This document shows, piece by piece, positions 1 through 64,000 of a DNA stretch of 64,000 nucleotides; positions within the stretch are counted from its first letter, which is position 1, and each line of letters begins with the position of its first letter. This DNA is from Bacteroidota bacterium (lineage in GTDB: Bacteria > Bacteroidota > Bacteroidia > Flavobacteriales > JADGDT01): assembly GCA_039714315.1 (NCBI GenBank), contig JBDLJM010000003.1, positions 2,692 through 66,691 on the forward strand. The letters are read 5' to 3'. Both the position numbers and the translations under genes were made by a program. The notes under the pieces are model-generated. The model was given only the letters and a program-made list of their open reading frames with translations, was not told the DNA's origin and searched no databases.

Positions 1-389
1 GAGATGAACTGATAGAAGAAGCTAAAAATGATGTTTTTGCACTGTTGAAAAAAACCATCAGACCGGAGTTTCTAAACAGGATTGACGAAACTATAATGTT
101 CACTCCCCTAAACAGAGATGAGGTGAACAATATTGTTAAACTTCAGCTAAATATCCTGAAAAAGATGCTGGCTAAAAAGAATATCAATATTTCCTTTAGT
201 AATGAAGCTGTTGACTTTTTGTCTGAAAAAGGTTTTGACCCTCAATTCGGAGCAAGACCAATAAAGAGAGTTATACAACGTGACCTTCTCAACATCTTGT
301 CAAAAGAGATATTGAAGGGAAGCATAATACCCGAAAGTGATATTCTAATTGACTTTGAGAAAGACAAACTGATTTTTATTAATAAGTAA
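1..389 (+). CDS. clpB: ClpB-type AAA+ disaggregase, C-terminal fragment (5' end lies off-window)
   Basis: Frame 3 is open from base 3. The translation ...RPEFLNRIDETIMFTPL...GFDPQFGARPIKRVIQ matches the conserved C-terminal small domain of ClpB/Hsp104. The 'M' at 45 in the track is an internal TTG. Confidence 0.85.
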   Translation, partial: DELIEEAKNDVFALLKKTIRPEFLNRIDETIMFTPLNRDEVNNIVKLQLNILKKMLAKKNINISFSNEAVDFLSEKGFDPQFGARPIKRVIQRDLLNILSKEILKGSIIPESDILIDFEKDKLIFINK

Positions 390-413
390 TCATTATTTAA
401 TTCTAATATAGTT

Positions 414-448
414 AGCGTTGAGCAATTAAATGTTCAACGCTTTTTTTA
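414..448 (+). terminator. Rho-independent terminator after clpB
   Basis: Stem agcgttga (414-421) pairs with tcaacgct (434-441) and is followed by a T-run. Confidence 0.85.
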
Positions 449-537
449 TATTCTTAATAAAGTTAAACTCATAGTCACTATAATAGTTTTTCAACTAAAT
501 TTTATAACTTGTAGTAAATATACCCATATTTACTAAG

Positions 538-1509
538 ATGAAATTAATTTACACTTTATTGCTATTAATAATAGCGGGAAAATCTACATGTCAAAGCAAT
601 TTCAGAATTGTTTTCTATAATGTAGAAAACCTTTTCGACACTTATGATAATCCAAAAACCAACGATGGTGAATTTACTGCGACCGGCAGCCGTCACTGGA
701 CAAACTATCGTTACTGGCAAAAAATAAAAAAAACATCTAAAACTCTAAAAATAATTGGAGAGTGGGAAGCACCCGCAATCATTGGATTAGCCGAAATAGA
801 AAATGATACAGTACTCAAAAATTTGATATACTCCGATGCCCTAAGAAAATACAACTACAAGTATATCCACAGAGATTCTCCCGATCACAGAGGTATTGAT
901 GTTGCCTTTCTATACAGAAAGGATAAATTCTTTCCTATAAGTTATAAGTTCTACCCATTAATTGATGAAAATGGAGAAAAAATAAATAGCCGCGAAATTC
1001 TATTCGCCAAAGGCATTGTAAAAGGCGGTGATACATTAAATTTTTTTATACTACACTTTCCCTCGCGTTATGGCGGCTATAAAAAATCGGAGCCCAAACG
1101 AATAAATGCTGTGAAACAACTTATTTCTATTATCGATTCAATAAATAATACACGGATTAATCCTAAGATTATTGTTATGGGCGATTTTAACGATACTCCA
1201 CTAAATTCAAGTATAAAAATGCTGGATAGATACAGATTCATCAATTTGTTAAATGCTGATCACGGAACACACAAACATCAGGGTAAATGGACTAGGCTCG
1301 ACCACTTTTTTGTTTCAAACAGCTTATTGGATAAATCCAACAAAGTTTACCTTAAATACTCTACCCGTGTTTTCATGGCAAAATTCCTTCAAAAAAAAGA
1401 CAACAAATACACTGGTTTCAAACCACACAGAACTTATACAGGCTACAAATACAACAATGGATTTTCAGACCATCTGCCAATATTTACCGATCTGGTATTT
1501 ATAAAGTGA
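538..1509 (+). CDS. Endonuclease/exonuclease/phosphatase (EEP) family protein, secreted
   Basis: N-terminal signal-like segment. FRIVFYNVENLFD near the N-terminus and a C-terminal SDHLPI motif are typical of the EEP fold. Confidence 0.7.
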   Translation: MKLIYTLLLLIIAGKSTCQSNFRIVFYNVENLFDTYDNPKTNDGEFTATGSRHWTNYRYWQKIKKTSKTLKIIGEWEAPAIIGLAEIENDTVLKNLIYSDALRKYNYKYIHRDSPDHRGIDVAFLYRKDKFFPISYKFYPLIDENGEKINSREILFAKGIVKGGDTLNFFILHFPSRYGGYKKSEPKRINAVKQLISIIDSINNTRINPKIIVMGDFNDTPLNSSIKMLDRYRFINLLNADHGTHKHQGKWTRLDHFFVSNSLLDKSNKVYLKYSTRVFMAKFLQKKDNKYTGFKPHRTYTGYKYNNGFSDHLPIFTDLVFIK

Positions 1510-1618
1510 AGTTACCTATCCGCTACTATACTATTTTCACTGTATTCCCTAATGATTAAAATCGCGGAGAACATAGATATAAGAAGTTAATAATCCTTTA
1601 GTCATCTTATTTCACAAT

Positions 1619-2029
1619 CTAAAACGATGGGACCGTTTTAATAATTAACGATTCTTCTTTTATCCCGGAAATTGCCATTATCTTATTTGTGATAATTTCT
1701 CCTGAATCTTCAGTTTTTATTATCAAATTTACTTTTGAAACACCTAATTTCTTCATTTTATCGATAGTTCCGGCATTAGATAAATCCTGAAATGATTCAT
1801 CAAAAATAGAGTTGATATTTCTAAGTTGGGTGTAGGCTTTAAAAGACTCTTCGTCAATGAAGTATAAGTTACACTTTAACGAATTTGTTACTATATCGTA
1901 TTCGTAAACTTTAGAATTAGCATCATTAAGCTCATTTACGCTTTTGCTTATTTCATTCACATTAAATTGTGCATAGGTAATGCTGCTAAAAAGCAAGAGC
2001 AGCACTAATACTATTAACTTCATATTCAA
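1619..2029 (-). CDS. Hypothetical secreted protein
   Basis: 136-aa ORF with a signal-peptide-like N-terminus (MNMKLIVLVLLLLFSSITYAQ). I recognise no family. Confidence 0.4.
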   Translation of the reverse strand: MNMKLIVLVLLLLFSSITYAQFNVNEISKSVNELNDANSKVYEYDIVTNSLKCNLYFIDEESFKAYTQLRNINSIFDESFQDLSNAGTIDKMKKLGVSKVNLIIKTEDSGEIITNKIMAISGIKEESLIIKTVPSF

Positions 2030-2115
2030 TAACTTGTTGCCGGTGTGTGATTATTTTTGCAAATGTAATATTACATATATATATAACGATATAAATCCGA
2101 AATAATTTTAAGAAA

Positions 2116-2152
2116 AATAAAAAAAGAGACCCTTAGCAATAAGAGTCTCTCT
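2116..2152 (-). terminator. Probable terminator downstream of malQ
   Basis: Stem agagac (2125-2130) pairs with gtctct (2145-2150). On the minus strand the hairpin is followed by a T-run (plus-strand A-run 2119-2125). Confidence 0.6.
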
Positions 2153-2182
2153 ATATATTCTGTTTTTGATGTGTAATTGGTA

Positions 2183-4900
2183 TTAACGTCCCGATCTGTT
2201 AACCATGTCTTTTACAGCATTATTAAAATCATCCTCCTTGAGTAAGTCTTCTATATTCATGTGGAACCTGTACCTCCAATAATGAGGAATAATTGCCGGT
2301 TCATTTATTTGTTCGGCCTTGGCTTCTTTAAAACGCAATTTATCATCTATTCCGATAAAATCCTGGATTGGAAGAATCGACCACATAGCCGGACTGTAAA
2401 GATGTTGATTAACTACCTCTTTTACCAGCCACGAATCAGCGTAGTAAGGTGCTAATCCCTGATGTCCCAATATCTGATTAAAAAATCTTTGTGACCTGTC
2501 ATAATCTTCTTCCCACCATCCGCGAATTGTAGACATATCATGACTGGACGATGTTACTACCGACAAATAAGGAGCATTGGCAGGATGGAAAAATTCAATA
2601 CCTGTATCTTTTGGCATTCTTTGAACCTCTAAAGATAAAATTCCAAGCTTATCCATAACCCCCGGAACAACCGCCGGTACCATACCCAGGTCCTCCCCAC
2701 ATATCAACATATTGGTTGCGTTTTTAATTGATGGTAATTTTTCCATTGCACGCTCCTTCCAAAAATCCTCCTGACGGTTATAGAAATAATCATTGTAAAT
2801 ATTATTTACTATTTCCTTTGAATAATCATCCAGCTCTTTAAAAGAGTGTGTACTTTGAAGTGAATGTCTTGGGTGATATTCCATTCCATTTTCACCATCA
2901 ATTTCAATAAACATAATATCGGCAATTAAATCGTATAATCCTTTCTTGATTATATCAATCTCAGCCCTCTCTTCGAGTGTTGTGCTTTCGTCAACCTTAA
3001 AATAACTTTCAACATGGCGCTGCGTGGCAAACTCATCTTTCAGCTCATACACACCATAACCTTTATCTACCAGAAAGTTGTTTTTTATATAATCTATTTT
3101 ATCGCCAAAAATATCTATCAGAATATGTTCTCTGATATAAGGCTTACAATATCTGCCTGAATCAAAATTCAATCCTTTTGTTCCAAACTCTTCTTCCTTA
3201 ATAGGCAGAGCAGGATTAAAATACCCTAATATTCCCTCCACGGCATGCATAGGAATTTGCCAAATACGGAAAAAACCTAAAATGTGATCTATGCGAAATG
3301 TATCAAAGTAGGCTGATAATTTCTGAAGACGTTTTGTCCACCATAAATAACCATCTTTGGCCATTTCATTCCAATTGTATGTTGGGAATCCCCAGTTTTG
3401 ACCTTTTACCGCAAAATCATCCGGCGGAGCACCAGCCTGCATCTCCATATTATACAAATGAGGCTCTGTCCAAGCATCAACACTGTTCCTGTATATACCA
3501 ATTGGGATATCTCCTTTTAAAATAATACCGTTTTTACGCGCATATTCACTTGCCTCCAAAAGTTGTAAATGCAAGTGATACTGAGTAAAATAGTGTAGTT
3601 CTACATCAACAAAATGCGCTGATTTCTCATCGTTTATCTCATCTAAAACCTCCTGACTAAATTCAGCATATTTTCCCCATTTTTTGAAATCAACTGTTTC
3701 GTATAAATCCCTCAGAAAGCTAAATGCAGCATAAGGCTTCAACCACTCTGCATTTTCACTTACGAAAGTCTTGAACTTCTTATCACTTTTAATTGCTTCT
3801 CTACTCTCTGTATATATTTGCTTAATATAACGGAGCTTAGTATTCATCACTTTTTCATAATCAATCGTACTTTTGGCATTCAGCTCATCCCGCAACTCAG
3901 TAATTATATTTTGAGTTAGCTTTGATGCTAACTTTCCGGCTTTTTCCAGATTTAAGTAAATAGGATGTAATGCAAATACAGAGATTGCAGCATAAGGATA
4001 CGAATCAACCCAGCTATGTGATGCAATAGTGTCGTTTATCGGTAAAATCTGGATTAGCTTCATGTCTGTTTTTACAGCCCAGTCAACAAGTAATTTTATA
4101 TCGCTGAACTCCCCTACTCCCAAAGATTTTTTACTCCTTAAAGAAAATACAGGAATAGCCACTCCGGCACCTTTCCACTGTTCAAATTCTCTGACAAAGT
4201 TCTCATCACTGACTATTAACTTTTCATCTTTGCTTTTAGGAGCGTGAGTAATCTTTCTGTTAGAACCATCCTCAAGTTCAATAACTTGTTTGCTACTTTC
4301 ATCGTAAAGTCCGTATTTATATTCTACAGGAAAGAGAGATGATGATAAATCCAGTTGAACACTATAATCAAAGTCCGACTTCTTATCTAGTACAAGAGCC
4401 TTCGACCAGTCCCAATCACCAAGTTCTTTATTTCCTCCCAAAATACAAACCGATAAACCGGATATATCAAAAGGAATTCTAACATTGAAAATATGGCTTA
4501 TATTTTTCTTGTAAACTGTTTTTTTCGACTTTACAGAATCCTGACTGAAAAATACATTAGAAAAAGGAGTTGTTGAAAAAGCATTTTGCGGATTATTAGT
4601 TGCTTTCCACTGATCTTGTAATATTAAAGATTTTCCCCAAGTAGGAGATACTTCAACTTTCCTCTTCTCTCCCCACTCTTTATCTACATTACCGGATTCG
4701 TCTTTAACAAAGTACGAATATTCAAACAGGAACTTCTTACTTGCTTTCATATTAACAATCAGCTCCCATTGTTCGCCATTGAAATATGACATTTCAACTG
4801 CTTTTGTAATATCTCCGTTACCTAATTCAGGAATGTTACCACTCACAAAAATCCTTTGTCCCCATTGAGTTTGATAACTTATTTTAAACGTAAGTTTCAT
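2183..4900 (-). CDS. malQ: 4-alpha-glucanotransferase (GH77 amylomaltase), long DPE2-like form with N-terminal starch-binding (CBM20-like) repeats
   Basis: 905 aa. The GH77 core includes FRIDHILGFFRIWQIP, GEDLGMVP and TSSHDMSTIRGWW. About 250 aa at the N-terminus form two beta-sandwich-like repeats, as in DPE2-type enzymes. Confidence 0.85.
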   Translation of the reverse strand: MKLTFKISYQTQWGQRIFVSGNIPELGNGDITKAVEMSYFNGEQWELIVNMKASKKFLFEYSYFVKDESGNVDKEWGEKRKVEVSPTWGKSLILQDQWKATNNPQNAFSTTPFSNVFFSQDSVKSKKTVYKKNISHIFNVRIPFDISGLSVCILGGNKELGDWDWSKALVLDKKSDFDYSVQLDLSSSLFPVEYKYGLYDESSKQVIELEDGSNRKITHAPKSKDEKLIVSDENFVREFEQWKGAGVAIPVFSLRSKKSLGVGEFSDIKLLVDWAVKTDMKLIQILPINDTIASHSWVDSYPYAAISVFALHPIYLNLEKAGKLASKLTQNIITELRDELNAKSTIDYEKVMNTKLRYIKQIYTESREAIKSDKKFKTFVSENAEWLKPYAAFSFLRDLYETVDFKKWGKYAEFSQEVLDEINDEKSAHFVDVELHYFTQYHLHLQLLEASEYARKNGIILKGDIPIGIYRNSVDAWTEPHLYNMEMQAGAPPDDFAVKGQNWGFPTYNWNEMAKDGYLWWTKRLQKLSAYFDTFRIDHILGFFRIWQIPMHAVEGILGYFNPALPIKEEEFGTKGLNFDSGRYCKPYIREHILIDIFGDKIDYIKNNFLVDKGYGVYELKDEFATQRHVESYFKVDESTTLEERAEIDIIKKGLYDLIADIMFIEIDGENGMEYHPRHSLQSTHSFKELDDYSKEIVNNIYNDYFYNRQEDFWKERAMEKLPSIKNATNMLICGEDLGMVPAVVPGVMDKLGILSLEVQRMPKDTGIEFFHPANAPYLSVVTSSSHDMSTIRGWWEEDYDRSQRFFNQILGHQGLAPYYADSWLVKEVVNQHLYSPAMWSILPIQDFIGIDDKLRFKEAKAEQINEPAIIPHYWRYRFHMNIEDLLKEDDFNNAVKDMVNRSGR

Positions 4901-5054
4901 TATTTATTAACTATTTATGTTGTTGTTATTGTTGTTCAATACATAAGTGTACTTACAACACTTAGTGTTGTTTCAAAAGTAATAATAAAAAGATACAATA
5001 TATAAAAATCAAATCAAAAATACATTTTATGCTAATAACAGCCATTTTTATTAA

Positions 5055-5062
5055 TAACTTTG
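5055..5062 (+). promoter_or_regulatory. Bacteroidota-type -7 box (TAACTTTG)
   Basis: Exact match to the TAnnTTTG consensus, about 100 nt upstream of the Fur-family gene. Confidence 0.4.
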
Positions 5063-5161
5063 CATAGTTTAAACTCTAAAATACTTATTAAAGTTTGTTC
5101 ACATTTTTAGGTAATCTAAATAAATATTACTTATTTAGCATTATACTATTAAATCATTAAA

Positions 5162-5599
5162 ATGAGCGAGAATAATCAATCCATTGTAAAACAAGTTTTC
5201 ACTAAATTCCTTGAAAACAAAGGACATAGGAAAACGCCTGAACGTTTTGCCATTCTTCAGGAGATATACTCAAATGAAGGCCATTTTGATATAGAATCAC
5301 TATATATTAAAATGAAAAATAAAAACTATAGGGTTAGCAGGGCTACATTGTATAATACAATCGACCTGTTACTGGAATGTAATTTGGTTAGAAAACATCA
5401 GTTCGGTCATAATCAATCATTTTATGAAAAATCTCACTTCGATAAACAGCATGATCACCTGATTATTACCGATACCGGTGAAGTTATTGAATTTTGTGAT
5501 CCCAGAATAGAGGCTATTAAGCAAGGTATAGAAGAAAGTTTTGGAGTAAAAATACAAAGTCATTCTTTGTACTTTTATGGAGAAAAAAATAAGGATTAA
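5162..5599 (+). CDS. Fur-family transcriptional repressor
   Basis: 145 aa with a winged-helix region ([13 protein letters not shown]...[14 protein letters not shown]) and an HDH metal-site motif. Only 2 Cys and no CxxC pairs, so the structural Zn(Cys4) site appears absent. Confidence 0.8.
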
Positions 5600-5624
5600 T
5601 TACATATCATTTATATAAAATAAA

Positions 5625-6896
5625 ATGACGGTTGATTTATTGTTAGGCCTTCAATGGGGAGATGAAGGTAAGGGGAAAATTGTAGATGTTTTAACATCTC
5701 AATATGATATTATAGCTCGCTTTCAGGGTGGTCCAAACGCAGGTCATACTTTAGAGTTTGACGGACATAAGCACGTTCTGCACACAATTCCATCAGGTAT
5801 ATTTCACAAAGACTCTGAAAATATTATAGGAAACGGAGTGGTGATTGATCCTGTAATATTCAAAAGGGAAATTGATGAAATGTCGGGTTTTAATATCGAC
5901 TTTCAAAAAAAACTTTTTATTTCCAGAAAAGCTCATTTAATATTACCAACTCACAGGTTGTTGGATGCTGCTTCAGAAACAGCAAAAGGAAAAGCTAAAA
6001 TTGGTTCGACCCTAAAAGGTATTGGTCCAACTTATATGGATAAAACCGGGAGAAACGGTCTTAGGGTTGGAGACATAGAGTTGAGTGACTTCATGGACAG
6101 ATATAACAACTTAAGGGCTAAGCATCTTGAAATGTTAGAAAATTACAATGTTGATATTCAATTCGATCTTAAAGAACTGGAGAAAGAATGGTTTGAATCT
6201 ATTAAAGCATTGAAACTGTTGAAATTTATCGACAGTGAAAAATACTTCAGTGATGCACTAAAAAATAATCAGACAATCCTGGCAGAAGGAGCTCAGGGGT
6301 CATTATTGGATGTAGACTTCGGAACATATCCGTTTGTAACTTCATCAACAACAACTGCTGCGGGAGCATGTACCGGTTTAGGAATTTCTCCCCGCTCTAT
6401 TGGTGATGTTATTGGAATTTTCAAAGCCTATGTTACTAGGGTTGGTAGTGGTCCTTTCCCAACTGAGTTATTCGATGAAGATGGAGTACAATTAGCAAAA
6501 GTTGGAAACGAATTTGGATCTACAACCGGTAGAGCCCGCCGTACAGGTTGGTTAGACCTGGTTGCCCTAAAGTATGCATGTGAAATTAATGGAGTTTCTA
6601 AACTTTACATGATGAAAGCCGACGTACTAAGTGGCTTCAAAACATTAAAAGTTTGTACACATTATGAATACAGAGGAGAAAAAATCGATTATTTCCCTTA
6701 TAATGTAGAAGAAGAAAACATTAAGCCTATTTATACTGAAGTTCCGGGTTGGAAAAAAGATCTTACTAAGATTGAATCGGCAGAAGAGTTTCCGGAAAAT
6801 CTAAATAAATATATAGATTTTATCGAAAAAGAAACCGGAATACCTGTTGCTGTTGTATCTGTTGGTCCTGATAGAACTCAAACAATCAACAGATAA
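5625..6896 (+). CDS. purA: Adenylosuccinate synthase
   Basis: 423 aa. QWGDEGKGK P-loop, GPNAGHT and GIGPTY motifs, and full-length collinearity with PurA. Confidence 0.95.
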   Translation: MTVDLLLGLQWGDEGKGKIVDVLTSQYDIIARFQGGPNAGHTLEFDGHKHVLHTIPSGIFHKDSENIIGNGVVIDPVIFKREIDEMSGFNIDFQKKLFISRKAHLILPTHRLLDAASETAKGKAKIGSTLKGIGPTYMDKTGRNGLRVGDIELSDFMDRYNNLRAKHLEMLENYNVDIQFDLKELEKEWFESIKALKLLKFIDSEKYFSDALKNNQTILAEGAQGSLLDVDFGTYPFVTSSTTTAAGACTGLGISPRSIGDVIGIFKAYVTRVGSGPFPTELFDEDGVQLAKVGNEFGSTTGRARRTGWLDLVALKYACEINGVSKLYMMKADVLSGFKTLKVCTHYEYRGEKIDYFPYNVEEENIKPIYTEVPGWKKDLTKIESAEEFPENLNKYIDFIEKETGIPVAVVSVGPDRTQTINR

Positions 6897-6931
6897 TCAG
6901 TTAAGTAAAAACAACATATAGATAATAATTT

Positions 6932-6959
6932 AGAGGGGCCTTTATGCCCCTCTTTTTTG
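6932..6959 (+). terminator. Rho-independent terminator after purA
   Basis: Stem agaggggc (6932-6939) pairs with gcccctct (6946-6953) and is followed by TTTTT. Confidence 0.85.
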
Positions 6960-7038
6960 TTCAAAAAATCACTAATATTGTTTAAATTTGAGCAATTAAT
7001 GAATTTGCGCTAAATATGCATCGAAAGACTGATAAGTT

Positions 7039-8685
7039 TTGTCTTTTAATGTCTTCTTTTTAATTTATCAGGTATTAATAACACAACATATTATTTTGAG
7101 ATTTATACTTACCATTATTAGCTTTCTGTTTATCACAACTTCTTTTGCTCAGGAGAAAGTTCAAAAAATCAAATATAAACACGCAGATGAGCACAGGTTT
7201 GACAGAAAAGTTGACCCCGACGCCCAAATGATGATAGGACACGTATCTTTTGAACATGATGGAACAATTTTATCATGTGACAGCGCTGTTTTCTATCAGG
7301 GAAAAAATATTATGAGAGCCTTTGGTAGTGTAATTGTCAATCAGGCAGACACCTTAAAAATGTACTCCGATTATTTGGATTACCACGGCGATTCAAAGCT
7401 GGCTTTAGCCAATGGAAACGTAAGACTAATTGAGCCCAGTATGACTTTAAAGAGTGATACTGTCAGGTTCGATAGAAATCAGCAGATTGCTTACTATCCT
7501 TCCTATGGTGAGATCAAAGATAGCGCCAATACCCTTACCTCTTTAAAAGGAACCTACCATACGACAGATAAAAAATTAGTTTTCACCACCGATGTTACTA
7601 TAACAAATGATAAATATGTGATGAAATCAAATCATCTCACATATTATACCAACTACAAAACTGTATATTTTTACGGTCCGTCCACTATTACAAGTACCGA
7701 CAATTTTATCTATTGTGAAAACGGATTTTACGATACGAGGAATGAAGAATCCTATTTCAAAAAGAATTCATACATCAGCTATGGAAATCAAACCCTGGAA
7801 GGAGATTCTATTTACTATGACCGAAGAAAAGGTTTTGGTTCGGCAAACAAAAATATTGTAGTAAACGACACTACAAAAAATCTCATAATCAAAGGAGAAT
7901 ATGCCGAATATTTCGAAAATAATGATTCCACATTTGTTACAGACAGGGCTGTTGCAATTAATATAATGGAAAACGATTCTCTTTTTATCCACGGAGATAC
8001 ATTAATGATGACCATGTTGCCAAAATCCAAAAACAGATTAATGCGGGTTTTTCACAAGGTGAAAATGTATAAAAACGACATGCAGGGAAAATGTGACTCT
8101 CTTATATATAATGAAGAAATTGGAGAGATAAAAATGTTATACGACCCTATAGTATGGTCAGGAAAAAATCAGATGACTTCAGATACAATTATAGTAACAA
8201 ATAATAGTGAAACCGAAAAATTAGATTCTTTGAAATTGATCAATAACGGCTTTATTATTTCTAATGATACTATAGATAATTTTAACCAAATAAAGGGTAA
8301 AAATATCTATGGAAAATTCAAAAACAATGAATTAGACATAATTAATGTAGTAGGAAACAGTGAAACTATTTACTTTGCCAGGAACGAACAAAAAGAACTG
8401 ATTGGCATCAACAAAGCCGTTAGCAGCTACATGCTAATCAGACTTAAAGAAAACGAAATAAACGAAATATCTTTTATAACAGATCCTGAAGCAGAACTTT
8501 CCCCAAACTCCGTAATACCTGAAAATGCACGAAAACTAAAAGGTTTTTCATGGAGAAATGAGGAAAGAATAAACAGTAAGGAAGATATTTTTGTTGATAG
8601 TCCTCTGCAAATAAACAGTGATCAGGAAGCACCAAAACCTGAAAACATTTCAAAACCCGACATAAATATTGACAATATCCAATAG
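7039..8685 (+). CDS. OstA-like (LptD N-terminal domain family) periplasmic protein
   Basis: 548 aa with repeated beta-jellyroll-like OstA segments. The start is uncertain: the track start at 7039 is TTG, and an in-frame TTG at 7096 would give a cleaner signal peptide (MRFILTIISFLFITTSFAQ). Confidence 0.6.
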   Translation: MSFNVFFLIYQVLITQHIILRFILTIISFLFITTSFAQEKVQKIKYKHADEHRFDRKVDPDAQMMIGHVSFEHDGTILSCDSAVFYQGKNIMRAFGSVIVNQADTLKMYSDYLDYHGDSKLALANGNVRLIEPSMTLKSDTVRFDRNQQIAYYPSYGEIKDSANTLTSLKGTYHTTDKKLVFTTDVTITNDKYVMKSNHLTYYTNYKTVYFYGPSTITSTDNFIYCENGFYDTRNEESYFKKNSYISYGNQTLEGDSIYYDRRKGFGSANKNIVVNDTTKNLIIKGEYAEYFENNDSTFVTDRAVAINIMENDSLFIHGDTLMMTMLPKSKNRLMRVFHKVKMYKNDMQGKCDSLIYNEEIGEIKMLYDPIVWSGKNQMTSDTIIVTNNSETEKLDSLKLINNGFIISNDTIDNFNQIKGKNIYGKFKNNELDIINVVGNSETIYFARNEQKELIGINKAVSSYMLIRLKENEINEISFITDPEAELSPNSVIPENARKLKGFSWRNEERINSKEDIFVDSPLQINSDQEAPKPENISKPDINIDNIQ

Positions 8686-8776
8686 TTTTTCAAAAAAATG
8701 GTGTAAATATGTAAAAAGATATTACATTTATTAACGATTACAATCCAAAACATCCTAATAACTAAAATTTACTATA

Positions 8777-9415
8777 ATGAAAACCAAGCTTTTACTATTC
8801 TTAATAGTAATCTGTTCAGGTTATATTAAGGCCCAGCAATTAGATAACAGTTCAAACGTTAACAGTGAAATAATTGATATTGAAAACCCTGACATCGAAA
8901 AGCTAAACAGGAACATTTTTCAATACCTGAACCAATCCAGAAAAGCTACTAATAATTCTATTTTCATCTATAGTAACGAACTTGCCGCATCTGCACTATA
9001 TCATTCCAACAATATGCATAACGACCACTTTTTCGGACATAACAACGGTAATGATGTAGGTCTGGAAACGCCGCTTAAACGTATATTAAAATTCGAAGGG
9101 AACTATCCCTATATCGCTGAGAACATTTCAAACATCACTGTTTTAAACTCAAAAAATGAAAAGAATATCGAAATAAAAACAGATGGCGATAATATAATAT
9201 ATTACAATAGTAATGGAGAAGAAATAACTTTTCACAGTTATGACAGCCTTGCTAAAAAAATTGTAAATGAGTGGATGAATTCCGAAAAACACAGAAAAAA
9301 CATCCTCAACCCCGATTTAAAAGAAACCGGAATTGGAGTTGTTATATATAGCAAAGGTGAGGGTATCTACAAACAATACTATGCGCTAATAACCCAGGAT
9401 TTAGGAGGTTATTAG
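8777..9415 (+). CDS. CAP/SCP-domain secreted protein
   Basis: Signal peptide, then the C-terminal part NEWMNSEKHRKNILNPDLKETGIG, which is typical of CAP (cysteine-rich secretory/PR-1-like) domains. Confidence 0.6.
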   Translation: MKTKLLLFLIVICSGYIKAQQLDNSSNVNSEIIDIENPDIEKLNRNIFQYLNQSRKATNNSIFIYSNELAASALYHSNNMHNDHFFGHNNGNDVGLETPLKRILKFEGNYPYIAENISNITVLNSKNEKNIEIKTDGDNIIYYNSNGEEITFHSYDSLAKKIVNEWMNSEKHRKNILNPDLKETGIGVVIYSKGEGIYKQYYALITQDLGGY

Positions 9416-9437
9416 AACCTTAACTATATCGTAAAAA

Positions 9438-9635
9438 CTAAGCAGAAACATCCGTTTTTTCCTGAAGCTCTGAGCATTTTGCTCTGCAGGCATCTAATTC
9501 CTGATGCATAGATTTAAGCTTAAACTGTAAACTTTCAACAGCTTCGTCTGCTACACATTTCTTGGCACTACGCCCAAGCCAACCGACAACAAACCCTACT
9601 GCTAACGATAATATACTCCATCCTATGATTCCCAT
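9438..9635 (-). CDS. Small membrane-anchored hypothetical protein
   Basis: 65 aa with one N-terminal TM helix followed by a coiled-coil-like tail. No family recognised. Confidence 0.35.
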   Translation of the reverse strand: MGIIGWSILSLAVGFVVGWLGRSAKKCVADEAVESLQFKLKSMHQELDACRAKCSELQEKTDVSA

Positions 9636-9814
9636 AACTAAATCTAATTGGTTAATAAAACAGTTATGTTAAATTAACTAATTATTATTAGTTGATTTAT
9701 AATATTGAACACTTATCTAATACAAGTTACTCAATAAAAATCTTGATCTAGTTTGAGTAAATATAACATCTTAGCAGTGAGAGACAATCAAAAGATAAGA
9801 CCTAATTAGACCTG

Positions 9815-11137
9815 CTACCTAAGTGATTCCAAAAAGTTCACAAGAACCTTCCTCAATCTAAAAAGTTCCTTTTGCTTTTTAGATGATTTTTTCATCCTCA
9901 TTCCTCTTTTCATCTTTATGTAAAGCCTCCAGTAATCATAACTGAAAACCCCTAAAAATCCAATTATTACCAGTAAGATCAATGCAACATAAACAGATAA
10001 AATACTTTTTAACACAAAAAAGTATATCAGATAAAATACGGGGAAACTAACCAAAGCTCCCAAAGTAAAGTACATAGTTCCATGAAATTGAATATCCTCA
10101 ATATTTCTGGTACTCATATATACTAATTTATACGGCAAATAGTTAAATAAAGCCCCTATTATATACAATGGAAATGTCAATATTAAAAGTAATATTATAC
10201 CTATACAGGATCTTTTATTCTGAACCCTTTGAACACTGTAATCATCAGTTCTTACCTCCTTTAACAGTTTTCTGTATTCATTGGTTTTTCTGATAATCTT
10301 TGAGAATATATCTTCATCCAGATATTGAAACCTCGTAATATTTTCAACAAGTTTTTGATCGTGTTTTATTCTGTCTTCAAACGATAAGTCTTCTGTACTA
10401 TTCTCTATGTTGAAATTTATTTCCGTTAAAAAGTCTACCGCTTCATATTCATTACCTTTAAACTGAATATTAACTATCAAAGGTATTATAGAGTCCCTTA
10501 TTGCTCCATTGAGTTTATTAACCCCATTAGGAATATTTTCTTTATAATCCTCAATATAATCCTTAACAGAAATTGCTTTTCCGTAATTAACATGAACTTT
10601 TGATCTGAACCAGTAATAATGTTCATATTCAATTCCTACAGGAACAATCTTTACATTTAATTCCTCATTATAGTTTAATTCGGTTTGGAAAGCTACCCGG
10701 GAAATTCCTTTTTTCAAAGACCGTAACTTCCTGTAACCGGCATGATTAGCTTCAGGGAAAATTCCTAATCCGCTTCCACTGGCAATTACACTCATTGTTT
10801 TATCAAAAATTGCCTGATTTCTATGAAGATTTTCATACCCATCTCTTATTCTGAAAACCGGGAGCATCTTTATAAAATATAGAAACTTCGCGATAATTTT
10901 ATTTTTAAAAATATCGGAACGTGCAAAAAAGATAATCTGACTTTTACGGGTAAATAAAAGTACTAAGGGATCTATAAGTGCATTCTGATGATTGGGGGCA
11001 TATATTATTGGTTCACCTTCTTCCACCCCGCTCTTATCTTCAACACTAATTTTGTAAAACATATGAAAAGCCCTTGAAAGATAAGCTTTCAATACTCCAT
11101 ATAAATATGATTTCCTTTCAATAGTATTAAATCCCAT
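9815..11137 (-). CDS. Lysophospholipid/glycerol-phosphate acyltransferase (PlsC family) with C-terminal TM extension
   Basis: 440 aa. HxxxxD-type motif (NHQNALID), an FPEANH block, and hydrophobic helices near the C-terminus. Confidence 0.7.
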   Translation of the reverse strand: MGFNTIERKSYLYGVLKAYLSRAFHMFYKISVEDKSGVEEGEPIIYAPNHQNALIDPLVLLFTRKSQIIFFARSDIFKNKIIAKFLYFIKMLPVFRIRDGYENLHRNQAIFDKTMSVIASGSGLGIFPEANHAGYRKLRSLKKGISRVAFQTELNYNEELNVKIVPVGIEYEHYYWFRSKVHVNYGKAISVKDYIEDYKENIPNGVNKLNGAIRDSIIPLIVNIQFKGNEYEAVDFLTEINFNIENSTEDLSFEDRIKHDQKLVENITRFQYLDEDIFSKIIRKTNEYRKLLKEVRTDDYSVQRVQNKRSCIGIILLLILTFPLYIIGALFNYLPYKLVYMSTRNIEDIQFHGTMYFTLGALVSFPVFYLIYFFVLKSILSVYVALILLVIIGFLGVFSYDYWRLYIKMKRGMRMKKSSKKQKELFRLRKVLVNFLESLR

Positions 11138-11146
11138 AAAACAGAG

Positions 11147-12511
11147 TTAAGTTTTTATTCTCCTCCAAACAGATGCCACAGTTAAACCGGAAATAATATG
11201 CCAGATACCCCATCCTCCGGCTATAAATGCCATACCTCCAATACCGTCGAAAAGCTTTGGATTAAAGATCAAAACTAAAGCCAATCCCGAGTTTTGTATT
11301 CCTGTTTCGATAGATAGAGTTCGACGGTCGATTTTTGGTAATTTAAAAATCCTCGCCAAAGAATACCCTGTAAGTAAAGCAAGTAGGTTATGAATGAAAA
11401 CCATCAGGACAATAAGGTGTAAATACCTAACCATGAATTCAAAATTTAAACTCATAGCACCTACAACTAAGCCAAGGAAAAAGATAATAGAAAATATCCT
11501 CAATGGTTTTTCGATCTTTACTGATAAATCTTCAAAGAAATGTCTAAACACCAAACCTAAAACTACGGGGATTCCCAATAAGATTAAAACTGTTTTTACC
11601 ATTTGATATGGATCTATCTGAATTGGTACAACAAAATCGGAAGTACCGGAATATAAATTACCCCAAAAAGAAAAATTTAACGGCGTCATAAATATAGCTG
11701 CAAGAGTTGCAAATGCAGTTAAACTAATAGATAAAGCCGAATTACCTTTTGCAAATGATGTCATAAAATTGGAGATATTACCTCCGGGTGATGCCGCGAC
11801 CAGAATCATACCAAAAGCAACTGAAGCTGTCGGTTTCATAATCAGTATTAGTAGAAATGTCAGAGCCGGTAAAGCAATAAACTGCGAAAAAACCCCAATT
11901 ATCATTGACTTAGGATGCTTTAATACCTCTGTAAAATGTTCAAGCCTTATTCCTAAAGCCACTCCAAACATTATGATTGCCAATGAAAAATTTATAACAA
12001 TCATCCCGCCACTATTAAAGTTAAGACGAATCTTATCAAGAATGCTTAAGTCCTGAAATGCATGAAGATCAATTGACTCGATAACTCCATTTTGGACAAT
12101 AATTTTTTGATGATTTTTATAATAGATAATCTCAATCTTTTCTTCTTTCTTAGGCAAACCAACAATCTCTTCAACCTCTTCGTTCGACATCCCTATCCTT
12201 ATGTCATTAAATGACTTTGCTATTACAGTGTCGCCATTTGTATGCACAGAGATTTCCTCATAATTATCTACATGCCCGGGAGCTATAAAATAATCATTGA
12301 CCTTGCCTTTATGAATAAAAATAGTATTATTTCCTTCGTAAATCCAACGTTCAATATTTTGAAGTTCTATTGGTTCACCTACCTTTGAAACTAACATTTC
12401 TTTAGTATCACCAACCTTGATGAGTTCTAATTCTTCTTTATTAAATTCCTTGTTACAGGAAGAAAAATAAAGTAATATAACTAAAGGTGTAATTATTTTT
12501 AATAAACGCAT
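11147..12511 (-). CDS. Bile acid:sodium symporter (BASS) family transporter with N-terminal lipoprotein module
   Basis: 454 aa. The polytopic C-terminal ~300 aa are BASS-like. The first ~150 aa carry a lipobox (LLYFSSC, Cys19) and two BamE/SmpA-OmlA-like repeats. Confidence 0.75.
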   Translation of the reverse strand: MRLLKIITPLVILLYFSSCNKEFNKEELELIKVGDTKEMLVSKVGEPIELQNIERWIYEGNNTIFIHKGKVNDYFIAPGHVDNYEEISVHTNGDTVIAKSFNDIRIGMSNEEVEEIVGLPKKEEKIEIIYYKNHQKIIVQNGVIESIDLHAFQDLSILDKIRLNFNSGGMIVINFSLAIIMFGVALGIRLEHFTEVLKHPKSMIIGVFSQFIALPALTFLLILIMKPTASVAFGMILVAASPGGNISNFMTSFAKGNSALSISLTAFATLAAIFMTPLNFSFWGNLYSGTSDFVVPIQIDPYQMVKTVLILLGIPVVLGLVFRHFFEDLSVKIEKPLRIFSIIFFLGLVVGAMSLNFEFMVRYLHLIVLMVFIHNLLALLTGYSLARIFKLPKIDRRTLSIETGIQNSGLALVLIFNPKLFDGIGGMAFIAGGWGIWHIISGLTVASVWRRIKT

Positions 12512-12613
12512 ATTTATTTATATAAGAATGTATGCAAAATAGATAATCCCAAGTAAACATCAAAATGACATCTGATATACTTTGAATATATTTTATACTA
12601 ATATAGATTATTA

Positions 12614-12648
12614 TGAAAAAAAATCCTCAAGCATTGACCTGAGGATTT
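12614..12648 (-). terminator. Rho-independent terminator after lpdA
   Basis: Stem aaatcctca (12621-12629) pairs with tgaggattt (12640-12648), followed on the minus strand by a T-run. Confidence 0.85.
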
Positions 12649-12666
12649 AATATATAAAATTAGATT

Positions 12667-14061
12667 CTACAAATGTATTACCTCATCATAAGCATCGGCA
12701 GTTGCTTCCATAACAGCCTCACTCATTGTGGGATGCGGGTGAATCGCTTTAAGAATTTCATGTCCCGTAGTTTCTAATTTTCTGGCAACTACGGCCTCAG
12801 AAATCATTTCAGTAACATTATCTCCAACCATATGACACCCTAACATTTCTCCATAAACGGCATCGTAAATCACTTTTACAAAGCCATCTTTAGCTCCTGC
12901 AGCAGATGCTTTTCCGGAAGCCGTAAACGGAAACTTACCAACTTTTATCTCATGTCCGGCTTCAACAGCAGCTTTCTCAGTCATACCAACTGAAGCAACC
13001 TGAGGGTAACAATAGGTACATCCCGGAATGTTTCCATAATCTATAGCTTCAGGGTTCATTCCCTTTATATTTTCAACAGCAGTAATTCCTTCTGCCGAAG
13101 CAACGTGAGCTAAAGCAGGACCGGCAACAATATCTCCAATTGCAAGGTACCCGGGAATATTTGTATTATAATATTTATCAACAACAATTTTATCGCTATC
13201 TACAACTATCCCAACATCTTCCAATCCAAGATTTTCGATATTCGACTTAATACCTACGGCAGAAAGAACAGCATCAGCTTCGATTACCTTATCTCCTTTT
13301 TTGGTATTTACATGAACTTTTACACCTTCGCCACTGGTATCTACCGAGGTAACCTCAGCGTTAGTCATTACTTTAATTTTCGACTTTTTGAAAGAACGCT
13401 CCAATGCTTTCGAAACATCTGCATCTTCAACAGGAACAAGATTTGGTAAATATTCCACAATAGTAACCTCGGTTCCGAGTGTGTGATAAAAGTAAGCAAA
13501 TTCAACTCCGATTGCACCTGACCCAACTACCACAAGCTTTTTAGGCTGTTGTTCGAGAGTCATAGCTTTTCTATAACCGAAAATTTTCTCTCCATCCTGT
13601 GGAAGACTTGGCAATTCGCGTGAACGCGCTCCGGTTGCGATAATAATATTTTGAGCAGAGTACTCTGTTACGGTACCCTCTGCATCAGTCACATCTATTT
13701 TCTTACCCGGCTTAAGTTTAGCAGTTCCGGCAATTACATCGATTTTATTTTTCTTCATCAAAAAATCAATGCCCTTGCTCATACCGTCAGCTACACCACG
13801 ACTACGTGAAATAATAGCTGAAAAATCCTTATCAACATTATCGGCTTTTAATCCGTATTGATCAGCGTGTTTCATATAATCAAAAACCTGAGCACTTTTT
13901 AATAATGCTTTTGTTGGTATACATCCCCAATTTAAACAAATACCTCCAAGCTTTTCTCTTTCAACTATTGCGGTTTTAAACCCCAGTTGAGATGCTCGTA
14001 TCGCAGTTACATAACCACCGGGGCCACTCCCTACTACAATTATATCGTATGTCATTGTCAA
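12667..14061 (-). CDS. lpdA: Dihydrolipoyl dehydrogenase (E3)
   Basis: 464 aa. GSGPGGY FAD motif, redox-active CLNWGCIPTK, and a C-terminal HPHPTMSE dimerisation/active-site motif. Confidence 0.93.
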   Translation of the reverse strand: MTMTYDIIVVGSGPGGYVTAIRASQLGFKTAIVEREKLGGICLNWGCIPTKALLKSAQVFDYMKHADQYGLKADNVDKDFSAIISRSRGVADGMSKGIDFLMKKNKIDVIAGTAKLKPGKKIDVTDAEGTVTEYSAQNIIIATGARSRELPSLPQDGEKIFGYRKAMTLEQQPKKLVVVGSGAIGVEFAYFYHTLGTEVTIVEYLPNLVPVEDADVSKALERSFKKSKIKVMTNAEVTSVDTSGEGVKVHVNTKKGDKVIEADAVLSAVGIKSNIENLGLEDVGIVVDSDKIVVDKYYNTNIPGYLAIGDIVAGPALAHVASAEGITAVENIKGMNPEAIDYGNIPGCTYCYPQVASVGMTEKAAVEAGHEIKVGKFPFTASGKASAAGAKDGFVKVIYDAVYGEMLGCHMVGDNVTEMISEAVVARKLETTGHEILKAIHPHPTMSEAVMEATADAYDEVIHL

Positions 14062-14272
14062 AGTTTTTTAATTCAAAAAATTCTGATAAAAATAATATAT
14101 TTTAATTCCCAAAACAAAATGCTCTTTATTACCAAACGCGAATTTAAGAAAATTTAGATTATAGTAGATAGTGACTATATTATATTATTATATGGTATTA
14201 TAATTAATATCTACTTTAACTCAACCTAACATTAATCATCAAAATATTTTCTGAACTACGAAACATAAATAT

Positions 14273-14280
14273 TACATTTG
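14273..14280 (+). promoter_or_regulatory. Bacteroidota-type -7 box (TACATTTG)
   Basis: Exact TAnnTTTG match 18 nt upstream of the ATG at 14298. Confidence 0.55.
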
Positions 14281-14297
14281 ATAAAATTTTTATAATT

Positions 14298-15257
14298 ATG
14301 TTAAAAGCAGGAGTTTTAGGCGCCGGACATTTAGGAAAAATACATCTGCGTCTGCTAAACCAATCTGAAAAATATGAACTAGCAGGATTTTACGATCCTG
14401 ACAGAAAAAATGGAGAAGCGGTAGAGAAGGAATTTGGTTTTAAATTTTTTGATACAATTGAAGGGTTAATAAAAGCCGTAGATGTTGTTGATATTGTTAC
14501 TCCTACCCTTTCGCATTTCGAAGTTGCAAAAAAATCAATCGAAGCAGGTAAACATGTATTCATCGAAAAGCCAATCACAAATACAGTTGAAGAAGCTGAA
14601 GAATTGCTTTCTATGCTCGATAAAAAAGGATTGAAAGGACAGGTTGGACACGTTGAAAGGTTTAATCCTGCATTTATTTCGGTTAAAGATCAGATAAAGG
14701 ATCCTATGTTTATTGAGGCTCATCGCCTGGCAGAATTCAATCCAAGAGGAACAGATGTTCCTGTAGTTTTAGATTTGATGATTCACGATTTGGATGTAAT
14801 ACTTAGCGTAGTAAATTCTGAAGTAAAGAATATTCATTCAAGTGGTGTATCGGTAATTTCAGAAACACCTGATATTGCCAATGCCCGTATTGAATTTGAA
14901 AACGGATGTGTTGCAAACCTTACGGCCTCAAGAATTTCAATGAAAAACATGCGTAAAACACGTTTATTCCAGCGTGACGCCTACGTTTCTATTGATTTCC
15001 TTGAAAAGAAAAGTGAAATAGTAAGAATGAAAGATGCACCTGTAAATCCGGGAGAATTTGATATGATTCTGGAGAATGCCGAAGGTGTTAAAAAGCAAAT
15101 ATATTTCGACCAACCAACCGTTGAAGGAAATAATGCAATTCTGGATGAATTGGAAACTTTTGCCGATGCAATTAAATACGATTTAAAACCATTAGTAACT
15201 CTTGAAGATGGTGCAAAAGCACTGAAAGTTGCCAAACAGATTATTGCAGGCTTTTAA
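14298..15257 (+). CDS. Gfo/Idh/MocA-family NAD(P)-dependent oxidoreductase
   Basis: 319 aa. N-terminal Rossmann motif (GVLGAGHLGKIH), an EKP motif (FIEKPI), and the C-terminal alpha/beta domain typical of the family. Confidence 0.85.
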   Translation: MLKAGVLGAGHLGKIHLRLLNQSEKYELAGFYDPDRKNGEAVEKEFGFKFFDTIEGLIKAVDVVDIVTPTLSHFEVAKKSIEAGKHVFIEKPITNTVEEAEELLSMLDKKGLKGQVGHVERFNPAFISVKDQIKDPMFIEAHRLAEFNPRGTDVPVVLDLMIHDLDVILSVVNSEVKNIHSSGVSVISETPDIANARIEFENGCVANLTASRISMKNMRKTRLFQRDAYVSIDFLEKKSEIVRMKDAPVNPGEFDMILENAEGVKKQIYFDQPTVEGNNAILDELETFADAIKYDLKPLVTLEDGAKALKVAKQIIAGF

Positions 15258-15519
15258 TTTTTTTGTTATTGGTTTCAAGTTGCGGTTTATATTTACCAGT
15301 AACAAGTAACTTGAAACCAGTAACCACTCTTTCTACAAGTTCAAAAACCGGAAACAAGTAAGCTACAACCAATATCAACTAAACCTGTGTAGCTATCTCC
15401 GATATAGCAAAAAAGATATTGGTTTCAATTTTAAAAGTTCTACATCCGTTTTTTGCTTCATCACTAATAAAAAAACACACTCTACCCCATACTCAAAATC
15501 GCTCTGTTTTTCTAAACTA

Positions 15520-15617
15520 CTGAAAATAAATAATTAATATTTTTATAAAAAACAAAATATACCTATTAATGAGTATTGCCTCCAGACAATAGACCTACTA
15601 CTTTCGTACCTGAAAAA
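15520..15617 (+). repeat. Duplicated promoter/operator module, copy 1 (upstream of 15651 ORF)
   Basis: By-eye alignment gives roughly 75-80% identity over about 80-100 nt with 16100-16196. Contains the near-palindrome tacctattaatgagta (15560-15575), then TTG, then a 20-nt spacer and TACTTTCG. Confidence 0.6.
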
Positions 15618-15650
15618 TTACTCAAATAAAAAAAAAACAAATTTACACCT

Positions 15651-15965
15651 ATGATTACTTGGAAAGGACGCGGGATATTTAGCATCTTAATTTTATTTGT
15701 TACTGGCATTGGGGCAATTTCTTTATTTATCGATCATATTGACAGGAGCGTATTTTCTTCGGTTTTTATTTTAAGTGGAATTGCAACCTGGGGTTTAGGA
15801 AAAGAATGGAGCAGCAAACCGGAACACTTACTAATTGAAAGAGAAACAGAGAAGAAAATAATATCGGGACGAGATCACAGTTTGTATAATATAAAAGTAG
15901 AATACCTGGGCATACTGGAGGTTATACTTGGTATTGCAGTGTTGTTTACTCCTATTTTGGAGTAA
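15651..15965 (+). CDS. Hypothetical small membrane protein
   Basis: 104 aa with 3 predicted hydrophobic helices. No family recognised. Confidence 0.4.
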   Translation: MITWKGRGIFSILILFVTGIGAISLFIDHIDRSVFSSVFILSGIATWGLGKEWSSKPEHLLIERETEKKIISGRDHSLYNIKVEYLGILEVILGIAVLFTPILE

Positions 15966-16099
15966 TATATTTAGACTTCAGTCTTATAACCTGTAACTCA
16001 AGCCCCAAACGATGATTCCTGAGCCTGTTGAAGGGCAGCCTTAGGGAGTAAGCAGCAGCCTGTTCAGAAAACAAAAATCACTCCACTTTGCTTACCTCT

Positions 16100-16196
16100 T
16101 AAAAATCAACAATTAACATTTTTACAAAAAACAAAATATACCCATTAATAGGTATTGTCCTGTAAGAATATTACTACTATGTTTATACTCGAAAAA
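16100..16196 (+). repeat. Duplicated promoter/operator module, copy 2 (upstream of 16238 ORF)
   Basis: Paralogous to 15520-15617. Contains the near-palindrome tacccattaataggta (16139-16154), then TTG, a spacer and TATGTTTA. Confidence 0.6.
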
Positions 16197-16237
16197 GAAT
16201 AATACTAAATTCTATAACAATCAATTGAGGTATAATT

Positions 16238-16654
16238 ATGAAAAAATCACTACTATTTCTTTTACTAGTTTCTTGGGGATTAAATGCACAAAATAAGAGC
16301 GTTAGCAAAGATAACATCAGCTATACTCTAAATAAAGTTGTAAGCCGTATTGATAGATTACAAATTCATATTAATGAACAGGGTAGTTCTTGCGACTTTG
16401 GATGGGAATTAGAAGTAATAAATTCTTATCACAAAAGATTACAAAATCAAATAAACAAATACAAAAGCTGTTGCTTCTATAAAAACAGAAAAGCAGAGTT
16501 AACTGAAATAAGTGAAAAAATAAGCTATACCGAACATCTGTTAGAAGCAAACAAACAAAACACTGAAACTCTAACCATTAAAACACTTTACAATGAACTA
16601 ACAGAGTTAAAAACACTTATTTATTCGCATAAATATTATGAAAGAAAACTGTGA
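16238..16654 (+). CDS. Hypothetical secreted protein
   Basis: 138 aa with a signal peptide (MKKSLLFLLLVSWGLNAQ) and a helical/coiled-coil-like remainder. No family recognised. Confidence 0.4.
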   Translation: MKKSLLFLLLVSWGLNAQNKSVSKDNISYTLNKVVSRIDRLQIHINEQGSSCDFGWELEVINSYHKRLQNQINKYKSCCFYKNRKAELTEISEKISYTEHLLEANKQNTETLTIKTLYNELTELKTLIYSHKYYERKL

Positions 16655-16674
16655 AAAATTAAGAGAGATCATTT

Positions 16675-17523
16675 TTAACTCTTCACCAAAACCCTATACT
16701 CTACTCCTTTTTTTTCAAGAATAATATCATCTATAATTTGCAGTGAATTTTTTCTAATTATTTGCTTTAAGTTAATAATATATTCACTCCCCTTTTCAGA
16801 ATAACTACCTAAAGCTTCAGCCAGTTCTATGGAAGAAGGCTTAAGTGAACTTTGCCTTGATATAAAACGCTTTTCTCTAAACTCTTTATAAGCCCTGTGC
16901 CTGTTTAAATTAATACAATAACGATCTACTGCCTTTTCTATACTTTCGAATGTCCTAAGCTTAATATCGGAATTATTCGCACTGATAAAACTTCCCTCCG
17001 CTCCATTTGAAAAATGTTCTCCAAACAGTGAATTTCCCTCTATGGCAAACCTGGAAGTTCCCCATCCGCTTTCAACAATAGCCTGTGCAATAATTAGTGA
17101 TGGAGGTATCATATCAACTTTTTTGAGAAGAGCATCAAAATCCTTTTCACCGGTTCTGTATATTTCACTCAAATCATCAATCCACAGTAACTCTTCACCG
17201 CTTACTACCCTATTATCGTTATACCTTTCGTAAATATCAATAATACGATTCCGTTTAGAAAGAATAGTTTCATTGCTCCTTAATACAACAGGCATTAAAA
17301 ACTTTATGAAAATTTCTTTTCTATCCTTTACACTCAATTCTTTTATACCCGGAGAAATATTTTCGACAAAAACAGGTGCTATTGTACCTTCCACGTTACT
17401 TTTCTTAGAAGCAAAAACAGAATCCAGTAAAGCATAGTCATCAACTGAAATACTTTTTACAGCAAGCTCTCTATTACAGCTTATCGATATAAAAAAAATA
17501 AAAAGGATTATATAAACCCTCAT
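16675..17523 (-). CDS. Glucosaminidase-domain protein (Bax/FlgJ-like muramidase family)
   Basis: 282 aa. LIIAQAIVESGWGTSRFAIEGNSLFG is the hallmark of mannosyl-glycoprotein endo-beta-N-acetylglucosaminidase domains. Confidence 0.75.
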   Translation of the reverse strand: MRVYIILFIFFISISCNRELAVKSISVDDYALLDSVFASKKSNVEGTIAPVFVENISPGIKELSVKDRKEIFIKFLMPVVLRSNETILSKRNRIIDIYERYNDNRVVSGEELLWIDDLSEIYRTGEKDFDALLKKVDMIPPSLIIAQAIVESGWGTSRFAIEGNSLFGEHFSNGAEGSFISANNSDIKLRTFESIEKAVDRYCINLNRHRAYKEFREKRFISRQSSLKPSSIELAEALGSYSEKGSEYIINLKQIIRKNSLQIIDDIILEKKGVEYRVLVKS

Positions 17524-17524
17524 A

Positions 17525-17869
17525 TTATTTCAATAAGTTAATAATATTCTCTGTAGGCCGGCCTAAAGCAGCCTTACCGCCTTTAACAACAATTGGCCGT
17601 TCTATAAGCTTGGGATTCTCGACCATCGCCACGATTATTTCATCATCACTTAGGTCTTTTCCTTTAAAATTATCTTTCCAAATGGACTCTTTTACTCTTA
17701 CAAGTTCAATTGGTTTCATACTCAACATACCTAGAATATCCTTTAGTTCACCTGCATTAGGAGTGGTTTCCAAATATTTAATTATTTCCGGTTCTATTCC
17801 TGCATCCTGTACTGCCTTTAATCCTGCTCTGCTCTTCCCGCATCGTGGATTGTGATATATTTTTACCAT
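17525..17869 (-). CDS. ArsC/Spx-family reductase-like protein
   Basis: 114 aa. The N-terminal IYHNPRCGKSR motif and the length are typical of glutaredoxin-type ArsC/YffB family proteins. Confidence 0.85.
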   Translation of the reverse strand: MVKIYHNPRCGKSRAGLKAVQDAGIEPEIIKYLETTPNAGELKDILGMLSMKPIELVRVKESIWKDNFKGKDLSDDEIIVAMVENPKLIERPIVVKGGKAALGRPTENIINLLK

Positions 17870-17928
17870 AATTTATCTATGATTTGTACTATACCTCGAA
17901 AAACTCATATAATCCCAAAATATTGTAC

Positions 17929-18114
17929 TTTCCTCTTTTATCTTTCCTCTTTTATCTTTTATCTTTAGCTCGCTGGCACTCCGTTCTTCAACGGTTGCTC
18001 GCTGAACCTCCTTCGTCGGTTTCCTCTTTTATCTTTTATCTTTTATCTTTCCTGCCTGACTGAGTCACGCAGGCAGGTATCTTTCCTCTTTCCTCTTTTA
18101 TCTTTTATCTTTTC
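17929..18114. repeat. Composite intergenic element: three low-complexity direct-repeat blocks separated by two GC-rich inserts
   Basis: Blocks of (T)CCTCTTTTATCTTTTATCTTT-type 9-mer repeats lie at 17929-17966, 18021-18050 and 18078-18114. A 54-nt GC-rich insert sits at 17967-18020. A hairpin cctgcctg...caggcagg sits at 18051-18077. Confidence 0.7.
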
Positions 18115-18302
18115 AACTTCATTACTACGAACGATATTCCAAAGATAATAACAATAACCGCGCCAATATGTGCAACTATTTTGGTAAGATCAAATTCATC
18201 GTTAAAAACGTCGTATTCCCAACCGTAGTATTGGAATATTAAATTCTTTACAAGTACTGCAAATATAATTATAGCTATTTGAGTAAATTTTAGTCCTTTC
18301 AT
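18105..18302 (-). CDS. Hypothetical small membrane protein
   Basis: 65 aa with two hydrophobic helices. Its stop codon lies inside repeat block 3. Confidence 0.35.
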   Translation of the reverse strand: MKGLKFTQIAIIIFAVLVKNLIFQYYGWEYDVFNDEFDLTKIVAHIGAVIVIIFGISFVVMKLKR

Positions 18303-18333
18303 AAATTTTTTTTTAAATATGATGTGTTATAAA

Positions 18334-18546
18334 CTAACTTAATATTATAACGATTGTCATTGTTATAACAGCTATAACAAACCACTTCAATAATCTCTTG
18401 TTACTCCAGTTTCTCAGCTCGTATTTTTCAATTTTTTTTAAACTGCTCTGCTCATAATCAATCTCGGTAGGGTTAAATGAGTATTGCTGTTTTGTATCAA
18501 CCCTGTTTGTATGCTTAAATTGTTTACAATTCATTGCCATCGTCAA
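18334..18546 (-). CDS. Hypothetical small membrane-anchored protein
   Basis: 70 aa with a C-terminal TM helix. Overlaps the prfB 3' end by 23 nt. Confidence 0.3.
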
Positions 18547-19636
18547 GTCCTTTTTGCCCTTCGCCCATCAAAAATGCCTTCATAAAACCATCTATTTCAC
18601 CGTTCATTACAGCATCGACATCACCGGTTTCATGTTTTGTTCTTACATCTTTTACCAGTTTATAAGGATGCATCACATAATTTCTTATTTGCGACCCCCA
18701 CTCAATCTTCATCTTTCCGGATTCGATCTCAGCTCTTTTTTCCTGCTTTTTCATCAACTCAATTTCGTACAATTGCGATTTTAGGTGACGAATAGCATTA
18801 TCCTTATTTTCTAATTGCGATCTCGACTCCTGATTTTCAATAATCAAGCCTGACGGTTTATGATGTAACCTTACAGCTGTTTCGATCTTATTTACTGCCT
18901 GTCCTCCTGCTCCGGACGATCGGAAAGTATCCCATTTTATGTCTGACTGATTTATCTCAATCTCAATTGAATCATCCACTAAGGGGTAAACATAAACCGA
19001 AGCAAAGGAAGTATGACGTTTAGCGTTTGAATCAAACGGAGAAATACGAACTAAACGATGTACTCCGTTTTCGCCTTTTAAATATCCAAAACCATAATCA
19101 CCTTCAAACTCAAGAGTTACTGTTTTTACACCGGTAACATCTCCTGACTGATAATTAACTTCCTTAATTTTATAAGCGTTTTTTTCGCCCCACATCAAAT
19201 ACATACGCATGAGCATTTCTGCCCAATCATTACTCTCCGTACCTCCGGCTCCGGCAGTAATTTGCAATACAGCACTTAGAGAATCTTCTTCGCCCGAAAG
19301 CATATTTTTAAACTCGAGATTCTCGAGTTTTTCCACAAGTTCACTGTGACCTTCTTCTACTTCTTCTTCTGTTGCCTCGCCTTCTTTCACAAAATCGATC
19401 AGCACACTCAGATCCTCCGACAGAGATCTCAATTCATTATACGACTCCACCCATTGCTTTTTCTGACGTAAACTTTTAAGCAACACTTCAGCCTTTTTCG
19501 GATCGTTCCAGAAATCAGGTGCAAGAGTCTTATCCTCTTCATTACTAATTTCTATTTCCTTCTTCTCAATATTCAGATATCCGTGTAAGGCCTCTATTCG
19601 TTGATTTATTTTTTTTAACTGATCGCTTGTAATCAT
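18524..19636 (-). CDS. prfB: Peptide chain release factor 2
   Basis: 370 aa. SPF tripeptide (RISPFDS), GGQ motif (SGAGGQAVN), and a single uninterrupted frame. Confidence 0.92.
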
Positions 19637-19846
19637 AAATGTGAACGATTATTATATAGACATGCAAAATTAATTTTTTAAAAATAAGAATACACTATTT
19701 ATCACAATATATAAATAAAAGACAGACTACACCACATATACAAAAGCTCATTAATAGCATATACCTCATTTCCAGTGTCATCTATACAACAATATTTAAT
19801 TGTAAAAAAAGCTTATTATTATTGATATTTTCCTATTTTTATTTTT

Positions 19847-22057
19847 ATGATAAAGTATGATTTAGAGAAGGAGAGCAAAGAGATATCAAAACGGTATAAA
19901 GATATATTAAGATCTTCCTATCAGATTCTAACAGAAGAAGATAAAATCTTAATAAGAAAAGCTTTAGACCTGGCTATTGATGCGCATAAAGACCAGAGAA
20001 GAAAGACAGGAGAACCATATATTTATCACCCAATTGCTGTTGCCCAAATTGTAGCAAGCGAAATTGGGCTTGGTGCTATTGCTATTGCTTCTGCATTTTT
20101 ACATGATGTTGTAGAAGATACCGACTATACAATCGAAGATATGGAACGATTGTTTGGAAAAAAAATAGCCAGTATTATTGACGGACTGACTAAAATTTCC
20201 GGAATTCAGGATCAAAACATATCTGTACAAGCCGAAAACTTTAGGAAAATGCTCTTAACACTGTCGGATGATGTTAGGGTTATTTTAATAAAATTAGCCG
20301 ATCGTTTGCATAATATGCAGACAATGGATGCAATGCCGCACCATAAACAATTAAAAATTTCATCAGAAACATTATACATATACGCTCCGCTGGCCCACAG
20401 ATTAGGGCTGTTTAATATTAAAACCGAGCTTGAAGATTTAGGATTGAAATATACCGAACCTGATGACTATTATGATATAGTAAAAAAATTAGAAGACTCT
20501 AAAGAAGAACAGAATGACTATATAAAGAATTTCTCAAATTTCATTAAAAATTCTTTGGATGCCCACGGATTGAAGTACTCCATAAAAGGAAGACCAAAAT
20601 CGATATTTTCTATCAGAAAGAAAATGATTAATCAGGCTGTGAGTTTCGAAGAAGTTTACGACAGGTTTGCCGTTAGAATAGTTTACAAATCCGATATAAA
20701 AGAGGAAAAATTTAATGCCTGGAAAATATATTCTGTTGTAACGGATCATTTTCAACCTAACCCAAGCAGATTAAGAGATTGGCTTTCTTCTCCAAAAACA
20801 AATGGTTATGAAGCTCTGCACACAACAGTTATGGGCCCGGGAGGAAAATGGGTAGAAGTTCAAATTCGCTCTGAACGAATGGATGAAATTGCAGAAAGAG
20901 GATATGCTGCTCACTATAAATACAAACATGGCGAAACAGACGAAAATGCTTTAGACCATTGGTTAAATCAGGTAAAAGAAACTCTTGAAAATCCTGAAAT
21001 TAATGCAATAGATTTTGTTGACAATTTTAAGCTTAATTTATTTTCGAAAGAAATTTATGTCTTCACTCCAAATGGCGACTTAAAATCTCTTCCCAAGGGA
21101 GCTTCTTCATTAGATTTCGCATTCAACATTCATACTCAGGTTGGTGCTAATTGCCTCGGGGCAAAAGTTAATGGTAAATTAGTTCCTCTAAACCATAAAT
21201 TAAAGAGTGGAGATCAAGTTGAAATAATCACATCTAAAAATCAAAAACCAAAATCTGATTGGCTGGATTTTGTAATTACCGTAAGGGCTAAATCAAAAAT
21301 AAAATCAGCCTTAAAAGAAGAAAAGAAAAAAATAGCCGACGATGGAAAAGAAATTCTTTCCCGAAAATTACGACATCTAAAAGTTTCACTTGATGAGAAT
21401 GTGGTTAACCAGCTTGTTTCTTATTATAAATTAAAAACCAGTCAGGATTTATTTTATAAAATTGGCGTAGGAGCTATTGACAATAAAACTATTAAAGAGT
21501 TTGTAAATCAAAGAGGAGGAGGTTTTGTAAGTTTCCTGAGACGTACTATTACCAGGAAACCAACTACTGTCAGAACAATATCTGAAGAGGATACTAAAAC
21601 CTTTGATCAACTAGTTTTTGGATCCGATCATGAGCACCTCGATTATACTTTAGCTAATTGCTGCAACCCTATACCCGGTGATAAGGTATTTGGATTTATC
21701 ACCATAAATGAAGGGATTAAAGTTCATAAAGAAAATTGTCCTAATGCAATTTCATTACAGGCAAACTACGCCTACAGAATAATGAAAGCAAAATGGATAG
21801 ACTCAAAAGAAGAGGATTTTAAGGCCATATTATCCATAAAGGGAATTGACAATATCGGAGTGATCAATCAGGTTACAAAGTTAATTTCCACGAACTTTAA
21901 CGTAAATATCAGAAGTATTAATATTACCGGAGATGCCGGGATTTTCGAAGGTAGAATTACCATCACTGTCCACAATCAAATGCAATTGAACACAATCATT
22001 AAAAAAGTTAAAGAGGTTCACGGAGTTTCAAATGTTTCCAGAATTTATAAGAATTAA
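19847..22057 (+). CDS. Bifunctional (p)ppGpp synthetase/hydrolase (RelA/SpoT homologue)
   Basis: 736 aa. HD hydrolase motif (HDVVEDT), a synthetase domain (GRPKSIFSIRKKM...YEALHTTV), then TGS and ACT-like C-terminal domains. Confidence 0.93.
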   Translation: MIKYDLEKESKEISKRYKDILRSSYQILTEEDKILIRKALDLAIDAHKDQRRKTGEPYIYHPIAVAQIVASEIGLGAIAIASAFLHDVVEDTDYTIEDMERLFGKKIASIIDGLTKISGIQDQNISVQAENFRKMLLTLSDDVRVILIKLADRLHNMQTMDAMPHHKQLKISSETLYIYAPLAHRLGLFNIKTELEDLGLKYTEPDDYYDIVKKLEDSKEEQNDYIKNFSNFIKNSLDAHGLKYSIKGRPKSIFSIRKKMINQAVSFEEVYDRFAVRIVYKSDIKEEKFNAWKIYSVVTDHFQPNPSRLRDWLSSPKTNGYEALHTTVMGPGGKWVEVQIRSERMDEIAERGYAAHYKYKHGETDENALDHWLNQVKETLENPEINAIDFVDNFKLNLFSKEIYVFTPNGDLKSLPKGASSLDFAFNIHTQVGANCLGAKVNGKLVPLNHKLKSGDQVEIITSKNQKPKSDWLDFVITVRAKSKIKSALKEEKKKIADDGKEILSRKLRHLKVSLDENVVNQLVSYYKLKTSQDLFYKIGVGAIDNKTIKEFVNQRGGGFVSFLRRTITRKPTTVRTISEEDTKTFDQLVFGSDHEHLDYTLANCCNPIPGDKVFGFITINEGIKVHKENCPNAISLQANYAYRIMKAKWIDSKEEDFKAILSIKGIDNIGVINQVTKLISTNFNVNIRSINITGDAGIFEGRITITVHNQMQLNTIIKKVKEVHGVSNVSRIYKN

Positions 22058-22175
22058 AAAAACAATACTTATACATACTAAAAACCTTTAAGAAAAATTC
22101 TCGCTAAGTGGCAGATAAGTATTTAATATTTTAATTATTAAGCACTCCCCTGAAAATAATATTGACAAACTTATC

Positions 22176-23216
22176 CTAATGTAAAATTTTAAATACCAAC
22201 TCCTTTAATATTTCTCCGGGTGGAATTGCATTGGCACCAACACCTTTTACTTTTACATCAGCATCTCTGAGATAGCTCACAATTTGCACGGCTTTTTTCA
22301 GGTTATAACTATTTGCAGCCTGGAAATATTCTTTCACAAAAAACGGATGAACGCCGAGCTGTCCCGCTACAACATTAGGCTGCGATTTATCTTTTAACGA
22401 ATGTAAGATCAATACTTTGGAAAAATACCCGAATATTGAAGGAATAGTTCCTAAAACAGGGTGTTGTTTCTGGTTATGGGCAAAATAATTTATAATCCTG
22501 TTGGCTTTTAGTACATCGCGGTTTGCCAAAGCAGAGTTCAGTTCAAAATTATTAAACTCCTTACTTATTCCTATATTTTCCTCTATATGTTGTGGGCTAA
22601 TTTGAGTTCCTTTTTCCAATAATGTTGTAAGTTTTTCCAACTCACCGGCTATCTTACTCAAATCATTTCCAAGGAATTCTACCAGCATAAAAGTTGCCTT
22701 TTGCTCAATAGTGTATCCTTTTCCTCTTAATACTTTTGCTATCCAGTCGGGCAACTCATTATCGTACTTTTTCTTACTCTCGAAGAAAACACCTGATTTT
22801 TTTACGGTTTTAATAAAAGGCTTTCTACCGTCGGCTTTTTTGTATTTATAGTTAAAAACCAGAATAGTCGAATCCTGAGGATTCTTAGCATAGGCTGCCA
22901 AAGCTGTCCTCCCCGATTCTGTATTAAAATCCGAAATTCCCTGTGCTTCCCTAACCACCACTACCTGATGTTCGGCCATCATAGGAAAACGTTTTGCCGT
23001 TGCCAAAATTTCGGTAACATTTGTATCTGCTCCATACAAAACCACCTGGTTGAAGTCTCTTTCCGATTCGTTCAACACGTTATTTTCTATAAACTCCGAT
23101 AATTTATCTATATAATAAGGTTCATCACCCGTAAAAAAGTATATAGGCTTAAAACTACGCGTTTTAATATCCTTTACAATCTGATTTACCTGATCGTCCT
23201 GTTTTACTTTTGCCAT
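22176..23216 (-). CDS. holA: DNA polymerase III subunit delta
   Basis: 346 aa. The layout is typical of HolA (PIYFFTGDEPYYID..., C-terminal helical domain). Confidence 0.85.
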   Translation of the reverse strand: MAKVKQDDQVNQIVKDIKTRSFKPIYFFTGDEPYYIDKLSEFIENNVLNESERDFNQVVLYGADTNVTEILATAKRFPMMAEHQVVVVREAQGISDFNTESGRTALAAYAKNPQDSTILVFNYKYKKADGRKPFIKTVKKSGVFFESKKKYDNELPDWIAKVLRGKGYTIEQKATFMLVEFLGNDLSKIAGELEKLTTLLEKGTQISPQHIEENIGISKEFNNFELNSALANRDVLKANRIINYFAHNQKQHPVLGTIPSIFGYFSKVLILHSLKDKSQPNVVAGQLGVHPFFVKEYFQAANSYNLKKAVQIVSYLRDADVKVKGVGANAIPPGEILKELVFKILH

Positions 23217-23366
23217 ACTATAATATCACTAATTAAAATAATGAATTTGATTATAAGTATATTTCATTATTCGTCTATATAAATCTTTTACCTAACTACC
23301 TTCACCTCTCCCAAACAATGCCCCCAGCAGAAAGCCAAGGGAAGGTTCCCGGGCGAAGCCGGGGGA

Positions 23367-25556
23367 TTAATCAATCCAATGTAGTACATCGTGAACTATA
23401 CTCCATCTGGGTTTAGTTTCTTTAACCTCTTTTCCTAAAACCCAATAATCATATAACCTTTCAATAGTTTTATCCTTTTTCTTCAACTCTATCCAGTGAT
23501 TCAAAAAAGTCTCAAATTCCGGATCCGGACTCCCAAAAGTGTATACCAAAGGAAGTGTTACAGGTTCCTCAAACGGACTTATAACCTGAAATTCAGGATA
23601 TAACAACGCCCATGCCGATCCCGACTCGGCAGTTGTTAACAATGCGTCAATTTCGGGATATTTCCCATTAAAAAAATTATAAATAGAATCTTTTTTTACA
23701 ACATTTGATTGTGGAAAAATACTCTTAAAAATATCTCCAAAATTATTTTCCTCAGCTGTAAAAACATTGACCATACTATTATAGGTTTCATCGTAACTTT
23801 CCAGAGTATTAATCTTGTCCTTAGTTACCAAAGCAACATTAACATCCATATATCCGTCAGTTACAACATGACCTTTAGCATAACGAGCTGTAAGTGCTGT
23901 ACCCGACATTATTAAATCTATATAATCCTTTTCCAATAACTCGTCTCTCGATAATTTTTGAGCATTTATTGAGATAAATTCTATCGAAACATCCAAATCG
24001 GAAGCTAAAGTGTGGGCCATATCAATATCCAAGCCAACAATATCACCTTTTAAATTGAAATAAGAAAATGGCATAGCATCCTCATAAAATCCAATTCTGA
24101 TTTTCTCACGCTCTTTGATCCTTTCTATCCTACTCTTTCCTCTTCTCAACCTTGGATATATTGGTGCCGGATCCTCTAATAAGCTTGATTTAATTTCATA
24201 AGTAAGCAAATCCATATCGGCAATAACCCTATCCTTTGTATATGCACCCTCAAGTGCATAATTAAGATATATATTAATCGGTATAAATAAAACAAATGCG
24301 CCTATCACAGTTGAGGCAATAGCTATTGTAAGCTTACGTTTTTTCAGATTAAAAAATCCATAGGTCATAGCACCGGTTAAAATTACAATAGTTATTAGGT
24401 GCATTGAACCTAAAACAACTCTGATCCTATCGATATAAACACTCGAAATAACAAACAAATTAAATATATCTCCGGGAATATTCATCACATCCAGCATAAA
24501 AGGTATACCCGAAACCGGAGCTACAAAGCTACTCATCAGCAGGGAACCTATAAATGCGGGATATTCGTCAAATGTTATCTCATTTCCAACGAACCATCCG
24601 GCAAATGGCACAAAAATAAATACAACCAGTGTACCTAAATTTGGGAATGGATATGCCAATGGGAAAATTACTTCAACAGATTGTTCACTGTCATCATTTA
24701 GCAGGTCATAATCATCGTACAACTGTTTAATGTTTTCAATCAACTGTGGTAATACAATAATTATTTTTCCTGTTGCAAAAATTGTAATTAAAGTGTCCTT
24801 TGTAACTCTAAAAATATCTTTGTACTTAAAAGGTGTAAATGATGAAATAATTAAGGGCATAAAAACAATAGCCAGTAATACGGCCCCTGCTGTATATACC
24901 AAAACATAGGTTTGCAACTTACCTATCTCACTTAAGGTCATAGTTCCCGCTGTGCTTGCAGCAATAGCAAAAACACCATATGGAGTAAGCTTGACAATTA
25001 ATTTATTTACATTATTAAGAGCGTTTGCCATAACGTCTAAGCCATGTAACAGCCTTTCTTTCCCCGGAACCTTAATCAGCCCAATCCCTACCAAAATACT
25101 AAATATCACTACAGAAGGGACTGTATTTTTCGATAATGCTTCAAATGGATTAGACGGAATAAATAACTTTAAAAAATCTATTTCCTTGGGATCTCTGATC
25201 AGACTTTCATCATAATAAGATGCTGACACCCAGGTAGGAAAAACTGTTGGTAATACAAGAACTACAACAATTCCAAGCAACAATAATACAGATAGAACTA
25301 TTGCAGCATTTTTTATCATTTTCATCCCTTTATCTAACGACAGACGTCCGATGTTTACCATCAACGAAAGCATGATATAGGGTAAAACAGTCATTTGTAA
25401 CAATCCTATAAAGGCATCACCAAAAATAGAAAATCCGGCAACATGTTCTCCAAAAAACAGACCAAGTGCTACCCCTAAAAATAATCCTATCATTATTTTT
25501 GTTGAAAGACTCTTTGGCGCTTTTCTTTTTTTTCTCCTGAATCTCCTCAATACCAT
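23367..25556 (-). CDS. Dicarboxylate/amino acid:cation symporter (DAACS) fused to a C-terminal family-3 solute-binding domain
   Basis: 729 aa. Residues ~20-400 are a polytopic GltP/DctA-like region. There is an extra TM helix at ~409-431. Residues ~485-729 resemble amino-acid-binding SBP_bac_3 (IRIGFYEDAMPFSYFNLKGDIVGLDIDMA...). Confidence 0.75.
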   Translation of the reverse strand: MVLRRFRRKKRKAPKSLSTKIMIGLFLGVALGLFFGEHVAGFSIFGDAFIGLLQMTVLPYIMLSLMVNIGRLSLDKGMKMIKNAAIVLSVLLLLGIVVVLVLPTVFPTWVSASYYDESLIRDPKEIDFLKLFIPSNPFEALSKNTVPSVVIFSILVGIGLIKVPGKERLLHGLDVMANALNNVNKLIVKLTPYGVFAIAASTAGTMTLSEIGKLQTYVLVYTAGAVLLAIVFMPLIISSFTPFKYKDIFRVTKDTLITIFATGKIIIVLPQLIENIKQLYDDYDLLNDDSEQSVEVIFPLAYPFPNLGTLVVFIFVPFAGWFVGNEITFDEYPAFIGSLLMSSFVAPVSGIPFMLDVMNIPGDIFNLFVISSVYIDRIRVVLGSMHLITIVILTGAMTYGFFNLKKRKLTIAIASTVIGAFVLFIPINIYLNYALEGAYTKDRVIADMDLLTYEIKSSLLEDPAPIYPRLRRGKSRIERIKEREKIRIGFYEDAMPFSYFNLKGDIVGLDIDMAHTLASDLDVSIEFISINAQKLSRDELLEKDYIDLIMSGTALTARYAKGHVVTDGYMDVNVALVTKDKINTLESYDETYNSMVNVFTAEENNFGDIFKSIFPQSNVVKKDSIYNFFNGKYPEIDALLTTAESGSAWALLYPEFQVISPFEEPVTLPLVYTFGSPDPEFETFLNHWIELKKKDKTIERLYDYWVLGKEVKETKPRWSIVHDVLHWID

Positions 25557-25875
25557 CTACAGAACCGATATAAAATATTATAACAATAAATATAAAACTA
25601 ATAATTAATTTCTCGGATGAATAATCATATTTTATCATAATCAAAATACATTAATGCTATGGTGTTTATCGGACTATATTTTCGGGTTATACCAATCACG
25701 ATTTAAAATGATTGATAAATAAATTGAATTATATTTTTCTTAGATGAGGCAAAAAATAAGGAAAATAAAAACGATTTATATCGATCATTTTTGAGTTGTA
25801 ATTGGTATTACTTCATTAAAAACAGAAAGTGTTTAATTATTTGTTAATTATTACGATCAAAAAATTATGATTTAA

Positions 25876-25883
25876 TAACTTTG
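25876..25883 (+). promoter_or_regulatory. Bacteroidota-type -7 box (TAACTTTG)
   Basis: Exact TAnnTTTG match 27 nt upstream of the SUI1-family start. Confidence 0.55.
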
Positions 25884-25909
25884 CTCTACACTTACATTAA
25901 TAGAAAATA

Positions 25910-26275
25910 ATGGCAAAGAAGAAAAAGAAAATACGTTTGGATGAAGATGGTTTTGTTTATTCTACAAATTCAAACTTTGCATTAGCAGATGCATTGGGTG
26001 CATTACAGCAGGATCAGGACGAATTAAATCCCAATCAGCAACATTTAATTGCGAAAATTGAAAAGAAAGGGAGAGGTGGAAAAACAGTAACAATAATAGA
26101 AGGTTTTGAAGGAAGCGAAGAAGATTTGAAAAATCTCGGAAAAGAACTAAAAAACAAAATCGGAACCGGAGGATCCGTAAAAGACGGAGAAATTATTATG
26201 CAGGGCGATGTTAGAAATAAAGTCGTTGAAATACTTCAAAAAGACGGATATAAAGTTAAGAAATCAGGCGGTTAA
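25910..26275 (+). CDS. SUI1/YciH-family translation initiation factor
   Basis: 121 aa with the GRGGKTVTIIEGF core of SUI1/eIF1-like proteins. Confidence 0.9.
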   Translation: MAKKKKKIRLDEDGFVYSTNSNFALADALGALQQDQDELNPNQQHLIAKIEKKGRGGKTVTIIEGFEGSEEDLKNLGKELKNKIGTGGSVKDGEIIMQGDVRNKVVEILQKDGYKVKKSGG

Positions 26276-26349
26276 TTATACCTTTACAAATAAAACTGCC
26301 TTATTACCCCACCAACTTAATAATTGTACGACTAAAATATAACAACAAA

Positions 26350-27231
26350 ATGAGTGATAGAATAGCAGAATCGGAATTAATAATAAACCCTGATGGAAGT
26401 ATTTACCATTTAAATGTTAAACCGGGTCAACTTGCAGATACAATTATCTTTGTTGGCGATCAAAACAGGGTTCCGCTTGTATCGAAGCATTTCGATACTA
26501 TTGAACATAAATTATCGAAAAGAGAATTTGTAACCCATACAGGTAGCTATAAAGGTAAGCGCCTTTCCGTAATTTCCACAGGAATAGGACCGGACAATAT
26601 AGATATCGTTTTCAACGAAATAGATGCTCTGTTCAATATTGACTTCAAAACCAGAACAAAAAATAAGGAGCACAAAAAATTAAATATTGTTCGTATAGGC
26701 ACTTCAGGTTCTTTGCAGGATCATATTCCTGTTGATTCCTTTGTTTTGGCAGAATACGGTATCGGTTTCGACGGTGTTCTACACTATTACGACTCAAAAC
26801 ATGTTCAGGAAACAGCAATGCAGGATGCATTTGTAGCCCATACTAAATGGGACTCCAACAAGGCCAGACCATATATTGTGAAATACGGCGAAGAATTAGG
26901 CAAACATCTTATTAGCGATAAGGTAGTAAAAGGTTTTACGGGTACTGCTATTGGTTTCTACGGTCCGCAGGGAAGGGTGCTAAGACTCCCTCTTCAAGAC
27001 GTAAATATGAATCATAAAATCGACAGTTTTGAGTTTGAGGATAAAAAGATCACAAATCTGGAGATGGAAACCGCCGTTATCTATGGTATCGGAAAAATGC
27101 TGGGGCACAACGCATGTTCTTTAAACTGCATAATTGCCAATCGCGCAAACGGAACTTTCAGCGAAGATCCCTATGCAGCCGTTGAGGAACTTATAAAATA
27201 TACATTAAACAAACTGGCTGATATTAATTAA
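26350..27231 (+). CDS. Nucleoside phosphorylase (PNP/UDP family 1)
   Basis: 293 aa. RIGTSGS and EMET motifs are characteristic of uridine/purine nucleoside phosphorylase family 1. Confidence 0.8.
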   Translation: MSDRIAESELIINPDGSIYHLNVKPGQLADTIIFVGDQNRVPLVSKHFDTIEHKLSKREFVTHTGSYKGKRLSVISTGIGPDNIDIVFNEIDALFNIDFKTRTKNKEHKKLNIVRIGTSGSLQDHIPVDSFVLAEYGIGFDGVLHYYDSKHVQETAMQDAFVAHTKWDSNKARPYIVKYGEELGKHLISDKVVKGFTGTAIGFYGPQGRVLRLPLQDVNMNHKIDSFEFEDKKITNLEMETAVIYGIGKMLGHNACSLNCIIANRANGTFSEDPYAAVEELIKYTLNKLADIN

Positions 27232-27331
27232 ATCAAGTTCATTAAATCATTAGTTCATTATCAATTGGGCGCGTGCTAAAGCACCGTGTGTTACACTGTA
27301 TCTTATTTCTACAATTATGTTCAATAATAAT

Positions 27332-27372
27332 AAAGCAGCAGCTTCCTTCGGTCGCTTCTGCTTTATTTATTT
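27332..27372 (+). terminator. Probable terminator after nucleoside phosphorylase gene
   Basis: Stem aaagcagcagc pairs with gcttctgcttt (one mismatch) and is followed by a T-rich tract. Confidence 0.65.
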
Positions 27373-27500
27373 CACAATAATTCTATAAACAAGGATGCCG
27401 TTTCACCCACTCGCGCAAACATCAAAATAATATAACTATCTTAATTTCAACAACAACAAAACTACCTATATAAAAACATAAAAATTATTCACAAATACAC

Positions 27501-27530
27501 TTGTACAGTTATCTTTTTAAGCTATATTTG
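27501..27530 (+). promoter_or_regulatory. Bacteroidota-type promoter for the tRNA-Leu pair
   Basis: TTG at 27501-27503, a 19-nt spacer, then TATATTTG at 27523-27530. The first tRNA starts 39 nt downstream. Confidence 0.6.
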
Positions 27531-27568
27531 CACCCGCAATCAACAAAAAAGATTGTACGTTCTTTAAA

Positions 27569-27650
27569 GCGGCTGTGGTGGAATTGGTAGACACGCTAGA
27601 CTTAGGATCTAGTGCCGCAAGGCGTGGGGGTTCGACTCCCTTCAGCCGCA
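27569..27650 (+). tRNA. tRNA-Leu (anticodon UAG), copy 1
   Basis: Acceptor stem GCGGCTG/CAGCCGC plus discriminator A. Anticodon arm ctaga-CTTAGGA-tctag. Long variable arm, TTCGACT T-loop, and no encoded CCA. Confidence 0.9.
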
Positions 27651-27673
27651 CTTTATTGAAACAATATTCACTC

Positions 27674-27755
27674 GCGGATGTGGTGGAATTGGTAGACACG
27701 CTAGACTTAGGATCTAGTGCCGCAAGGTGTATGGGTTCGACTCCCTTCATCCGCA
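27674..27755 (+). tRNA. tRNA-Leu (anticodon UAG), copy 2
   Basis: Same architecture as copy 1. Acceptor stem is GCGGATG/CATCCGC (compensatory 5:68 change relative to copy 1), with a few differences in the variable/T region. Confidence 0.88.
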
Positions 27756-27757
27756 CA

Positions 27758-27798
27758 GCAAAAAGAGCTTTCTGTTTTTACGGAAAGCTCTTTTTTTA
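27758..27798. terminator. Bidirectional terminator between the tRNA pair and the thiolase gene
   Basis: Stem agagctttc (27764-27772) pairs with gaaagctct (27783-27791). It is flanked by an A-run upstream and a T-run downstream, and sits at a convergent junction. Confidence 0.85.
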
Positions 27799-27815
27799 TT
27801 CATCAATATTTCTAT

Positions 27816-29033
27816 TTACTCAACTTTTTCCAAAACCATCGCTATTCCCTGCCCTACTCCAATACACATGGTACACAATGCTTTTTTTGCATCGGAATTT
27901 TGTAATTGGTAATATGCACTTGTCACAATTCTTGCTCCGCTCATTCCCAGCGGATGACCTAAGGCAATTGCTCCTCCAAGTGGATTTATTCTCGGATCAT
28001 CATCTTTTAATCCTAATTCTCGTGTACAACCTAACGACTGTGCAGCAAAAGCTTCATTGAGCTCTATTATATCCATATCGTCTAATGACAGGTCGAGTTT
28101 AGATAAAACCTTTCGGGTTGCGGGTACCGGCCCCATTCCCATAATTCTGGGGAGTACGCCCGCTGTTGCCATTCCCAGTATTTTAGCTCTTGGTTTTAAA
28201 TTATACTTTTTCACAGCCTCTTCCGATGCTATTAGCATTGCAGCAGCACCGTCGTTTACACCTGATGCATTACCTGCAGTGATACTGCCATTTTCTCCGC
28301 TTGCCGACTTGGTAATTGGTCTTAGAGTACTTAATTTTCCCAAAGATGTTAAGCGTGGATGTTCATCCTCCGAAACTTCGATTGGATCTTTTTTACGCTG
28401 TGGCACCATTACCGGAACAATTTCTCTCGCCAGAGAACCGTTTTTTTGAGCTTCGGCAGCTTTCTCCTGACTCCATTGGGCAAATGTATCCTGATCTTCA
28501 CGGCTGATATTGAAATCATCGGCTATGTTCTGGGCAGTTTGTATCATACCTTCGGTGCCATACATTTCGTCCATCTTTGGATTTTCGAAACGCCATCCAA
28601 TAGAAGTATCATAAATTTTGGCATTTCGCGAAAAAGCAGTTTCTGCTTTCCCCATTACAAACGGAGCCCGCGACATACTTTCTACTCCACCGGCAACTAT
28701 CAAATCAACCTCTCCCGATTTAATTGCCCGTGCCGCAATTCCAATTGCATCCATTCCCGAACCGCAAAGCCTGTTTATCGTTGAACCCGGCACAGTTTCC
28801 GAAAAACCTGCAAGTAATGAAGCCATACGTGCAACATTACGGTTGTCTTCGCCTGCCTGATTGGCACAGCCCATAAAAATATCATCAATAGCCGCCGAAT
28901 CCATTTCCGGATTCCTGTCCATTATTTCTTTTAATGGTATGGCTGCTAAATCATCAGCTCTTACAGATGATAAAGCCCCACCGTATCTTCCAACCGGTGT
29001 TCTTATTGCGTCACAAATATATACTTCGTTCAT
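27816..29033 (-). CDS. 3-oxoacyl-CoA thiolase of the PcaF/PaaJ (3-oxoadipyl-CoA thiolase) type
   Basis: 405 aa. Catalytic NRLCGSG, GHPLGMSG and CIGVGQG. The strings ICDAIRTPVGRYGGALSSVRADDLAAIPL, CANQAGEDNRNVARMA, SMSRAPFVMGKA and IGWRFENP are, from my recollection, hallmarks of the PcaF/PaaJ subgroup rather than AtoB/PhaA. Confidence 0.9.
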   Translation of the reverse strand: MNEVYICDAIRTPVGRYGGALSSVRADDLAAIPLKEIMDRNPEMDSAAIDDIFMGCANQAGEDNRNVARMASLLAGFSETVPGSTINRLCGSGMDAIGIAARAIKSGEVDLIVAGGVESMSRAPFVMGKAETAFSRNAKIYDTSIGWRFENPKMDEMYGTEGMIQTAQNIADDFNISREDQDTFAQWSQEKAAEAQKNGSLAREIVPVMVPQRKKDPIEVSEDEHPRLTSLGKLSTLRPITKSASGENGSITAGNASGVNDGAAAMLIASEEAVKKYNLKPRAKILGMATAGVLPRIMGMGPVPATRKVLSKLDLSLDDMDIIELNEAFAAQSLGCTRELGLKDDDPRINPLGGAIALGHPLGMSGARIVTSAYYQLQNSDAKKALCTMCIGVGQGIAMVLEKVE

Positions 29034-29038
29034 TCTTT

Positions 29039-30394
29039 TTATTTTTTTGATAACTGGTCTATTTTGGGTTTTAACACCCTGAAACCATTCAAAAGACCAT
29101 CCGTTAATTTATCAACATCTTTCTGAGTGTGCGTTGTTGCAAACATACATGCCAATGTATTTATCATGATTATATCTTTTTCAAGAAACAGGTAATCGAG
29201 AAACTCTGTAATTACTGACTGTGTATCCGGTCCCTGATAGGTTTCCCTGTAAGTATTCGGTGCTTTTTCTTTAAAGTGAATCCTAAACATTGAACCTGCG
29301 CCCGTTAAACAGGCAGGAATATCTGCTATTTTTATAGCTTCTTCTATCTGTTTTCTCGCAGTCATTGTAAGGGCATTTATTTCCAAAACAGCTTTCTCGT
29401 CAAATAACTCCATAGCTACCCTTCCGGCAGTAGTTGAAACCGGATTGGCAGAAAATGTCCCTGAATGCGGATGCCTGAGAAATTTTTGACGCGGATCAAG
29501 AACCTCCATTATTTCCGATTTTCCGGCAACTGCTCCAATAGGAAATCCACCACCGATAATTTTTCCCATTGCAGTCATATCAGGTTTAACAGAATAATTT
29601 GCCTGAGCTCCCGAATAGTTTACCCTGTAAGTAACTACCTCATCGAAAGCTAAAACAGCATTATTTTTTCTTGTCCAGTCATATAATGCTTTCACAAACT
29701 CCTCTGTGGCAGGAAACAGACCTACACGGTGAGGAACCGGATCAATCAACACACAGGCAATATTATCTGCATCTTGATCCAGCAACCTTATGGTTCTTTC
29801 AATGTCATTATATGGAAATATCACCACATCGTCCATCACGCCCTGAGGTGTTCCCTGAACAACCGGTACAGTATTGGGTTTATCTATATCTCCCCAGTTA
29901 CCCGGATTGGCAGTCTGACTTATTTCTGCAAAATCATAAGTGCCGTGATAAGCTCCTTCGGCTTTGGCTATTTTAGCTTTTCCGGTAAGAGCTCTGGCCG
30001 CTTTTATCATAGTCATAACAGCCTCAGTACCCGAGTTCATAAACCTGATTTTTTCAAATCCCGGAGTACGCGATATCAGCAATTCGGCAAACGCCACCTC
30101 TGCTTCAGATCCCATAGTAAAAGCAGAACCCTTTTTTAATTGTTCCGTAACAGCATTAACAATTGCAGGATGCGAATGTCCATGTATTAATGAAGCCATA
30201 TTATTTGCAAAATCCAGACGTTCTGTTCCATCTATATCTTTTATATAACTGCCGTGAGCACTGGCTACATAATATGGGTGAGGTTTTCTGTATATGGTAT
30301 TTCTACTTACTCCACCTGTAATTACTCCAACTGCCCGTTCGTAAATAGCCTTGCTTGATTCGCCTTTGGCTGTTTTATTGGATTGAGGTTTCAT
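29039..30394 (-). CDS. Class-III (GSAM/HemL-like) PLP aminotransferase
   Basis: 451 aa with layout and motifs of the glutamate-1-semialdehyde aminomutase-like branch (NSGTEA, DEV.T.R, and a lysine in MGKIIGGGFP). Confidence 0.85.
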   Translation of the reverse strand: MKPQSNKTAKGESSKAIYERAVGVITGGVSRNTIYRKPHPYYVASAHGSYIKDIDGTERLDFANNMASLIHGHSHPAIVNAVTEQLKKGSAFTMGSEAEVAFAELLISRTPGFEKIRFMNSGTEAVMTMIKAARALTGKAKIAKAEGAYHGTYDFAEISQTANPGNWGDIDKPNTVPVVQGTPQGVMDDVVIFPYNDIERTIRLLDQDADNIACVLIDPVPHRVGLFPATEEFVKALYDWTRKNNAVLAFDEVVTYRVNYSGAQANYSVKPDMTAMGKIIGGGFPIGAVAGKSEIMEVLDPRQKFLRHPHSGTFSANPVSTTAGRVAMELFDEKAVLEINALTMTARKQIEEAIKIADIPACLTGAGSMFRIHFKEKAPNTYRETYQGPDTQSVITEFLDYLFLEKDIIMINTLACMFATTHTQKDVDKLTDGLLNGFRVLKPKIDQLSKK

Positions 30395-30415
30395 GATATT
30401 TCAGAATTTAGCTTT

Positions 30416-31078
30416 TTACTCAGTGTATAAATTAAGTTTTGCCCCGGTGTGCTTTTGTAAATAATCAAAATCTACATTAGGTCCCATTTCTCTAACATAT
30501 AAACCGTCATTTTCAACATCTATTATGGCCAGATCGGTATATATTCTTTCCACAACGCCCTTTCCTGTAAGAGGAAATGTACACTCATCAATTATTTTAG
30601 GAACTCCTTTTTTGGTCACATGTTGGGTAATCACCAAAATTCTTTTCACTCCGGCAACCAAATCCATAGCTCCCCCAACAGCAGGAATAGCAGTTTTAGC
30701 ACCGGTTGACCAATTGGCAAGATCTCCATCTCTGGAAACCTGCATTGCTCCCAGAACACATACATCTATATGCCCTCCGCGGATCATAGTGAAACTGTCG
30801 GCATGATGAAAATAACTGGCTCCTGGTATAGAAGTAATACATTTTTTACCCGCATTAACCAATTCCCGGTCTTCTTTCTCCTTTGGCGGTACCTTTCCCA
30901 TACCGAGTAATCCGTTTTCGGTCTGATAAATCAACTCCCGGCCTTCGGGAACAAAATCGGCAACCATCTCGGGAATTCCGATTCCAAGATTTACATAAGA
31001 ACCATCAGGGATGTCTAAGGCCACTTTTTGAGCCATTTCTGAACGATCCCAACCTATTTTTTTATCTGTATCTACCAT
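30416..31078 (-). CDS. 3-oxoacid CoA-transferase subunit B
   Basis: 220 aa. YVNLGIGIP and SENGLLG-type (TENGLLGMG) motifs of ScoB/PcaJ/AtoA. Overlaps subunit A by 7 nt. Confidence 0.9.
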   Translation of the reverse strand: MVDTDKKIGWDRSEMAQKVALDIPDGSYVNLGIGIPEMVADFVPEGRELIYQTENGLLGMGKVPPKEKEDRELVNAGKKCITSIPGASYFHHADSFTMIRGGHIDVCVLGAMQVSRDGDLANWSTGAKTAIPAVGGAMDLVAGVKRILVITQHVTKKGVPKIIDECTFPLTGKGVVERIYTDLAIIDVENDGLYVREMGPNVDFDYLQKHTGAKLNLYTE

Positions 31079-31785
31079 GGGTATCTCATTCCTTGTGCCA
31101 CTAATTCTGATTCGTGAGCAGGGTTATTAATCTCTATAACTCTTTTTACAAATATCCCCGGAGTAACAACTACCTCAGGGTCTATTTCTCCGGCTTCAAC
31201 TATATGTTTCGTCTGAACTATTGCAGTTTTTGCAGCCGTACACATTATAGGCCCGAAATTTCGGGCTGTTGCGTGATAAGTCAAATTGCCATACCTGTCG
31301 GCTTTTTCACTTTTAACCAGTGAAAAATCTGCAACTATTCCATGTTCCAAAACATACTCTGTTTCGTTAAACATACGCGACTCCTTACCATGGGCAAGTA
31401 CTGTATTTACAGATGCCGGTGTGTAAAAAGCTGGTATTCCGGCTCCTCCGGCACGTATCCTTTCGGCCAAAGTTCCCTGAGGGACCAATTCCAGTTCTAT
31501 CTCTCCGGCATTATATAATTCCGGAAAAACAGTTGAATTTGCAGTTCTGGGAAAGGAGCAAATCATTTTCTTTACACGCTTGTGTTCTATCAGAGCAGCA
31601 AGACCTATATTTCCGCTACCTGTATTGTTACTTACCACTGTAAGATCTTTTGCTCCCTGATCTATTAAAGCATGAATTAGCTCTATAGGGCTCCCGGCCT
31701 CACCAAATCCGCCTATCATAACTGTTGCCCCATCATGAATATCACTAACCGCTTTTACAGCTGATTCAACAATCTTATTAATCAT
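31072..31785 (-). CDS. 3-oxoacid CoA-transferase subunit A
   Basis: 237 aa. IGGFG...G.P, ELVPQGTLAERIRAGGAGIPAFYTP and a GNL block typical of ScoA/PcaI/AtoD. Confidence 0.9.
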   Translation of the reverse strand: MINKIVESAVKAVSDIHDGATVMIGGFGEAGSPIELIHALIDQGAKDLTVVSNNTGSGNIGLAALIEHKRVKKMICSFPRTANSTVFPELYNAGEIELELVPQGTLAERIRAGGAGIPAFYTPASVNTVLAHGKESRMFNETEYVLEHGIVADFSLVKSEKADRYGNLTYHATARNFGPIMCTAAKTAIVQTKHIVEAGEIDPEVVVTPGIFVKRVIEINNPAHESELVAQGMRYPW

Positions 31786-31823
31786 AATATTTTATATAAA
31801 ATGAATAGATTTATTAAATAACC

Positions 31824-33377
31824 TTATAAGGTTTTCTCCAGAATAGTCTTATTTTCAAGACCTTCTTCTATACCGGCTAATTCTTCCTCATAGAAATAAT
31901 TACCACCTTCTAAAGGTTTTAGTTTCTCTATGGTGTTTTCTTTTTCATCATATTCAGCTAAATATACCTTATCGAGCCACTCCATGTTTCTGGCTTCATT
32001 AAATTTCAGTACAAAGGCCTTTTTGCCGTTAACTTCTACTGTACCCAATAAAGATGTTTTTCCTGCAGAAGACGTCATTGTAATATATCTCGACGGACGC
32101 GAAACTGAAGGAAGACTTCTGTATATTTTGCTAAATACTTTATTTATATCAGCCAATGGAGCAGTAAAATAATGATGTTCTCCGGTTGGTCTGGCCATAT
32201 ACATCGAATGGAAACCTATTCCTAACATAGTTAATATATGTGCCAAATCAATCCAGTTTTGGGCAGACTTATCTACATCTACTTTCCCGTTTTCGTATTT
32301 AAACAGACTGATATGGTTCATAATAGGACTTTGACTCTTCACGTTAACTCCGTTTGATCTTAATCTACGAACGGCAGCTATTGTTTGGATATTCATCAAC
32401 TCTTTTGGAGCTGAAAAATGCCCCATCCACAATACCTGAACTCCATTCTCTCCTAACTTTTTAAACAATTCGAGAGTTTGATCATACTTCGAATTAAGAA
32501 TCATTCCGGGATCGAAAGTTAGAGCTCTTGATGCTATCCTTATTGTTCTGACATGCATTAATTCAGGATCTTCAATTAACGGAGTCAGATACTCCTTTAA
32601 TCTATTATATGGCATATAACCTCCATCTCCCCCGGTAACAAGAATATCTGTTACCTCCTTGTGCTGTCTAAGATATTGATGCACCGGAGTTATTTCGTTT
32701 TGAATAAACATATCTTCATCTCCTCTAACCTGAGCATGACGAAAACAATAAGTACAAAAAGAGAAACAGCTTTGTGTTGTTTTATCAAAAATTAAAAAAC
32801 ACTGGGGATACTTGTGCTGACTACCGTCTAGTGTATCTATGTCTCCTTCCTCGTTATAGAATGAAGGCCTGTTTAAAAGCTGCTTACCGTCGTGAGGATT
32901 AGTTTTTTCAATGTAATCCGTAGCAATTTTGGTTCTTTTTACAGCATCTTCTTCTTCCAGATATTCCCCAACTGTTCCTTCGTTTATCATGTTTGGCTGA
33001 GGAAAAGTCAGCTGAAAGACTGAATCGTTCTCATAATTCTCCCAGTCAATAGTATTTAATACGTGCTTTGTTACCATGAAACGGTATACTTCTATAAAAA
33101 GCTCACGTTCACTGATATCACCAAGTATAATACCATTTTCTTCCAGTATAGAACAAATTTCCCTGAAACCTTCTAAACCGGTATAACGTTTTTTTGAATC
33201 TTTAAATATAGCTTTTGATTTTACCTGCAACCTCGAGTGTTGAGGGAAACTATTGTGCAACCTGCTAAGCAGGCCCGTAGGAAGTAAATTTTCCTTTTCT
33301 ACATTACTTATTGCGTCATCACTCATAGAGTGACGCTCAATAAGACTTTTTACTACAGATGGTTTTATGGTAATCAT
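31824..33377 (-). CDS. KamA-family radical-SAM, PLP-dependent amino acid 2,3-aminomutase-like enzyme (substrate unknown)
   Basis: 517 aa. CxxxCxxC at C204/C208/C211 (CFSFCTYC), a GGD SAM motif (LVTGGDGG), and a candidate PLP lysine K440 (SSAGK) aligned to GGGGK of lysine 2,3-aminomutase. Confidence 0.85.
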   Translation of the reverse strand: MITIKPSVVKSLIERHSMSDDAISNVEKENLLPTGLLSRLHNSFPQHSRLQVKSKAIFKDSKKRYTGLEGFREICSILEENGIILGDISERELFIEVYRFMVTKHVLNTIDWENYENDSVFQLTFPQPNMINEGTVGEYLEEEDAVKRTKIATDYIEKTNPHDGKQLLNRPSFYNEEGDIDTLDGSQHKYPQCFLIFDKTTQSCFSFCTYCFRHAQVRGDEDMFIQNEITPVHQYLRQHKEVTDILVTGGDGGYMPYNRLKEYLTPLIEDPELMHVRTIRIASRALTFDPGMILNSKYDQTLELFKKLGENGVQVLWMGHFSAPKELMNIQTIAAVRRLRSNGVNVKSQSPIMNHISLFKYENGKVDVDKSAQNWIDLAHILTMLGIGFHSMYMARPTGEHHYFTAPLADINKVFSKIYRSLPSVSRPSRYITMTSSAGKTSLLGTVEVNGKKAFVLKFNEARNMEWLDKVYLAEYDEKENTIEKLKPLEGGNYFYEEELAGIEEGLENKTILEKTL

Positions 33378-33448
33378 TTCTTTTATGGTTTACGCAAATA
33401 CTCCTAAAGAGTATCAGTTGTGGTTATTTATTTTATTTAAACTTTATT

Positions 33449-34000
33449 TCAATTAATTAGTGTTATTACCCAGAGCAATTCAGCATCATCATCACTAATA
33501 TTCCTAAACAAATGCGGTCTGTTCGAATTAAAATAAAAACTGTCACCACTGCTTAAGGTGTATTGTTTTCCATCAAACTCTGCTTCGAAATCTCCTTTTA
33601 ATACAAAGCAAAACTCCTGACCCGGATAGTTGCTTGTCATAATTTCTTTTGAATCTGAATTTTTATCGAATTTTATTATATAAGACTCTATCTGCTTTCC
33701 GGGAATGTGATTCGATAATAAATAAGAGAATGTTCCCTTATCGTTCTTTTTTGCAAGCTTTCTTTCACCTGACTTCAATAGGGGGCTTTGAATATTATTT
33801 TCATTTTCTCCTATTAACTCACCTACAGTAGTTTTTAATGATTCAGCAACTTTTTTTAAAGTAACTATTGATGGGAAAGCCTTTCCTTTCTCTATTTGAG
33901 AAATTAAACTCGGAGTAACTCCAATCATGATTGACAACTCTTTTATTTGCAACCCGAGTTCTTCTCGTTTCCTCTTAATTCTCTTACCCATTCGTTCCAT
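33449..34000 (-). CDS. XRE-family HTH regulator with C-terminal cupin sensor domain (PuuR-like architecture)
   Basis: 183 aa. The HTH_3 region is LGLQIKELSIMIGVTPSLISQIEKGK. The C-terminal cupin region is GQEFCFVLKGDFEAEFDGKQYTLSSGDSFYF. Confidence 0.85.
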   Translation of the reverse strand: MERMGKRIKRKREELGLQIKELSIMIGVTPSLISQIEKGKAFPSIVTLKKVAESLKTTVGELIGENENNIQSPLLKSGERKLAKKNDKGTFSYLLSNHIPGKQIESYIIKFDKNSDSKEIMTSNYPGQEFCFVLKGDFEAEFDGKQYTLSSGDSFYFNSNRPHLFRNISDDDAELLWVITLIN

Positions 34001-34345
34001 AACAGCCGGAATTAATTTTATTTAACTAATTAAACTTTACTACACAAAGTAAATGTAATTTAATTAATTAAACAATGTATTTCCGTAATAATCTGGTGAT
34101 ATTTGTCATATAAACCAGTGCAATCAATTGATATATGTTTATTTCTTCAGAAAGATAGATCACTGTTATTTTCCGGTGGGAGTAAAATATTGCACTAACC
34201 TAAATTCCGACAAGTAATCAACTCATCGTTAATTGTATGTTTAGCTATTTCGGTAAATTTATAATCCCGCCTTAGCGGGACTATAAACAGCACTGTAGAT
34301 GTAAAAACTTCTTGTAGAACTCACGTTATTACTATTTACCAATAA

Positions 34346-34391
34346 CTAAAAAGTAAGCACCTGCATGATACAGTCAGGCAGGTGCTTACTT
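34346..34391 (-). terminator. Rho-independent terminator after serine-hydrolase gene
   Basis: 14-bp stem: aagtaagcacctgc pairs with gcaggtgcttactt (34351-34391), followed on the minus strand by TTTTT. Confidence 0.85.
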
Positions 34392-34466
34392 ATAAATTAT
34401 AATCCCAGAAAAATAGACTTAATCCATATTCGGGCAGATAAAGTTAGAGTACTATTCCGGTTATTA

Positions 34467-36008
34467 TTAATTTACCTTATATACTTTTAGTTCCTCAAAA
34501 AAGATATCATCATTTGGAACATCAAATTCTAGCCCTTTTACGTCCATATTATTATCACTTAAAAACTTAATAGTTCCAAAATTGAACCAAGCATGTGTAT
34601 TATCCCAATTTATTTTCCACACATCATAGTGCCAGTGACTCAAAGTTGCCGACAAGCTTGGAGAATATTCAAAATCAAGGCGAAGTTGATCATTCTTTTT
34701 AGAAACTCTTATTTCTCCGTAAATATCAGCCTTATAAACACCTGATAAATTATCTGTACTGATAGATGGAACGGTATTAAGTACCCTCTTATTTTTCCTA
34801 TCCGATACACGGGTATCAGCCTTCAGTTTAGCATCAGTTTTAGCCAAAAGTACAGAGGACCAGTCTTTTTCCTCTATTCCCAAAAACATATCCAAAGCAT
34901 AATTAGTTGCGGCACTAATCGGACTTTTCAATCCATTTGTAAGCACTACTACTCCAAGATTTTCATCCGGGATCATAGTAATGGCAGTTATCATACCGTC
35001 AAATCCTCCTGTATGTGATACCTTAAAATAACTATGATAATCGCTCAGGCCCCATCCTAAGCCATAAGCTCCAAAGTTCTGGCCGGTCTCATTCTTATTA
35101 ATATGGTCTACAATAAAGTTATTATGAGGAGTCCAAATCATATTTAAGGTTTCAGAAGCCAAAAGTGTATCCTTGCCTATCACTCCGCTATTCATGTTGA
35201 AAATCATCCATTCTGATACATCTCTCACACTGGAAATAACACCTCCCAGTGCACCTACTTCTTCCCAGTCTTCCCAAATAATGGGTATATTAACATTTTC
35301 CTCCCGAGCATGTGGAATTGCAAAGTTCCCTTTTGATTCTAATTTATCACGCGAAGTTATAGTTCTGCTCATACCAAGAGGTTCTAATATCCTCTCTTTC
35401 ACATTTACATTCCAGCTTTTTCCTGTTACTTTCTTTATTAGTTCTCCTGCAGTAATAAACATAACATTGGAATAACCATAACCTGATCTGAAATTATAAG
35501 CTTTTGGAACGTATTTAATTCTTTTAATTATTTCTTCTGAACTCAGGATCGATTTATACCATATAATATCACCGCTAAATGTACCCAACCCCACTCTGTG
35601 ACTCAATAAATCTCTTATCGTAACCTCTTCACTCACCCAAGGATCATACAAGGCAAAATACGGAAGATATTTTTTCACCTTGTCGTTCCAGTTTAACTTA
35701 CCTTCCTGAACCAACATTCCAATAACAGTAGCTGTAAATGCCTTTGAATTGGAAGCGATGGCATATAAGGTATTTTCATTAGGTTCTGCTTTTCCCCCTT
35801 CTTCAAGCACTCCATAATTACCGGTAAACACCAATTTACCATCCTTTACAATTCCTATGCTTGCTCCGGGAACATCCCAGTCCTTAACCATTTTAGCATA
35901 ATATTCATCGAGTTGTTTAAAGTCAATCCTTGAATCTTTCTGGGCCACCAAGCCTACAGATATAAACAGGAAAGAAATAATTAGAATCTGTATTTTTTTC
36001 ATATTCAT
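34467..36008 (-). CDS. Serine hydrolase (class-C beta-lactamase/DD-peptidase family) with C-terminal DUF3471-like domain
   Basis: 513 aa with a signal peptide, an SxxK motif (ASNSKAF), a YSN motif, and a C-terminal beta-rich domain. Confidence 0.85.
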   Translation of the reverse strand: MNMKKIQILIISFLFISVGLVAQKDSRIDFKQLDEYYAKMVKDWDVPGASIGIVKDGKLVFTGNYGVLEEGGKAEPNENTLYAIASNSKAFTATVIGMLVQEGKLNWNDKVKKYLPYFALYDPWVSEEVTIRDLLSHRVGLGTFSGDIIWYKSILSSEEIIKRIKYVPKAYNFRSGYGYSNVMFITAGELIKKVTGKSWNVNVKERILEPLGMSRTITSRDKLESKGNFAIPHAREENVNIPIIWEDWEEVGALGGVISSVRDVSEWMIFNMNSGVIGKDTLLASETLNMIWTPHNNFIVDHINKNETGQNFGAYGLGWGLSDYHSYFKVSHTGGFDGMITAITMIPDENLGVVVLTNGLKSPISAATNYALDMFLGIEEKDWSSVLLAKTDAKLKADTRVSDRKNKRVLNTVPSISTDNLSGVYKADIYGEIRVSKKNDQLRLDFEYSPSLSATLSHWHYDVWKINWDNTHAWFNFGTIKFLSDNNMDVKGLEFDVPNDDIFFEELKVYKVN

Positions 36009-36043
36009 TTTATTTATAGATAATGATTACAGCATGTGCTAAT

Positions 36044-37183
36044 TTACCCCTCAATATCCGACTCCGAAAAAGTAGTAATAGTCATTGTTTGATTATGTAG
36101 TTCACATTTAGTTCCTGAAATATATGGAGCAATTTCTCCATATGAATAGAATCCCGCTATAGTAGCATCCTCTCCTATAACATCTCTTACAGCTTCAACT
36201 TCCTCCTCTATAAGTTGATTCAGCACCAACCTTCTTCCTACACTGCTTACCAGAATTGCTAAGTCGGTATGTGTATTTCCTATATCCTCAATACTTAATT
36301 CTGCCGCACCTTCTGCCCCGTTTATGAGTCTTTCCATGTTCGCCTTCATCAGCCTAACAGTTGCACCTTTGGGAATATTCCCTGCGAACGTCAATGATTT
36401 TTCTTCCTCATTCATAGCAATAACCGTTCTTACAACCGGATTATCATTTGCTTTAATTCGCACACTTAAAGGAAATAATAAGCCTGTAGCCGGAAGATTT
36501 TTAGCCTGATCGCCTAAAAAGTTCCTGAATAAATCAAGAACAGGCTCACCATCAATTTCATAAAGAATATTTCCTCTTGATTTCGTTACAATTCTATCAA
36601 CACCAAAACTATCCCATCCTCCCAGAGAACCATATCCCACCTTTAAATCATCTCCATAAAATCCTATCCCGGTAATCATATTCTCTCTGATCTCCATATC
36701 ATTCGTAATAACGAAGGTTCTCCCGAATTTTGTTTCATCTCCTGCCAAACCACCGGTTATTGAATACTGTTGATCGCTTTGATGTTTTAATCCGTTCACC
36801 AGTGATGTCCCGTTAATATTTAATCCTTCGGATAAAACAAATAAGTGTTTCAAACCTTTCTGCTCAAACTTGTCTACTAATTCAGTACCCGCAAGTCTGC
36901 TTTTATTGATCGAAGGTACATACACTTCATTGTATTCTACACGCGATTTATCGAACGAAATCGCTGTCGCCACTACACTGTGATCATGTACGTTAATATC
37001 CTCAATTTCTCCTGAAGTTGAACATCCGGTTATAATTGAATCAGGATACAGCTCACGAAAATTCTTTAATAAATCTAAATTTTTAAACGAAGGTGATACA
37101 AATAAAAGAATAAGATCAGGGTTAAAAGAAAACTCTTCCAACTCTGTATCTCCGGCATAAATAACGATTTGTTCTGTAGTCAT
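36044..37183 (-). CDS. FIST-domain (FIST_N + FIST_C) sensory protein, no output domain
   Basis: 379 aa. The layout is typical of stand-alone FIST proteins (…LILLFVSP…, …GFYSYGEI… near the C-terminus). Confidence 0.75.
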   Translation of the reverse strand: MTTEQIVIYAGDTELEEFSFNPDLILLFVSPSFKNLDLLKNFRELYPDSIITGCSTSGEIEDINVHDHSVVATAISFDKSRVEYNEVYVPSINKSRLAGTELVDKFEQKGLKHLFVLSEGLNINGTSLVNGLKHQSDQQYSITGGLAGDETKFGRTFVITNDMEIRENMITGIGFYGDDLKVGYGSLGGWDSFGVDRIVTKSRGNILYEIDGEPVLDLFRNFLGDQAKNLPATGLLFPLSVRIKANDNPVVRTVIAMNEEEKSLTFAGNIPKGATVRLMKANMERLINGAEGAAELSIEDIGNTHTDLAILVSSVGRRLVLNQLIEEEVEAVRDVIGEDATIAGFYSYGEIAPYISGTKCELHNQTMTITTFSESDIEG

Positions 37184-37445
37184 AGGTCAGGTTAATCTCA
37201 AAAATTACTTTTGTTGATATTTAGTTTCAAACATACAATTTTTATAACACTCAAAAAAATCCTACATTAAATGTATTACATACTTAAGCTGCTTTAAAAA
37301 AATTAGAGGTTATGGTAGTCTACATTTTATTCCTCTATAAATTAATTATCATGAAGCTCAATCCTTTTTTTTTCTTTAACTTGATACAAATAAGCCATAT
37401 CTAAAATAAAAATCACATTTTTGCAAAATATATCACTTTACATTT

Positions 37446-39725
37446 ATGCGAAATTTTATAGTTAAAACAATACTATATATAACAATAATTGTTTCCTTAC
37501 TGGTAGCAGGCCTATATGGCCTCGCAATTGGCGATGTGTTTGGTCACATTCCGGATAATGATGAGCTCCGTGATTTAAGACTTAATCTCGCCAGTGAAAT
37601 TTGGTCGGCTGACGGAAAATTAATTGGAAAGTCCTTTATTCAGGATAGAAGCGAATCAACTTTTGAAGATTATCCTAAAAGTCTTGTAAATGCACTTGTA
37701 GCAACAGAAGACTCTAGGTTTTACGAACATAACGGAGTTGATTATATAAGTTTAATTAGAGTTGTTTTCAAAACTATTTTACTTCAGGACAAAAGCGCAG
37801 GAGGAGGAAGTACGCTAACACAACAGGTAGCGAAAAATTATTTTGGCAGAAAATCTTATGGCATTCTTACCATTCCTATAATAAAGGTAAAAGAACACAT
37901 TTTGGCAATCAGAATGGAAGATGTGTACTCGAAAAATGAAATAATTGAACTCTACCTGAATACAGTCCCTTTTGGAGAAGGTTTATATGGAATACAGTCG
38001 GCTTCTAAACGATTCTTCAATAAAAATATTGAAAATTTAAAAACGGAGGAGGCCGCAGTTTTAGTTGGAATGCTGAAAGCAAACACCGGCTATAATCCAA
38101 GACTGAACCCTGAAAGGTCATTAGAACGCAGGAATACTGTGCTGGGTCAGATGTTGAAAAACGATTATTTAAATCAAAAAGAATTTGAAGATCTTAAAAA
38201 GAAAAAATTAGTTCTAAACTACAACTCCAGAGAAAAATATGATCCTGCCGGGTATTTTACCCGAAGAGTAAAGAGTGAAGCTGAAAAAATCCTGGAAGAC
38301 ATAAAAAAAGATGATAATACACACTACAATTTAGAAACCGATGGTCTACAAATAAAGACTACACTAAATTTCAGCATCCAACAAAAAGCTTTTGAAGCTT
38401 TATTAACTCATCTTGCCTATCAACAAAAACAGTTCGACAAGGAATGGAAATACCTGAGAGCTAAATCTACTTATAAAAATATTATCAGTGGTGAGTTAGA
38501 AAAAACTACAACTTACAAGGCTTTGCACAGCAATGAATCGCTTAGTAAAAAAGCCATTTCGGTTTCTTTAAAGCAGAAAAAGCCAACTCTGGTTTTTGAA
38601 TCTAAAAAGTATGCTGTCAAGAATATGACTTTGCAAGATTCTGTAGAACACTACCTCAAAATGCTCCATGGAGCTATTGTTTCAATAGACCCCAAAAGCG
38701 GAGCTGTTTTAGCATATATAGGAGGTAAAAATAGCAATTCCCTACCCTATGACCTGGTTTACGCTAAAAGACAAATGGCATCAACTTTCAAACCTTTTGT
38801 TTATGCTTCTGCCCTGAATCAGGGATGGAAACCATGTGACTATATCGATAACTCTCAAAAAACATATACCGATCACGATAACTGGACTCCAAAAAATTCA
38901 GACAATAAATACGACGGTTATTACTCGATGAAAGGAGCCTTAACGAATTCTGTTAATGTAGCCACAGTTGCAACATACTTCAGAGCCGGAGAAGAAAATG
39001 TAAACGAGCTGGTAAATAAAGTAGGTCTAAGTGATGAAGATCTTCCTGATTTTCCTTCTGTTGCATTAGGTGTTGAAAGTTCAAATCTTATGAGAATGAC
39101 ATCTGCATATGATATTTTTGCAATTGACGGTAAACACAGAGAAACATACATCATCGAAAGTATCAGCGACAGAAATGGAAAGCTGATTTATAAACATCAG
39201 GCAACGGAGCCTGTTGAAATATTATCAAAAGAAGAACAGGAATTAATGGCTATTATGCTTCGATCGGTAATCGACAACGGAACCGGGAGAAGCCTTAGAA
39301 GTGTTTATAAAGTTAATTCTGAATTTGCCGGAAAAACGGGTACAGCCCAAAACTATTCTGATGCATGGTTTATAGCTTTTAATCCAAATATTATTGTTGG
39401 TGTATGGTCAGGTTTCTTTAACCCAAACATTCACTTTCAGGGAGCTAACGGCTATGGTTCGAAAGCGGCATTACCGGTCTTTGCAAAATTGATTAATAAA
39501 ATGGATAAAGACAAAAAACTCCGGAAATACACAAGAGCTGTCTTTCCTCCTACATCTGATAAAACAGAATTTCTACTTGATTGTCCTGACTATAAAGAAG
39601 ATAATTTTTTCGATCGTAATTTCAAGTTTTTGGAGAAAAACAAAACCTCAACTGAAAGAGAAAAGAAAAAGGTTAAGAACAAAAGTTTTTGGAAAAAAGT
39701 TTTTGGAAAAAAGAAGGAAGAGTGA
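37446..39725 (+). CDS. Class-A penicillin-binding protein (PBP1A-type transglycosylase/transpeptidase)
   Basis: 759 aa. GT51 motifs (EDSRFYEHNGVD, GGSTLTQQ), then transpeptidase STFKP, SVN and KTGT motifs, and a Lys-rich tail. Confidence 0.9.
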   Translation: MRNFIVKTILYITIIVSLLVAGLYGLAIGDVFGHIPDNDELRDLRLNLASEIWSADGKLIGKSFIQDRSESTFEDYPKSLVNALVATEDSRFYEHNGVDYISLIRVVFKTILLQDKSAGGGSTLTQQVAKNYFGRKSYGILTIPIIKVKEHILAIRMEDVYSKNEIIELYLNTVPFGEGLYGIQSASKRFFNKNIENLKTEEAAVLVGMLKANTGYNPRLNPERSLERRNTVLGQMLKNDYLNQKEFEDLKKKKLVLNYNSREKYDPAGYFTRRVKSEAEKILEDIKKDDNTHYNLETDGLQIKTTLNFSIQQKAFEALLTHLAYQQKQFDKEWKYLRAKSTYKNIISGELEKTTTYKALHSNESLSKKAISVSLKQKKPTLVFESKKYAVKNMTLQDSVEHYLKMLHGAIVSIDPKSGAVLAYIGGKNSNSLPYDLVYAKRQMASTFKPFVYASALNQGWKPCDYIDNSQKTYTDHDNWTPKNSDNKYDGYYSMKGALTNSVNVATVATYFRAGEENVNELVNKVGLSDEDLPDFPSVALGVESSNLMRMTSAYDIFAIDGKHRETYIIESISDRNGKLIYKHQATEPVEILSKEEQELMAIMLRSVIDNGTGRSLRSVYKVNSEFAGKTGTAQNYSDAWFIAFNPNIIVGVWSGFFNPNIHFQGANGYGSKAALPVFAKLINKMDKDKKLRKYTRAVFPPTSDKTEFLLDCPDYKEDNFFDRNFKFLEKNKTSTEREKKKVKNKSFWKKVFGKKKEE

Positions 39726-39766
39726 TTTTGAGGAGTTGATGACCGCTACAATTCCAAGATTCTAAT

Positions 39767-39869
39767 CGTCATTCTGACTGAAGCGATAGCAAAACGGAGA
39801 AATCTGTTGTTTGTTACTACTAAACTTCAACAGATGTCTCCACTACATTTCATTTCGGTCGACATGACG
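39767..39869. repeat. REP-like palindromic intergenic element, copy A
   Basis: Outer arms are cgtcat (39767-39772) and atgacg (39864-39869). The inner 14-bp stem ggagaaatctgttg (39796-39809) pairs with caacagatgtctcc (39828-39841) with 1 mismatch. It shares its terminal and core words with 55322-55399 and lies at a convergent gene junction. Confidence 0.65.
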
Positions 39870-39892
39870 TAATTGCCATGAGCAGTATATTA

Positions 39893-40984
39893 TCAAATAG
39901 GTTTATCCCAAACCTTCAGACTGTCACTTTCTGTTACTCCATTTAATATTTCCACATTTATTCCGTCGGAAAGTCCTATCTCTACATCTTTTCGTTCAAA
40001 TTGTCCATCTCCCAGTGCTATTTCAACGTAAGGTGTTTTTTCCTTATCGAACTGTAGCAACGACTCCTTAATAACCAAAACACTATCTCTCTTATCCAGA
40101 ACAATTGAAGCATTTGCTGAATATCCGGACCTTATAAAATAGTCTTCTTTTAATTTTACATCGGCTTCAATCAAAAACTGTACTGCGCCATTCTCTTCTT
40201 CCCCTTTTGGAGCAATTCGCTTTAGCTCAGCGGCAAACTCAACATCTTCTATTGCACCAATAGTTAATATCAGCGACATTCCATTCTTTATTTTACCTAC
40301 TTCAGACTCGTCTACCTTACCTTCAAAGATCATTTTTCCCATATCTGCTATAAAAGCAATTGTAGTTCCTGCGTTAAAATTATTAGACTGGATTACCTGA
40401 TAACCTTTTTTTACAGGGATACTCAACACCATACCGTTAACAGTTGCTTTTATCAGTGTATTAGATGTTTTTGAGAATTTTTTTGCCGATCCTTTTTTTA
40501 CAATATCCAAATTATTTTGTGCAGCCTCATAATCTCTAAGTGCTTTCTTATAATTGTTCTCTATAATCTGAAAATCAGACTCTGAAATAACTTTAGAATT
40601 ATATAATTCATTATTTCTGTCGAAATCTCTTTTTGCATTTTCCAAGGTTAACTTTGTGGTTTCAACCCTTGATTCTGCATTGTTCAGATTAGCCATATCA
40701 GGAATTATTTTTATTTCAGCAATCATGTCTCCTTGCTTCACTATATCCCCTTCTTCAACAAATATCTTAGAAATAATACCTGAGACCTGTGGTTTAATTT
40801 CTATTTCCTCTTCAGGTTTAATAGTTCCTGTGGCAACAGTCTTTTTTACAATATCAGATACGAATGCTTTCTCGGTTCTATATGTTTCAACTTTAGGCTT
40901 CGACTTTTGATACAAAAAGTAAATTGTATATCCGAAAACACCAATAACAATTGCTCCTAGTAAATATTTTACTGCAGTCTTCAT
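39893..40984 (-). CDS. Efflux periplasmic adaptor (HlyD/MacA family)
   Basis: 363 aa with an N-terminal TM anchor and lipoyl/coiled-coil/beta-barrel segments (GTIKPEEEIEIKPQVSGII...). Confidence 0.85.
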   Translation of the reverse strand: MKTAVKYLLGAIVIGVFGYTIYFLYQKSKPKVETYRTEKAFVSDIVKKTVATGTIKPEEEIEIKPQVSGIISKIFVEEGDIVKQGDMIAEIKIIPDMANLNNAESRVETTKLTLENAKRDFDRNNELYNSKVISESDFQIIENNYKKALRDYEAAQNNLDIVKKGSAKKFSKTSNTLIKATVNGMVLSIPVKKGYQVIQSNNFNAGTTIAFIADMGKMIFEGKVDESEVGKIKNGMSLILTIGAIEDVEFAAELKRIAPKGEEENGAVQFLIEADVKLKEDYFIRSGYSANASIVLDKRDSVLVIKESLLQFDKEKTPYVEIALGDGQFERKDVEIGLSDGINVEILNGVTESDSLKVWDKPI

Positions 40985-41009
40985 TTATTATTTTTCTTTA
41001 TTAGTTAAT

Positions 41010-42278
41010 TTATTCATCTCTAAGGGCTTCAATGGGTTTTAATTTTACGGCTCTTTGCGCGGGAACAATGCCCGCAATTGCTCCTGAAAAAATTAAAATT
41101 ATTAAAGCGGTAATTGCTTTATTAAAATCTACTTCCGGTCTTGTAAACATCTGGGCATCTGCTCCTGATTGAATCAGTCCGTAATCTGCTAACTCAATAA
41201 TCCCTACTCCTATAATTAGTCCTATATAACCAGCTATGGTAGTTAAAAAAATTGATTCCATCATTATCTGAATTCGTACATGTTGCGGAGTAGCTCCCAA
41301 TGCTCTTTGAACTCCTATCTCTTTTGTTCTTTCTTTTACAACTATCAACATTATATTACTTACTCCAACAATCCCGGCAAAGAGAGTACCGATTCCAACT
41401 ATCCAGATCAAAGTATCTATTCCAATAAACAAATTCGTCATCTTACTAAATTCCTTTCCCAAATCGAAAGAACCAATGGCTCTGTCGTCATCCGGAGAAA
41501 TAGAGTGCCTATCTTTCATCAAATCCTTAGCCTTCTGTAAAACTTTAGATGCATCAAACTGAGGAAATGTGGTCATCGAATACCATCCTACTCTATTTCC
41601 GTAATTAAACGTTTGCTGAAGTGTTGTAAATGGAATTGTCACCTCCGAGTTCTCTCTTTCCGCCTGATTACCATTCCTTTTTGAACTTTGAACTCCCACT
41701 ACGGTAAAACTAACACCGTTAATTTGAATTACCTCCCCAATTGGATTTTCATCCTGATTAAATAAATCATCCCTTACTTTTATTCCTAATACTGCAACTT
41801 TTCTTTTGGCCTCTATATCATATTTATTAATATACCTTCCCTTCAGAATATTAGACGGATCTATTAAATTGAGTTCAGGGTAATTTCCTAATATTGAATA
41901 ACCGGCAGCCCTCTCTTTTCTGACAACATTACTGTTTCCTTCACGCGCATTAACTCTCAATTGCGGAGCTAAATATTCCAACTCTTTAATATTGGCATAA
42001 AGCGCTTCGGTATCATAATTATTAAACTCCACACGCCTTCCCCTGTCGAATCCTTTGTAAGGTAATGTAGTTGTTTGGCCCCACATAAACATACTGTTGG
42101 TAGACAAATCGCCCATTCCGTTTTTGGCACCATTCTCCAATCCCTTCCCGGCACCCAACATTATCACGAGCATAAATATCCCCCAAAAAACGCCAAAAGC
42201 CGTAAAGAAAGTTCTTAGCTTATTCTTCTTTAAAGAATAAAAAATTTCAGCCCAATTATCTCTGTCAAACAACATCAT
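41010..42278 (-). CDS. MacB/FtsX-type ABC transporter permease
   Basis: 422 aa. TM1, then a large periplasmic domain, then a 3-TM FtsX bundle (VKERTKEIGVQRALGAT). Confidence 0.85.
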   Translation of the reverse strand: MMLFDRDNWAEIFYSLKKNKLRTFFTAFGVFWGIFMLVIMLGAGKGLENGAKNGMGDLSTNSMFMWGQTTTLPYKGFDRGRRVEFNNYDTEALYANIKELEYLAPQLRVNAREGNSNVVRKERAAGYSILGNYPELNLIDPSNILKGRYINKYDIEAKRKVAVLGIKVRDDLFNQDENPIGEVIQINGVSFTVVGVQSSKRNGNQAERENSEVTIPFTTLQQTFNYGNRVGWYSMTTFPQFDASKVLQKAKDLMKDRHSISPDDDRAIGSFDLGKEFSKMTNLFIGIDTLIWIVGIGTLFAGIVGVSNIMLIVVKERTKEIGVQRALGATPQHVRIQIMMESIFLTTIAGYIGLIIGVGIIELADYGLIQSGADAQMFTRPEVDFNKAITALIILIFSGAIAGIVPAQRAVKLKPIEALRDE

Positions 42279-42279
42279 A

Positions 42280-43512
42280 TTACTCGTCTCTTAATGCTAC
42301 AACAGGGTGAACAGAAGCTGCTCTCCTCGCAGGAAAATAACCCGCCACCACTCCTGATAAAATCAAAATTAAAGTAGCAGCCAATGCCACTTGAATATTC
42401 ACTTCAGGCTGTGAAAAATAAGGAGTTTCAGGAGGTATTGCCTTAGATATGGATTCAAGTAGAAGCACACCGGATACCAAGCCTAAATATCCCGCAAATG
42501 CTGTAATAAATACGGCTTCCTGCAGTACCATACTTATAATCGACCACGGTGTTGCACCTAAAGCCTTTCTAATGCCAATTTCCTTAGTCCTCTCTTTCAC
42601 AACGATGGTCATTATATTACTAACACCAACTATTCCCGAAATAATTGTCCCTATACCAATTACCCATATAAAAACCCTTATACCGGCAAAAAGGCTCATC
42701 AGTCTCTGATAATTTTCAATACCGTTGAAAATAAATACAGCTCTTCTATCCTCAGGGTTGAATTTATGTTTTTCACCCAAAGTTTTTTTAATCAACTCAA
42801 CAGTTTCAATACTCTGACGTGTATTTGAATTCCCCAACAAAAGAACTATATTTCCGACATCTTCACCCAAACCATAAATACGCTGGCCTGTACTTGCAGG
42901 GATATATACTCTGGTAAGATCTCTGTCTGAACCGGGATCATCAAATACTCCAACAACTTTAAACAATCCCCCCCCTAAATTGATATACTTTCCTATCGGT
43001 TCTTCATTTTTAAAAAGAGCTTCTTCAACCAGTCTTCCGATTGTTACAACTTTTCTTACTTCTTTTTCATCATTGTCATTCAATGAACGACCTTTCATCA
43101 TTATAATAGCTTCATAATCCTGATTATGTGGTGATACAGAAAAAACTTGAAAAGAACCAAATTGATTTTTATATGAAATAGTACTAATATTTCTAATAAC
43201 TTTTCTGGTAACACTTTCATCAACATTCTTTAATCCGTGCAACAATACCTTGTCGTCATTTTTGAATTGAATCCTTCTCCCCGGCTTCATCCCTTTATAA
43301 GCTTCACTGGTAACACCTGAATTTATAGAAATGTAATTTACAGCATCACCAACAAACTCTTTACTAACTCCATTTTCAAGTCCGTATCCTGAGCCTAATA
43401 AAATAATAAGCATAAATATTCCCCATGCCACAGAAAAACCGGTAAGAATAGTTCTTAACTTATTTTTCTTAATGGTCGAAAATATCTCCTGCCATTTATC
43501 TAAATCAAACAT
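42280..43512 (-). CDS. MacB/FtsX-type ABC transporter permease (paralogue)
   Basis: 410 aa with the same architecture (VKERTKEIGIRKALGAT). Abuts both neighbouring genes. Confidence 0.85.
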   Translation of the reverse strand: MFDLDKWQEIFSTIKKNKLRTILTGFSVAWGIFMLIILLGSGYGLENGVSKEFVGDAVNYISINSGVTSEAYKGMKPGRRIQFKNDDKVLLHGLKNVDESVTRKVIRNISTISYKNQFGSFQVFSVSPHNQDYEAIIMMKGRSLNDNDEKEVRKVVTIGRLVEEALFKNEEPIGKYINLGGGLFKVVGVFDDPGSDRDLTRVYIPASTGQRIYGLGEDVGNIVLLLGNSNTRQSIETVELIKKTLGEKHKFNPEDRRAVFIFNGIENYQRLMSLFAGIRVFIWVIGIGTIISGIVGVSNIMTIVVKERTKEIGIRKALGATPWSIISMVLQEAVFITAFAGYLGLVSGVLLLESISKAIPPETPYFSQPEVNIQVALAATLILILSGVVAGYFPARRAASVHPVVALRDE

Positions 43513-44259
43513 TTATACAGAGCTTGTTTTTATACTTTGACTTGTTAATTCATCAGCCGGTTGATCTATAATAACTCCATCTTTTAAATGGATAATCCTA
43601 TCGCTCATCTCTGCAATATCCTGCTCATGGGTTATTACTACCAGGGTAATTCCTTCTTCATTTATTTCCCTGAAAAGTTTCATCACTTCATGAGATGTAA
43701 TTGAATCCAGTGCCCCCGTTGGTTCATCCGCCAATATTACCTTCGGATTAGTTACCAATGCTCTCGCTATAGCTACTCTCTGTTTTTGTCCACCGGAAAG
43801 TTCTGTAGGTAAATGTTCTTCCCAAGGTCCTAAACCAACCTTCTCAAGATATTTTCTGGCAATTTTTGTCCTTTCGCTACGGGGTACTTTTTTATAGTAT
43901 AGCGGAAGAGCTACATTTTCTAATGCAGTTTTATAACTAATTAAATTAAATGACTGAAATACAAAACCCAAAAATTCATTTCTATATTTTGCTGCTTTAG
44001 CCTCACTAAGCGAAGACATCTTTTTATTATCCAGTGTGAATTCTCCTGAATCCGGTTCGTCAAGAATTCCTAAAATATTAAGTAAGGTGGATTTTCCGGA
44101 ACCGGATGATCCCATAATAGAAACAAATTCACCATTTTTCACATGCAAATCTATTCCCTTAAGAACCTGTAGAGTATTATTTCCCACGGAAAAAGATTTT
44201 TTTATTCCGTTAAGTTTTATCATAACATTCCTAGCATTGTAGTTAGTACCATTATTCAT
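43513..44259 (-). CDS. ABC transporter ATP-binding protein (MacB/LolD-type)
   Basis: 248 aa. Walker A GSSGSGKST, signature LSGGQKQR, Walker B ILADEPT. Confidence 0.92.
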   Translation of the reverse strand: MNNGTNYNARNVMIKLNGIKKSFSVGNNTLQVLKGIDLHVKNGEFVSIMGSSGSGKSTLLNILGILDEPDSGEFTLDNKKMSSLSEAKAAKYRNEFLGFVFQSFNLISYKTALENVALPLYYKKVPRSERTKIARKYLEKVGLGPWEEHLPTELSGGQKQRVAIARALVTNPKVILADEPTGALDSITSHEVMKLFREINEEGITLVVITHEQDIAEMSDRIIHLKDGVIIDQPADELTSQSIKTSSV

Positions 44260-44403
44260 TTCACAATAAAGGCTTACAATTATAAGAAAATAACAGGCTT
44301 TTTACTCACAATATTCTGTTAAAAAGACGAAAATTACAGTGATCATAATTTAAATATTTTCAAGATATTTATCTTAGCAGAAATATTCAGAATTTCAATA
44401 ATT

Positions 44404-44673
44404 ATGGAGCACATAAATATTACGGTAAAAGGTAAAGTACAGGGAGTTTGGTTTAGGCAGTCTACAATGGAAAAAGCGATAGAACTCGGTATTAATGGAT
44501 ATACTATGAATCTAACGAATGGAGATGTTTTTATTGAAGCTGAATCAGATGAAAAAACCTTAAATCTATTTATTGAATGGTGCAAAATTGGGCCTGAAAT
44601 GGCCAATGTTGAAAATGTTAATCTTGCTAAGTCTGATTATAAAGGTTTTAGAAGTTTTCAAATAGTAAAGTAA
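44404..44673 (+). CDS. acyP: Acylphosphatase
   Basis: 89 aa with the signature VKGKVQGVWFRQ plus G.V.N...G.V. Confidence 0.88.
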   Translation: MEHINITVKGKVQGVWFRQSTMEKAIELGINGYTMNLTNGDVFIEAESDEKTLNLFIEWCKIGPEMANVENVNLAKSDYKGFRSFQIVK

Positions 44674-44749
44674 TCTTTATTTAGATTCATTCTAATTTTA
44701 TACTTTTGCTGAGTCAAATAGAAATTAAGACTCAAAAAGAGAAAGAAAA

Positions 44750-45235
44750 ATGAAAATTGCATTTGCCACAGACGATAAAAAAACAATAAGTAAAATAACA
44801 GGAAGAGCAAAATGGTTTGCTTTTTATGATATTGAAAATGGAGATGTTAAAAGCATCGACTATATTGAAAACATCCATGAACATGATGACCACGACCACG
44901 ATCACCATCACGGCCATGATCACAATCACGATCATAATCATGACCACCACCATCACGATGGACATGGACATGGGCACGGACATGGTGAAGGGCACGGACA
45001 CGGTTACGGAAACCATGATGGTAAAGGACACGGCCTTTCTTTAGCTGATGGAAAAGGAGAAAACCACCACAACGGACATGAATATAAAAAAGTCCTGTAT
45101 GAGATTGCCTCACGAAAAGCTCTTTTTATTACACGTCATTTAGGGAAGCAGTTCAGAAAAGGAGTGGAAGAACTCGGTATCGAATATAAAATGATAAAAG
45201 ATGATAGCATCGAAGATGCTATAAAAAACTTATAG
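44750..45235 (+). CDS. NifX/NifB-C (Nitro_FeMo-Co fold)-like protein with a histidine-rich insertion
   Basis: 161 aa. The termini (MKIAFATDD...GRAKWFAFYDIENG; ...FITRHLGKQFRKGVEELGIEY...) resemble the small NifX-like fold. Residues 43-110 contain 27 His in HD/HN/HG dipeptide runs. Confidence 0.65.
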   Translation: MKIAFATDDKKTISKITGRAKWFAFYDIENGDVKSIDYIENIHEHDDHDHDHHHGHDHNHDHNHDHHHHDGHGHGHGHGEGHGHGYGNHDGKGHGLSLADGKGENHHNGHEYKKVLYEIASRKALFITRHLGKQFRKGVEELGIEYKMIKDDSIEDAIKNL

Positions 45236-45248
45236 CATCTGTTTTAAC

Positions 45249-45281
45249 AAAAAAATCCACGATCAATCGTGGTTTTTTTTT
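45249..45281. terminator. Bidirectional terminator
   Basis: Stem ccacgat (45256-45262) pairs with atcgtgg (45265-45271). It is flanked by an A-run and a 10-nt T-run, between convergent genes. Confidence 0.8.
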
Positions 45282-45282
45282 G

Positions 45283-45804
45283 TTATTTTTTACCTTTTAC
45301 TCCATCGTAAAACTTATGCATAAATTCAAAGTCGGTATCTTTATTGCCGGTAGGATAAAAAGGTTTAGAAATTCTTACCTGTTTTTCTCCATAATCAAAA
45401 GCAACCATAATAATTGGAATTTCCGCACCGGAGGCAATCCAATAAAAACCTGTTTTCCACTTTTCAACGTCCGATCTTGTTCCTTCAGGAGCAATAGCCA
45501 AACGAAATTCATCCTCCTGCTTTATAATTTTTATAACCTGATCGACCTGATTATGGTTTTTATCTCTTTTTACAGGATAACCGCCGAGACCTCTAAAAAT
45601 CCATCCCCATGGTGCTTTAAAAAGCATTTCTTTTCCGATAAAATTGATATGAATACCTGCAATGCTCCTGGTCAATAAGCCCAGTATAAAATCCCAATTA
45701 GAAGTATGGGGAACAACTATTACAACATACTTTTTTTGCCCAGGAAACTCACCAACTATCGACCAATTACACTTCTTGAATATCCACTTTGAAAATCCTT
45801 GCAT
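45283..45804 (-). CDS. Small PlsC-family acyltransferase
   Basis: 173 aa with an HxxxxD motif (HTSNWD) and an APEGTR block. Confidence 0.75.
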   Translation of the reverse strand: MQGFSKWIFKKCNWSIVGEFPGQKKYVVIVVPHTSNWDFILGLLTRSIAGIHINFIGKEMLFKAPWGWIFRGLGGYPVKRDKNHNQVDQVIKIIKQEDEFRLAIAPEGTRSDVEKWKTGFYWIASGAEIPIIMVAFDYGEKQVRISKPFYPTGNKDTDFEFMHKFYDGVKGKK

Positions 45805-45849
45805 CAGTATGGTTTTAACATTAATAAATTGGCTCTATTCTATTTTCAA

Positions 45850-46617
45850 TCATAATTCTATCCCAATAGGACAGTGATCGGATCCTAAAATATCATTGAA
45901 AACATATGCATCTTTCAATTTCGGCAATAATACTTCACTTGCTAAAAAATAATCAATTCTCCAGCCAACATTCTTTACTCTTGCTCCTGCTCTATAACTC
46001 CACCAGGTATAAACATCTCTAATTTCGGGATAGAAATGCCTAAAAGTATCTTTCAAGCCGGAGTTTACAAAGTTATCGAGACCATCAATTTCAACCTGTG
46101 TAAAACCTGCTGATTTATTATAGTTTGCTTTTGGTCTCGCTAAATCTATTTCGCTATGCGCTACATTCAGATCGCCACAAACAACTACTGGTTTACTCTT
46201 CTCTAAATCCTTTATAAAAGACAAAAAATCAGCATCCCATTGCTTGCGATATTCTAATCTTGAGAGATCATTCTTCGAGTTTGGAACATAAACATTAATC
46301 AAATAGAAATCATCATATTCCAAAGTTAATATCCTGCCCTCCTGATCGTGCTCTTCAATTCCCATACCTTTCGATACAGAAACAGCTTCTCGTTTAGAGA
46401 GTACTGCAGTACCTGAATAGCCTTTTTTTACAGCAGAGTTTGAATATAAATGATAACCATCCATCTCGAAACTTTTCAGCACCTCAGCAACCTGATCATC
46501 TTGTGCTTTTGTTTCTTGAAAACACAACACATCGGCATTTAAAACCTCAAAAGATTTAAAAAAATCCTTTTTGGCTACAGCTCTGATCCCATTTACATTC
46601 CAGGAAATTAATCGCAT
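45850..46617 (-). CDS. xth: Exodeoxyribonuclease III
   Basis: 255 aa. SWNVNG, QETK, GDLNVAH and SDHCP motifs. Confidence 0.93.
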   Translation of the reverse strand: MRLISWNVNGIRAVAKKDFFKSFEVLNADVLCFQETKAQDDQVAEVLKSFEMDGYHLYSNSAVKKGYSGTAVLSKREAVSVSKGMGIEEHDQEGRILTLEYDDFYLINVYVPNSKNDLSRLEYRKQWDADFLSFIKDLEKSKPVVVCGDLNVAHSEIDLARPKANYNKSAGFTQVEIDGLDNFVNSGLKDTFRHFYPEIRDVYTWWSYRAGARVKNVGWRIDYFLASEVLLPKLKDAYVFNDILGSDHCPIGIEL

Positions 46618-46630
46618 TTTTTATTTATAT

Positions 46631-48799
46631 TTATTTGGTGATATTTTCGTTAGGCTTATTTTTTATAGGTAAAGTTATTAAAAATTCAGCTCCTTTACCC
46701 TGTTCAGAATTTATTTCAATTGTACCGTTATGACTGTCAATTACTTTAAAAACAATTGAAAGTCCTAATCCGGTACCTTTACCAACATCTTTTGTAGTAA
46801 AAAACGGTTCAAAAATCTTCTTTTGATTCTCTTCGCTTATTCCGGGACCATTATCCTTAAAACTAAACTGAACATTCCCGCCATTTATAGCTTTAGCTGT
46901 AATTTTTATCTCTAAATCATCTCCTTTCTCGGCATTTTCCTTTAAAGCCTGAATAGAATTAGTCAACAGATTCATAAACACCTGATTCATTTTACTCCCA
47001 TTACACTCCACTTTTGGAATAGCTTCAAAATCTCTGACAATTCTAACTTCATTTTTTGTCTGATTTGTTAATAAGGATAATGTTGAATCAAGTCCTTCCA
47101 ACAAATCAGTAGCCTTAAATACAGCTTCATCAAGTCGTGAAAAAGTTCTTAACCCACGAACAACATACCTGGTTCTGTTTGCACCTTCCTCTATTCCGCC
47201 CAATAAATCATATATTTCATTAGAAGTGTACTCTATATCAAGATCCTCCTCAAGTTCTACAATCTTCAGATACTCTACATTCTCGGGCATCTCCTTACTT
47301 GCTACATCCTTATATCGCTTTAACACTTCCATAATATCGCTAACATCCTGAGATAGTGGCTTTATATTGGATAACACAAAGTTTATAGGGTTATTTATTT
47401 CGTGGGCAATTCCGGCAGTAAGCTGACCCAATGAAGCCATTTTCTCCTGCTCTATAAGTTTTATTTGTGCAGACTGAAGATTCTCCATGGTTTTGTTAAG
47501 CTCAAAATTGGTAGTTTCCAACTCTTCAGTTCTCTCCTGAACCTTTTCTTCCAGGATTACATTTTGTTCAGCAATAATTCGTTGATTTTCAGCCAAAGTA
47601 TCGAGCTGTTGCTTCTGAATTTTTGCTTTTTCTTTTTTCAATAAATTTATACGATCGGCCAGTGCAAACGAAAGTAACATTACTTCAATTACTGTTCCTA
47701 TTTGAAGAGTGTGATTAGTAAACATGTTGAACTCCAACAATCCCTGATTTTTCATCACATAAATAGTTATTCCAACAAGGAAAACTATCCACGAAACCAG
47801 GAAGAACCCGGCAGGTTTAAAACCTTTTTTCAAAACCATAATTGCAACCAGAAGTGTAAATATAGCTCCATAAGCTCCTCCCAAATCCAATAACTGGGTA
47901 GACATATTTATCTTTCCTACAAATACAAATATAAGAGCAAGCATATATATTACCAATAACCCCAAATAGCCTTTCCTCAACCTCTTCCCATAAATTTTAA
48001 GTTTCAAAAAATTATCAGCGAAGAATATAAAGAAGAACCCGGAAAGAGATGATAAGACGACTAAAACCTTAGTGTTAAATGATGGGTTTTCTCCAAAATA
48101 CCTCAAAAATATTCCTTCAAGGCCTAACTGAGTCAATAATATGAATACCGTATATAAAACATAATACATATAACTGATATCACGGATAGAAATATAGATA
48201 AAGAAATTGTAAAGTATCATTGCGAGCATAAAGGTTGCATAGATTACTATCCAAATATCTTTATCATTATTTGCACTACTCAATTGAGAAAACTCTCCTA
48301 TTACCAAAGGATAAGTAATTGCATAATCGGAAGACACCTCCAATAAAATATCTGTTACACTATCCTGAGCCAGATAAAATGAAAATTGTGTATTTTGAAA
48401 ACTAACTTCTCTTTTGCTGAACGGATAGTCCAGTCCTGATTTATTATGCTTAATTATTTTACCATTATCTATCTGGTAAAAGTTAACACTATTAATAAGA
48501 GCCGAAGGCAGTTCTACAAAAAACTCATCACTCCCTGTATTATTTTTTATCCTAAGCTTATACCACAAACTCCCTTCAACTGAACCAAAATAGCTACCCT
48601 CCATGGGATTAAATAAGTCCCTGCTGTTTATAATGTCGTCAACATTAAATTTACCTTCTGAATCAATAAAGTAATCTACCGAGCTATTAACTATTGCTGT
48701 CTCCGTACTGTTAATTTCTATAGTACTTTCGGATGCAAATAAATTTGAGAAAACAAAAAAAGGTAGTAATAGTAAAAGGGAATAATAGATATTTTTCAT
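46631..48799 (-). CDS. Sensor histidine kinase with 7TMR-DISM extracellular and 7-TM modules
   Basis: 722 aa. Signal peptide, a ~170-aa extracytoplasmic domain, 7 hydrophobic helices, a coiled coil, HisKA (GIAHEINNP) and HATPase (GTGLGLSIV). Confidence 0.85.
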   Translation of the reverse strand: MKNIYYSLLLLLPFFVFSNLFASESTIEINSTETAIVNSSVDYFIDSEGKFNVDDIINSRDLFNPMEGSYFGSVEGSLWYKLRIKNNTGSDEFFVELPSALINSVNFYQIDNGKIIKHNKSGLDYPFSKREVSFQNTQFSFYLAQDSVTDILLEVSSDYAITYPLVIGEFSQLSSANNDKDIWIVIYATFMLAMILYNFFIYISIRDISYMYYVLYTVFILLTQLGLEGIFLRYFGENPSFNTKVLVVLSSLSGFFFIFFADNFLKLKIYGKRLRKGYLGLLVIYMLALIFVFVGKINMSTQLLDLGGAYGAIFTLLVAIMVLKKGFKPAGFFLVSWIVFLVGITIYVMKNQGLLEFNMFTNHTLQIGTVIEVMLLSFALADRINLLKKEKAKIQKQQLDTLAENQRIIAEQNVILEEKVQERTEELETTNFELNKTMENLQSAQIKLIEQEKMASLGQLTAGIAHEINNPINFVLSNIKPLSQDVSDIMEVLKRYKDVASKEMPENVEYLKIVELEEDLDIEYTSNEIYDLLGGIEEGANRTRYVVRGLRTFSRLDEAVFKATDLLEGLDSTLSLLTNQTKNEVRIVRDFEAIPKVECNGSKMNQVFMNLLTNSIQALKENAEKGDDLEIKITAKAINGGNVQFSFKDNGPGISEENQKKIFEPFFTTKDVGKGTGLGLSIVFKVIDSHNGTIEINSEQGKGAEFLITLPIKNKPNENITK

Positions 48800-48931
48800 T
48801 CGTTAAGGATTTAATATTTTAGTTTTCAGCCTGTCTTCATACTGTAAATAGCGCAAACTAAACTTATCTTAGCTAAATTAATATGTCTAAGTAATGTTTT
48901 ATATTACTTGTATTTTGTGTAGCATAAAACA

Positions 48932-49654
48932 CTATATATTCTTATTATTTAAATCTAATCCGTCAATAAAAAGTTCATAACTTACATCATATACATCTTT
49001 TCCTAAAAATATTTGCTCCTGTCTTTCCTGAACCGGCCTATTTCTAAGATCATTAATTACATTACGTTCATCATCTCTCGCTTTTACCAAAGAATCTGTA
49101 TCATGCAAAACAACAACTGTAGCTTTCAGATCGGGACGCGGATAACTGAAAGACCCGTTATCTCCAACTGTTCTTAAAATCTCAAAGCCCATCTTAGTTG
49201 CTGTTCGCAAAGTCCAGGGAGCCATTAAACTGTAAAGAGTTTTTATTTTTAACTGGTTTGCCAGCGATACTCCGGCTTTGGCCAATGATGCTCTGGCCAA
49301 CAATATAGAGAGACCTTTTCCTGCAAACTCATTGGCACTCCATAATCCGCATATTTCACCGGAACGGAAATTTCCCTCACTCCTGATAATGCCGTATATA
49401 TTAGGATCAAGACGACCTACAGCTTCCTCAAGAGGCAACTCATATTCTCCATTTGTAACATGGATTCTAGCCCCTCCAAAAACCTTACCATCCTGCTCCA
49501 ATATTATCACATAAACTTCGGGATTGTGAAACCAGCCGTGATCTGATGATGTAACTTTTTCAATACCTATACTAGCCAATACTTCCTCATGCCCCAAGGC
49601 AAATCTTCTACACGAATCTAGATCATCTATAGCTTTAAAAGCTCTAATTTTCAT
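48932..49654 (-). CDS. Hypothetical protein, possible GNAT-fold acyltransferase
   Basis: 240 aa. The segment GEICGLWSANEFAGKGLSILLARA resembles a GNAT motif-A region (beta4-alpha3 with GxG). The assignment is tentative. Confidence 0.4.
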   Translation of the reverse strand: MKIRAFKAIDDLDSCRRFALGHEEVLASIGIEKVTSSDHGWFHNPEVYVIILEQDGKVFGGARIHVTNGEYELPLEEAVGRLDPNIYGIIRSEGNFRSGEICGLWSANEFAGKGLSILLARASLAKAGVSLANQLKIKTLYSLMAPWTLRTATKMGFEILRTVGDNGSFSYPRPDLKATVVVLHDTDSLVKARDDERNVINDLRNRPVQERQEQIFLGKDVYDVSYELFIDGLDLNNKNI

Positions 49655-49960
49655 CTGTCTACAATTTTAAGTTTTGGTCAGGTGTAACTCGCATAACATT
49701 CATTCCCCTGTGTGAGAAAAATTTGCCCATGCTCGTTTCATCTCTCTTAATTTGTTTAATCGATCAGGCTCACCTTCAAAAGCGAGGCTGGTAATTAATT
49801 CATGATAATCATATTATTAAGTAAATAAAATCCCTCTCATGAATGCTTCATCGATATAAGTTTAAATAAATTATTTAATCAGTCTAACTAAGACAAAAAC
49901 CTTAACTAAACAATAATTATCATACTATAAAATGATCATTTTTTCCTATTTCATTTTACT

Positions 49961-51046
49961 TTATGATACAATCTTATCACTATATTCAATGTAGTAACGC
50001 CCAGAGTTAACCTTTTCTCCAAGAAGTATCATACGCCCGGTACCGGTAGCCATACCCGCACCAAAACTTATGTCAGACCCCAATTGAGGCCAACTTTTTA
50101 TGCTTTTTCCTAATTCGGTAAATGAATGTTTCATCTTATCAGAAACATTTTGGAAACTTACTATTTTTTGAAGTATTTTCAACTGTTCAGGACCAGAAAG
50201 TTTTGTCAAATTACTTAACTCCTCATCTGTGACAAATCCATGAAACAGCGGACGGAAATTCTCAACGTCAAACCTCTCAATATCAAGCATTCCACGATCA
50301 TTTGTTTCCATTACAACAGGAATTTTATAGTTGCGGGCTTTATATCTTGATAGTACTTTTATGTCGAAACCGTCACTTTCTTCAAAAAATAAATCAATTT
50401 TAACTCCATCGTCGAAGAATTCATCCATATTTTCCTGAGTTAATCCATCCGCAAAAACTTTAACTTTTATAAAAGGATCAATCTCTGATATTTGACGGGC
50501 GGCTGAAATAACTTTTGGCACACCCAATTCATCAATGCCAACCTTAAGTCTGTTTAAGTTAGCCAGTTCTATAATATCAAAATCCGCCAATCTGATTTCT
50601 CCACAAATTCTCTCAAGGGCAGCAGTGATGGCAATTTCTCTCCCTACAGACAGTCCTACAATACCGATTACTTTTGTTGACAGAATCTGCTGCTCTTCAT
50701 CCGTTATCTTATACTTATTTCTATTAGTACGTAATTCTACAAACTCTTTTTCTTCCAATGTATGTACCAAAACGTTTTTCCACGGATAAAATACCCAAAG
50801 ACCATATTGTTTGTCAGCACATTCTTTCACGAATTGATTAAACTTTTTCTCATAATCAATTTTATTGTTCAATAATTCCAGATTATTTATCATGAAGTGT
50901 TCCGCCAGCTGTTTATCAAACTCATCAACAATAGCTGGGCTTTCCCCTTCTATCAGTGATTTTAACAATTGATTATCGGATGGATTACCCGTGTAAAATA
51001 AAATTGGTTTAAAAAGATTTTGCACTTTATTGTTAACCTTATTCAT
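49961..51046 (-). CDS. ThiF/E1-like adenylyltransferase-fold protein with ~115-aa N-terminal extension
   Basis: 361 aa with a Rossmann-type nucleotide loop (IGIVGLSVGREI) followed by RLADFDIIELANLNR. From recollection, the N-terminal WVFYPW...LRTNRNKYKIT region resembles Rv1355c-type ThiF-like proteins. There are no C-terminal Cys motifs. Confidence 0.7.
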   Translation of the reverse strand: MNKVNNKVQNLFKPILFYTGNPSDNQLLKSLIEGESPAIVDEFDKQLAEHFMINNLELLNNKIDYEKKFNQFVKECADKQYGLWVFYPWKNVLVHTLEEKEFVELRTNRNKYKITDEEQQILSTKVIGIVGLSVGREIAITAALERICGEIRLADFDIIELANLNRLKVGIDELGVPKVISAARQISEIDPFIKVKVFADGLTQENMDEFFDDGVKIDLFFEESDGFDIKVLSRYKARNYKIPVVMETNDRGMLDIERFDVENFRPLFHGFVTDEELSNLTKLSGPEQLKILQKIVSFQNVSDKMKHSFTELGKSIKSWPQLGSDISFGAGMATGTGRMILLGEKVNSGRYYIEYSDKIVS

Positions 51047-51134
51047 TTTTGTATATTTTTATGAAATATTTTACCGTAAGTAAAATTAAAATTGTTGTTT
51101 TACAATAAGTGAAATTTAATATTTTTTTTATACA

Positions 51135-51593
51135 ATGAATAAGGAAATTAAAGTTCTATACATAGATGATGAAGTTCACAATTTAACTGCTTTTAAGGCA
51201 ACATTTAGAAGGGACTTTAAAATATTCACAGCAAGTTCTGGTTTTGAGGGAATAAATATTCTTGAAAACAATGAGATAAATGTCATTATTACGGATCAAC
51301 GAATGCCGCAAATGACAGGAGTTGAGTTTCTCGAATACATCATACCTATCTACCCCGACATAATGCGTATACTTTTAACCGGATACAGTGATATTACAGC
51401 GGTTGTTGATGCGATAAACAAAGGTAAGATTTTCTATTACCACCAAAAGCCATGGGATGAAAACGAACTTAAAATAACGATTGAAAATGCTTTTCAACTC
51501 TTTAAACTTAGAAGAGAAAATAAAGAGCTAACTGAAAAATTACAGGTATCGAATGAACAACTTGAATTTATGTTAAGACAAAAACTGTTATAA
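51135..51593 (+). CDS. Stand-alone response-regulator receiver protein
   Basis: 152 aa. REC domain (YIDDE..., phospho-acceptor in ITDQRMP, LTGY, K in QKPW) plus a short coiled-coil tail. Confidence 0.85.
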   Translation: MNKEIKVLYIDDEVHNLTAFKATFRRDFKIFTASSGFEGINILENNEINVIITDQRMPQMTGVEFLEYIIPIYPDIMRILLTGYSDITAVVDAINKGKIFYYHQKPWDENELKITIENAFQLFKLRRENKELTEKLQVSNEQLEFMLRQKLL

Positions 51594-51620
51594 AAGTTTT
51601 ATATAAATATAACCTTACAT

Positions 51621-51660
51621 AAAAATGGTGAAAGTTTTTTCTTTCACCATTTTTCTTTTT
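51621..51660. terminator. Bidirectional terminator
   Basis: Stem atggtgaaag (51625-51634) pairs with ctttcaccat (51641-51650), flanked by A- and T-runs, between convergent genes. Confidence 0.85.
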
Positions 51661-51704
51661 TATAACTTATTCAATATAATTTAAACACTTTGTTTAAAAT
51701 ATTA

Positions 51705-53543
51705 TCAGGCATCATTTTTCCCCAATAATCTTTTTAATAAATCCGTATTATTTTTCAGCTTATATTTTATCCATCTTACATTATCACTTTTATACCAAAA
51801 GAAAAATTTATGCTGATCTTTTTTATCCTCTTTCGATTTGGCCGTAAAAACCGGCTTTAAAGTATAGGGATGATACCCTGAATAATACGACACTGTTGCA
51901 ACAGTCATTGGTGTTGGAGTAAAATCCTGAACCTGTTCTAACTGAAACCCTAAATCTTTAGTTTCTGCGGCAAGGTTCGCCATATCCTCCAATGTTGATT
52001 CAGGATGAGAAGAAATAAAGTATGGTATTAACTGGAGCTTCAGGCTCTTTTTAAAATTAATGGAATCGAACTTTGCTTTAAATTTTCTAAAATACTTAAA
52101 TGATGGTTTTCGCATCATCTTTAATGTATTATCAGAAGTATGTTCAGGTGCAACTTTCAACCTACCTGAGACGTGTCTGGTTAAAACCTGATCCAGATAC
52201 CTGTCCATATCTTTTTCATCTCCTTCCTTATTGAATTCTTTTACCAGAAGGTCATAACGTATCCCACTTCCAATAAATGCTTTTTTAATTTCGGGATGTG
52301 AATCAATCTTTTTATATATCTGAGTTAGCCCCTCATGCGATGTGTCGAGGTTTTTACAGACAACAGGACTTATACAAGATGGTGCTTTACATTTTTCGCA
52401 AATAGACAGATCTTTACCTTTCATCTTATACATATTTGCTGAAGGCCCTCCTATATCAGACAAATACCCCTTAAAATCAGGCATCTTAGTCATTGCATCA
52501 ACCTCAGCCAGAATTGATTTTTCTGATCTTGAGGCAATAAATTTCCCCTGATGAGCCGAAATTGTACAGAAACTACAGCCCCCAAAACACCCCCTGTGCA
52601 GATTTACAGAAAACTTAATCATTTCATACGCGGGAATGGCTTCCCTGTTCTTATACTTTGGATGAGGCAATCGGGTATATGGTAAGTCAAATGAATAATC
52701 AATCTGCTTTTCAGTCATCGTAGCATAAGGAGGATTAATGACCAAATTCTTATCTCCAACTTTCTGAATAATTCTACGTGCTTTTATTCTATTTGATTCA
52801 ATCTCTACAATTTTGAAATTTTTTGCAAACTTCAACTTATCATCCAGACAATCCTGATGCGAATAGAGTTCAACATCTTCCACTTTTTTATTCCGTGGCA
52901 AACCTTCAAATTCTTCAGTAAGTACAGCAGTTTGCTTAACAGTCTTTAAAGATTCAAATGGCACTCCCCTTTTTAGCAACCTCAGAATTTCACGAAGCGG
53001 ATTTTCGCCATTCCCATATACCAAAATATCAGCTCCACTATCCTCAAGAATTGTGGGTTTCAGTTGATCCGACCAATAATCATAATGAGTTACACGTCGG
53101 AGCGATGCTTCTACTCCTCCAAGAATTACAGGCACATCAGGATATAACTTTTTTAAAGTTTGGGTATAAACAATACTGGCATAGTCGGGTCTATAACCTT
53201 TTTCTCCTCCGGGAGTGTATGCATCATTCGACCGCAACCTTTTTCCGGCAGTATAATGATTGACCATCGAATCCATATTCCCTGCGGTTACTGCAAAGAA
53301 AAGATTTGGCTTACCAAACTTTTTAAATTCATGTAAATCATCACGCCAGTTAGGTTGTGGAATAATCCCAACCCTGAAACCTTCAGCCTCAATTATTCTA
53401 CCTATCACAGCAGCTCCAAACGAAGGATGATCAACATAAGCATCTCCGGTAATCAAAACAACATCAAGATCCTCCCATTCACGGAGTTTCATTTCTTTTT
53501 TCGTAATTGGCAACCAATCTGATAATCGAGGTTGTAGATTCAT
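51705..53543 (-). CDS. YgiQ-family radical SAM protein (UPF0313)
   Basis: 612 aa. The CxxxCxxC context HRGCFGGCSFCTISAHQG and the N-terminal domain are typical of YgiQ. Confidence 0.9.
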   Translation of the reverse strand: MNLQPRLSDWLPITKKEMKLREWEDLDVVLITGDAYVDHPSFGAAVIGRIIEAEGFRVGIIPQPNWRDDLHEFKKFGKPNLFFAVTAGNMDSMVNHYTAGKRLRSNDAYTPGGEKGYRPDYASIVYTQTLKKLYPDVPVILGGVEASLRRVTHYDYWSDQLKPTILEDSGADILVYGNGENPLREILRLLKRGVPFESLKTVKQTAVLTEEFEGLPRNKKVEDVELYSHQDCLDDKLKFAKNFKIVEIESNRIKARRIIQKVGDKNLVINPPYATMTEKQIDYSFDLPYTRLPHPKYKNREAIPAYEMIKFSVNLHRGCFGGCSFCTISAHQGKFIASRSEKSILAEVDAMTKMPDFKGYLSDIGGPSANMYKMKGKDLSICEKCKAPSCISPVVCKNLDTSHEGLTQIYKKIDSHPEIKKAFIGSGIRYDLLVKEFNKEGDEKDMDRYLDQVLTRHVSGRLKVAPEHTSDNTLKMMRKPSFKYFRKFKAKFDSINFKKSLKLQLIPYFISSHPESTLEDMANLAAETKDLGFQLEQVQDFTPTPMTVATVSYYSGYHPYTLKPVFTAKSKEDKKDQHKFFFWYKSDNVRWIKYKLKNNTDLLKRLLGKNDA

Positions 53544-53635
53544 ATTTCTCTATTCAAAAAATTCTCTGCGAAGTTAAGAATAGATTTTGAACTTAAAGAT
53601 TACTTCTGATAAGTTGCAATTATTACCTTTGGAAC

Positions 53636-54679
53636 ATGGAAAAGCATGAGATTTACATGAGGCGATGTCTTGAATTAGCAGAAAACGGCCTTGGAACAAC
53701 AAGTCCTAACCCTATGGTTGGTTCTGTAATTGTTCACAATGACAAAATTATTGGTGAAGGATGGCACAGAAAAGCCGGAGAAGCACATGCCGAACCCAAT
53801 GCCATTAATTCTGTTAAAAATCAGGAACTCCTCAGTGAATCTACTATTTATGTCAGCTTGGAACCATGCTCTCACTTTGGAAAAACCCCACCTTGTACCG
53901 ATTTAATAATTGAAAAAGGGATTCCGAATGTTGTAATAGGTATTATGGATCCATTTGCAAAAGTTTGTGGAAACGGAATTAACAAACTAAAACAACAGGG
54001 ACACAATGTTACAGTAGGAGTACTTGAAAAAGAATGTGAAGTTCAAAATAAACGCTTCTTCACTTTTCAGAAAAAAAAGCGTCCTTATATAATATTAAAA
54101 TGGGCAGAAACCAATGACGGTTTTATTGATATTGTCAGAGACGATAATGATGAAAATAAACCAACATGGATTTCCAATAAATTCTCCCAACAATTGGTTC
54201 ATAAATGGCGTAGTGAAGAAGATGCGATCTTAGTTGGAACAAATACTGCTATCAATGATAATCCGAAATTAAATACCCGAAGTTGGGTTGGTAAAGATCC
54301 GGTGAGGGTAGTTATGGACAGAACACTGAGGATTCCTGAAGATAATTTCCTTTTTGATGATACTATAAAAACTATAGTAGTTACAGAAAAGAACAGAGAA
54401 AATTTAAACAATACTATTTACGAAAAAATCGACTTTTCTGAAGACAAAGCACTGGAATATTTAATGAATATACTTGTAAAGCACGAAATTCAATCAATAA
54501 TAATCGAAGGAGGACTACATACTTTGCAAAGCTTTATCGACAGTGATCTATGGGATGAAGCCAGAGTATTTGTTGGGAATAACAATTTTAAAAAAGGGAT
54601 AAAAGCACCGGTTATATTTACTGACAATCAACTCATTGAAAAAGTAGGTAATGACCGTCTAAAGTATCTATTCAAATAA
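53636..54679 (+). CDS. ribD: Bifunctional riboflavin biosynthesis deaminase/reductase
   Basis: 347 aa with a CMP/dCMP-type deaminase (HAE...PCSHFGKTPPC) followed by a RibD_C reductase domain. Confidence 0.92.
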   Translation: MEKHEIYMRRCLELAENGLGTTSPNPMVGSVIVHNDKIIGEGWHRKAGEAHAEPNAINSVKNQELLSESTIYVSLEPCSHFGKTPPCTDLIIEKGIPNVVIGIMDPFAKVCGNGINKLKQQGHNVTVGVLEKECEVQNKRFFTFQKKKRPYIILKWAETNDGFIDIVRDDNDENKPTWISNKFSQQLVHKWRSEEDAILVGTNTAINDNPKLNTRSWVGKDPVRVVMDRTLRIPEDNFLFDDTIKTIVVTEKNRENLNNTIYEKIDFSEDKALEYLMNILVKHEIQSIIIEGGLHTLQSFIDSDLWDEARVFVGNNNFKKGIKAPVIFTDNQLIEKVGNDRLKYLFK

Positions 54680-54728
54680 AAACACACCAAACTTATCAAC
54701 AATATATTCCAAATATCAATTCTTCTTA

Positions 54729-54736
54729 TATATTTG
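54729..54736 (+). promoter_or_regulatory. Bacteroidota-type -7 box (TATATTTG)
   Basis: Exact TAnnTTTG match 26 nt upstream of the ATG at 54762. Confidence 0.55.
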
Positions 54737-54761
54737 CAAGCCTTAAAAAAATAAGACGATT

Positions 54762-55292
54762 ATGATAAAAAATTGGTACACCTGCAAGGTGAAATATATG
54801 AAGATTGATGACAATGGGAATGAATCAACTGTAACTGAAGCTTACCTGGTTGATGCAATGTCATACACCGAAGCGGAATCGCGTATTTATGAGGAAATGG
54901 AACAACGTGTACGTGGTGAATTCAGAATTGTAAATATAGCTAAAGCTAATTATTCGGACGTTATGGCCGACGAAGAATTGGTTGACTGGTATAAGGTTAA
55001 ACTATCTACTATTGAGTACGATGAAGAAAGCGACAAAGAGAAAAAACACACTAATTACTATCTTATTGCTGCTGACAGTTGTAAACAAGCCATTGAAAGA
55101 GCAGAAGAATCAATGAAGGATGTTGGAGTTGACTTTGTAATTCCTGCCGTGAACATTGTTCAGTTAGTAGATGTATTTCCATATAACGAAGAGTCTAATT
55201 TAACTCCTGTCGAGAAAGTTGCAGAAGGAGAAGAAGAAGAAGAAAAAGTTGAAGCATTTGATCCTGAAACAGGAGAAGTGATTGAGGCATAA
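54762..55292 (+). CDS. DUF4494-like protein with acidic tail
   Basis: 176 aa. From recollection, the N-terminal WYTCKVKYMKIDDNG...VTEAYLVDAMSYTEAESRIYEEM matches the DUF4494 pattern common in Bacteroidota. Confidence 0.55.
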   Translation: MIKNWYTCKVKYMKIDDNGNESTVTEAYLVDAMSYTEAESRIYEEMEQRVRGEFRIVNIAKANYSDVMADEELVDWYKVKLSTIEYDEESDKEKKHTNYYLIAADSCKQAIERAEESMKDVGVDFVIPAVNIVQLVDVFPYNEESNLTPVEKVAEGEEEEEKVEAFDPETGEVIEA

Positions 55293-55321
55293 TCTACAAT
55301 AAAACTATATCAAAAGTTAGT

Positions 55322-55399
55322 CGTCATCTCGAGCGAAGTCGAGAGATCTCATGATGTTAAGCAGTAACACTCACCAGATTTGACTTAGTCGAAATGACG
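55322..55399. repeat. REP-like palindromic intergenic element, copy B
   Basis: Outer stem cgtcatctcga pairs with tcgaaatgacg (1 mismatch). The inner hairpin is tctcga-GCGAAG-tcgaga (55327-55344), and there is a palindromic gagatctc. It lies at a convergent gene junction. Confidence 0.65.
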
Positions 55400-55440
55400 G
55401 TTAACTTAACTTCTGATATAGCCTTAACTTATTAAGATAA

Positions 55441-57951
55441 CTATATCTTATATCTTATACCGGTATATATATTTCGTCCAAACACCGGTCCCCAAACCAT
55501 AGACGCATCAAAATATTCACCAAAAGGGTTGTCGGAAGAAATAATCGGATTGCTTTGTTTAAAATCAAAGAGATTTTCAACACCTATATACAACTCCAGT
55601 TTCTCGCTATACCACGATTTACTAATCTGAGAATTTACAATGAAAAACGAAGGTGAATAATCAGGCATTCTATACTCTACCGGATTAGAAGATGTACCAG
55701 GTATTCTTTTACTGCTTTGCCAGCTTGTTGTAAAATCAAACTTCCATTTACTATTTGTAGCATAAGCAAGGTTTACAAATGCCCGATGTGGCGATAGTAA
55801 TGGTTTAGACATAAACTCAGTTTTATAATCAGTCTTAACTTCATTAAATCTGTATGCCAAACGCACATCAAACCTTTCAATAACTTCCCAGTCTGCCTGT
55901 AATTGTATTGAGTGTGAAAATGATCTTCCGTCAAGATTATAAAAGCTCAGCTCCTTTGGGCTACTATCGTAATCAACTACTATTTTATTTTCGAAATTTG
56001 TAAAAAAGTAATCGACATTTAGAGTTAAATTCCTATTATTAATTTCAATCCCTTTCGAATAGTTCAAACCATAACTCCAGGCAACTTCAGGACTTAGCCC
56101 ATAAGGATTATCGGAATCTGTAGAATTGATAATAAACCTTCGCGACGAAGCCATTGCTCCGATATTTTCGGCAAAGATACTTGCTGTTTTTTGCCCTCTA
56201 CCCATCGATAAGCGAAAAACCGATTTATCGGAAACTGCATACTTCAAGTGCAACCGTGGAGTAACAAACACTCCAAAATTATTGTGATTATCTACTCTCA
56301 GTCCCAAAACACCGGTAAACTTTTCACTCCCTTTATATGTGTATTCTGTAAAAGCGCCTACAACATTTTCTCTCCTTAAATATGTGCTGCTTTCAAAATC
56401 CTCATTATAATTATCATACATAAAGCTCAAACCTGTCTTTATCTCATGCTTTTCATTCAATGCATTTTGATAAATAAAATTTGAGTACAAGGAACTCTGT
56501 TTAGCATTGTAAATTCTAGGTCCGAAATTAGATTCCTGATTGTGTAATATCCCCGAAATTTGAATTCCAAAACTGGATTTATCATCAATTACTTTACCTA
56601 CTTTAAGCCAGGAATCTATTCGATCGGTTTTTAATGACGAATTCCAAAAAACATCACTATTCTTCTCGTAATAATTTACCTGTCCTCCTTTTTGGTTCAG
56701 GGAAAGCCCTTTTATTCCAAATTGTCCCTGCCATCCATCATGTCCGTTATATTTCCACCTGTTCAATACAATAATCTGATCGCCAAAGGGACTATCCAGA
56801 AAACCATCATTGTTCTTATCCCATTTTATAGCTCTGGTATTTCCGTGCAATAAAACAGCAGTACTTAAATTTTCATTCAGCTCAATTCTGAAATTTGCAT
56901 TTGCCTCTACTCTGCCCATTGCATTCGCATAAGCATTTAATCCTAATTTCTCTCCGGAATCAGGCTTTTTTAACTCTGTATTTATCTGGCCGGTTATACT
57001 CTCAAAGCCGTTGATTACTGAACCGGTCCCCATATTTAGTTGAATGCTTTCTATCCATGAACCAGGAGTATAAGTCAACCCGTAAAGAGCCGACAAACCA
57101 CGGGTTTCAGGCATATTCTCTCTGGTTATTTGAACATAACTTCCGGCAAGTCCCAACATTTCTATTTGTTTTGTACCACTTACCGCATCAGTTGAACTAA
57201 CTTCGACTGATGGAGTTGTTTCAAAACTTTCGGACAAATTACAACATGCAGCTTTCTGCAACTCTTCTTCGCTGATATCCTGTGTTTTTAACGTTTTCAA
57301 AAAAGATATGCTTGTTGATTCTTTCCGATAAGAAACAATTACCTCATCAAGTAATTTATTTTGAGAAAAAACAACCTCCACAAAATTTTTATCTCCAACT
57401 AAAACATCCTTGGTTTCATATCCGACAAAGCTTATTAATACTCTATCCGAATTATCTGTTCTCGGCAGTACAAATGTCCCCTGCTTACCACTTACAACAC
57501 CATCTGTTGTACCTTTCCAGATAATATTTACACCTTCTATGTATTGTTTTTTTCCATCGAAATCCGTTTCCCATACTCTACCATGTACATGATCGGAATG
57601 GTCATCGCTAATATCTTCATCGCGATAATGACAACACATTGGAAGATTTTCGTAAACCTCATCCGGAGCTTTATATTTTTCGGTATCATGTCCAATATCA
57701 GCGATTGCACGTTGAACTTCATCAACATTACTTCTATCTCCATCGATTTCGAGTGATATTTCTTTTGAATTTTCATTCCATTTGGCTGCTTCTACATAAT
57801 CAAACTCCAAAGCAGTCTCCTCTATTCTATTTTTACACATTTCGCAAGTACCATCAACTTTAAATGTAATCTTGTTTTGAGATATTATTGTACCTGAGAA
57901 TAGTAATATAATAAACAGAAAGGTGATTCTTATATTTTTTATATTTTCCAT
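55441..57951 (-). CDS. TonB-dependent receptor with N-terminal heavy-metal-associated (HMA) domain and CarboxypepD_reg domain
   Basis: 836 aa. The order is signal peptide, HMA-like domain (FKVDGTCEMCKNRIE, Cys36/Cys39), a His/Cys-rich linker (MCCHYRD...DDHSDHVHG), a CarboxypepD_reg-like domain, then plug and beta-barrel. Confidence 0.85.
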   Translation of the reverse strand: MENIKNIRITFLFIILLFSGTIISQNKITFKVDGTCEMCKNRIEETALEFDYVEAAKWNENSKEISLEIDGDRSNVDEVQRAIADIGHDTEKYKAPDEVYENLPMCCHYRDEDISDDHSDHVHGRVWETDFDGKKQYIEGVNIIWKGTTDGVVSGKQGTFVLPRTDNSDRVLISFVGYETKDVLVGDKNFVEVVFSQNKLLDEVIVSYRKESTSISFLKTLKTQDISEEELQKAACCNLSESFETTPSVEVSSTDAVSGTKQIEMLGLAGSYVQITRENMPETRGLSALYGLTYTPGSWIESIQLNMGTGSVINGFESITGQINTELKKPDSGEKLGLNAYANAMGRVEANANFRIELNENLSTAVLLHGNTRAIKWDKNNDGFLDSPFGDQIIVLNRWKYNGHDGWQGQFGIKGLSLNQKGGQVNYYEKNSDVFWNSSLKTDRIDSWLKVGKVIDDKSSFGIQISGILHNQESNFGPRIYNAKQSSLYSNFIYQNALNEKHEIKTGLSFMYDNYNEDFESSTYLRRENVVGAFTEYTYKGSEKFTGVLGLRVDNHNNFGVFVTPRLHLKYAVSDKSVFRLSMGRGQKTASIFAENIGAMASSRRFIINSTDSDNPYGLSPEVAWSYGLNYSKGIEINNRNLTLNVDYFFTNFENKIVVDYDSSPKELSFYNLDGRSFSHSIQLQADWEVIERFDVRLAYRFNEVKTDYKTEFMSKPLLSPHRAFVNLAYATNSKWKFDFTTSWQSSKRIPGTSSNPVEYRMPDYSPSFFIVNSQISKSWYSEKLELYIGVENLFDFKQSNPIISSDNPFGEYFDASMVWGPVFGRNIYTGIRYKI

Positions 57952-58045
57952 ATTTTCATAATTAATTATAAAGGCATCTAAGGTTTAGATTTCAATTAGA
58001 AATCAACGCATTAGACATCCTCAATTTTCAATAAATCCTAATTAA

Positions 58046-58369
58046 TTATGATAATTGCGGAGGGTCAAGTATCCTTGATGTTGTTGAATAGGAATATAAA
58101 TCCTTGTGAATAAAATAAGGAGTATAAGTTTCATCTTCTACTTGCTCAATAATAGTACTTAAAGATAAAACAAAGGGGGTACTACAGCAATCCTGATAAC
58201 AAAATGGAGAACAAAAATCGTGATGCTCTGTCTCTGAATTCTGATCGTGACTCATATCAGAACTACAACTGTGAATTTCATTTTGCTCCATATAACTACC
58301 TGCCTCACAATCTGAATATACAGAAAGAAAGACAACTACTACAGACAATATGTAACTCAACAGTTTCAC
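58046..58369 (-). CDS. Small Cys/His-rich membrane-anchored protein (DUF6660-like CSPFC motif)
   Basis: 107 aa with an N-terminal hydrophobic segment, then ...HSCSS...ETEHHDFCSPFCYQDCC.... The family name is from recollection. It lies upstream of, and co-directional with, the TonB receptor. Confidence 0.5.
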   Translation of the reverse strand: MKLLSYILSVVVVFLSVYSDCEAGSYMEQNEIHSCSSDMSHDQNSETEHHDFCSPFCYQDCCSTPFVLSLSTIIEQVEDETYTPYFIHKDLYSYSTTSRILDPPQLS

Positions 58370-58535
58370 GGGTGTTTAATTTTATGTTTTGGTCATCACT
58401 CTAAAGCGTGACAGGTATGTTATCCCCATAATATTCATCCCGTTTGGTCACGGCATAGCCGAGATGGAAATTTCATATTACTTTAGTAACATATGCTACA
58501 AAGTTAATTAGAATTACTCTAAATAACAAGCTGAT

Positions 58536-58574
58536 ATAAAAAAGAGAATGTTATTGCGTAACATTCTCTTTTTC
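58536..58574. terminator. Bidirectional terminator after pepT
   Basis: 12-bp stem: aagagaatgtta (58542-58553) pairs with taacattctctt (58559-58570), flanked by A- and T-runs. Confidence 0.85.
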
Positions 58575-58584
58575 AATTACTATT

Positions 58585-59811
58585 TTACTTTTCTGCTGTC
58601 AATTTTGCTATTTCAATAACAACATCTTTCGCTTTCATCATCGATTCCACAGGAACAAACTCATATCTACCATGAAAATTATGGCCTCCTGCAAATATGT
58701 TAGGACAGGGTAAGCCCATAAATGACAATCTCGCCCCATCAGTACCTCCTCTAATTGCTTTGATTATCGGTTTAACACCAAGGTTTTTCATTGCCTGCTC
58801 AGCGGTTTCAACTATATGAATGTTTGGTTCAACCTTTTCACGCATATTGTAATACTGATCTTTTAATTCCAGTACAACGGCCCCTTCTCCGTATTTATCT
58901 TTAAAATCATCAACAAGTTTGGTCATAAATACTTTCATATCTTCAAACTTCTGACGATCATGATCTCTAATAATATATTGCAGAGTTGTATCTTCTACTT
59001 CTCCATTAACACTCAACAAATGATAGAAACCTTCATATTTAGTTGTCTTTTCAGGAACTTTTTCTGCGGGCATTGCCATCATAAACTCAGCGGCTCTATT
59101 CATAGAGTTAACCATCTTGTTTAAGGCATATCCGGGATGAACTATCTTCCCTTTAAAATGTACTTTAGCTCCGGCAGCATTAAAATTCTCATATTCCAAC
59201 TCTCCTATTTCCGATCCATCCATTGTATAGGCCCATTCTGCTCCAAATTTATCCACGTCAAAAAGATCTGCTCCTCTTCCTACTTCTTCATCAGGAGTAA
59301 ATCCAATTCTTATTTTTCCGTGTTTAATAGAATCATCGGCAATCATCTCTTCCATCGCAGTAATAATTTCAGCTATACCTGCCTTATCATCTGCTCCCAA
59401 AAGAGTTGTTCCGTCAGTCGTGATCAGAGTTTGTCCCTTATAATTTAAAAGCTCCGGGAATTCAGCAGTGGTCATTTCTAACTCTAATTCTTTATTTAAA
59501 ACTACAGTTTCACCATCATAATTCTCCCGAAAAATAGGTTTTACCTGTTTCCCTGAAAAATCAGGACTGGTATCATAATGTGCGATAAACCCAATTGTTG
59601 GAACCTCTTTATCTATATTACCGGGAAGAGTTGCCATTACATATCCATTATCGTCTATACTAACATCCTCCATTCCGATACGTTTTAATTCATCGGTAAT
59701 ATAATTGGCTAAATCCCATTGTTTATCTGTACTGGGAATTTTTTCAATTTCCGGTTCTGATTGAGTATCAAAACTCACGTAGTGCAAAAATCTATTTACT
59801 AAATTATTCAT
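58585..59811 (-). CDS. pepT: Peptidase T (tripeptide aminopeptidase, M20B)
   Basis: 408 aa. The N-terminal [11 protein letters not shown], plus HYDTSPD, GADDKAG and TPDEEVG, are typical PepT motifs. Confidence 0.93.
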
Positions 59812-59844
59812 GTCGGTTATTTATATAAATTCCAGACAAAGGAA

Positions 59845-59881
59845 TAAAAAAAATCGCTACCAAAATACTTCGACAGCGATT
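59845..59881 (-). terminator. Probable terminator after the 470-aa ORF
   Basis: Stem aatcgct (59852-59858) pairs with agcgatt (59875-59881), followed on the minus strand by a T8 run. The loop is long (16 nt). Confidence 0.6.
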
Positions 59882-59909
59882 ATAATTACTTAATAATAAG
59901 TTAAAGTTA

Positions 59910-61322
59910 TTAAAGCTTGCCTCTTTCTATATAGCCAAATAATCTTTTGTTCTTAATCATACGAGCTACCCCCTCAGGTAATTTATCTTCCCAGCCTTCT
60001 TCATTATTTCGTATCATTTTCAATACATTTCTGGAATAAATTCCCAAAACCTCTTTGTCGTAGTCCTTAATATCAACAATTCGTTTATTTAACTTAAAAA
60101 ACTTGTACAGATCCTTAAAACGTGGATGTACCTGTATATTCTCTGAGGTTAATAAACCATCCCCCTCAATACGCTCAGGGTACAAATAAACCTTTAAATC
60201 CTTCATAAATAATTTTCCAAAGGCTTCAAGAATTCCTCCGCTCAGATCTCTGTAATATTTTTCATTAAATACTTCTACCAAATTCTTTGCCCCTAGCACT
60301 ATTCCCATTCTAGCCTTAGAAAAGGTCGAAAAATACTCTATTAACTTATAGTATTCCGAAAAATCAGAAATCATAACCGATTGTCCCAAGGAACAAAGTA
60401 AGTCGGCTCTATCCAGGAAGTCTCTCTCATTTATCTCGCCTGAAGCCATCAGATTTGACAGAGTAATTTCGGTAATTACATGTGTTTTTTCAGGATCGAC
60501 CTTCTTCTCGGCTATAAACATTTCATAACCTTTCTTTAAAATATCGGTATTTACCTTTGTTACCGGTCTGAAACTTCCTCTAATAGCCAGAATATTCTTT
60601 TTATAAAGCTGCTGTGCAGGCAATAAGTTCACTCCTTTTGGACTGAACAAAACGGCTTTAGTCATTCCATTCTTAACCAATTGAAGGCTCATCAGTCTAT
60701 TATCAACATACATAAACCTCGATCCTCTGAAGTTGATCATATCAATTTCTATTTGATCTTTTTCCAGATTATCATAAAGAGATTTCAATAATTCCTTGGG
60801 AGTGTCATTATAATAGTATGCTCCATATAAAAGATTCACTCCCATTACCCCTAAAGTTTCCTGTTGCAATCGTGTATCATTTTCATGGAAGCGCACATGG
60901 ATCATAATTTCATTATAATCTTCTAAAGGGTCTATCTGAAACTTTATTCCAAGCCATCCATGACCTTTATACTTTTTAGCCCAATCAATAGTTGTTACCG
61001 TATTGGCAAAAGTAAAAAATGTTTTTTTTGGATGTTTTTCTCTAGATAATCTTCTTTCCAAAAGATCTACTTCCCAATCCAACATACGTTCCAACCTTGC
61101 TTCGGTAACGTATCTACCATCGTTTTCAATTCCATAAATAGAATCTGAAAAATCTTTATCATAAGCAGACATTGCCTTAGCGATAGTTCCTGAAGCTCCA
61201 CCTGCTCTAAAAAAATGCCTTACAGTTTCCTGCCCCGCTCCTATCTCAGCAAATGTTCCATAAATCTTAGAATCAAGATTTATTTGCAGTGCTTTTTGCT
61301 TAGATGTTAATATCTGTTCCAT
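59910..61322 (-). CDS. Conserved hypothetical protein, function unknown
   Basis: 470-aa uninterrupted ORF with its own terminator. The N-terminal motif IYGTFAEIGAGQETVRHFFRAGGASGT looks nucleotide/phosphate-binding, but I cannot assign a family. Confidence 0.5.
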   Translation of the reverse strand: MEQILTSKQKALQINLDSKIYGTFAEIGAGQETVRHFFRAGGASGTIAKAMSAYDKDFSDSIYGIENDGRYVTEARLERMLDWEVDLLERRLSREKHPKKTFFTFANTVTTIDWAKKYKGHGWLGIKFQIDPLEDYNEIMIHVRFHENDTRLQQETLGVMGVNLLYGAYYYNDTPKELLKSLYDNLEKDQIEIDMINFRGSRFMYVDNRLMSLQLVKNGMTKAVLFSPKGVNLLPAQQLYKKNILAIRGSFRPVTKVNTDILKKGYEMFIAEKKVDPEKTHVITEITLSNLMASGEINERDFLDRADLLCSLGQSVMISDFSEYYKLIEYFSTFSKARMGIVLGAKNLVEVFNEKYYRDLSGGILEAFGKLFMKDLKVYLYPERIEGDGLLTSENIQVHPRFKDLYKFFKLNKRIVDIKDYDKEVLGIYSRNVLKMIRNNEEGWEDKLPEGVARMIKNKRLFGYIERGKL

Positions 61323-61535
61323 TTTTGTAAAATCAGAATCTTAAAATTAAATAAATATTAGATATTATTAAATTTTAATTTAAAAAAAAGCAAAAGAAAA
61401 AAGCTGAATCTACTTAAATTTCGATACAGCTTTCCATAGTTTAACCTAACCACCTATATTTTAATAATTGTTATAAAACAATTAGCTTTGTTACATAACA
61501 TAACTACTATCGAAAGTAACACATAATTTATAAAA

Positions 61536-62189
61536 ATGCAAAAAAAACACTTTTTTTATTTAAAATTATTACCATTTTTAGCCTTAACCCTAATAATTAT
61601 TAGCTCTTACCCTTATTTATTAAAATCATATGCAGACTTTTTTAGCATAAATAATTACAGTAGGGGCGCTGATGCTATACTTATTTTAGGAGGAAGTGCC
61701 GACTCAAGAGCGAAAAAAAGTGTTGAACTTTTAAATAATGATTATGCAAAGAAAATTTTAATAACCGAGCCTGCAGCTCCAATTAGAGAATACCAGGAGA
61801 TATGGGTTTCTGAGTTTGATAATTTAAGGCGAATACTGAAATATGAAAAAATACCCTATGAAGTAGTACCAAATTTTAACGGCGGTGCCAGAAGTACATT
61901 CGACGAAGCCAAAGATTTATTAAAATACTTAGAAACAACCCCACTAAAAAAAGTAATTATTGTAACAGACAGCTTTCATACCCGGAGAGCCAAATATGCC
62001 TTTGATAAAGTATTTATAGATTCTAACTGCAAAACTATCATTGAAATTGCAGGAGCCAAAAACGATATATACGATGAAACTAATTGGTGGAAAAGTGAAA
62101 GAGGATTAAATGCCTATGTCAGTGAATTTTTTAAATATATAATATACATCACAACTAACAATGGTATAGAAGGAGTAAGTGCTGAATAG
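61536..62189 (+). CDS. YdcF/DUF218 (ElyC/SanA-like) family protein
   Basis: 217 aa with an N-terminal TM helix. DAILILGG and VTDSFHTRRA motifs are typical of DUF218. Confidence 0.75.
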   Translation: MQKKHFFYLKLLPFLALTLIIISSYPYLLKSYADFFSINNYSRGADAILILGGSADSRAKKSVELLNNDYAKKILITEPAAPIREYQEIWVSEFDNLRRILKYEKIPYEVVPNFNGGARSTFDEAKDLLKYLETTPLKKVIIVTDSFHTRRAKYAFDKVFIDSNCKTIIEIAGAKNDIYDETNWWKSERGLNAYVSEFFKYIIYITTNNGIEGVSAE

Positions 62190-62276
62190 TATTTGCAAAA
62201 AAAAGTAGGAATCAAAACTCTTTAAGCTGATAATATCTCAATTATCATAATTGTTTGTAAGCTCGATATGTTGTAG

Positions 62277-62284
62277 TACTTTTG
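62277..62284 (+). promoter_or_regulatory. Bacteroidota-type -7 box (TACTTTTG)
   Basis: Exact TAnnTTTG match. It overlaps the track's TTG start at 62282, which argues for the ATG at 62303 as the true start. Confidence 0.5.
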
Positions 62285-62302
62285 CACAAATTATATAAGA
62301 AG

Positions 62303-63520
62303 ATGAAAAAAAGACTATACAGGAATCTGGTTCTTGCAGTAATTGAATCACTGGAGCATATATTTAAAGAAGAAATGTATGCTGATAAGGTAATAGAAAA
62401 AGCCTTAAAAAAAGACAGCAGATGGGGATCAAGAGATAGAGGTTTTATTGCAGAAACAGTTTATGATATAGTACGCTGGAAAAGAATTTATTCGGAAATA
62501 GCAGGGGTAAAAGAACATTATACTAACAAAAATGTTTGGAAAATGTTTGTTGTTTGGGCTACAATGAACGACTATTATCTACCGGATCAATGGCCAGAAG
62601 TAGGTAATCAAATACCCGAAAACACAATAAAAAAGACTTACAACAGGCTCCGTGAAGAAAGAAAGTTCAAAGAATCGATCCCTGACTGGTTAGATGAATT
62701 GGGTGAGAAAGAGTTAGGCGAAAAGTGGGATAATGAAATTAAGGCTTTAAACGAACAAGCTCCGGTAGTATTACGTGTTAATACACTAAAAGCTACCATT
62801 GATGAATTACAGGCTTCTCTTCAGGCAGACGGTATTGAAACAAAAAAATTAGACAATTACCCCGATGCTCTTCAGCTTATTGAAAGAAAGAATGTATTTA
62901 CATCTAATGCCTTTAAAAATGGCTTTTTCGAAATACAGGATGCTTCATCACAGCTAGTTGCTGAATTTTTGGATGTTAAACCCGGAATGAGAGTAGTTGA
63001 TGCCTGTGCCGGTGCAGGAGGAAAAACACTTCATTTATCTTCATTAATGGAAAATAAGGGATTAATAGTCTCAATGGATATTTATTCCGGCAAATTGAAG
63101 GAACTTAAAAGGAGAGCCAAGCGAAACGGAGCTCACAATATAGAAACAAGAGAAATTACATCGTCGAAAGTAATTAAAAGGATGCAGCAATCAGCTGACA
63201 GAGTTCTACTTGATGCTCCATGTTCAGGATTAGGAGTTCTGAAGAGGAACCCTGATGCCAAATGGAAATTAAAGCCGGAGTTTTTAGATGAAATTAAAAT
63301 AACTCAGGCTGATATACTTGACAGGTATAGCAAAATGGTAAAAGTTGATGGAATACTTGTTTACGCCACCTGCTCTATTCTTCCTTCGGAAAATGAAAAT
63401 CAGGTTGAAAAGTTCTTAGCTAACCATAAAAATTTCGAATTAATTAAAGACAATAAAGTTTCTCCATCCGAATCGGGTTATGACGGATTCTACATGGCCC
63501 AAATAAAAAGAATTAGCTAG
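62303..63520 (+). CDS. RsmB/NOP2/Sun-family RNA (cytosine-C5) methyltransferase
   Basis: SAM motif DACAGAGGKT and catalytic DAPCSGLGV and TCS motifs. The start is moved to the ATG at 62303 (MKKRLYRN...). Confidence 0.88.
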   Translation: MKKRLYRNLVLAVIESLEHIFKEEMYADKVIEKALKKDSRWGSRDRGFIAETVYDIVRWKRIYSEIAGVKEHYTNKNVWKMFVVWATMNDYYLPDQWPEVGNQIPENTIKKTYNRLREERKFKESIPDWLDELGEKELGEKWDNEIKALNEQAPVVLRVNTLKATIDELQASLQADGIETKKLDNYPDALQLIERKNVFTSNAFKNGFFEIQDASSQLVAEFLDVKPGMRVVDACAGAGGKTLHLSSLMENKGLIVSMDIYSGKLKELKRRAKRNGAHNIETREITSSKVIKRMQQSADRVLLDAPCSGLGVLKRNPDAKWKLKPEFLDEIKITQADILDRYSKMVKVDGILVYATCSILPSENENQVEKFLANHKNFELIKDNKVSPSESGYDGFYMAQIKRIS

Positions 63521-63541
63521 AGAAACATTATATTTTTCAAT

Positions 63542-63586
63542 AAAAAAACAGCTCAATTTATTCAAAAATTGAGCTGTTTTTTTTTG
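63542..63586. terminator. Bidirectional terminator
   Basis: 11-bp stem: acagctcaatt (63548-63558) pairs with aattgagctgt (63567-63577), flanked by an A-run and a T9 run, between convergent genes. Confidence 0.85.
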
Positions 63587-63605
63587 CTAATAAATTATTC
63601 CAACA

Positions 63606-64000
63606 CTACTCCTCTACCGGAAAATCCTTTTTCTCATAAAGAACCAAATCAACACGCAACGGTTGGTTGGGTTTTATTTGTTTATCTTCCAGGTCCAAAT
63701 CTCCATGTGCCAATCCCGAAGGAAAAATTAATATTCCCCTGCCGGGACCTTCAATATCCGATCTTGGATCATAATTAACATTGTCTGTCGGAACAATACC
63801 TGTATTGAAATGCTTTAAACCTAATCTAATACCATTAATCCTGGATTTAATTTCAAGCTCTAATGCTTCCGGATCGTCTTTTGATGAAGAAAGTTCACTA
63901 TTGTCTAATAAAAACTCCCGGTAATCAACAACCATTAAATCTTTGGCTTCACTTTCATCTTTATTTTTTCCTTCTTCAACCTTAATATAATAGGAATAAT
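63606..64000 (-). CDS. Hypothetical protein, probably a C-terminal fragment (frame stays open to the window edge)
   Basis: The track ORF starts at the Met at 63935, but the same frame has no stop up to base 64000. No family recognised. Confidence 0.4.
   Translation of the reverse strand, partial: YSYYIKVEEGKNKDESEAKDLMVVDYREFLLDNSELSSSKDDPEALELEIKSRINGIRLGLKHFNTGIVPTDNVNYDPRSDIEGPGRGILIFPSGLAHGDLDLEDKQIKPNQPLRVDLVLYEKKDFPVEE

Follow-up and report, generated by a model that had tools for sequence, protein, structure and literature searches.

What might a bacterium achieve with an operon that joins a relative of the lysine 2,3-aminomutase KamA to an aminotransferase, a two-subunit CoA-transferase and a thiolase? 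We addressed this question for six co-directional genes on the minus strand of a 64,000-nucleotide stretch of DNA from a Bacteroidota bacterium (the window). Sequence comparison points, with an even chance in our estimate, to a regulated catabolic cassette that would convert L-2-aminoadipate, formed from lysine via saccharopine, to succinyl-CoA and acetyl-CoA, with the amino group moved first to C3. We infer the catalytic activities and substrates proposed below from the order of the genes, the families and folds of their products, conserved and altered residues of the active sites, and the surroundings of the cassette in other genomes.

Layout and boundaries of the locus

The unit begins with a regulator gene, followed by the KamA-like gene, the genes for CoA-transferase subunits A and B, the aminotransferase gene and the thiolase gene; the intervals between their open reading frames in the window are 71, 38, -7, 21 and 5 nucleotides. 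All six frames match exactly the coordinates given in a first-pass annotation, and the families named there were all recovered (HTH_3 with Cupin_2, a weak Radical_SAM/KamA-family match, two CoA_trans domains, Aminotran_3, and thiolase). The bidirectional terminator placed at 27758-27798 also proved real, and consists of an unstranded intrinsic-terminator hairpin (27760–27795) with a 16-bp stem and a 4-nucleotide loop, preceded by a run of A and followed by a run of T. It lies between two plus-strand tRNA-Leu genes and the thiolase stop codon, and is common to the cassette and the convergent tRNA-Leu pair. Because a second hairpin (34342–34400) terminates the gene upstream of the regulator, the unit is bounded on both sides.

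The first gene (33449–34000, minus strand) encodes a transcription regulator with an XRE-type HTH domain (HTH_3, residues 8–62) and a cupin domain (Cupin_2, 126–179). The architecture is PuuR-like, and there is a weak full-length match to PuuR (NF007408). Just 5' of its start codon are AT-rich inverted repeats (I2, I3 and I5; 34017–34075, unstranded) that form a candidate promoter/operator. The protein is likely a small-molecule-responsive regulator of the unit, and probably switches it on in the presence of a pathway metabolite.

The operon region has a GC content of 39.2%, versus 34.1% in the remainder of the window, with single operon genes ranging from 33.3% to 43.7%. The earlier impression of an operon richer in GC than its surroundings was therefore right in direction, but the 45–55% suggested for it was too high. 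The excess sits at codon positions 1 and 2, and GC at position 3 is equal (0.30–0.33 in operon genes versus 0.29 ± 0.03 in other genes). The difference therefore reflects protein composition and, being absent from position 3, is no sign of gene transfer or foreign origin.

Families and active sites of the encoded enzymes

The thiolase (27816–29033, minus strand) is of the PcaF/PaaJ, or 3-oxoadipyl-CoA, type. It scores 672.4 bits against the pcaF equivalog model TIGR02430 (cutoff 597) and 692 bits against NF006551 (cutoff 605). Among proteins of known structure, it matches the beta-ketoadipyl-CoA thiolases 6PCA-6PCD at about 540–550 bits, whereas chains that carry the deposited name acetyl-CoA acetyltransferase reach about 275–325 bits.

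The two CoA-transferase genes overlap by seven nucleotides and encode family-I 3-oxoacid CoA-transferase subunits. Subunit A (31072–31785, minus strand) is of the PcaI/ScoA type (TIGR02429, 343 bits, cutoff 128.5), and its closest structures are the ScoA proteins 3CDK and 3RRL. Subunit B (30416–31078, minus strand) is of the PcaJ/ScoB type (TIGR02428, 298 bits, cutoff 243.55) and carries the motif QTENGLLG, whose glutamate is presumably the catalytic residue. The sequence does not separate this enzyme from acetoacetate-specific ScoAB.

The class-III, GSAM-like aminotransferase (PF00202; 29039–30394, minus strand) falls under the hemL cutoffs (326.8 versus 527.3 bits). Its top structural match is the beta/gamma-amino-acid (omega-) transaminase of Sphaerobacter thermophilus (6K8H; 373 bits, 47% identity), of which the carboxylate-binding R36, N70 and the PLP lysine K282 are all kept. 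The first-pass annotation had proposed a beta-transaminase step for the protein, and this closest characterized relative indeed works on beta- and gamma-amino acids. The beta-transaminases MesAT (2YKU) and VpAT (4AO9) belong to the same GSAM-like subfamily. However, work on all three has treated them as biocatalysts for mono-carboxylic beta-amino acids, and no pathway is assigned to them, whereas the cassette enzyme is encoded in a conserved operon and would take a dicarboxylic beta-amino acid; we propose that it is a 3-aminoadipate:2-oxoacid beta-transaminase.

The KamA-like protein (517 amino acids; 31824–33377, minus strand) is named 'hypothetical' by NCBI and lies below every NCBIfam cutoff (TIGR00238, 75.6 bits versus 199.2). 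KamA itself (2A5H) is its sole sequence match in the PDB, with an identity of 18–26% and an hhalign probability of 97.5%. An AF2 model (pLDDT 79.5, pTM 0.83) likewise has 2A5H as its only significant structural match (E 6e-13, TM 0.64). The protein retains a CxxxCxxC motif (C204/C208/C211, full-length numbering) as well as R213 and K440, which correspond to KamA R134 and K337, and all five residues are invariant across the cassette's KamA-like family. In the published KamA structure, the cysteine triad reportedly ligates the [4Fe-4S] cluster, R134 contacts the carboxylate of the substrate and K337 holds PLP. Such invariance is as expected of a working aminomutase, and from fold, residues and synteny we propose that this divergent radical-SAM/PLP enzyme acts as an L-2-aminoadipate 2,3-aminomutase. 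The zinc-binding cysteines of KamA are absent from it, and its N-terminal extension is common only to its own family and one relative.

Both aspartates with which KamA binds the side-chain amine of lysine are replaced. D293 corresponds to A395 or R396 (MAFFT and hhalign differ by one position), and D330 to T433; the arginine is invariant in the family. These replacements would fit an acidic side chain. However, arginine at the D293 position is also seen in sister families from unrelated gene contexts, so that by itself it is no pointer to aminoadipate. Glutamate 2,3-aminomutase (EC 5.4.3.9, TIGR04368) likewise belongs to the KamA family and acts on an acidic amino acid, and the two lysine-binding aspartates are reportedly replaced in it, by lysine and asparagine. 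The cassette protein differs from it in scoring far below the cutoff of its model (49.6 versus 650 bits), in being about 100 residues longer with the N-terminal extension, and in its gene context.

Conservation of the cassette and its neighbors

A neighborhood survey seeded on the KamA-like gene covered 80 loci in genomes of about ten phyla, with representatives in Bacteroidota, Marinimicrobia, Cloacimonadota, Lentisphaeria, Edwardsbacteria, Acidobacteria, Planctomycetota, Aminicenantes, Ignavibacteria, and Alpha- and Gammaproteobacteria. In near-perfect synteny, the genes that come after it are those for CoA-transferase subunits A (76/76) and B (73/73), the class-III aminotransferase (67/67) and the thiolase, which is adjacent in 52 of 60 loci and not in the other eight. 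Recurrence of the same gene order in 80 loci from many phyla places the arrangement far beyond chance. The flanking genes and regulators vary from phylum to phylum, and the five genes thus behave as one module. Of the 74 loci that extend far enough, 32 carry the XRE-cupin gene immediately before the cassette in the same orientation; its place is taken by a LysR regulator in other lineages, and elsewhere by a regulator that, judged by eye, looks like the AsnC/Lrp type.

As the first-pass annotation had claimed from this locus, the canonical lysine-fermentation genes are absent: none of kamDE, kdd, kce and kal is among the conserved neighbors across the surveyed loci. Since these genes are missing and Asp293 and Asp330 are not conserved, we ruled out a plain lysine 2,3-aminomutase. 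The conserved neighbors at these loci also include no NRPS/PKS genes, and no aromatic-catabolism genes accompany the CoA-transferase/thiolase pair.

Saccharopine-pathway genes are joined to the cassette in 16 of the 80 loci, representing three phyla, with 14 of the 16 from one family; there are none within this 64-kb window. The 14 Prolixibacteraceae-type loci (Maribellus, Draconibacterium and related MAGs) have a saccharopine dehydrogenase paralogue divergently upstream. In the twelve whose contigs are long enough, the cassette is followed directly, on the same strand, by an L-piperideine-6-carboxylate (P6C) dehydrogenase (NF050084, 796 bits, cutoff 730) and by another saccharopine dehydrogenase. 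A Cloacimonadota operon consists of saccharopine dehydrogenase, an AlaDh_PNT-type lysine-ketoglutarate reductase (LKR), the cassette and an amino-acid permease, with gaps of 13–14 nucleotides. At an alphaproteobacterial locus the aminotransferase gene is followed by P6C dehydrogenase. Saccharopine-pathway enzymes and P6C dehydrogenase make 2-aminoadipate, with glutamate only as a by-product. The substrate favored at first pass, 2-aminoadipate, thus gains independent support from the PcaF-equivalog thiolase, the saccharopine-gene fusions and the invariant arginine at the D293 site. Wherever computation could probe the first-pass reading of the route, the outcome agreed with it.

Other substrates would be compatible with parts of this evidence. 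Glutamate might be converted via beta-glutamate and 3-oxoglutarate to malonyl-CoA and acetyl-CoA or, if 3-oxoglutarate were decarboxylated to acetoacetate, to two acetyl-CoA. Such a substrate, being acidic, agrees with the loss of both aspartates and the invariant arginine, as well as with the parallel replacements in known glutamate 2,3-aminomutases, and the transferase family includes acetoacetate enzymes. However, the poor match to TIGR04368, a thiolase equivalent to 3-oxoadipyl-CoA rather than acetoacetyl-CoA enzymes, and fused neighbors that would produce 2-aminoadipate make glutamate a very unlikely substrate.

Another amino acid is also quite improbable. Leucine could yield beta-leucine and then isobutyryl-CoA and acetyl-CoA; the closest characterized transaminase takes beta-leucine and other aliphatic beta-amino acids, and we know of no gene identified for the long-postulated leucine 2,3-aminomutase (EC 5.4.3.7). 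Lysine, on which KamA-family enzymes act, could pass through beta-lysine and 3-oxo-6-aminohexanoate to 4-aminobutyryl-CoA and acetyl-CoA, but both lysine-binding aspartates are replaced. For either substrate the invariant arginine would be an unlikely partner in the side-chain pocket, the thiolase is of the PcaF type, and the neighboring LKR, saccharopine dehydrogenase and P6C dehydrogenase would use up lysine by another route.

Four Marinimicrobia/Lentisphaeria loci carry homoaconitase and a homoisocitrate-dehydrogenase-like gene upstream of the cassette. These enzymes belong to aminoadipate-pathway biosynthesis, and the four reaction types are all reversible in principle, so that succinyl-CoA and acetyl-CoA might instead be built up through 3-oxoadipate and 3-aminoadipate to 2-aminoadipate, on the way to lysine or to a secondary metabolite. 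Alternatively, the radical-SAM protein, which lies below all KamA-family cutoffs, may be no aminomutase. We give these two possibilities together only a slight chance. Synthesis is at odds with the catabolic-type regulators beside the cassette (XRE-cupin, LysR and AsnC/Lrp-looking), the amino-acid permease within the operon at one locus, the fusion to P6C dehydrogenase, which works in the oxidative direction, and the lack of NRPS/PKS genes among conserved neighbors; a protein other than an aminomutase is at odds with the invariant PLP lysine, carboxylate arginine and cysteine triad.

The proposed route and the closest known systems

In the catabolic route from 2-aminoadipate, the KamA-fold enzyme would form 3-aminoadipate by shifting the amino group from C2 to C3, and the beta-transaminase would pass that group to 2-oxoglutarate or pyruvate, leaving 3-oxoadipate. 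As its family suggests, the PcaIJ/ScoAB-type transferase would then donate CoA from succinyl-CoA, and the thiolase, given its equivalog-level match, would cleave 3-oxoadipyl-CoA to succinyl-CoA and acetyl-CoA. The predicted net conversion is 2-aminoadipate + 2-oxoacid + CoA to amino acid + succinate + acetyl-CoA, with neither a redox step nor a decarboxylation. In the literature searched we found no description of a route from 2-aminoadipate via 3-aminoadipate, no mention of 3-aminoadipate as a recognized metabolic intermediate, and, in line with the first-pass claim, no characterized pathway of this composition.

Free 3-oxoadipate is chemically labile, and the gene order would suit transamination on the CoA ester just as well. 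The CoA-transferase would then act on 3-aminoadipate, the aminotransferase would convert 3-aminoadipyl-CoA to 3-oxoadipyl-CoA for the thiolase, and free 3-oxoadipate would be avoided, since transamination would occur on the thioester; the substrate and enzymes would be the same. This sequence mirrors the order mutase, transferase A/B, aminotransferase, thiolase, and has a precedent in Kat, a HemL-like class-III aminotransferase that converts 3-aminobutyryl-CoA, accepts only CoA or NAC thioesters and whose gene adjoins a thiolase gene and is found in Cloacimonadota and Bacteroidetes (PMC3149608). We nevertheless consider it rather unlikely: the cassette aminotransferase is only 27% identical to Kat (its gene obtained from a metagenome via a published primer, with both termini matching the primers), versus 47% to the free-acid enzyme 6K8H, whose carboxylate-binding arginine it keeps. 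Moreover, PcaIJ/ScoAB-type transferases have, to our knowledge, been characterized on 3-oxoacids and none on beta-amino acids. The first-pass annotation did not include the option of transamination on a CoA ester.

The preferred route, with free 3-oxoadipate, resembles lysine fermentation (KamA, KamDE, Kdd, Kce, Kal or Kat, AtoAD and thiolase, as compared for Fusobacterium, Clostridium and Cloacimonas) in that a radical-SAM/PLP 2,3-aminomutase would come first and a family-I CoA-transferase and a thiolase last. The Kat variant is further alike in that a HemL-like beta-transaminase adjoins the thiolase (PMC3149608). However, the cassette differs in lacking kamDE, kdd, kce and kal as neighbors, in its distant mutase-like protein without the aspartate pair or zinc site, in the low identity of its aminotransferase to Kat, and in a thiolase of the 3-oxoadipyl-CoA rather than the acetoacetyl-CoA type; in loci where saccharopine-pathway genes adjoin the cassette, these would handle lysine.

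With the lower beta-ketoadipate pathway the cassette shares the families of the 3-oxoadipate:succinyl-CoA transferase PcaIJ and, at equivalog level, the thiolase PcaF, as well as the proposed products succinyl-CoA and acetyl-CoA. In that pathway 3-oxoadipate comes from aromatic-ring cleavage, whereas the genes that keep company with the cassette pair are those for the aminomutase-like protein and the beta-transaminase rather than aromatic-catabolism genes. Known 2-aminoadipate catabolism proceeds by transamination to 2-oxoadipate and on to glutaryl-CoA and crotonyl-CoA, or by the HglS/DUF1338 route to 2-hydroxyglutarate. The entry metabolite and the upstream saccharopine and P6C-dehydrogenase steps would be the same, but the proposed route would bypass 2-oxoadipate and glutaryl-CoA, would need no oxidative decarboxylation or oxygen-dependent step, and would release its carbon as succinate and acetyl-CoA.

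Layout and distribution of the operon

The unit consists of six minus-strand ORFs, for which the ORF check returned exactly the coordinates and gaps (71, 38, -7, 21 and 5 nt) of the first-pass annotation. It begins with an XRE-cupin regulator (33449-34000), which carries HTH_3 and Cupin_2 domains and a weak PuuR-like match (Pfam, NCBIfam), and continues with the 517-aa KamA-like radical-SAM/PLP protein (31824-33377), whose Radical_SAM match is weak and whose KamA-family matches are sub-threshold. These are followed by subunits A (31072-31785) and B (30416-31078) of a CoA-transferase of the PcaIJ/ScoAB type, both scoring above cutoff, a GSAM-like class-III aminotransferase (29039-30394; PF00202, under the hemL cutoffs), and a thiolase (27816-29033) that passes the 3-oxoadipyl-CoA thiolase equivalog TIGR02430. 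A hairpin at 27760-27795, with a 16-bp stem and runs of A and T on either side, lies between the thiolase stop and two convergent tRNA-Leu genes, and a second hairpin (34342-34400) ends the upstream beta-lactamase-family gene. The unit is therefore bounded on both sides.

The two tRNA-Leu(TAG) genes form a tandem pair on the plus strand (27569-27651 and 27674-27756). Between the two, the acceptor stem shows a compensatory pair change (GCGGCTG...CAGCCGC versus GCGGATG...CATCCGC), and the variable arm differs at a few bases. Beyond them and two small genes, 2.2 kb past the operon terminator, a minus-strand gene (23367-25556) encodes a 729-aa protein in which a sodium:dicarboxylate symporter domain (PF00375) is fused to a family-3 solute-binding domain (PF00497). 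This protein could be a carrier for acidic amino acids. Directly upstream of the unit (34467-37183, minus strand) are genes for a 513-aa serine-hydrolase/beta-lactamase-family protein with a DUF3471 tail and for a sensor protein with FIST N and C domains. The hydrolase gene is the immediate neighbour of the unit and is the one terminated by the hairpin at 34342-34400; neither the hydrolase nor the FIST family is among the neighbour families common to at least three related loci.

The raised GC content noted on first reading is present in direction (39.2% in the unit region versus 34.1% in the rest of the window), but not in size, which had been spot-estimated at 45-55%. At third positions the operon genes (GC3 0.30-0.33) are level with the other 33 long ORFs (0.29 +/- 0.03), and the surplus is confined to codon positions 1 and 2. 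It thus reflects the amino-acid composition of conserved enzymes and is silent on recent transfer, and we rejected a foreign origin argued from GC.

The neighbourhood survey proposed in the first-pass annotation was carried out with one genome per species, using tblastn with the window's proteins on the best 80 of 121 relatives' loci. Synteny clearly held. In all loci long enough to judge, gene order and strand are alike, with the KamA-like gene followed by CoA-transferase A (76/76), CoA-transferase B (73/73), the aminotransferase (67/67) and the thiolase (52/60); the XRE-cupin regulator lies upstream in 32 of 74. By their titles, the 80 loci include Bacteroidota (Flavobacteriales, Bacteroidales, Marinifilum, Draconibacterium, Maribellus and Lentimicrobium) as well as Marinimicrobia, Lentisphaeria, Cloacimonadota, Edwardsbacteria, Acidobacteria, Tepidisphaeraceae, Aminicenantes, Ignavibacteria/Melioribacteraceae, Anderseniella, and Pseudoalteromonas. 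Genes flanking the five vary by phylum. A LysR regulator replaces the XRE protein in Pseudoalteromonas, and the Anderseniella locus has a regulator resembling the AsnC/Lrp type, judged by eye. Across the survey the five genes act as a single, self-contained module.

The KamA-like protein

NCBI names the KamA-like protein 'hypothetical', and a Bacteroidota MAG encodes an identical protein under that designation. The protein clusters that match number at least 1,490; most of those listed are unnamed, and those named by NCBI are 'hypothetical'. The best 120 have 65-78% identity, and the names that occur among them are 'hypothetical' and 'L-lysine 2,3-aminomutase'. A library clustered at 50% identity contains a single full-length representative of the family (61% identity), and the next relatives have at most 38% identity; ten of them were scanned and all fell under curated cutoffs. 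Judged from these identities, the family is tight, strongly conserved, and set on a long branch. Association with the cassette is specific to this one full-length 50%-identity cluster. We considered sister KamA-like families as further carriers and rejected them, as the contexts of P0129 and P0124 (relatives at 50% clustering) are unrelated.

The protein scores 75.6 bits with TIGR00238, under the curated threshold of 199.2, and passes no model in NCBIfam release 20 (June 2026); its sequence would place it on a distant branch, outside TIGR00238 as currently drawn. The sole PDB sequence match is lysine 2,3-aminomutase 2A5H (E 2.8e-9, and 1e-12 in a profile search), to which the KamA sequence used for comparison was checked to be identical. 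Alignment of a 31-sequence family profile with KamA by hhalign gave 97.5% probability across 271 columns. An AlphaFold (AF2) model of the protein (pLDDT 79.5, pTM 0.83) matched 2A5H in a Foldseek search of the PDB at E 6e-13, with a TM of 0.63-0.64 over ~420 columns, and all remaining matches had E > 1e-3. The model indicates that the three-dimensional fold of KamA is present.

Residues, numbered in the full-length protein, were matched with MAFFT, with 25 family members and intermediate relatives serving as the bridge in the alignment. The CxxxCxxC motif, which in KamA-family enzymes binds the [4Fe-4S] cluster for SAM cleavage, takes the form CFSFCTYC; its C204, C208 and C211 match KamA C125, C129 and C132 and are invariant in the 25- and 31-sequence alignments. 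R213 and K440, both invariant in the family, match KamA R134 and K337, the latter by both MAFFT and hhalign. The counterpart of KamA D293 is R396 by MAFFT and A395, with R396 adjacent, by hhalign, and that of D330 is T433. The Zn-binding C268, C375, C377 and C380 of KamA have no counterpart in the alignment.

From the KamA structure, Lepore and colleagues are said to have concluded in 2005 that K337 carries PLP, that R134 binds the substrate carboxylate, and that D293 and D330 bind the epsilon-amine of lysine. Because the cysteine triad, R213 and K440 are kept and D293 and D330 are replaced, the protein would retain the equipment for aminomutase chemistry on an alpha-amino acid and would have lost the selection for lysine. 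A lysine 2,3-aminomutase proper was ruled out, as the Asp pair and the Zn cysteines are missing and the TIGR03820 score (64.5 bits) is under the cutoff of 525.4. In glutamate 2,3-aminomutase, Lys and Asn stand in place of the two Asp of KamA. Most sister families of our protein also carry Arg at the D293 position, two of them in unrelated gene contexts, and the Arg alone thus cannot name the substrate. On the residues retained, the KamA-like protein is predicted to have 2,3-aminomutase activity.

Residues 1-95 form a helical N-terminal extension that is confidently modelled (pLDDT ~88-96 for residues 1-50). It is absent from KamA and most sister families and is common only to the protein's own family and the relative P0124. 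The wider KamA-like clade (P0124-P0270) comprises 77 clusters at 50% identity with E < 1e-30, and all ten of the members scanned are under every NCBIfam cutoff. Among 20 members aligned, the cysteine triad is found in nearly all, the PLP lysine in all, and Arg at the position of KamA D293 in most. The two contexts examined are both unrelated to the cassette. Members of this clade may be uncharacterised aminomutases.

The aminotransferase, CoA-transferase, and thiolase

The aminotransferase matches PF00202 with 198.5 bits, and its position below the hemL cutoffs indicates that it is not a true GSAM. Among solved structures 6K8H is its closest relative, with 47% identity over 383 residues and a score of 373 bits; ForI, GSAMs, and the beta-transaminases 2YKU and 4AO9 come next in the PDB match list. 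6K8H is an omega-transaminase of Sphaerobacter thermophilus whose substrates include a gamma-amino acid as well as aromatic, branched, and aliphatic beta-amino acids, and in which R36 appears to hold the substrate carboxylate (PMC10589169). R36, N70 and the PLP lysine K282 of 6K8H are kept as R31, N65 and the lysine of GKIIGGGFP. The enzyme thus has the predicted features of a GSAM-like beta-amino-acid transaminase, namely fold-type I, the PLP Lys, and the P-pocket Arg.

Transamination might take place on the CoA ester instead of the free acid, an order that would match the gene order. It also has a precedent in Kat, the 3-aminobutyryl-CoA aminotransferase, a HemL-like enzyme of Cloacimonas and a digester Bacteroidetes that acts on thioesters only and whose gene lies next to a thiolase gene (PMC3149608). 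The two Kat proteins, CLOAM0809 and DIG1_60031, are ~65% identical to one another. We recovered kat from a metagenome contig by exact match to the published forward primer (L083:2741-3985); the ORF starts MAEKLKLA and ends EVKKML, as both primers demand, and has a thiolase gene upstream. However, the cassette aminotransferase is just 27% identical to this Kat, and an identification of the two was rejected. With 27% identity to Kat versus 47% to 6K8H, it is much nearer to the free-acid beta-transaminases, and we regard transamination of the CoA ester as unlikely. At the recovered locus, kat and its adjoining thiolase (L083:1170-3985) are followed by CTP synthase, with a methylmalonyl-CoA mutase/MeaB pair close by.

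The subunits of this family-I 3-oxoacid CoA-transferase score 343.3 bits with TIGR02429 (against 128.5) and 298 bits with TIGR02428 (against 243.55), models that define the subfamily level only. Subunit B carries a TENG motif, a form of (S/T)ENG, whose glutamate we take to be the catalytic Glu, and the nearest solved structures to subunit A are ScoA proteins. The nearest plasmid homologues (62-68%) have generic names; an IclR regulator is the neighbour of one, and DUF1338, ALDH, and aminotransferase genes are found near another. As to 3-oxoadipate versus acetoacetate specificity, NCBIfam, the PDB and the annotated plasmid homologues do not separate PcaIJ from ScoAB. The thiolase is a clearer case. 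It scores 672.4 bits with TIGR02430 (against 597) and 692 with NF006551 (against 605), and reaches 540-550 bits with the solved beta-ketoadipyl-CoA thiolases 6PCA-6PCD versus ~275-325 with chains deposited as acetyl-CoA acetyltransferase. These scores place it as a predicted thiolase of the 3-oxoadipyl-CoA type (PcaF/PaaJ).

The closest plasmid-borne homologue of subunit A (68% identity) is on Tistrella mobilis plasmid pTM2 (L087, NC_017966.1 335828-352532), ~2 kb from genes for a DUF1338 protein, an aldehyde dehydrogenase, and a PLP aminotransferase. DUF1338 is the family of the 2-oxoadipate-converting enzyme HglS, and the context hints at another link of this transferase type to aminoadipate metabolism.

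Neighbouring genes and the proposed route

When the flanking ORFs of all loci were clustered (10 kb flanks), the two commonest extra families were saccharopine dehydrogenase (Sacchrp_dh_NADP/C) and an aldehyde dehydrogenase scoring above the cutoff of NF050084, the equivalog for L-piperideine-6-carboxylate (P6C) dehydrogenase (796 bits versus 730). In loci of the Prolixibacteraceae type (Maribellus, Draconibacterium, and related MAGs) a saccharopine dehydrogenase paralogue lies divergently upstream in 14/14, and in all 12 with sufficient contig the next genes after the thiolase, on its strand, encode P6C dehydrogenase and a second saccharopine dehydrogenase. A Cloacimonadota operon (L032) consists of saccharopine dehydrogenase, an AlaDh_PNT-type enzyme of the lysine-ketoglutarate reductase fold, the cassette, and an amino-acid permease, with gaps of 13-14 nt before the cassette. 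In an alphaproteobacterial locus (L071) the aminotransferase is followed by P6C dehydrogenase. No saccharopine-pathway genes are found within the 64-kb window. Since saccharopine and P6C enzymes convert lysine to 2-aminoadipate, their presence ties the cassette to this compound in three phyla; the thiolase type and the Asp-to-Arg change would point to it as well. The substrate preferred in the first-pass annotation has thereby gained independent support on all three counts, and 2-aminoadipate is probably the substrate.

The radical-SAM/PLP enzyme would then convert L-2-aminoadipate to 3-aminoadipate, and the aminotransferase would convert 3-aminoadipate to 3-oxoadipate. Succinyl-CoA would donate its CoA to 3-oxoadipate through the CoA-transferase, and the thiolase would cleave 3-oxoadipyl-CoA to succinyl-CoA and acetyl-CoA. 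The net yield would be succinate, acetyl-CoA and one transferred amino group, with neither a redox step nor loss of CO2, which suits the many anaerobic or facultative carriers. Each activity in the route is a prediction from sequence. We have good confidence in the general scheme, in which an alpha-amino acid would become a beta-amino acid and a 3-oxoacyl-CoA that undergoes thiolysis, and the interpretation of the first-pass annotation passed every computational test applied. The full route from 2-aminoadipate with transamination of the free acid we put at an even chance. Glutamate, leucine or lysine as the substrate, a biosynthetic direction, or a role other than that of an aminomutase share the probability left after this route and the unlikely CoA-ester order.

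The cassette resembles the lysine-fermentation cluster at both ends, with an aminomutase first and a CoA-transferase and thiolase last, and the Kat variant of that cluster also has a HemL-like transaminase. In contrast, it is without the kamDE, kdd, kce and kal genes of the middle of that cluster, and each shared component comes from a different subfamily. Neither these genes nor kat are among the neighbour families common to at least three of the 80 loci or, within the window, among the annotated genes on either side of the unit, in agreement with the earlier reading that KamDE, Kdd, Kce and Kal are absent here. The final two steps are the same as in the lower beta-ketoadipate pathway; however, the cassette would be fed by an amino acid rather than an aromatic ring. 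The full-text literature searched, which is thin in subscription journals, holds no description of the route or of an aminoadipate aminomutase, and mentions 3-aminoadipate only in untargeted metabolomics and meteorite chemistry. We consider the cassette a probable new pathway that assembles known enzyme families and includes a probable new enzyme activity.

If the route operates as proposed, its first step would be a new activity, 2-aminoadipate 2,3-aminomutase; we know of none among the listed EC 5.4.3 activities. 3-Aminoadipate would gain a role as a metabolic intermediate, and 2-aminoadipate a third exit that is redox-neutral, oxygen-independent and free of decarboxylation. This would explain by what means lysine catabolism could be completed without the glutaryl-CoA branch in many Bacteroidota, Marinimicrobia, Cloacimonadota, and others from marine and sediment habitats, and would offer a handle on a large unannotated family (at least 1,490 matching clusters) and on the wider KamA-like clade under curated cutoffs. 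The steps would connect C6 compounds derived from lysine with the condensation of succinyl-CoA and acetyl-CoA on which engineered adipate pathways draw, and might make a C6 dicarboxylic beta-amino acid accessible. Since the carriers in culture include Draconibacterium orientale DSM 25947, Marinifilum fragile JCM 15579 and Lutimonas halocynthiae CECT 8444, the prediction can be tested directly.

In four loci of Marinimicrobia/Lentisphaeria (L019, L023, L024 and L029), two further genes lie upstream of the XRE regulator on the same strand, one for a fungal-type homoaconitase (TIGR00139, 804 bits) and one resembling homoisocitrate dehydrogenase. No homocitrate synthase was seen in these four loci and unrelated genes are interspersed, so that a complete 2-oxoadipate module was rejected; as evidence of a relation to aminoadipate these neighbours are weak. 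We find it very improbable that the cassette is a general reversible link between 2-aminoadipate and succinyl-CoA plus acetyl-CoA, put by some lineages to uses beyond the disposal of lysine and serving in Marinimicrobia as a chain-elongation shunt of the TCA cycle, in place of 2-oxoglutarate dehydrogenase or 2-oxoglutarate:ferredoxin oxidoreductase. Such a shunt would combine the homoaconitase and homoisocitrate-dehydrogenase-like genes with homocitrate synthase and a 2-oxoadipate transaminase. It would lead from 2-oxoglutarate and acetyl-CoA through homocitrate, 2-oxoadipate, 2-aminoadipate, 3-aminoadipate and 3-oxoadipate to succinate and acetyl-CoA and, if reversed, would supply lysine synthesis with 2-aminoadipate in a new way. 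A PEP carboxylase gene lies downstream in L024.
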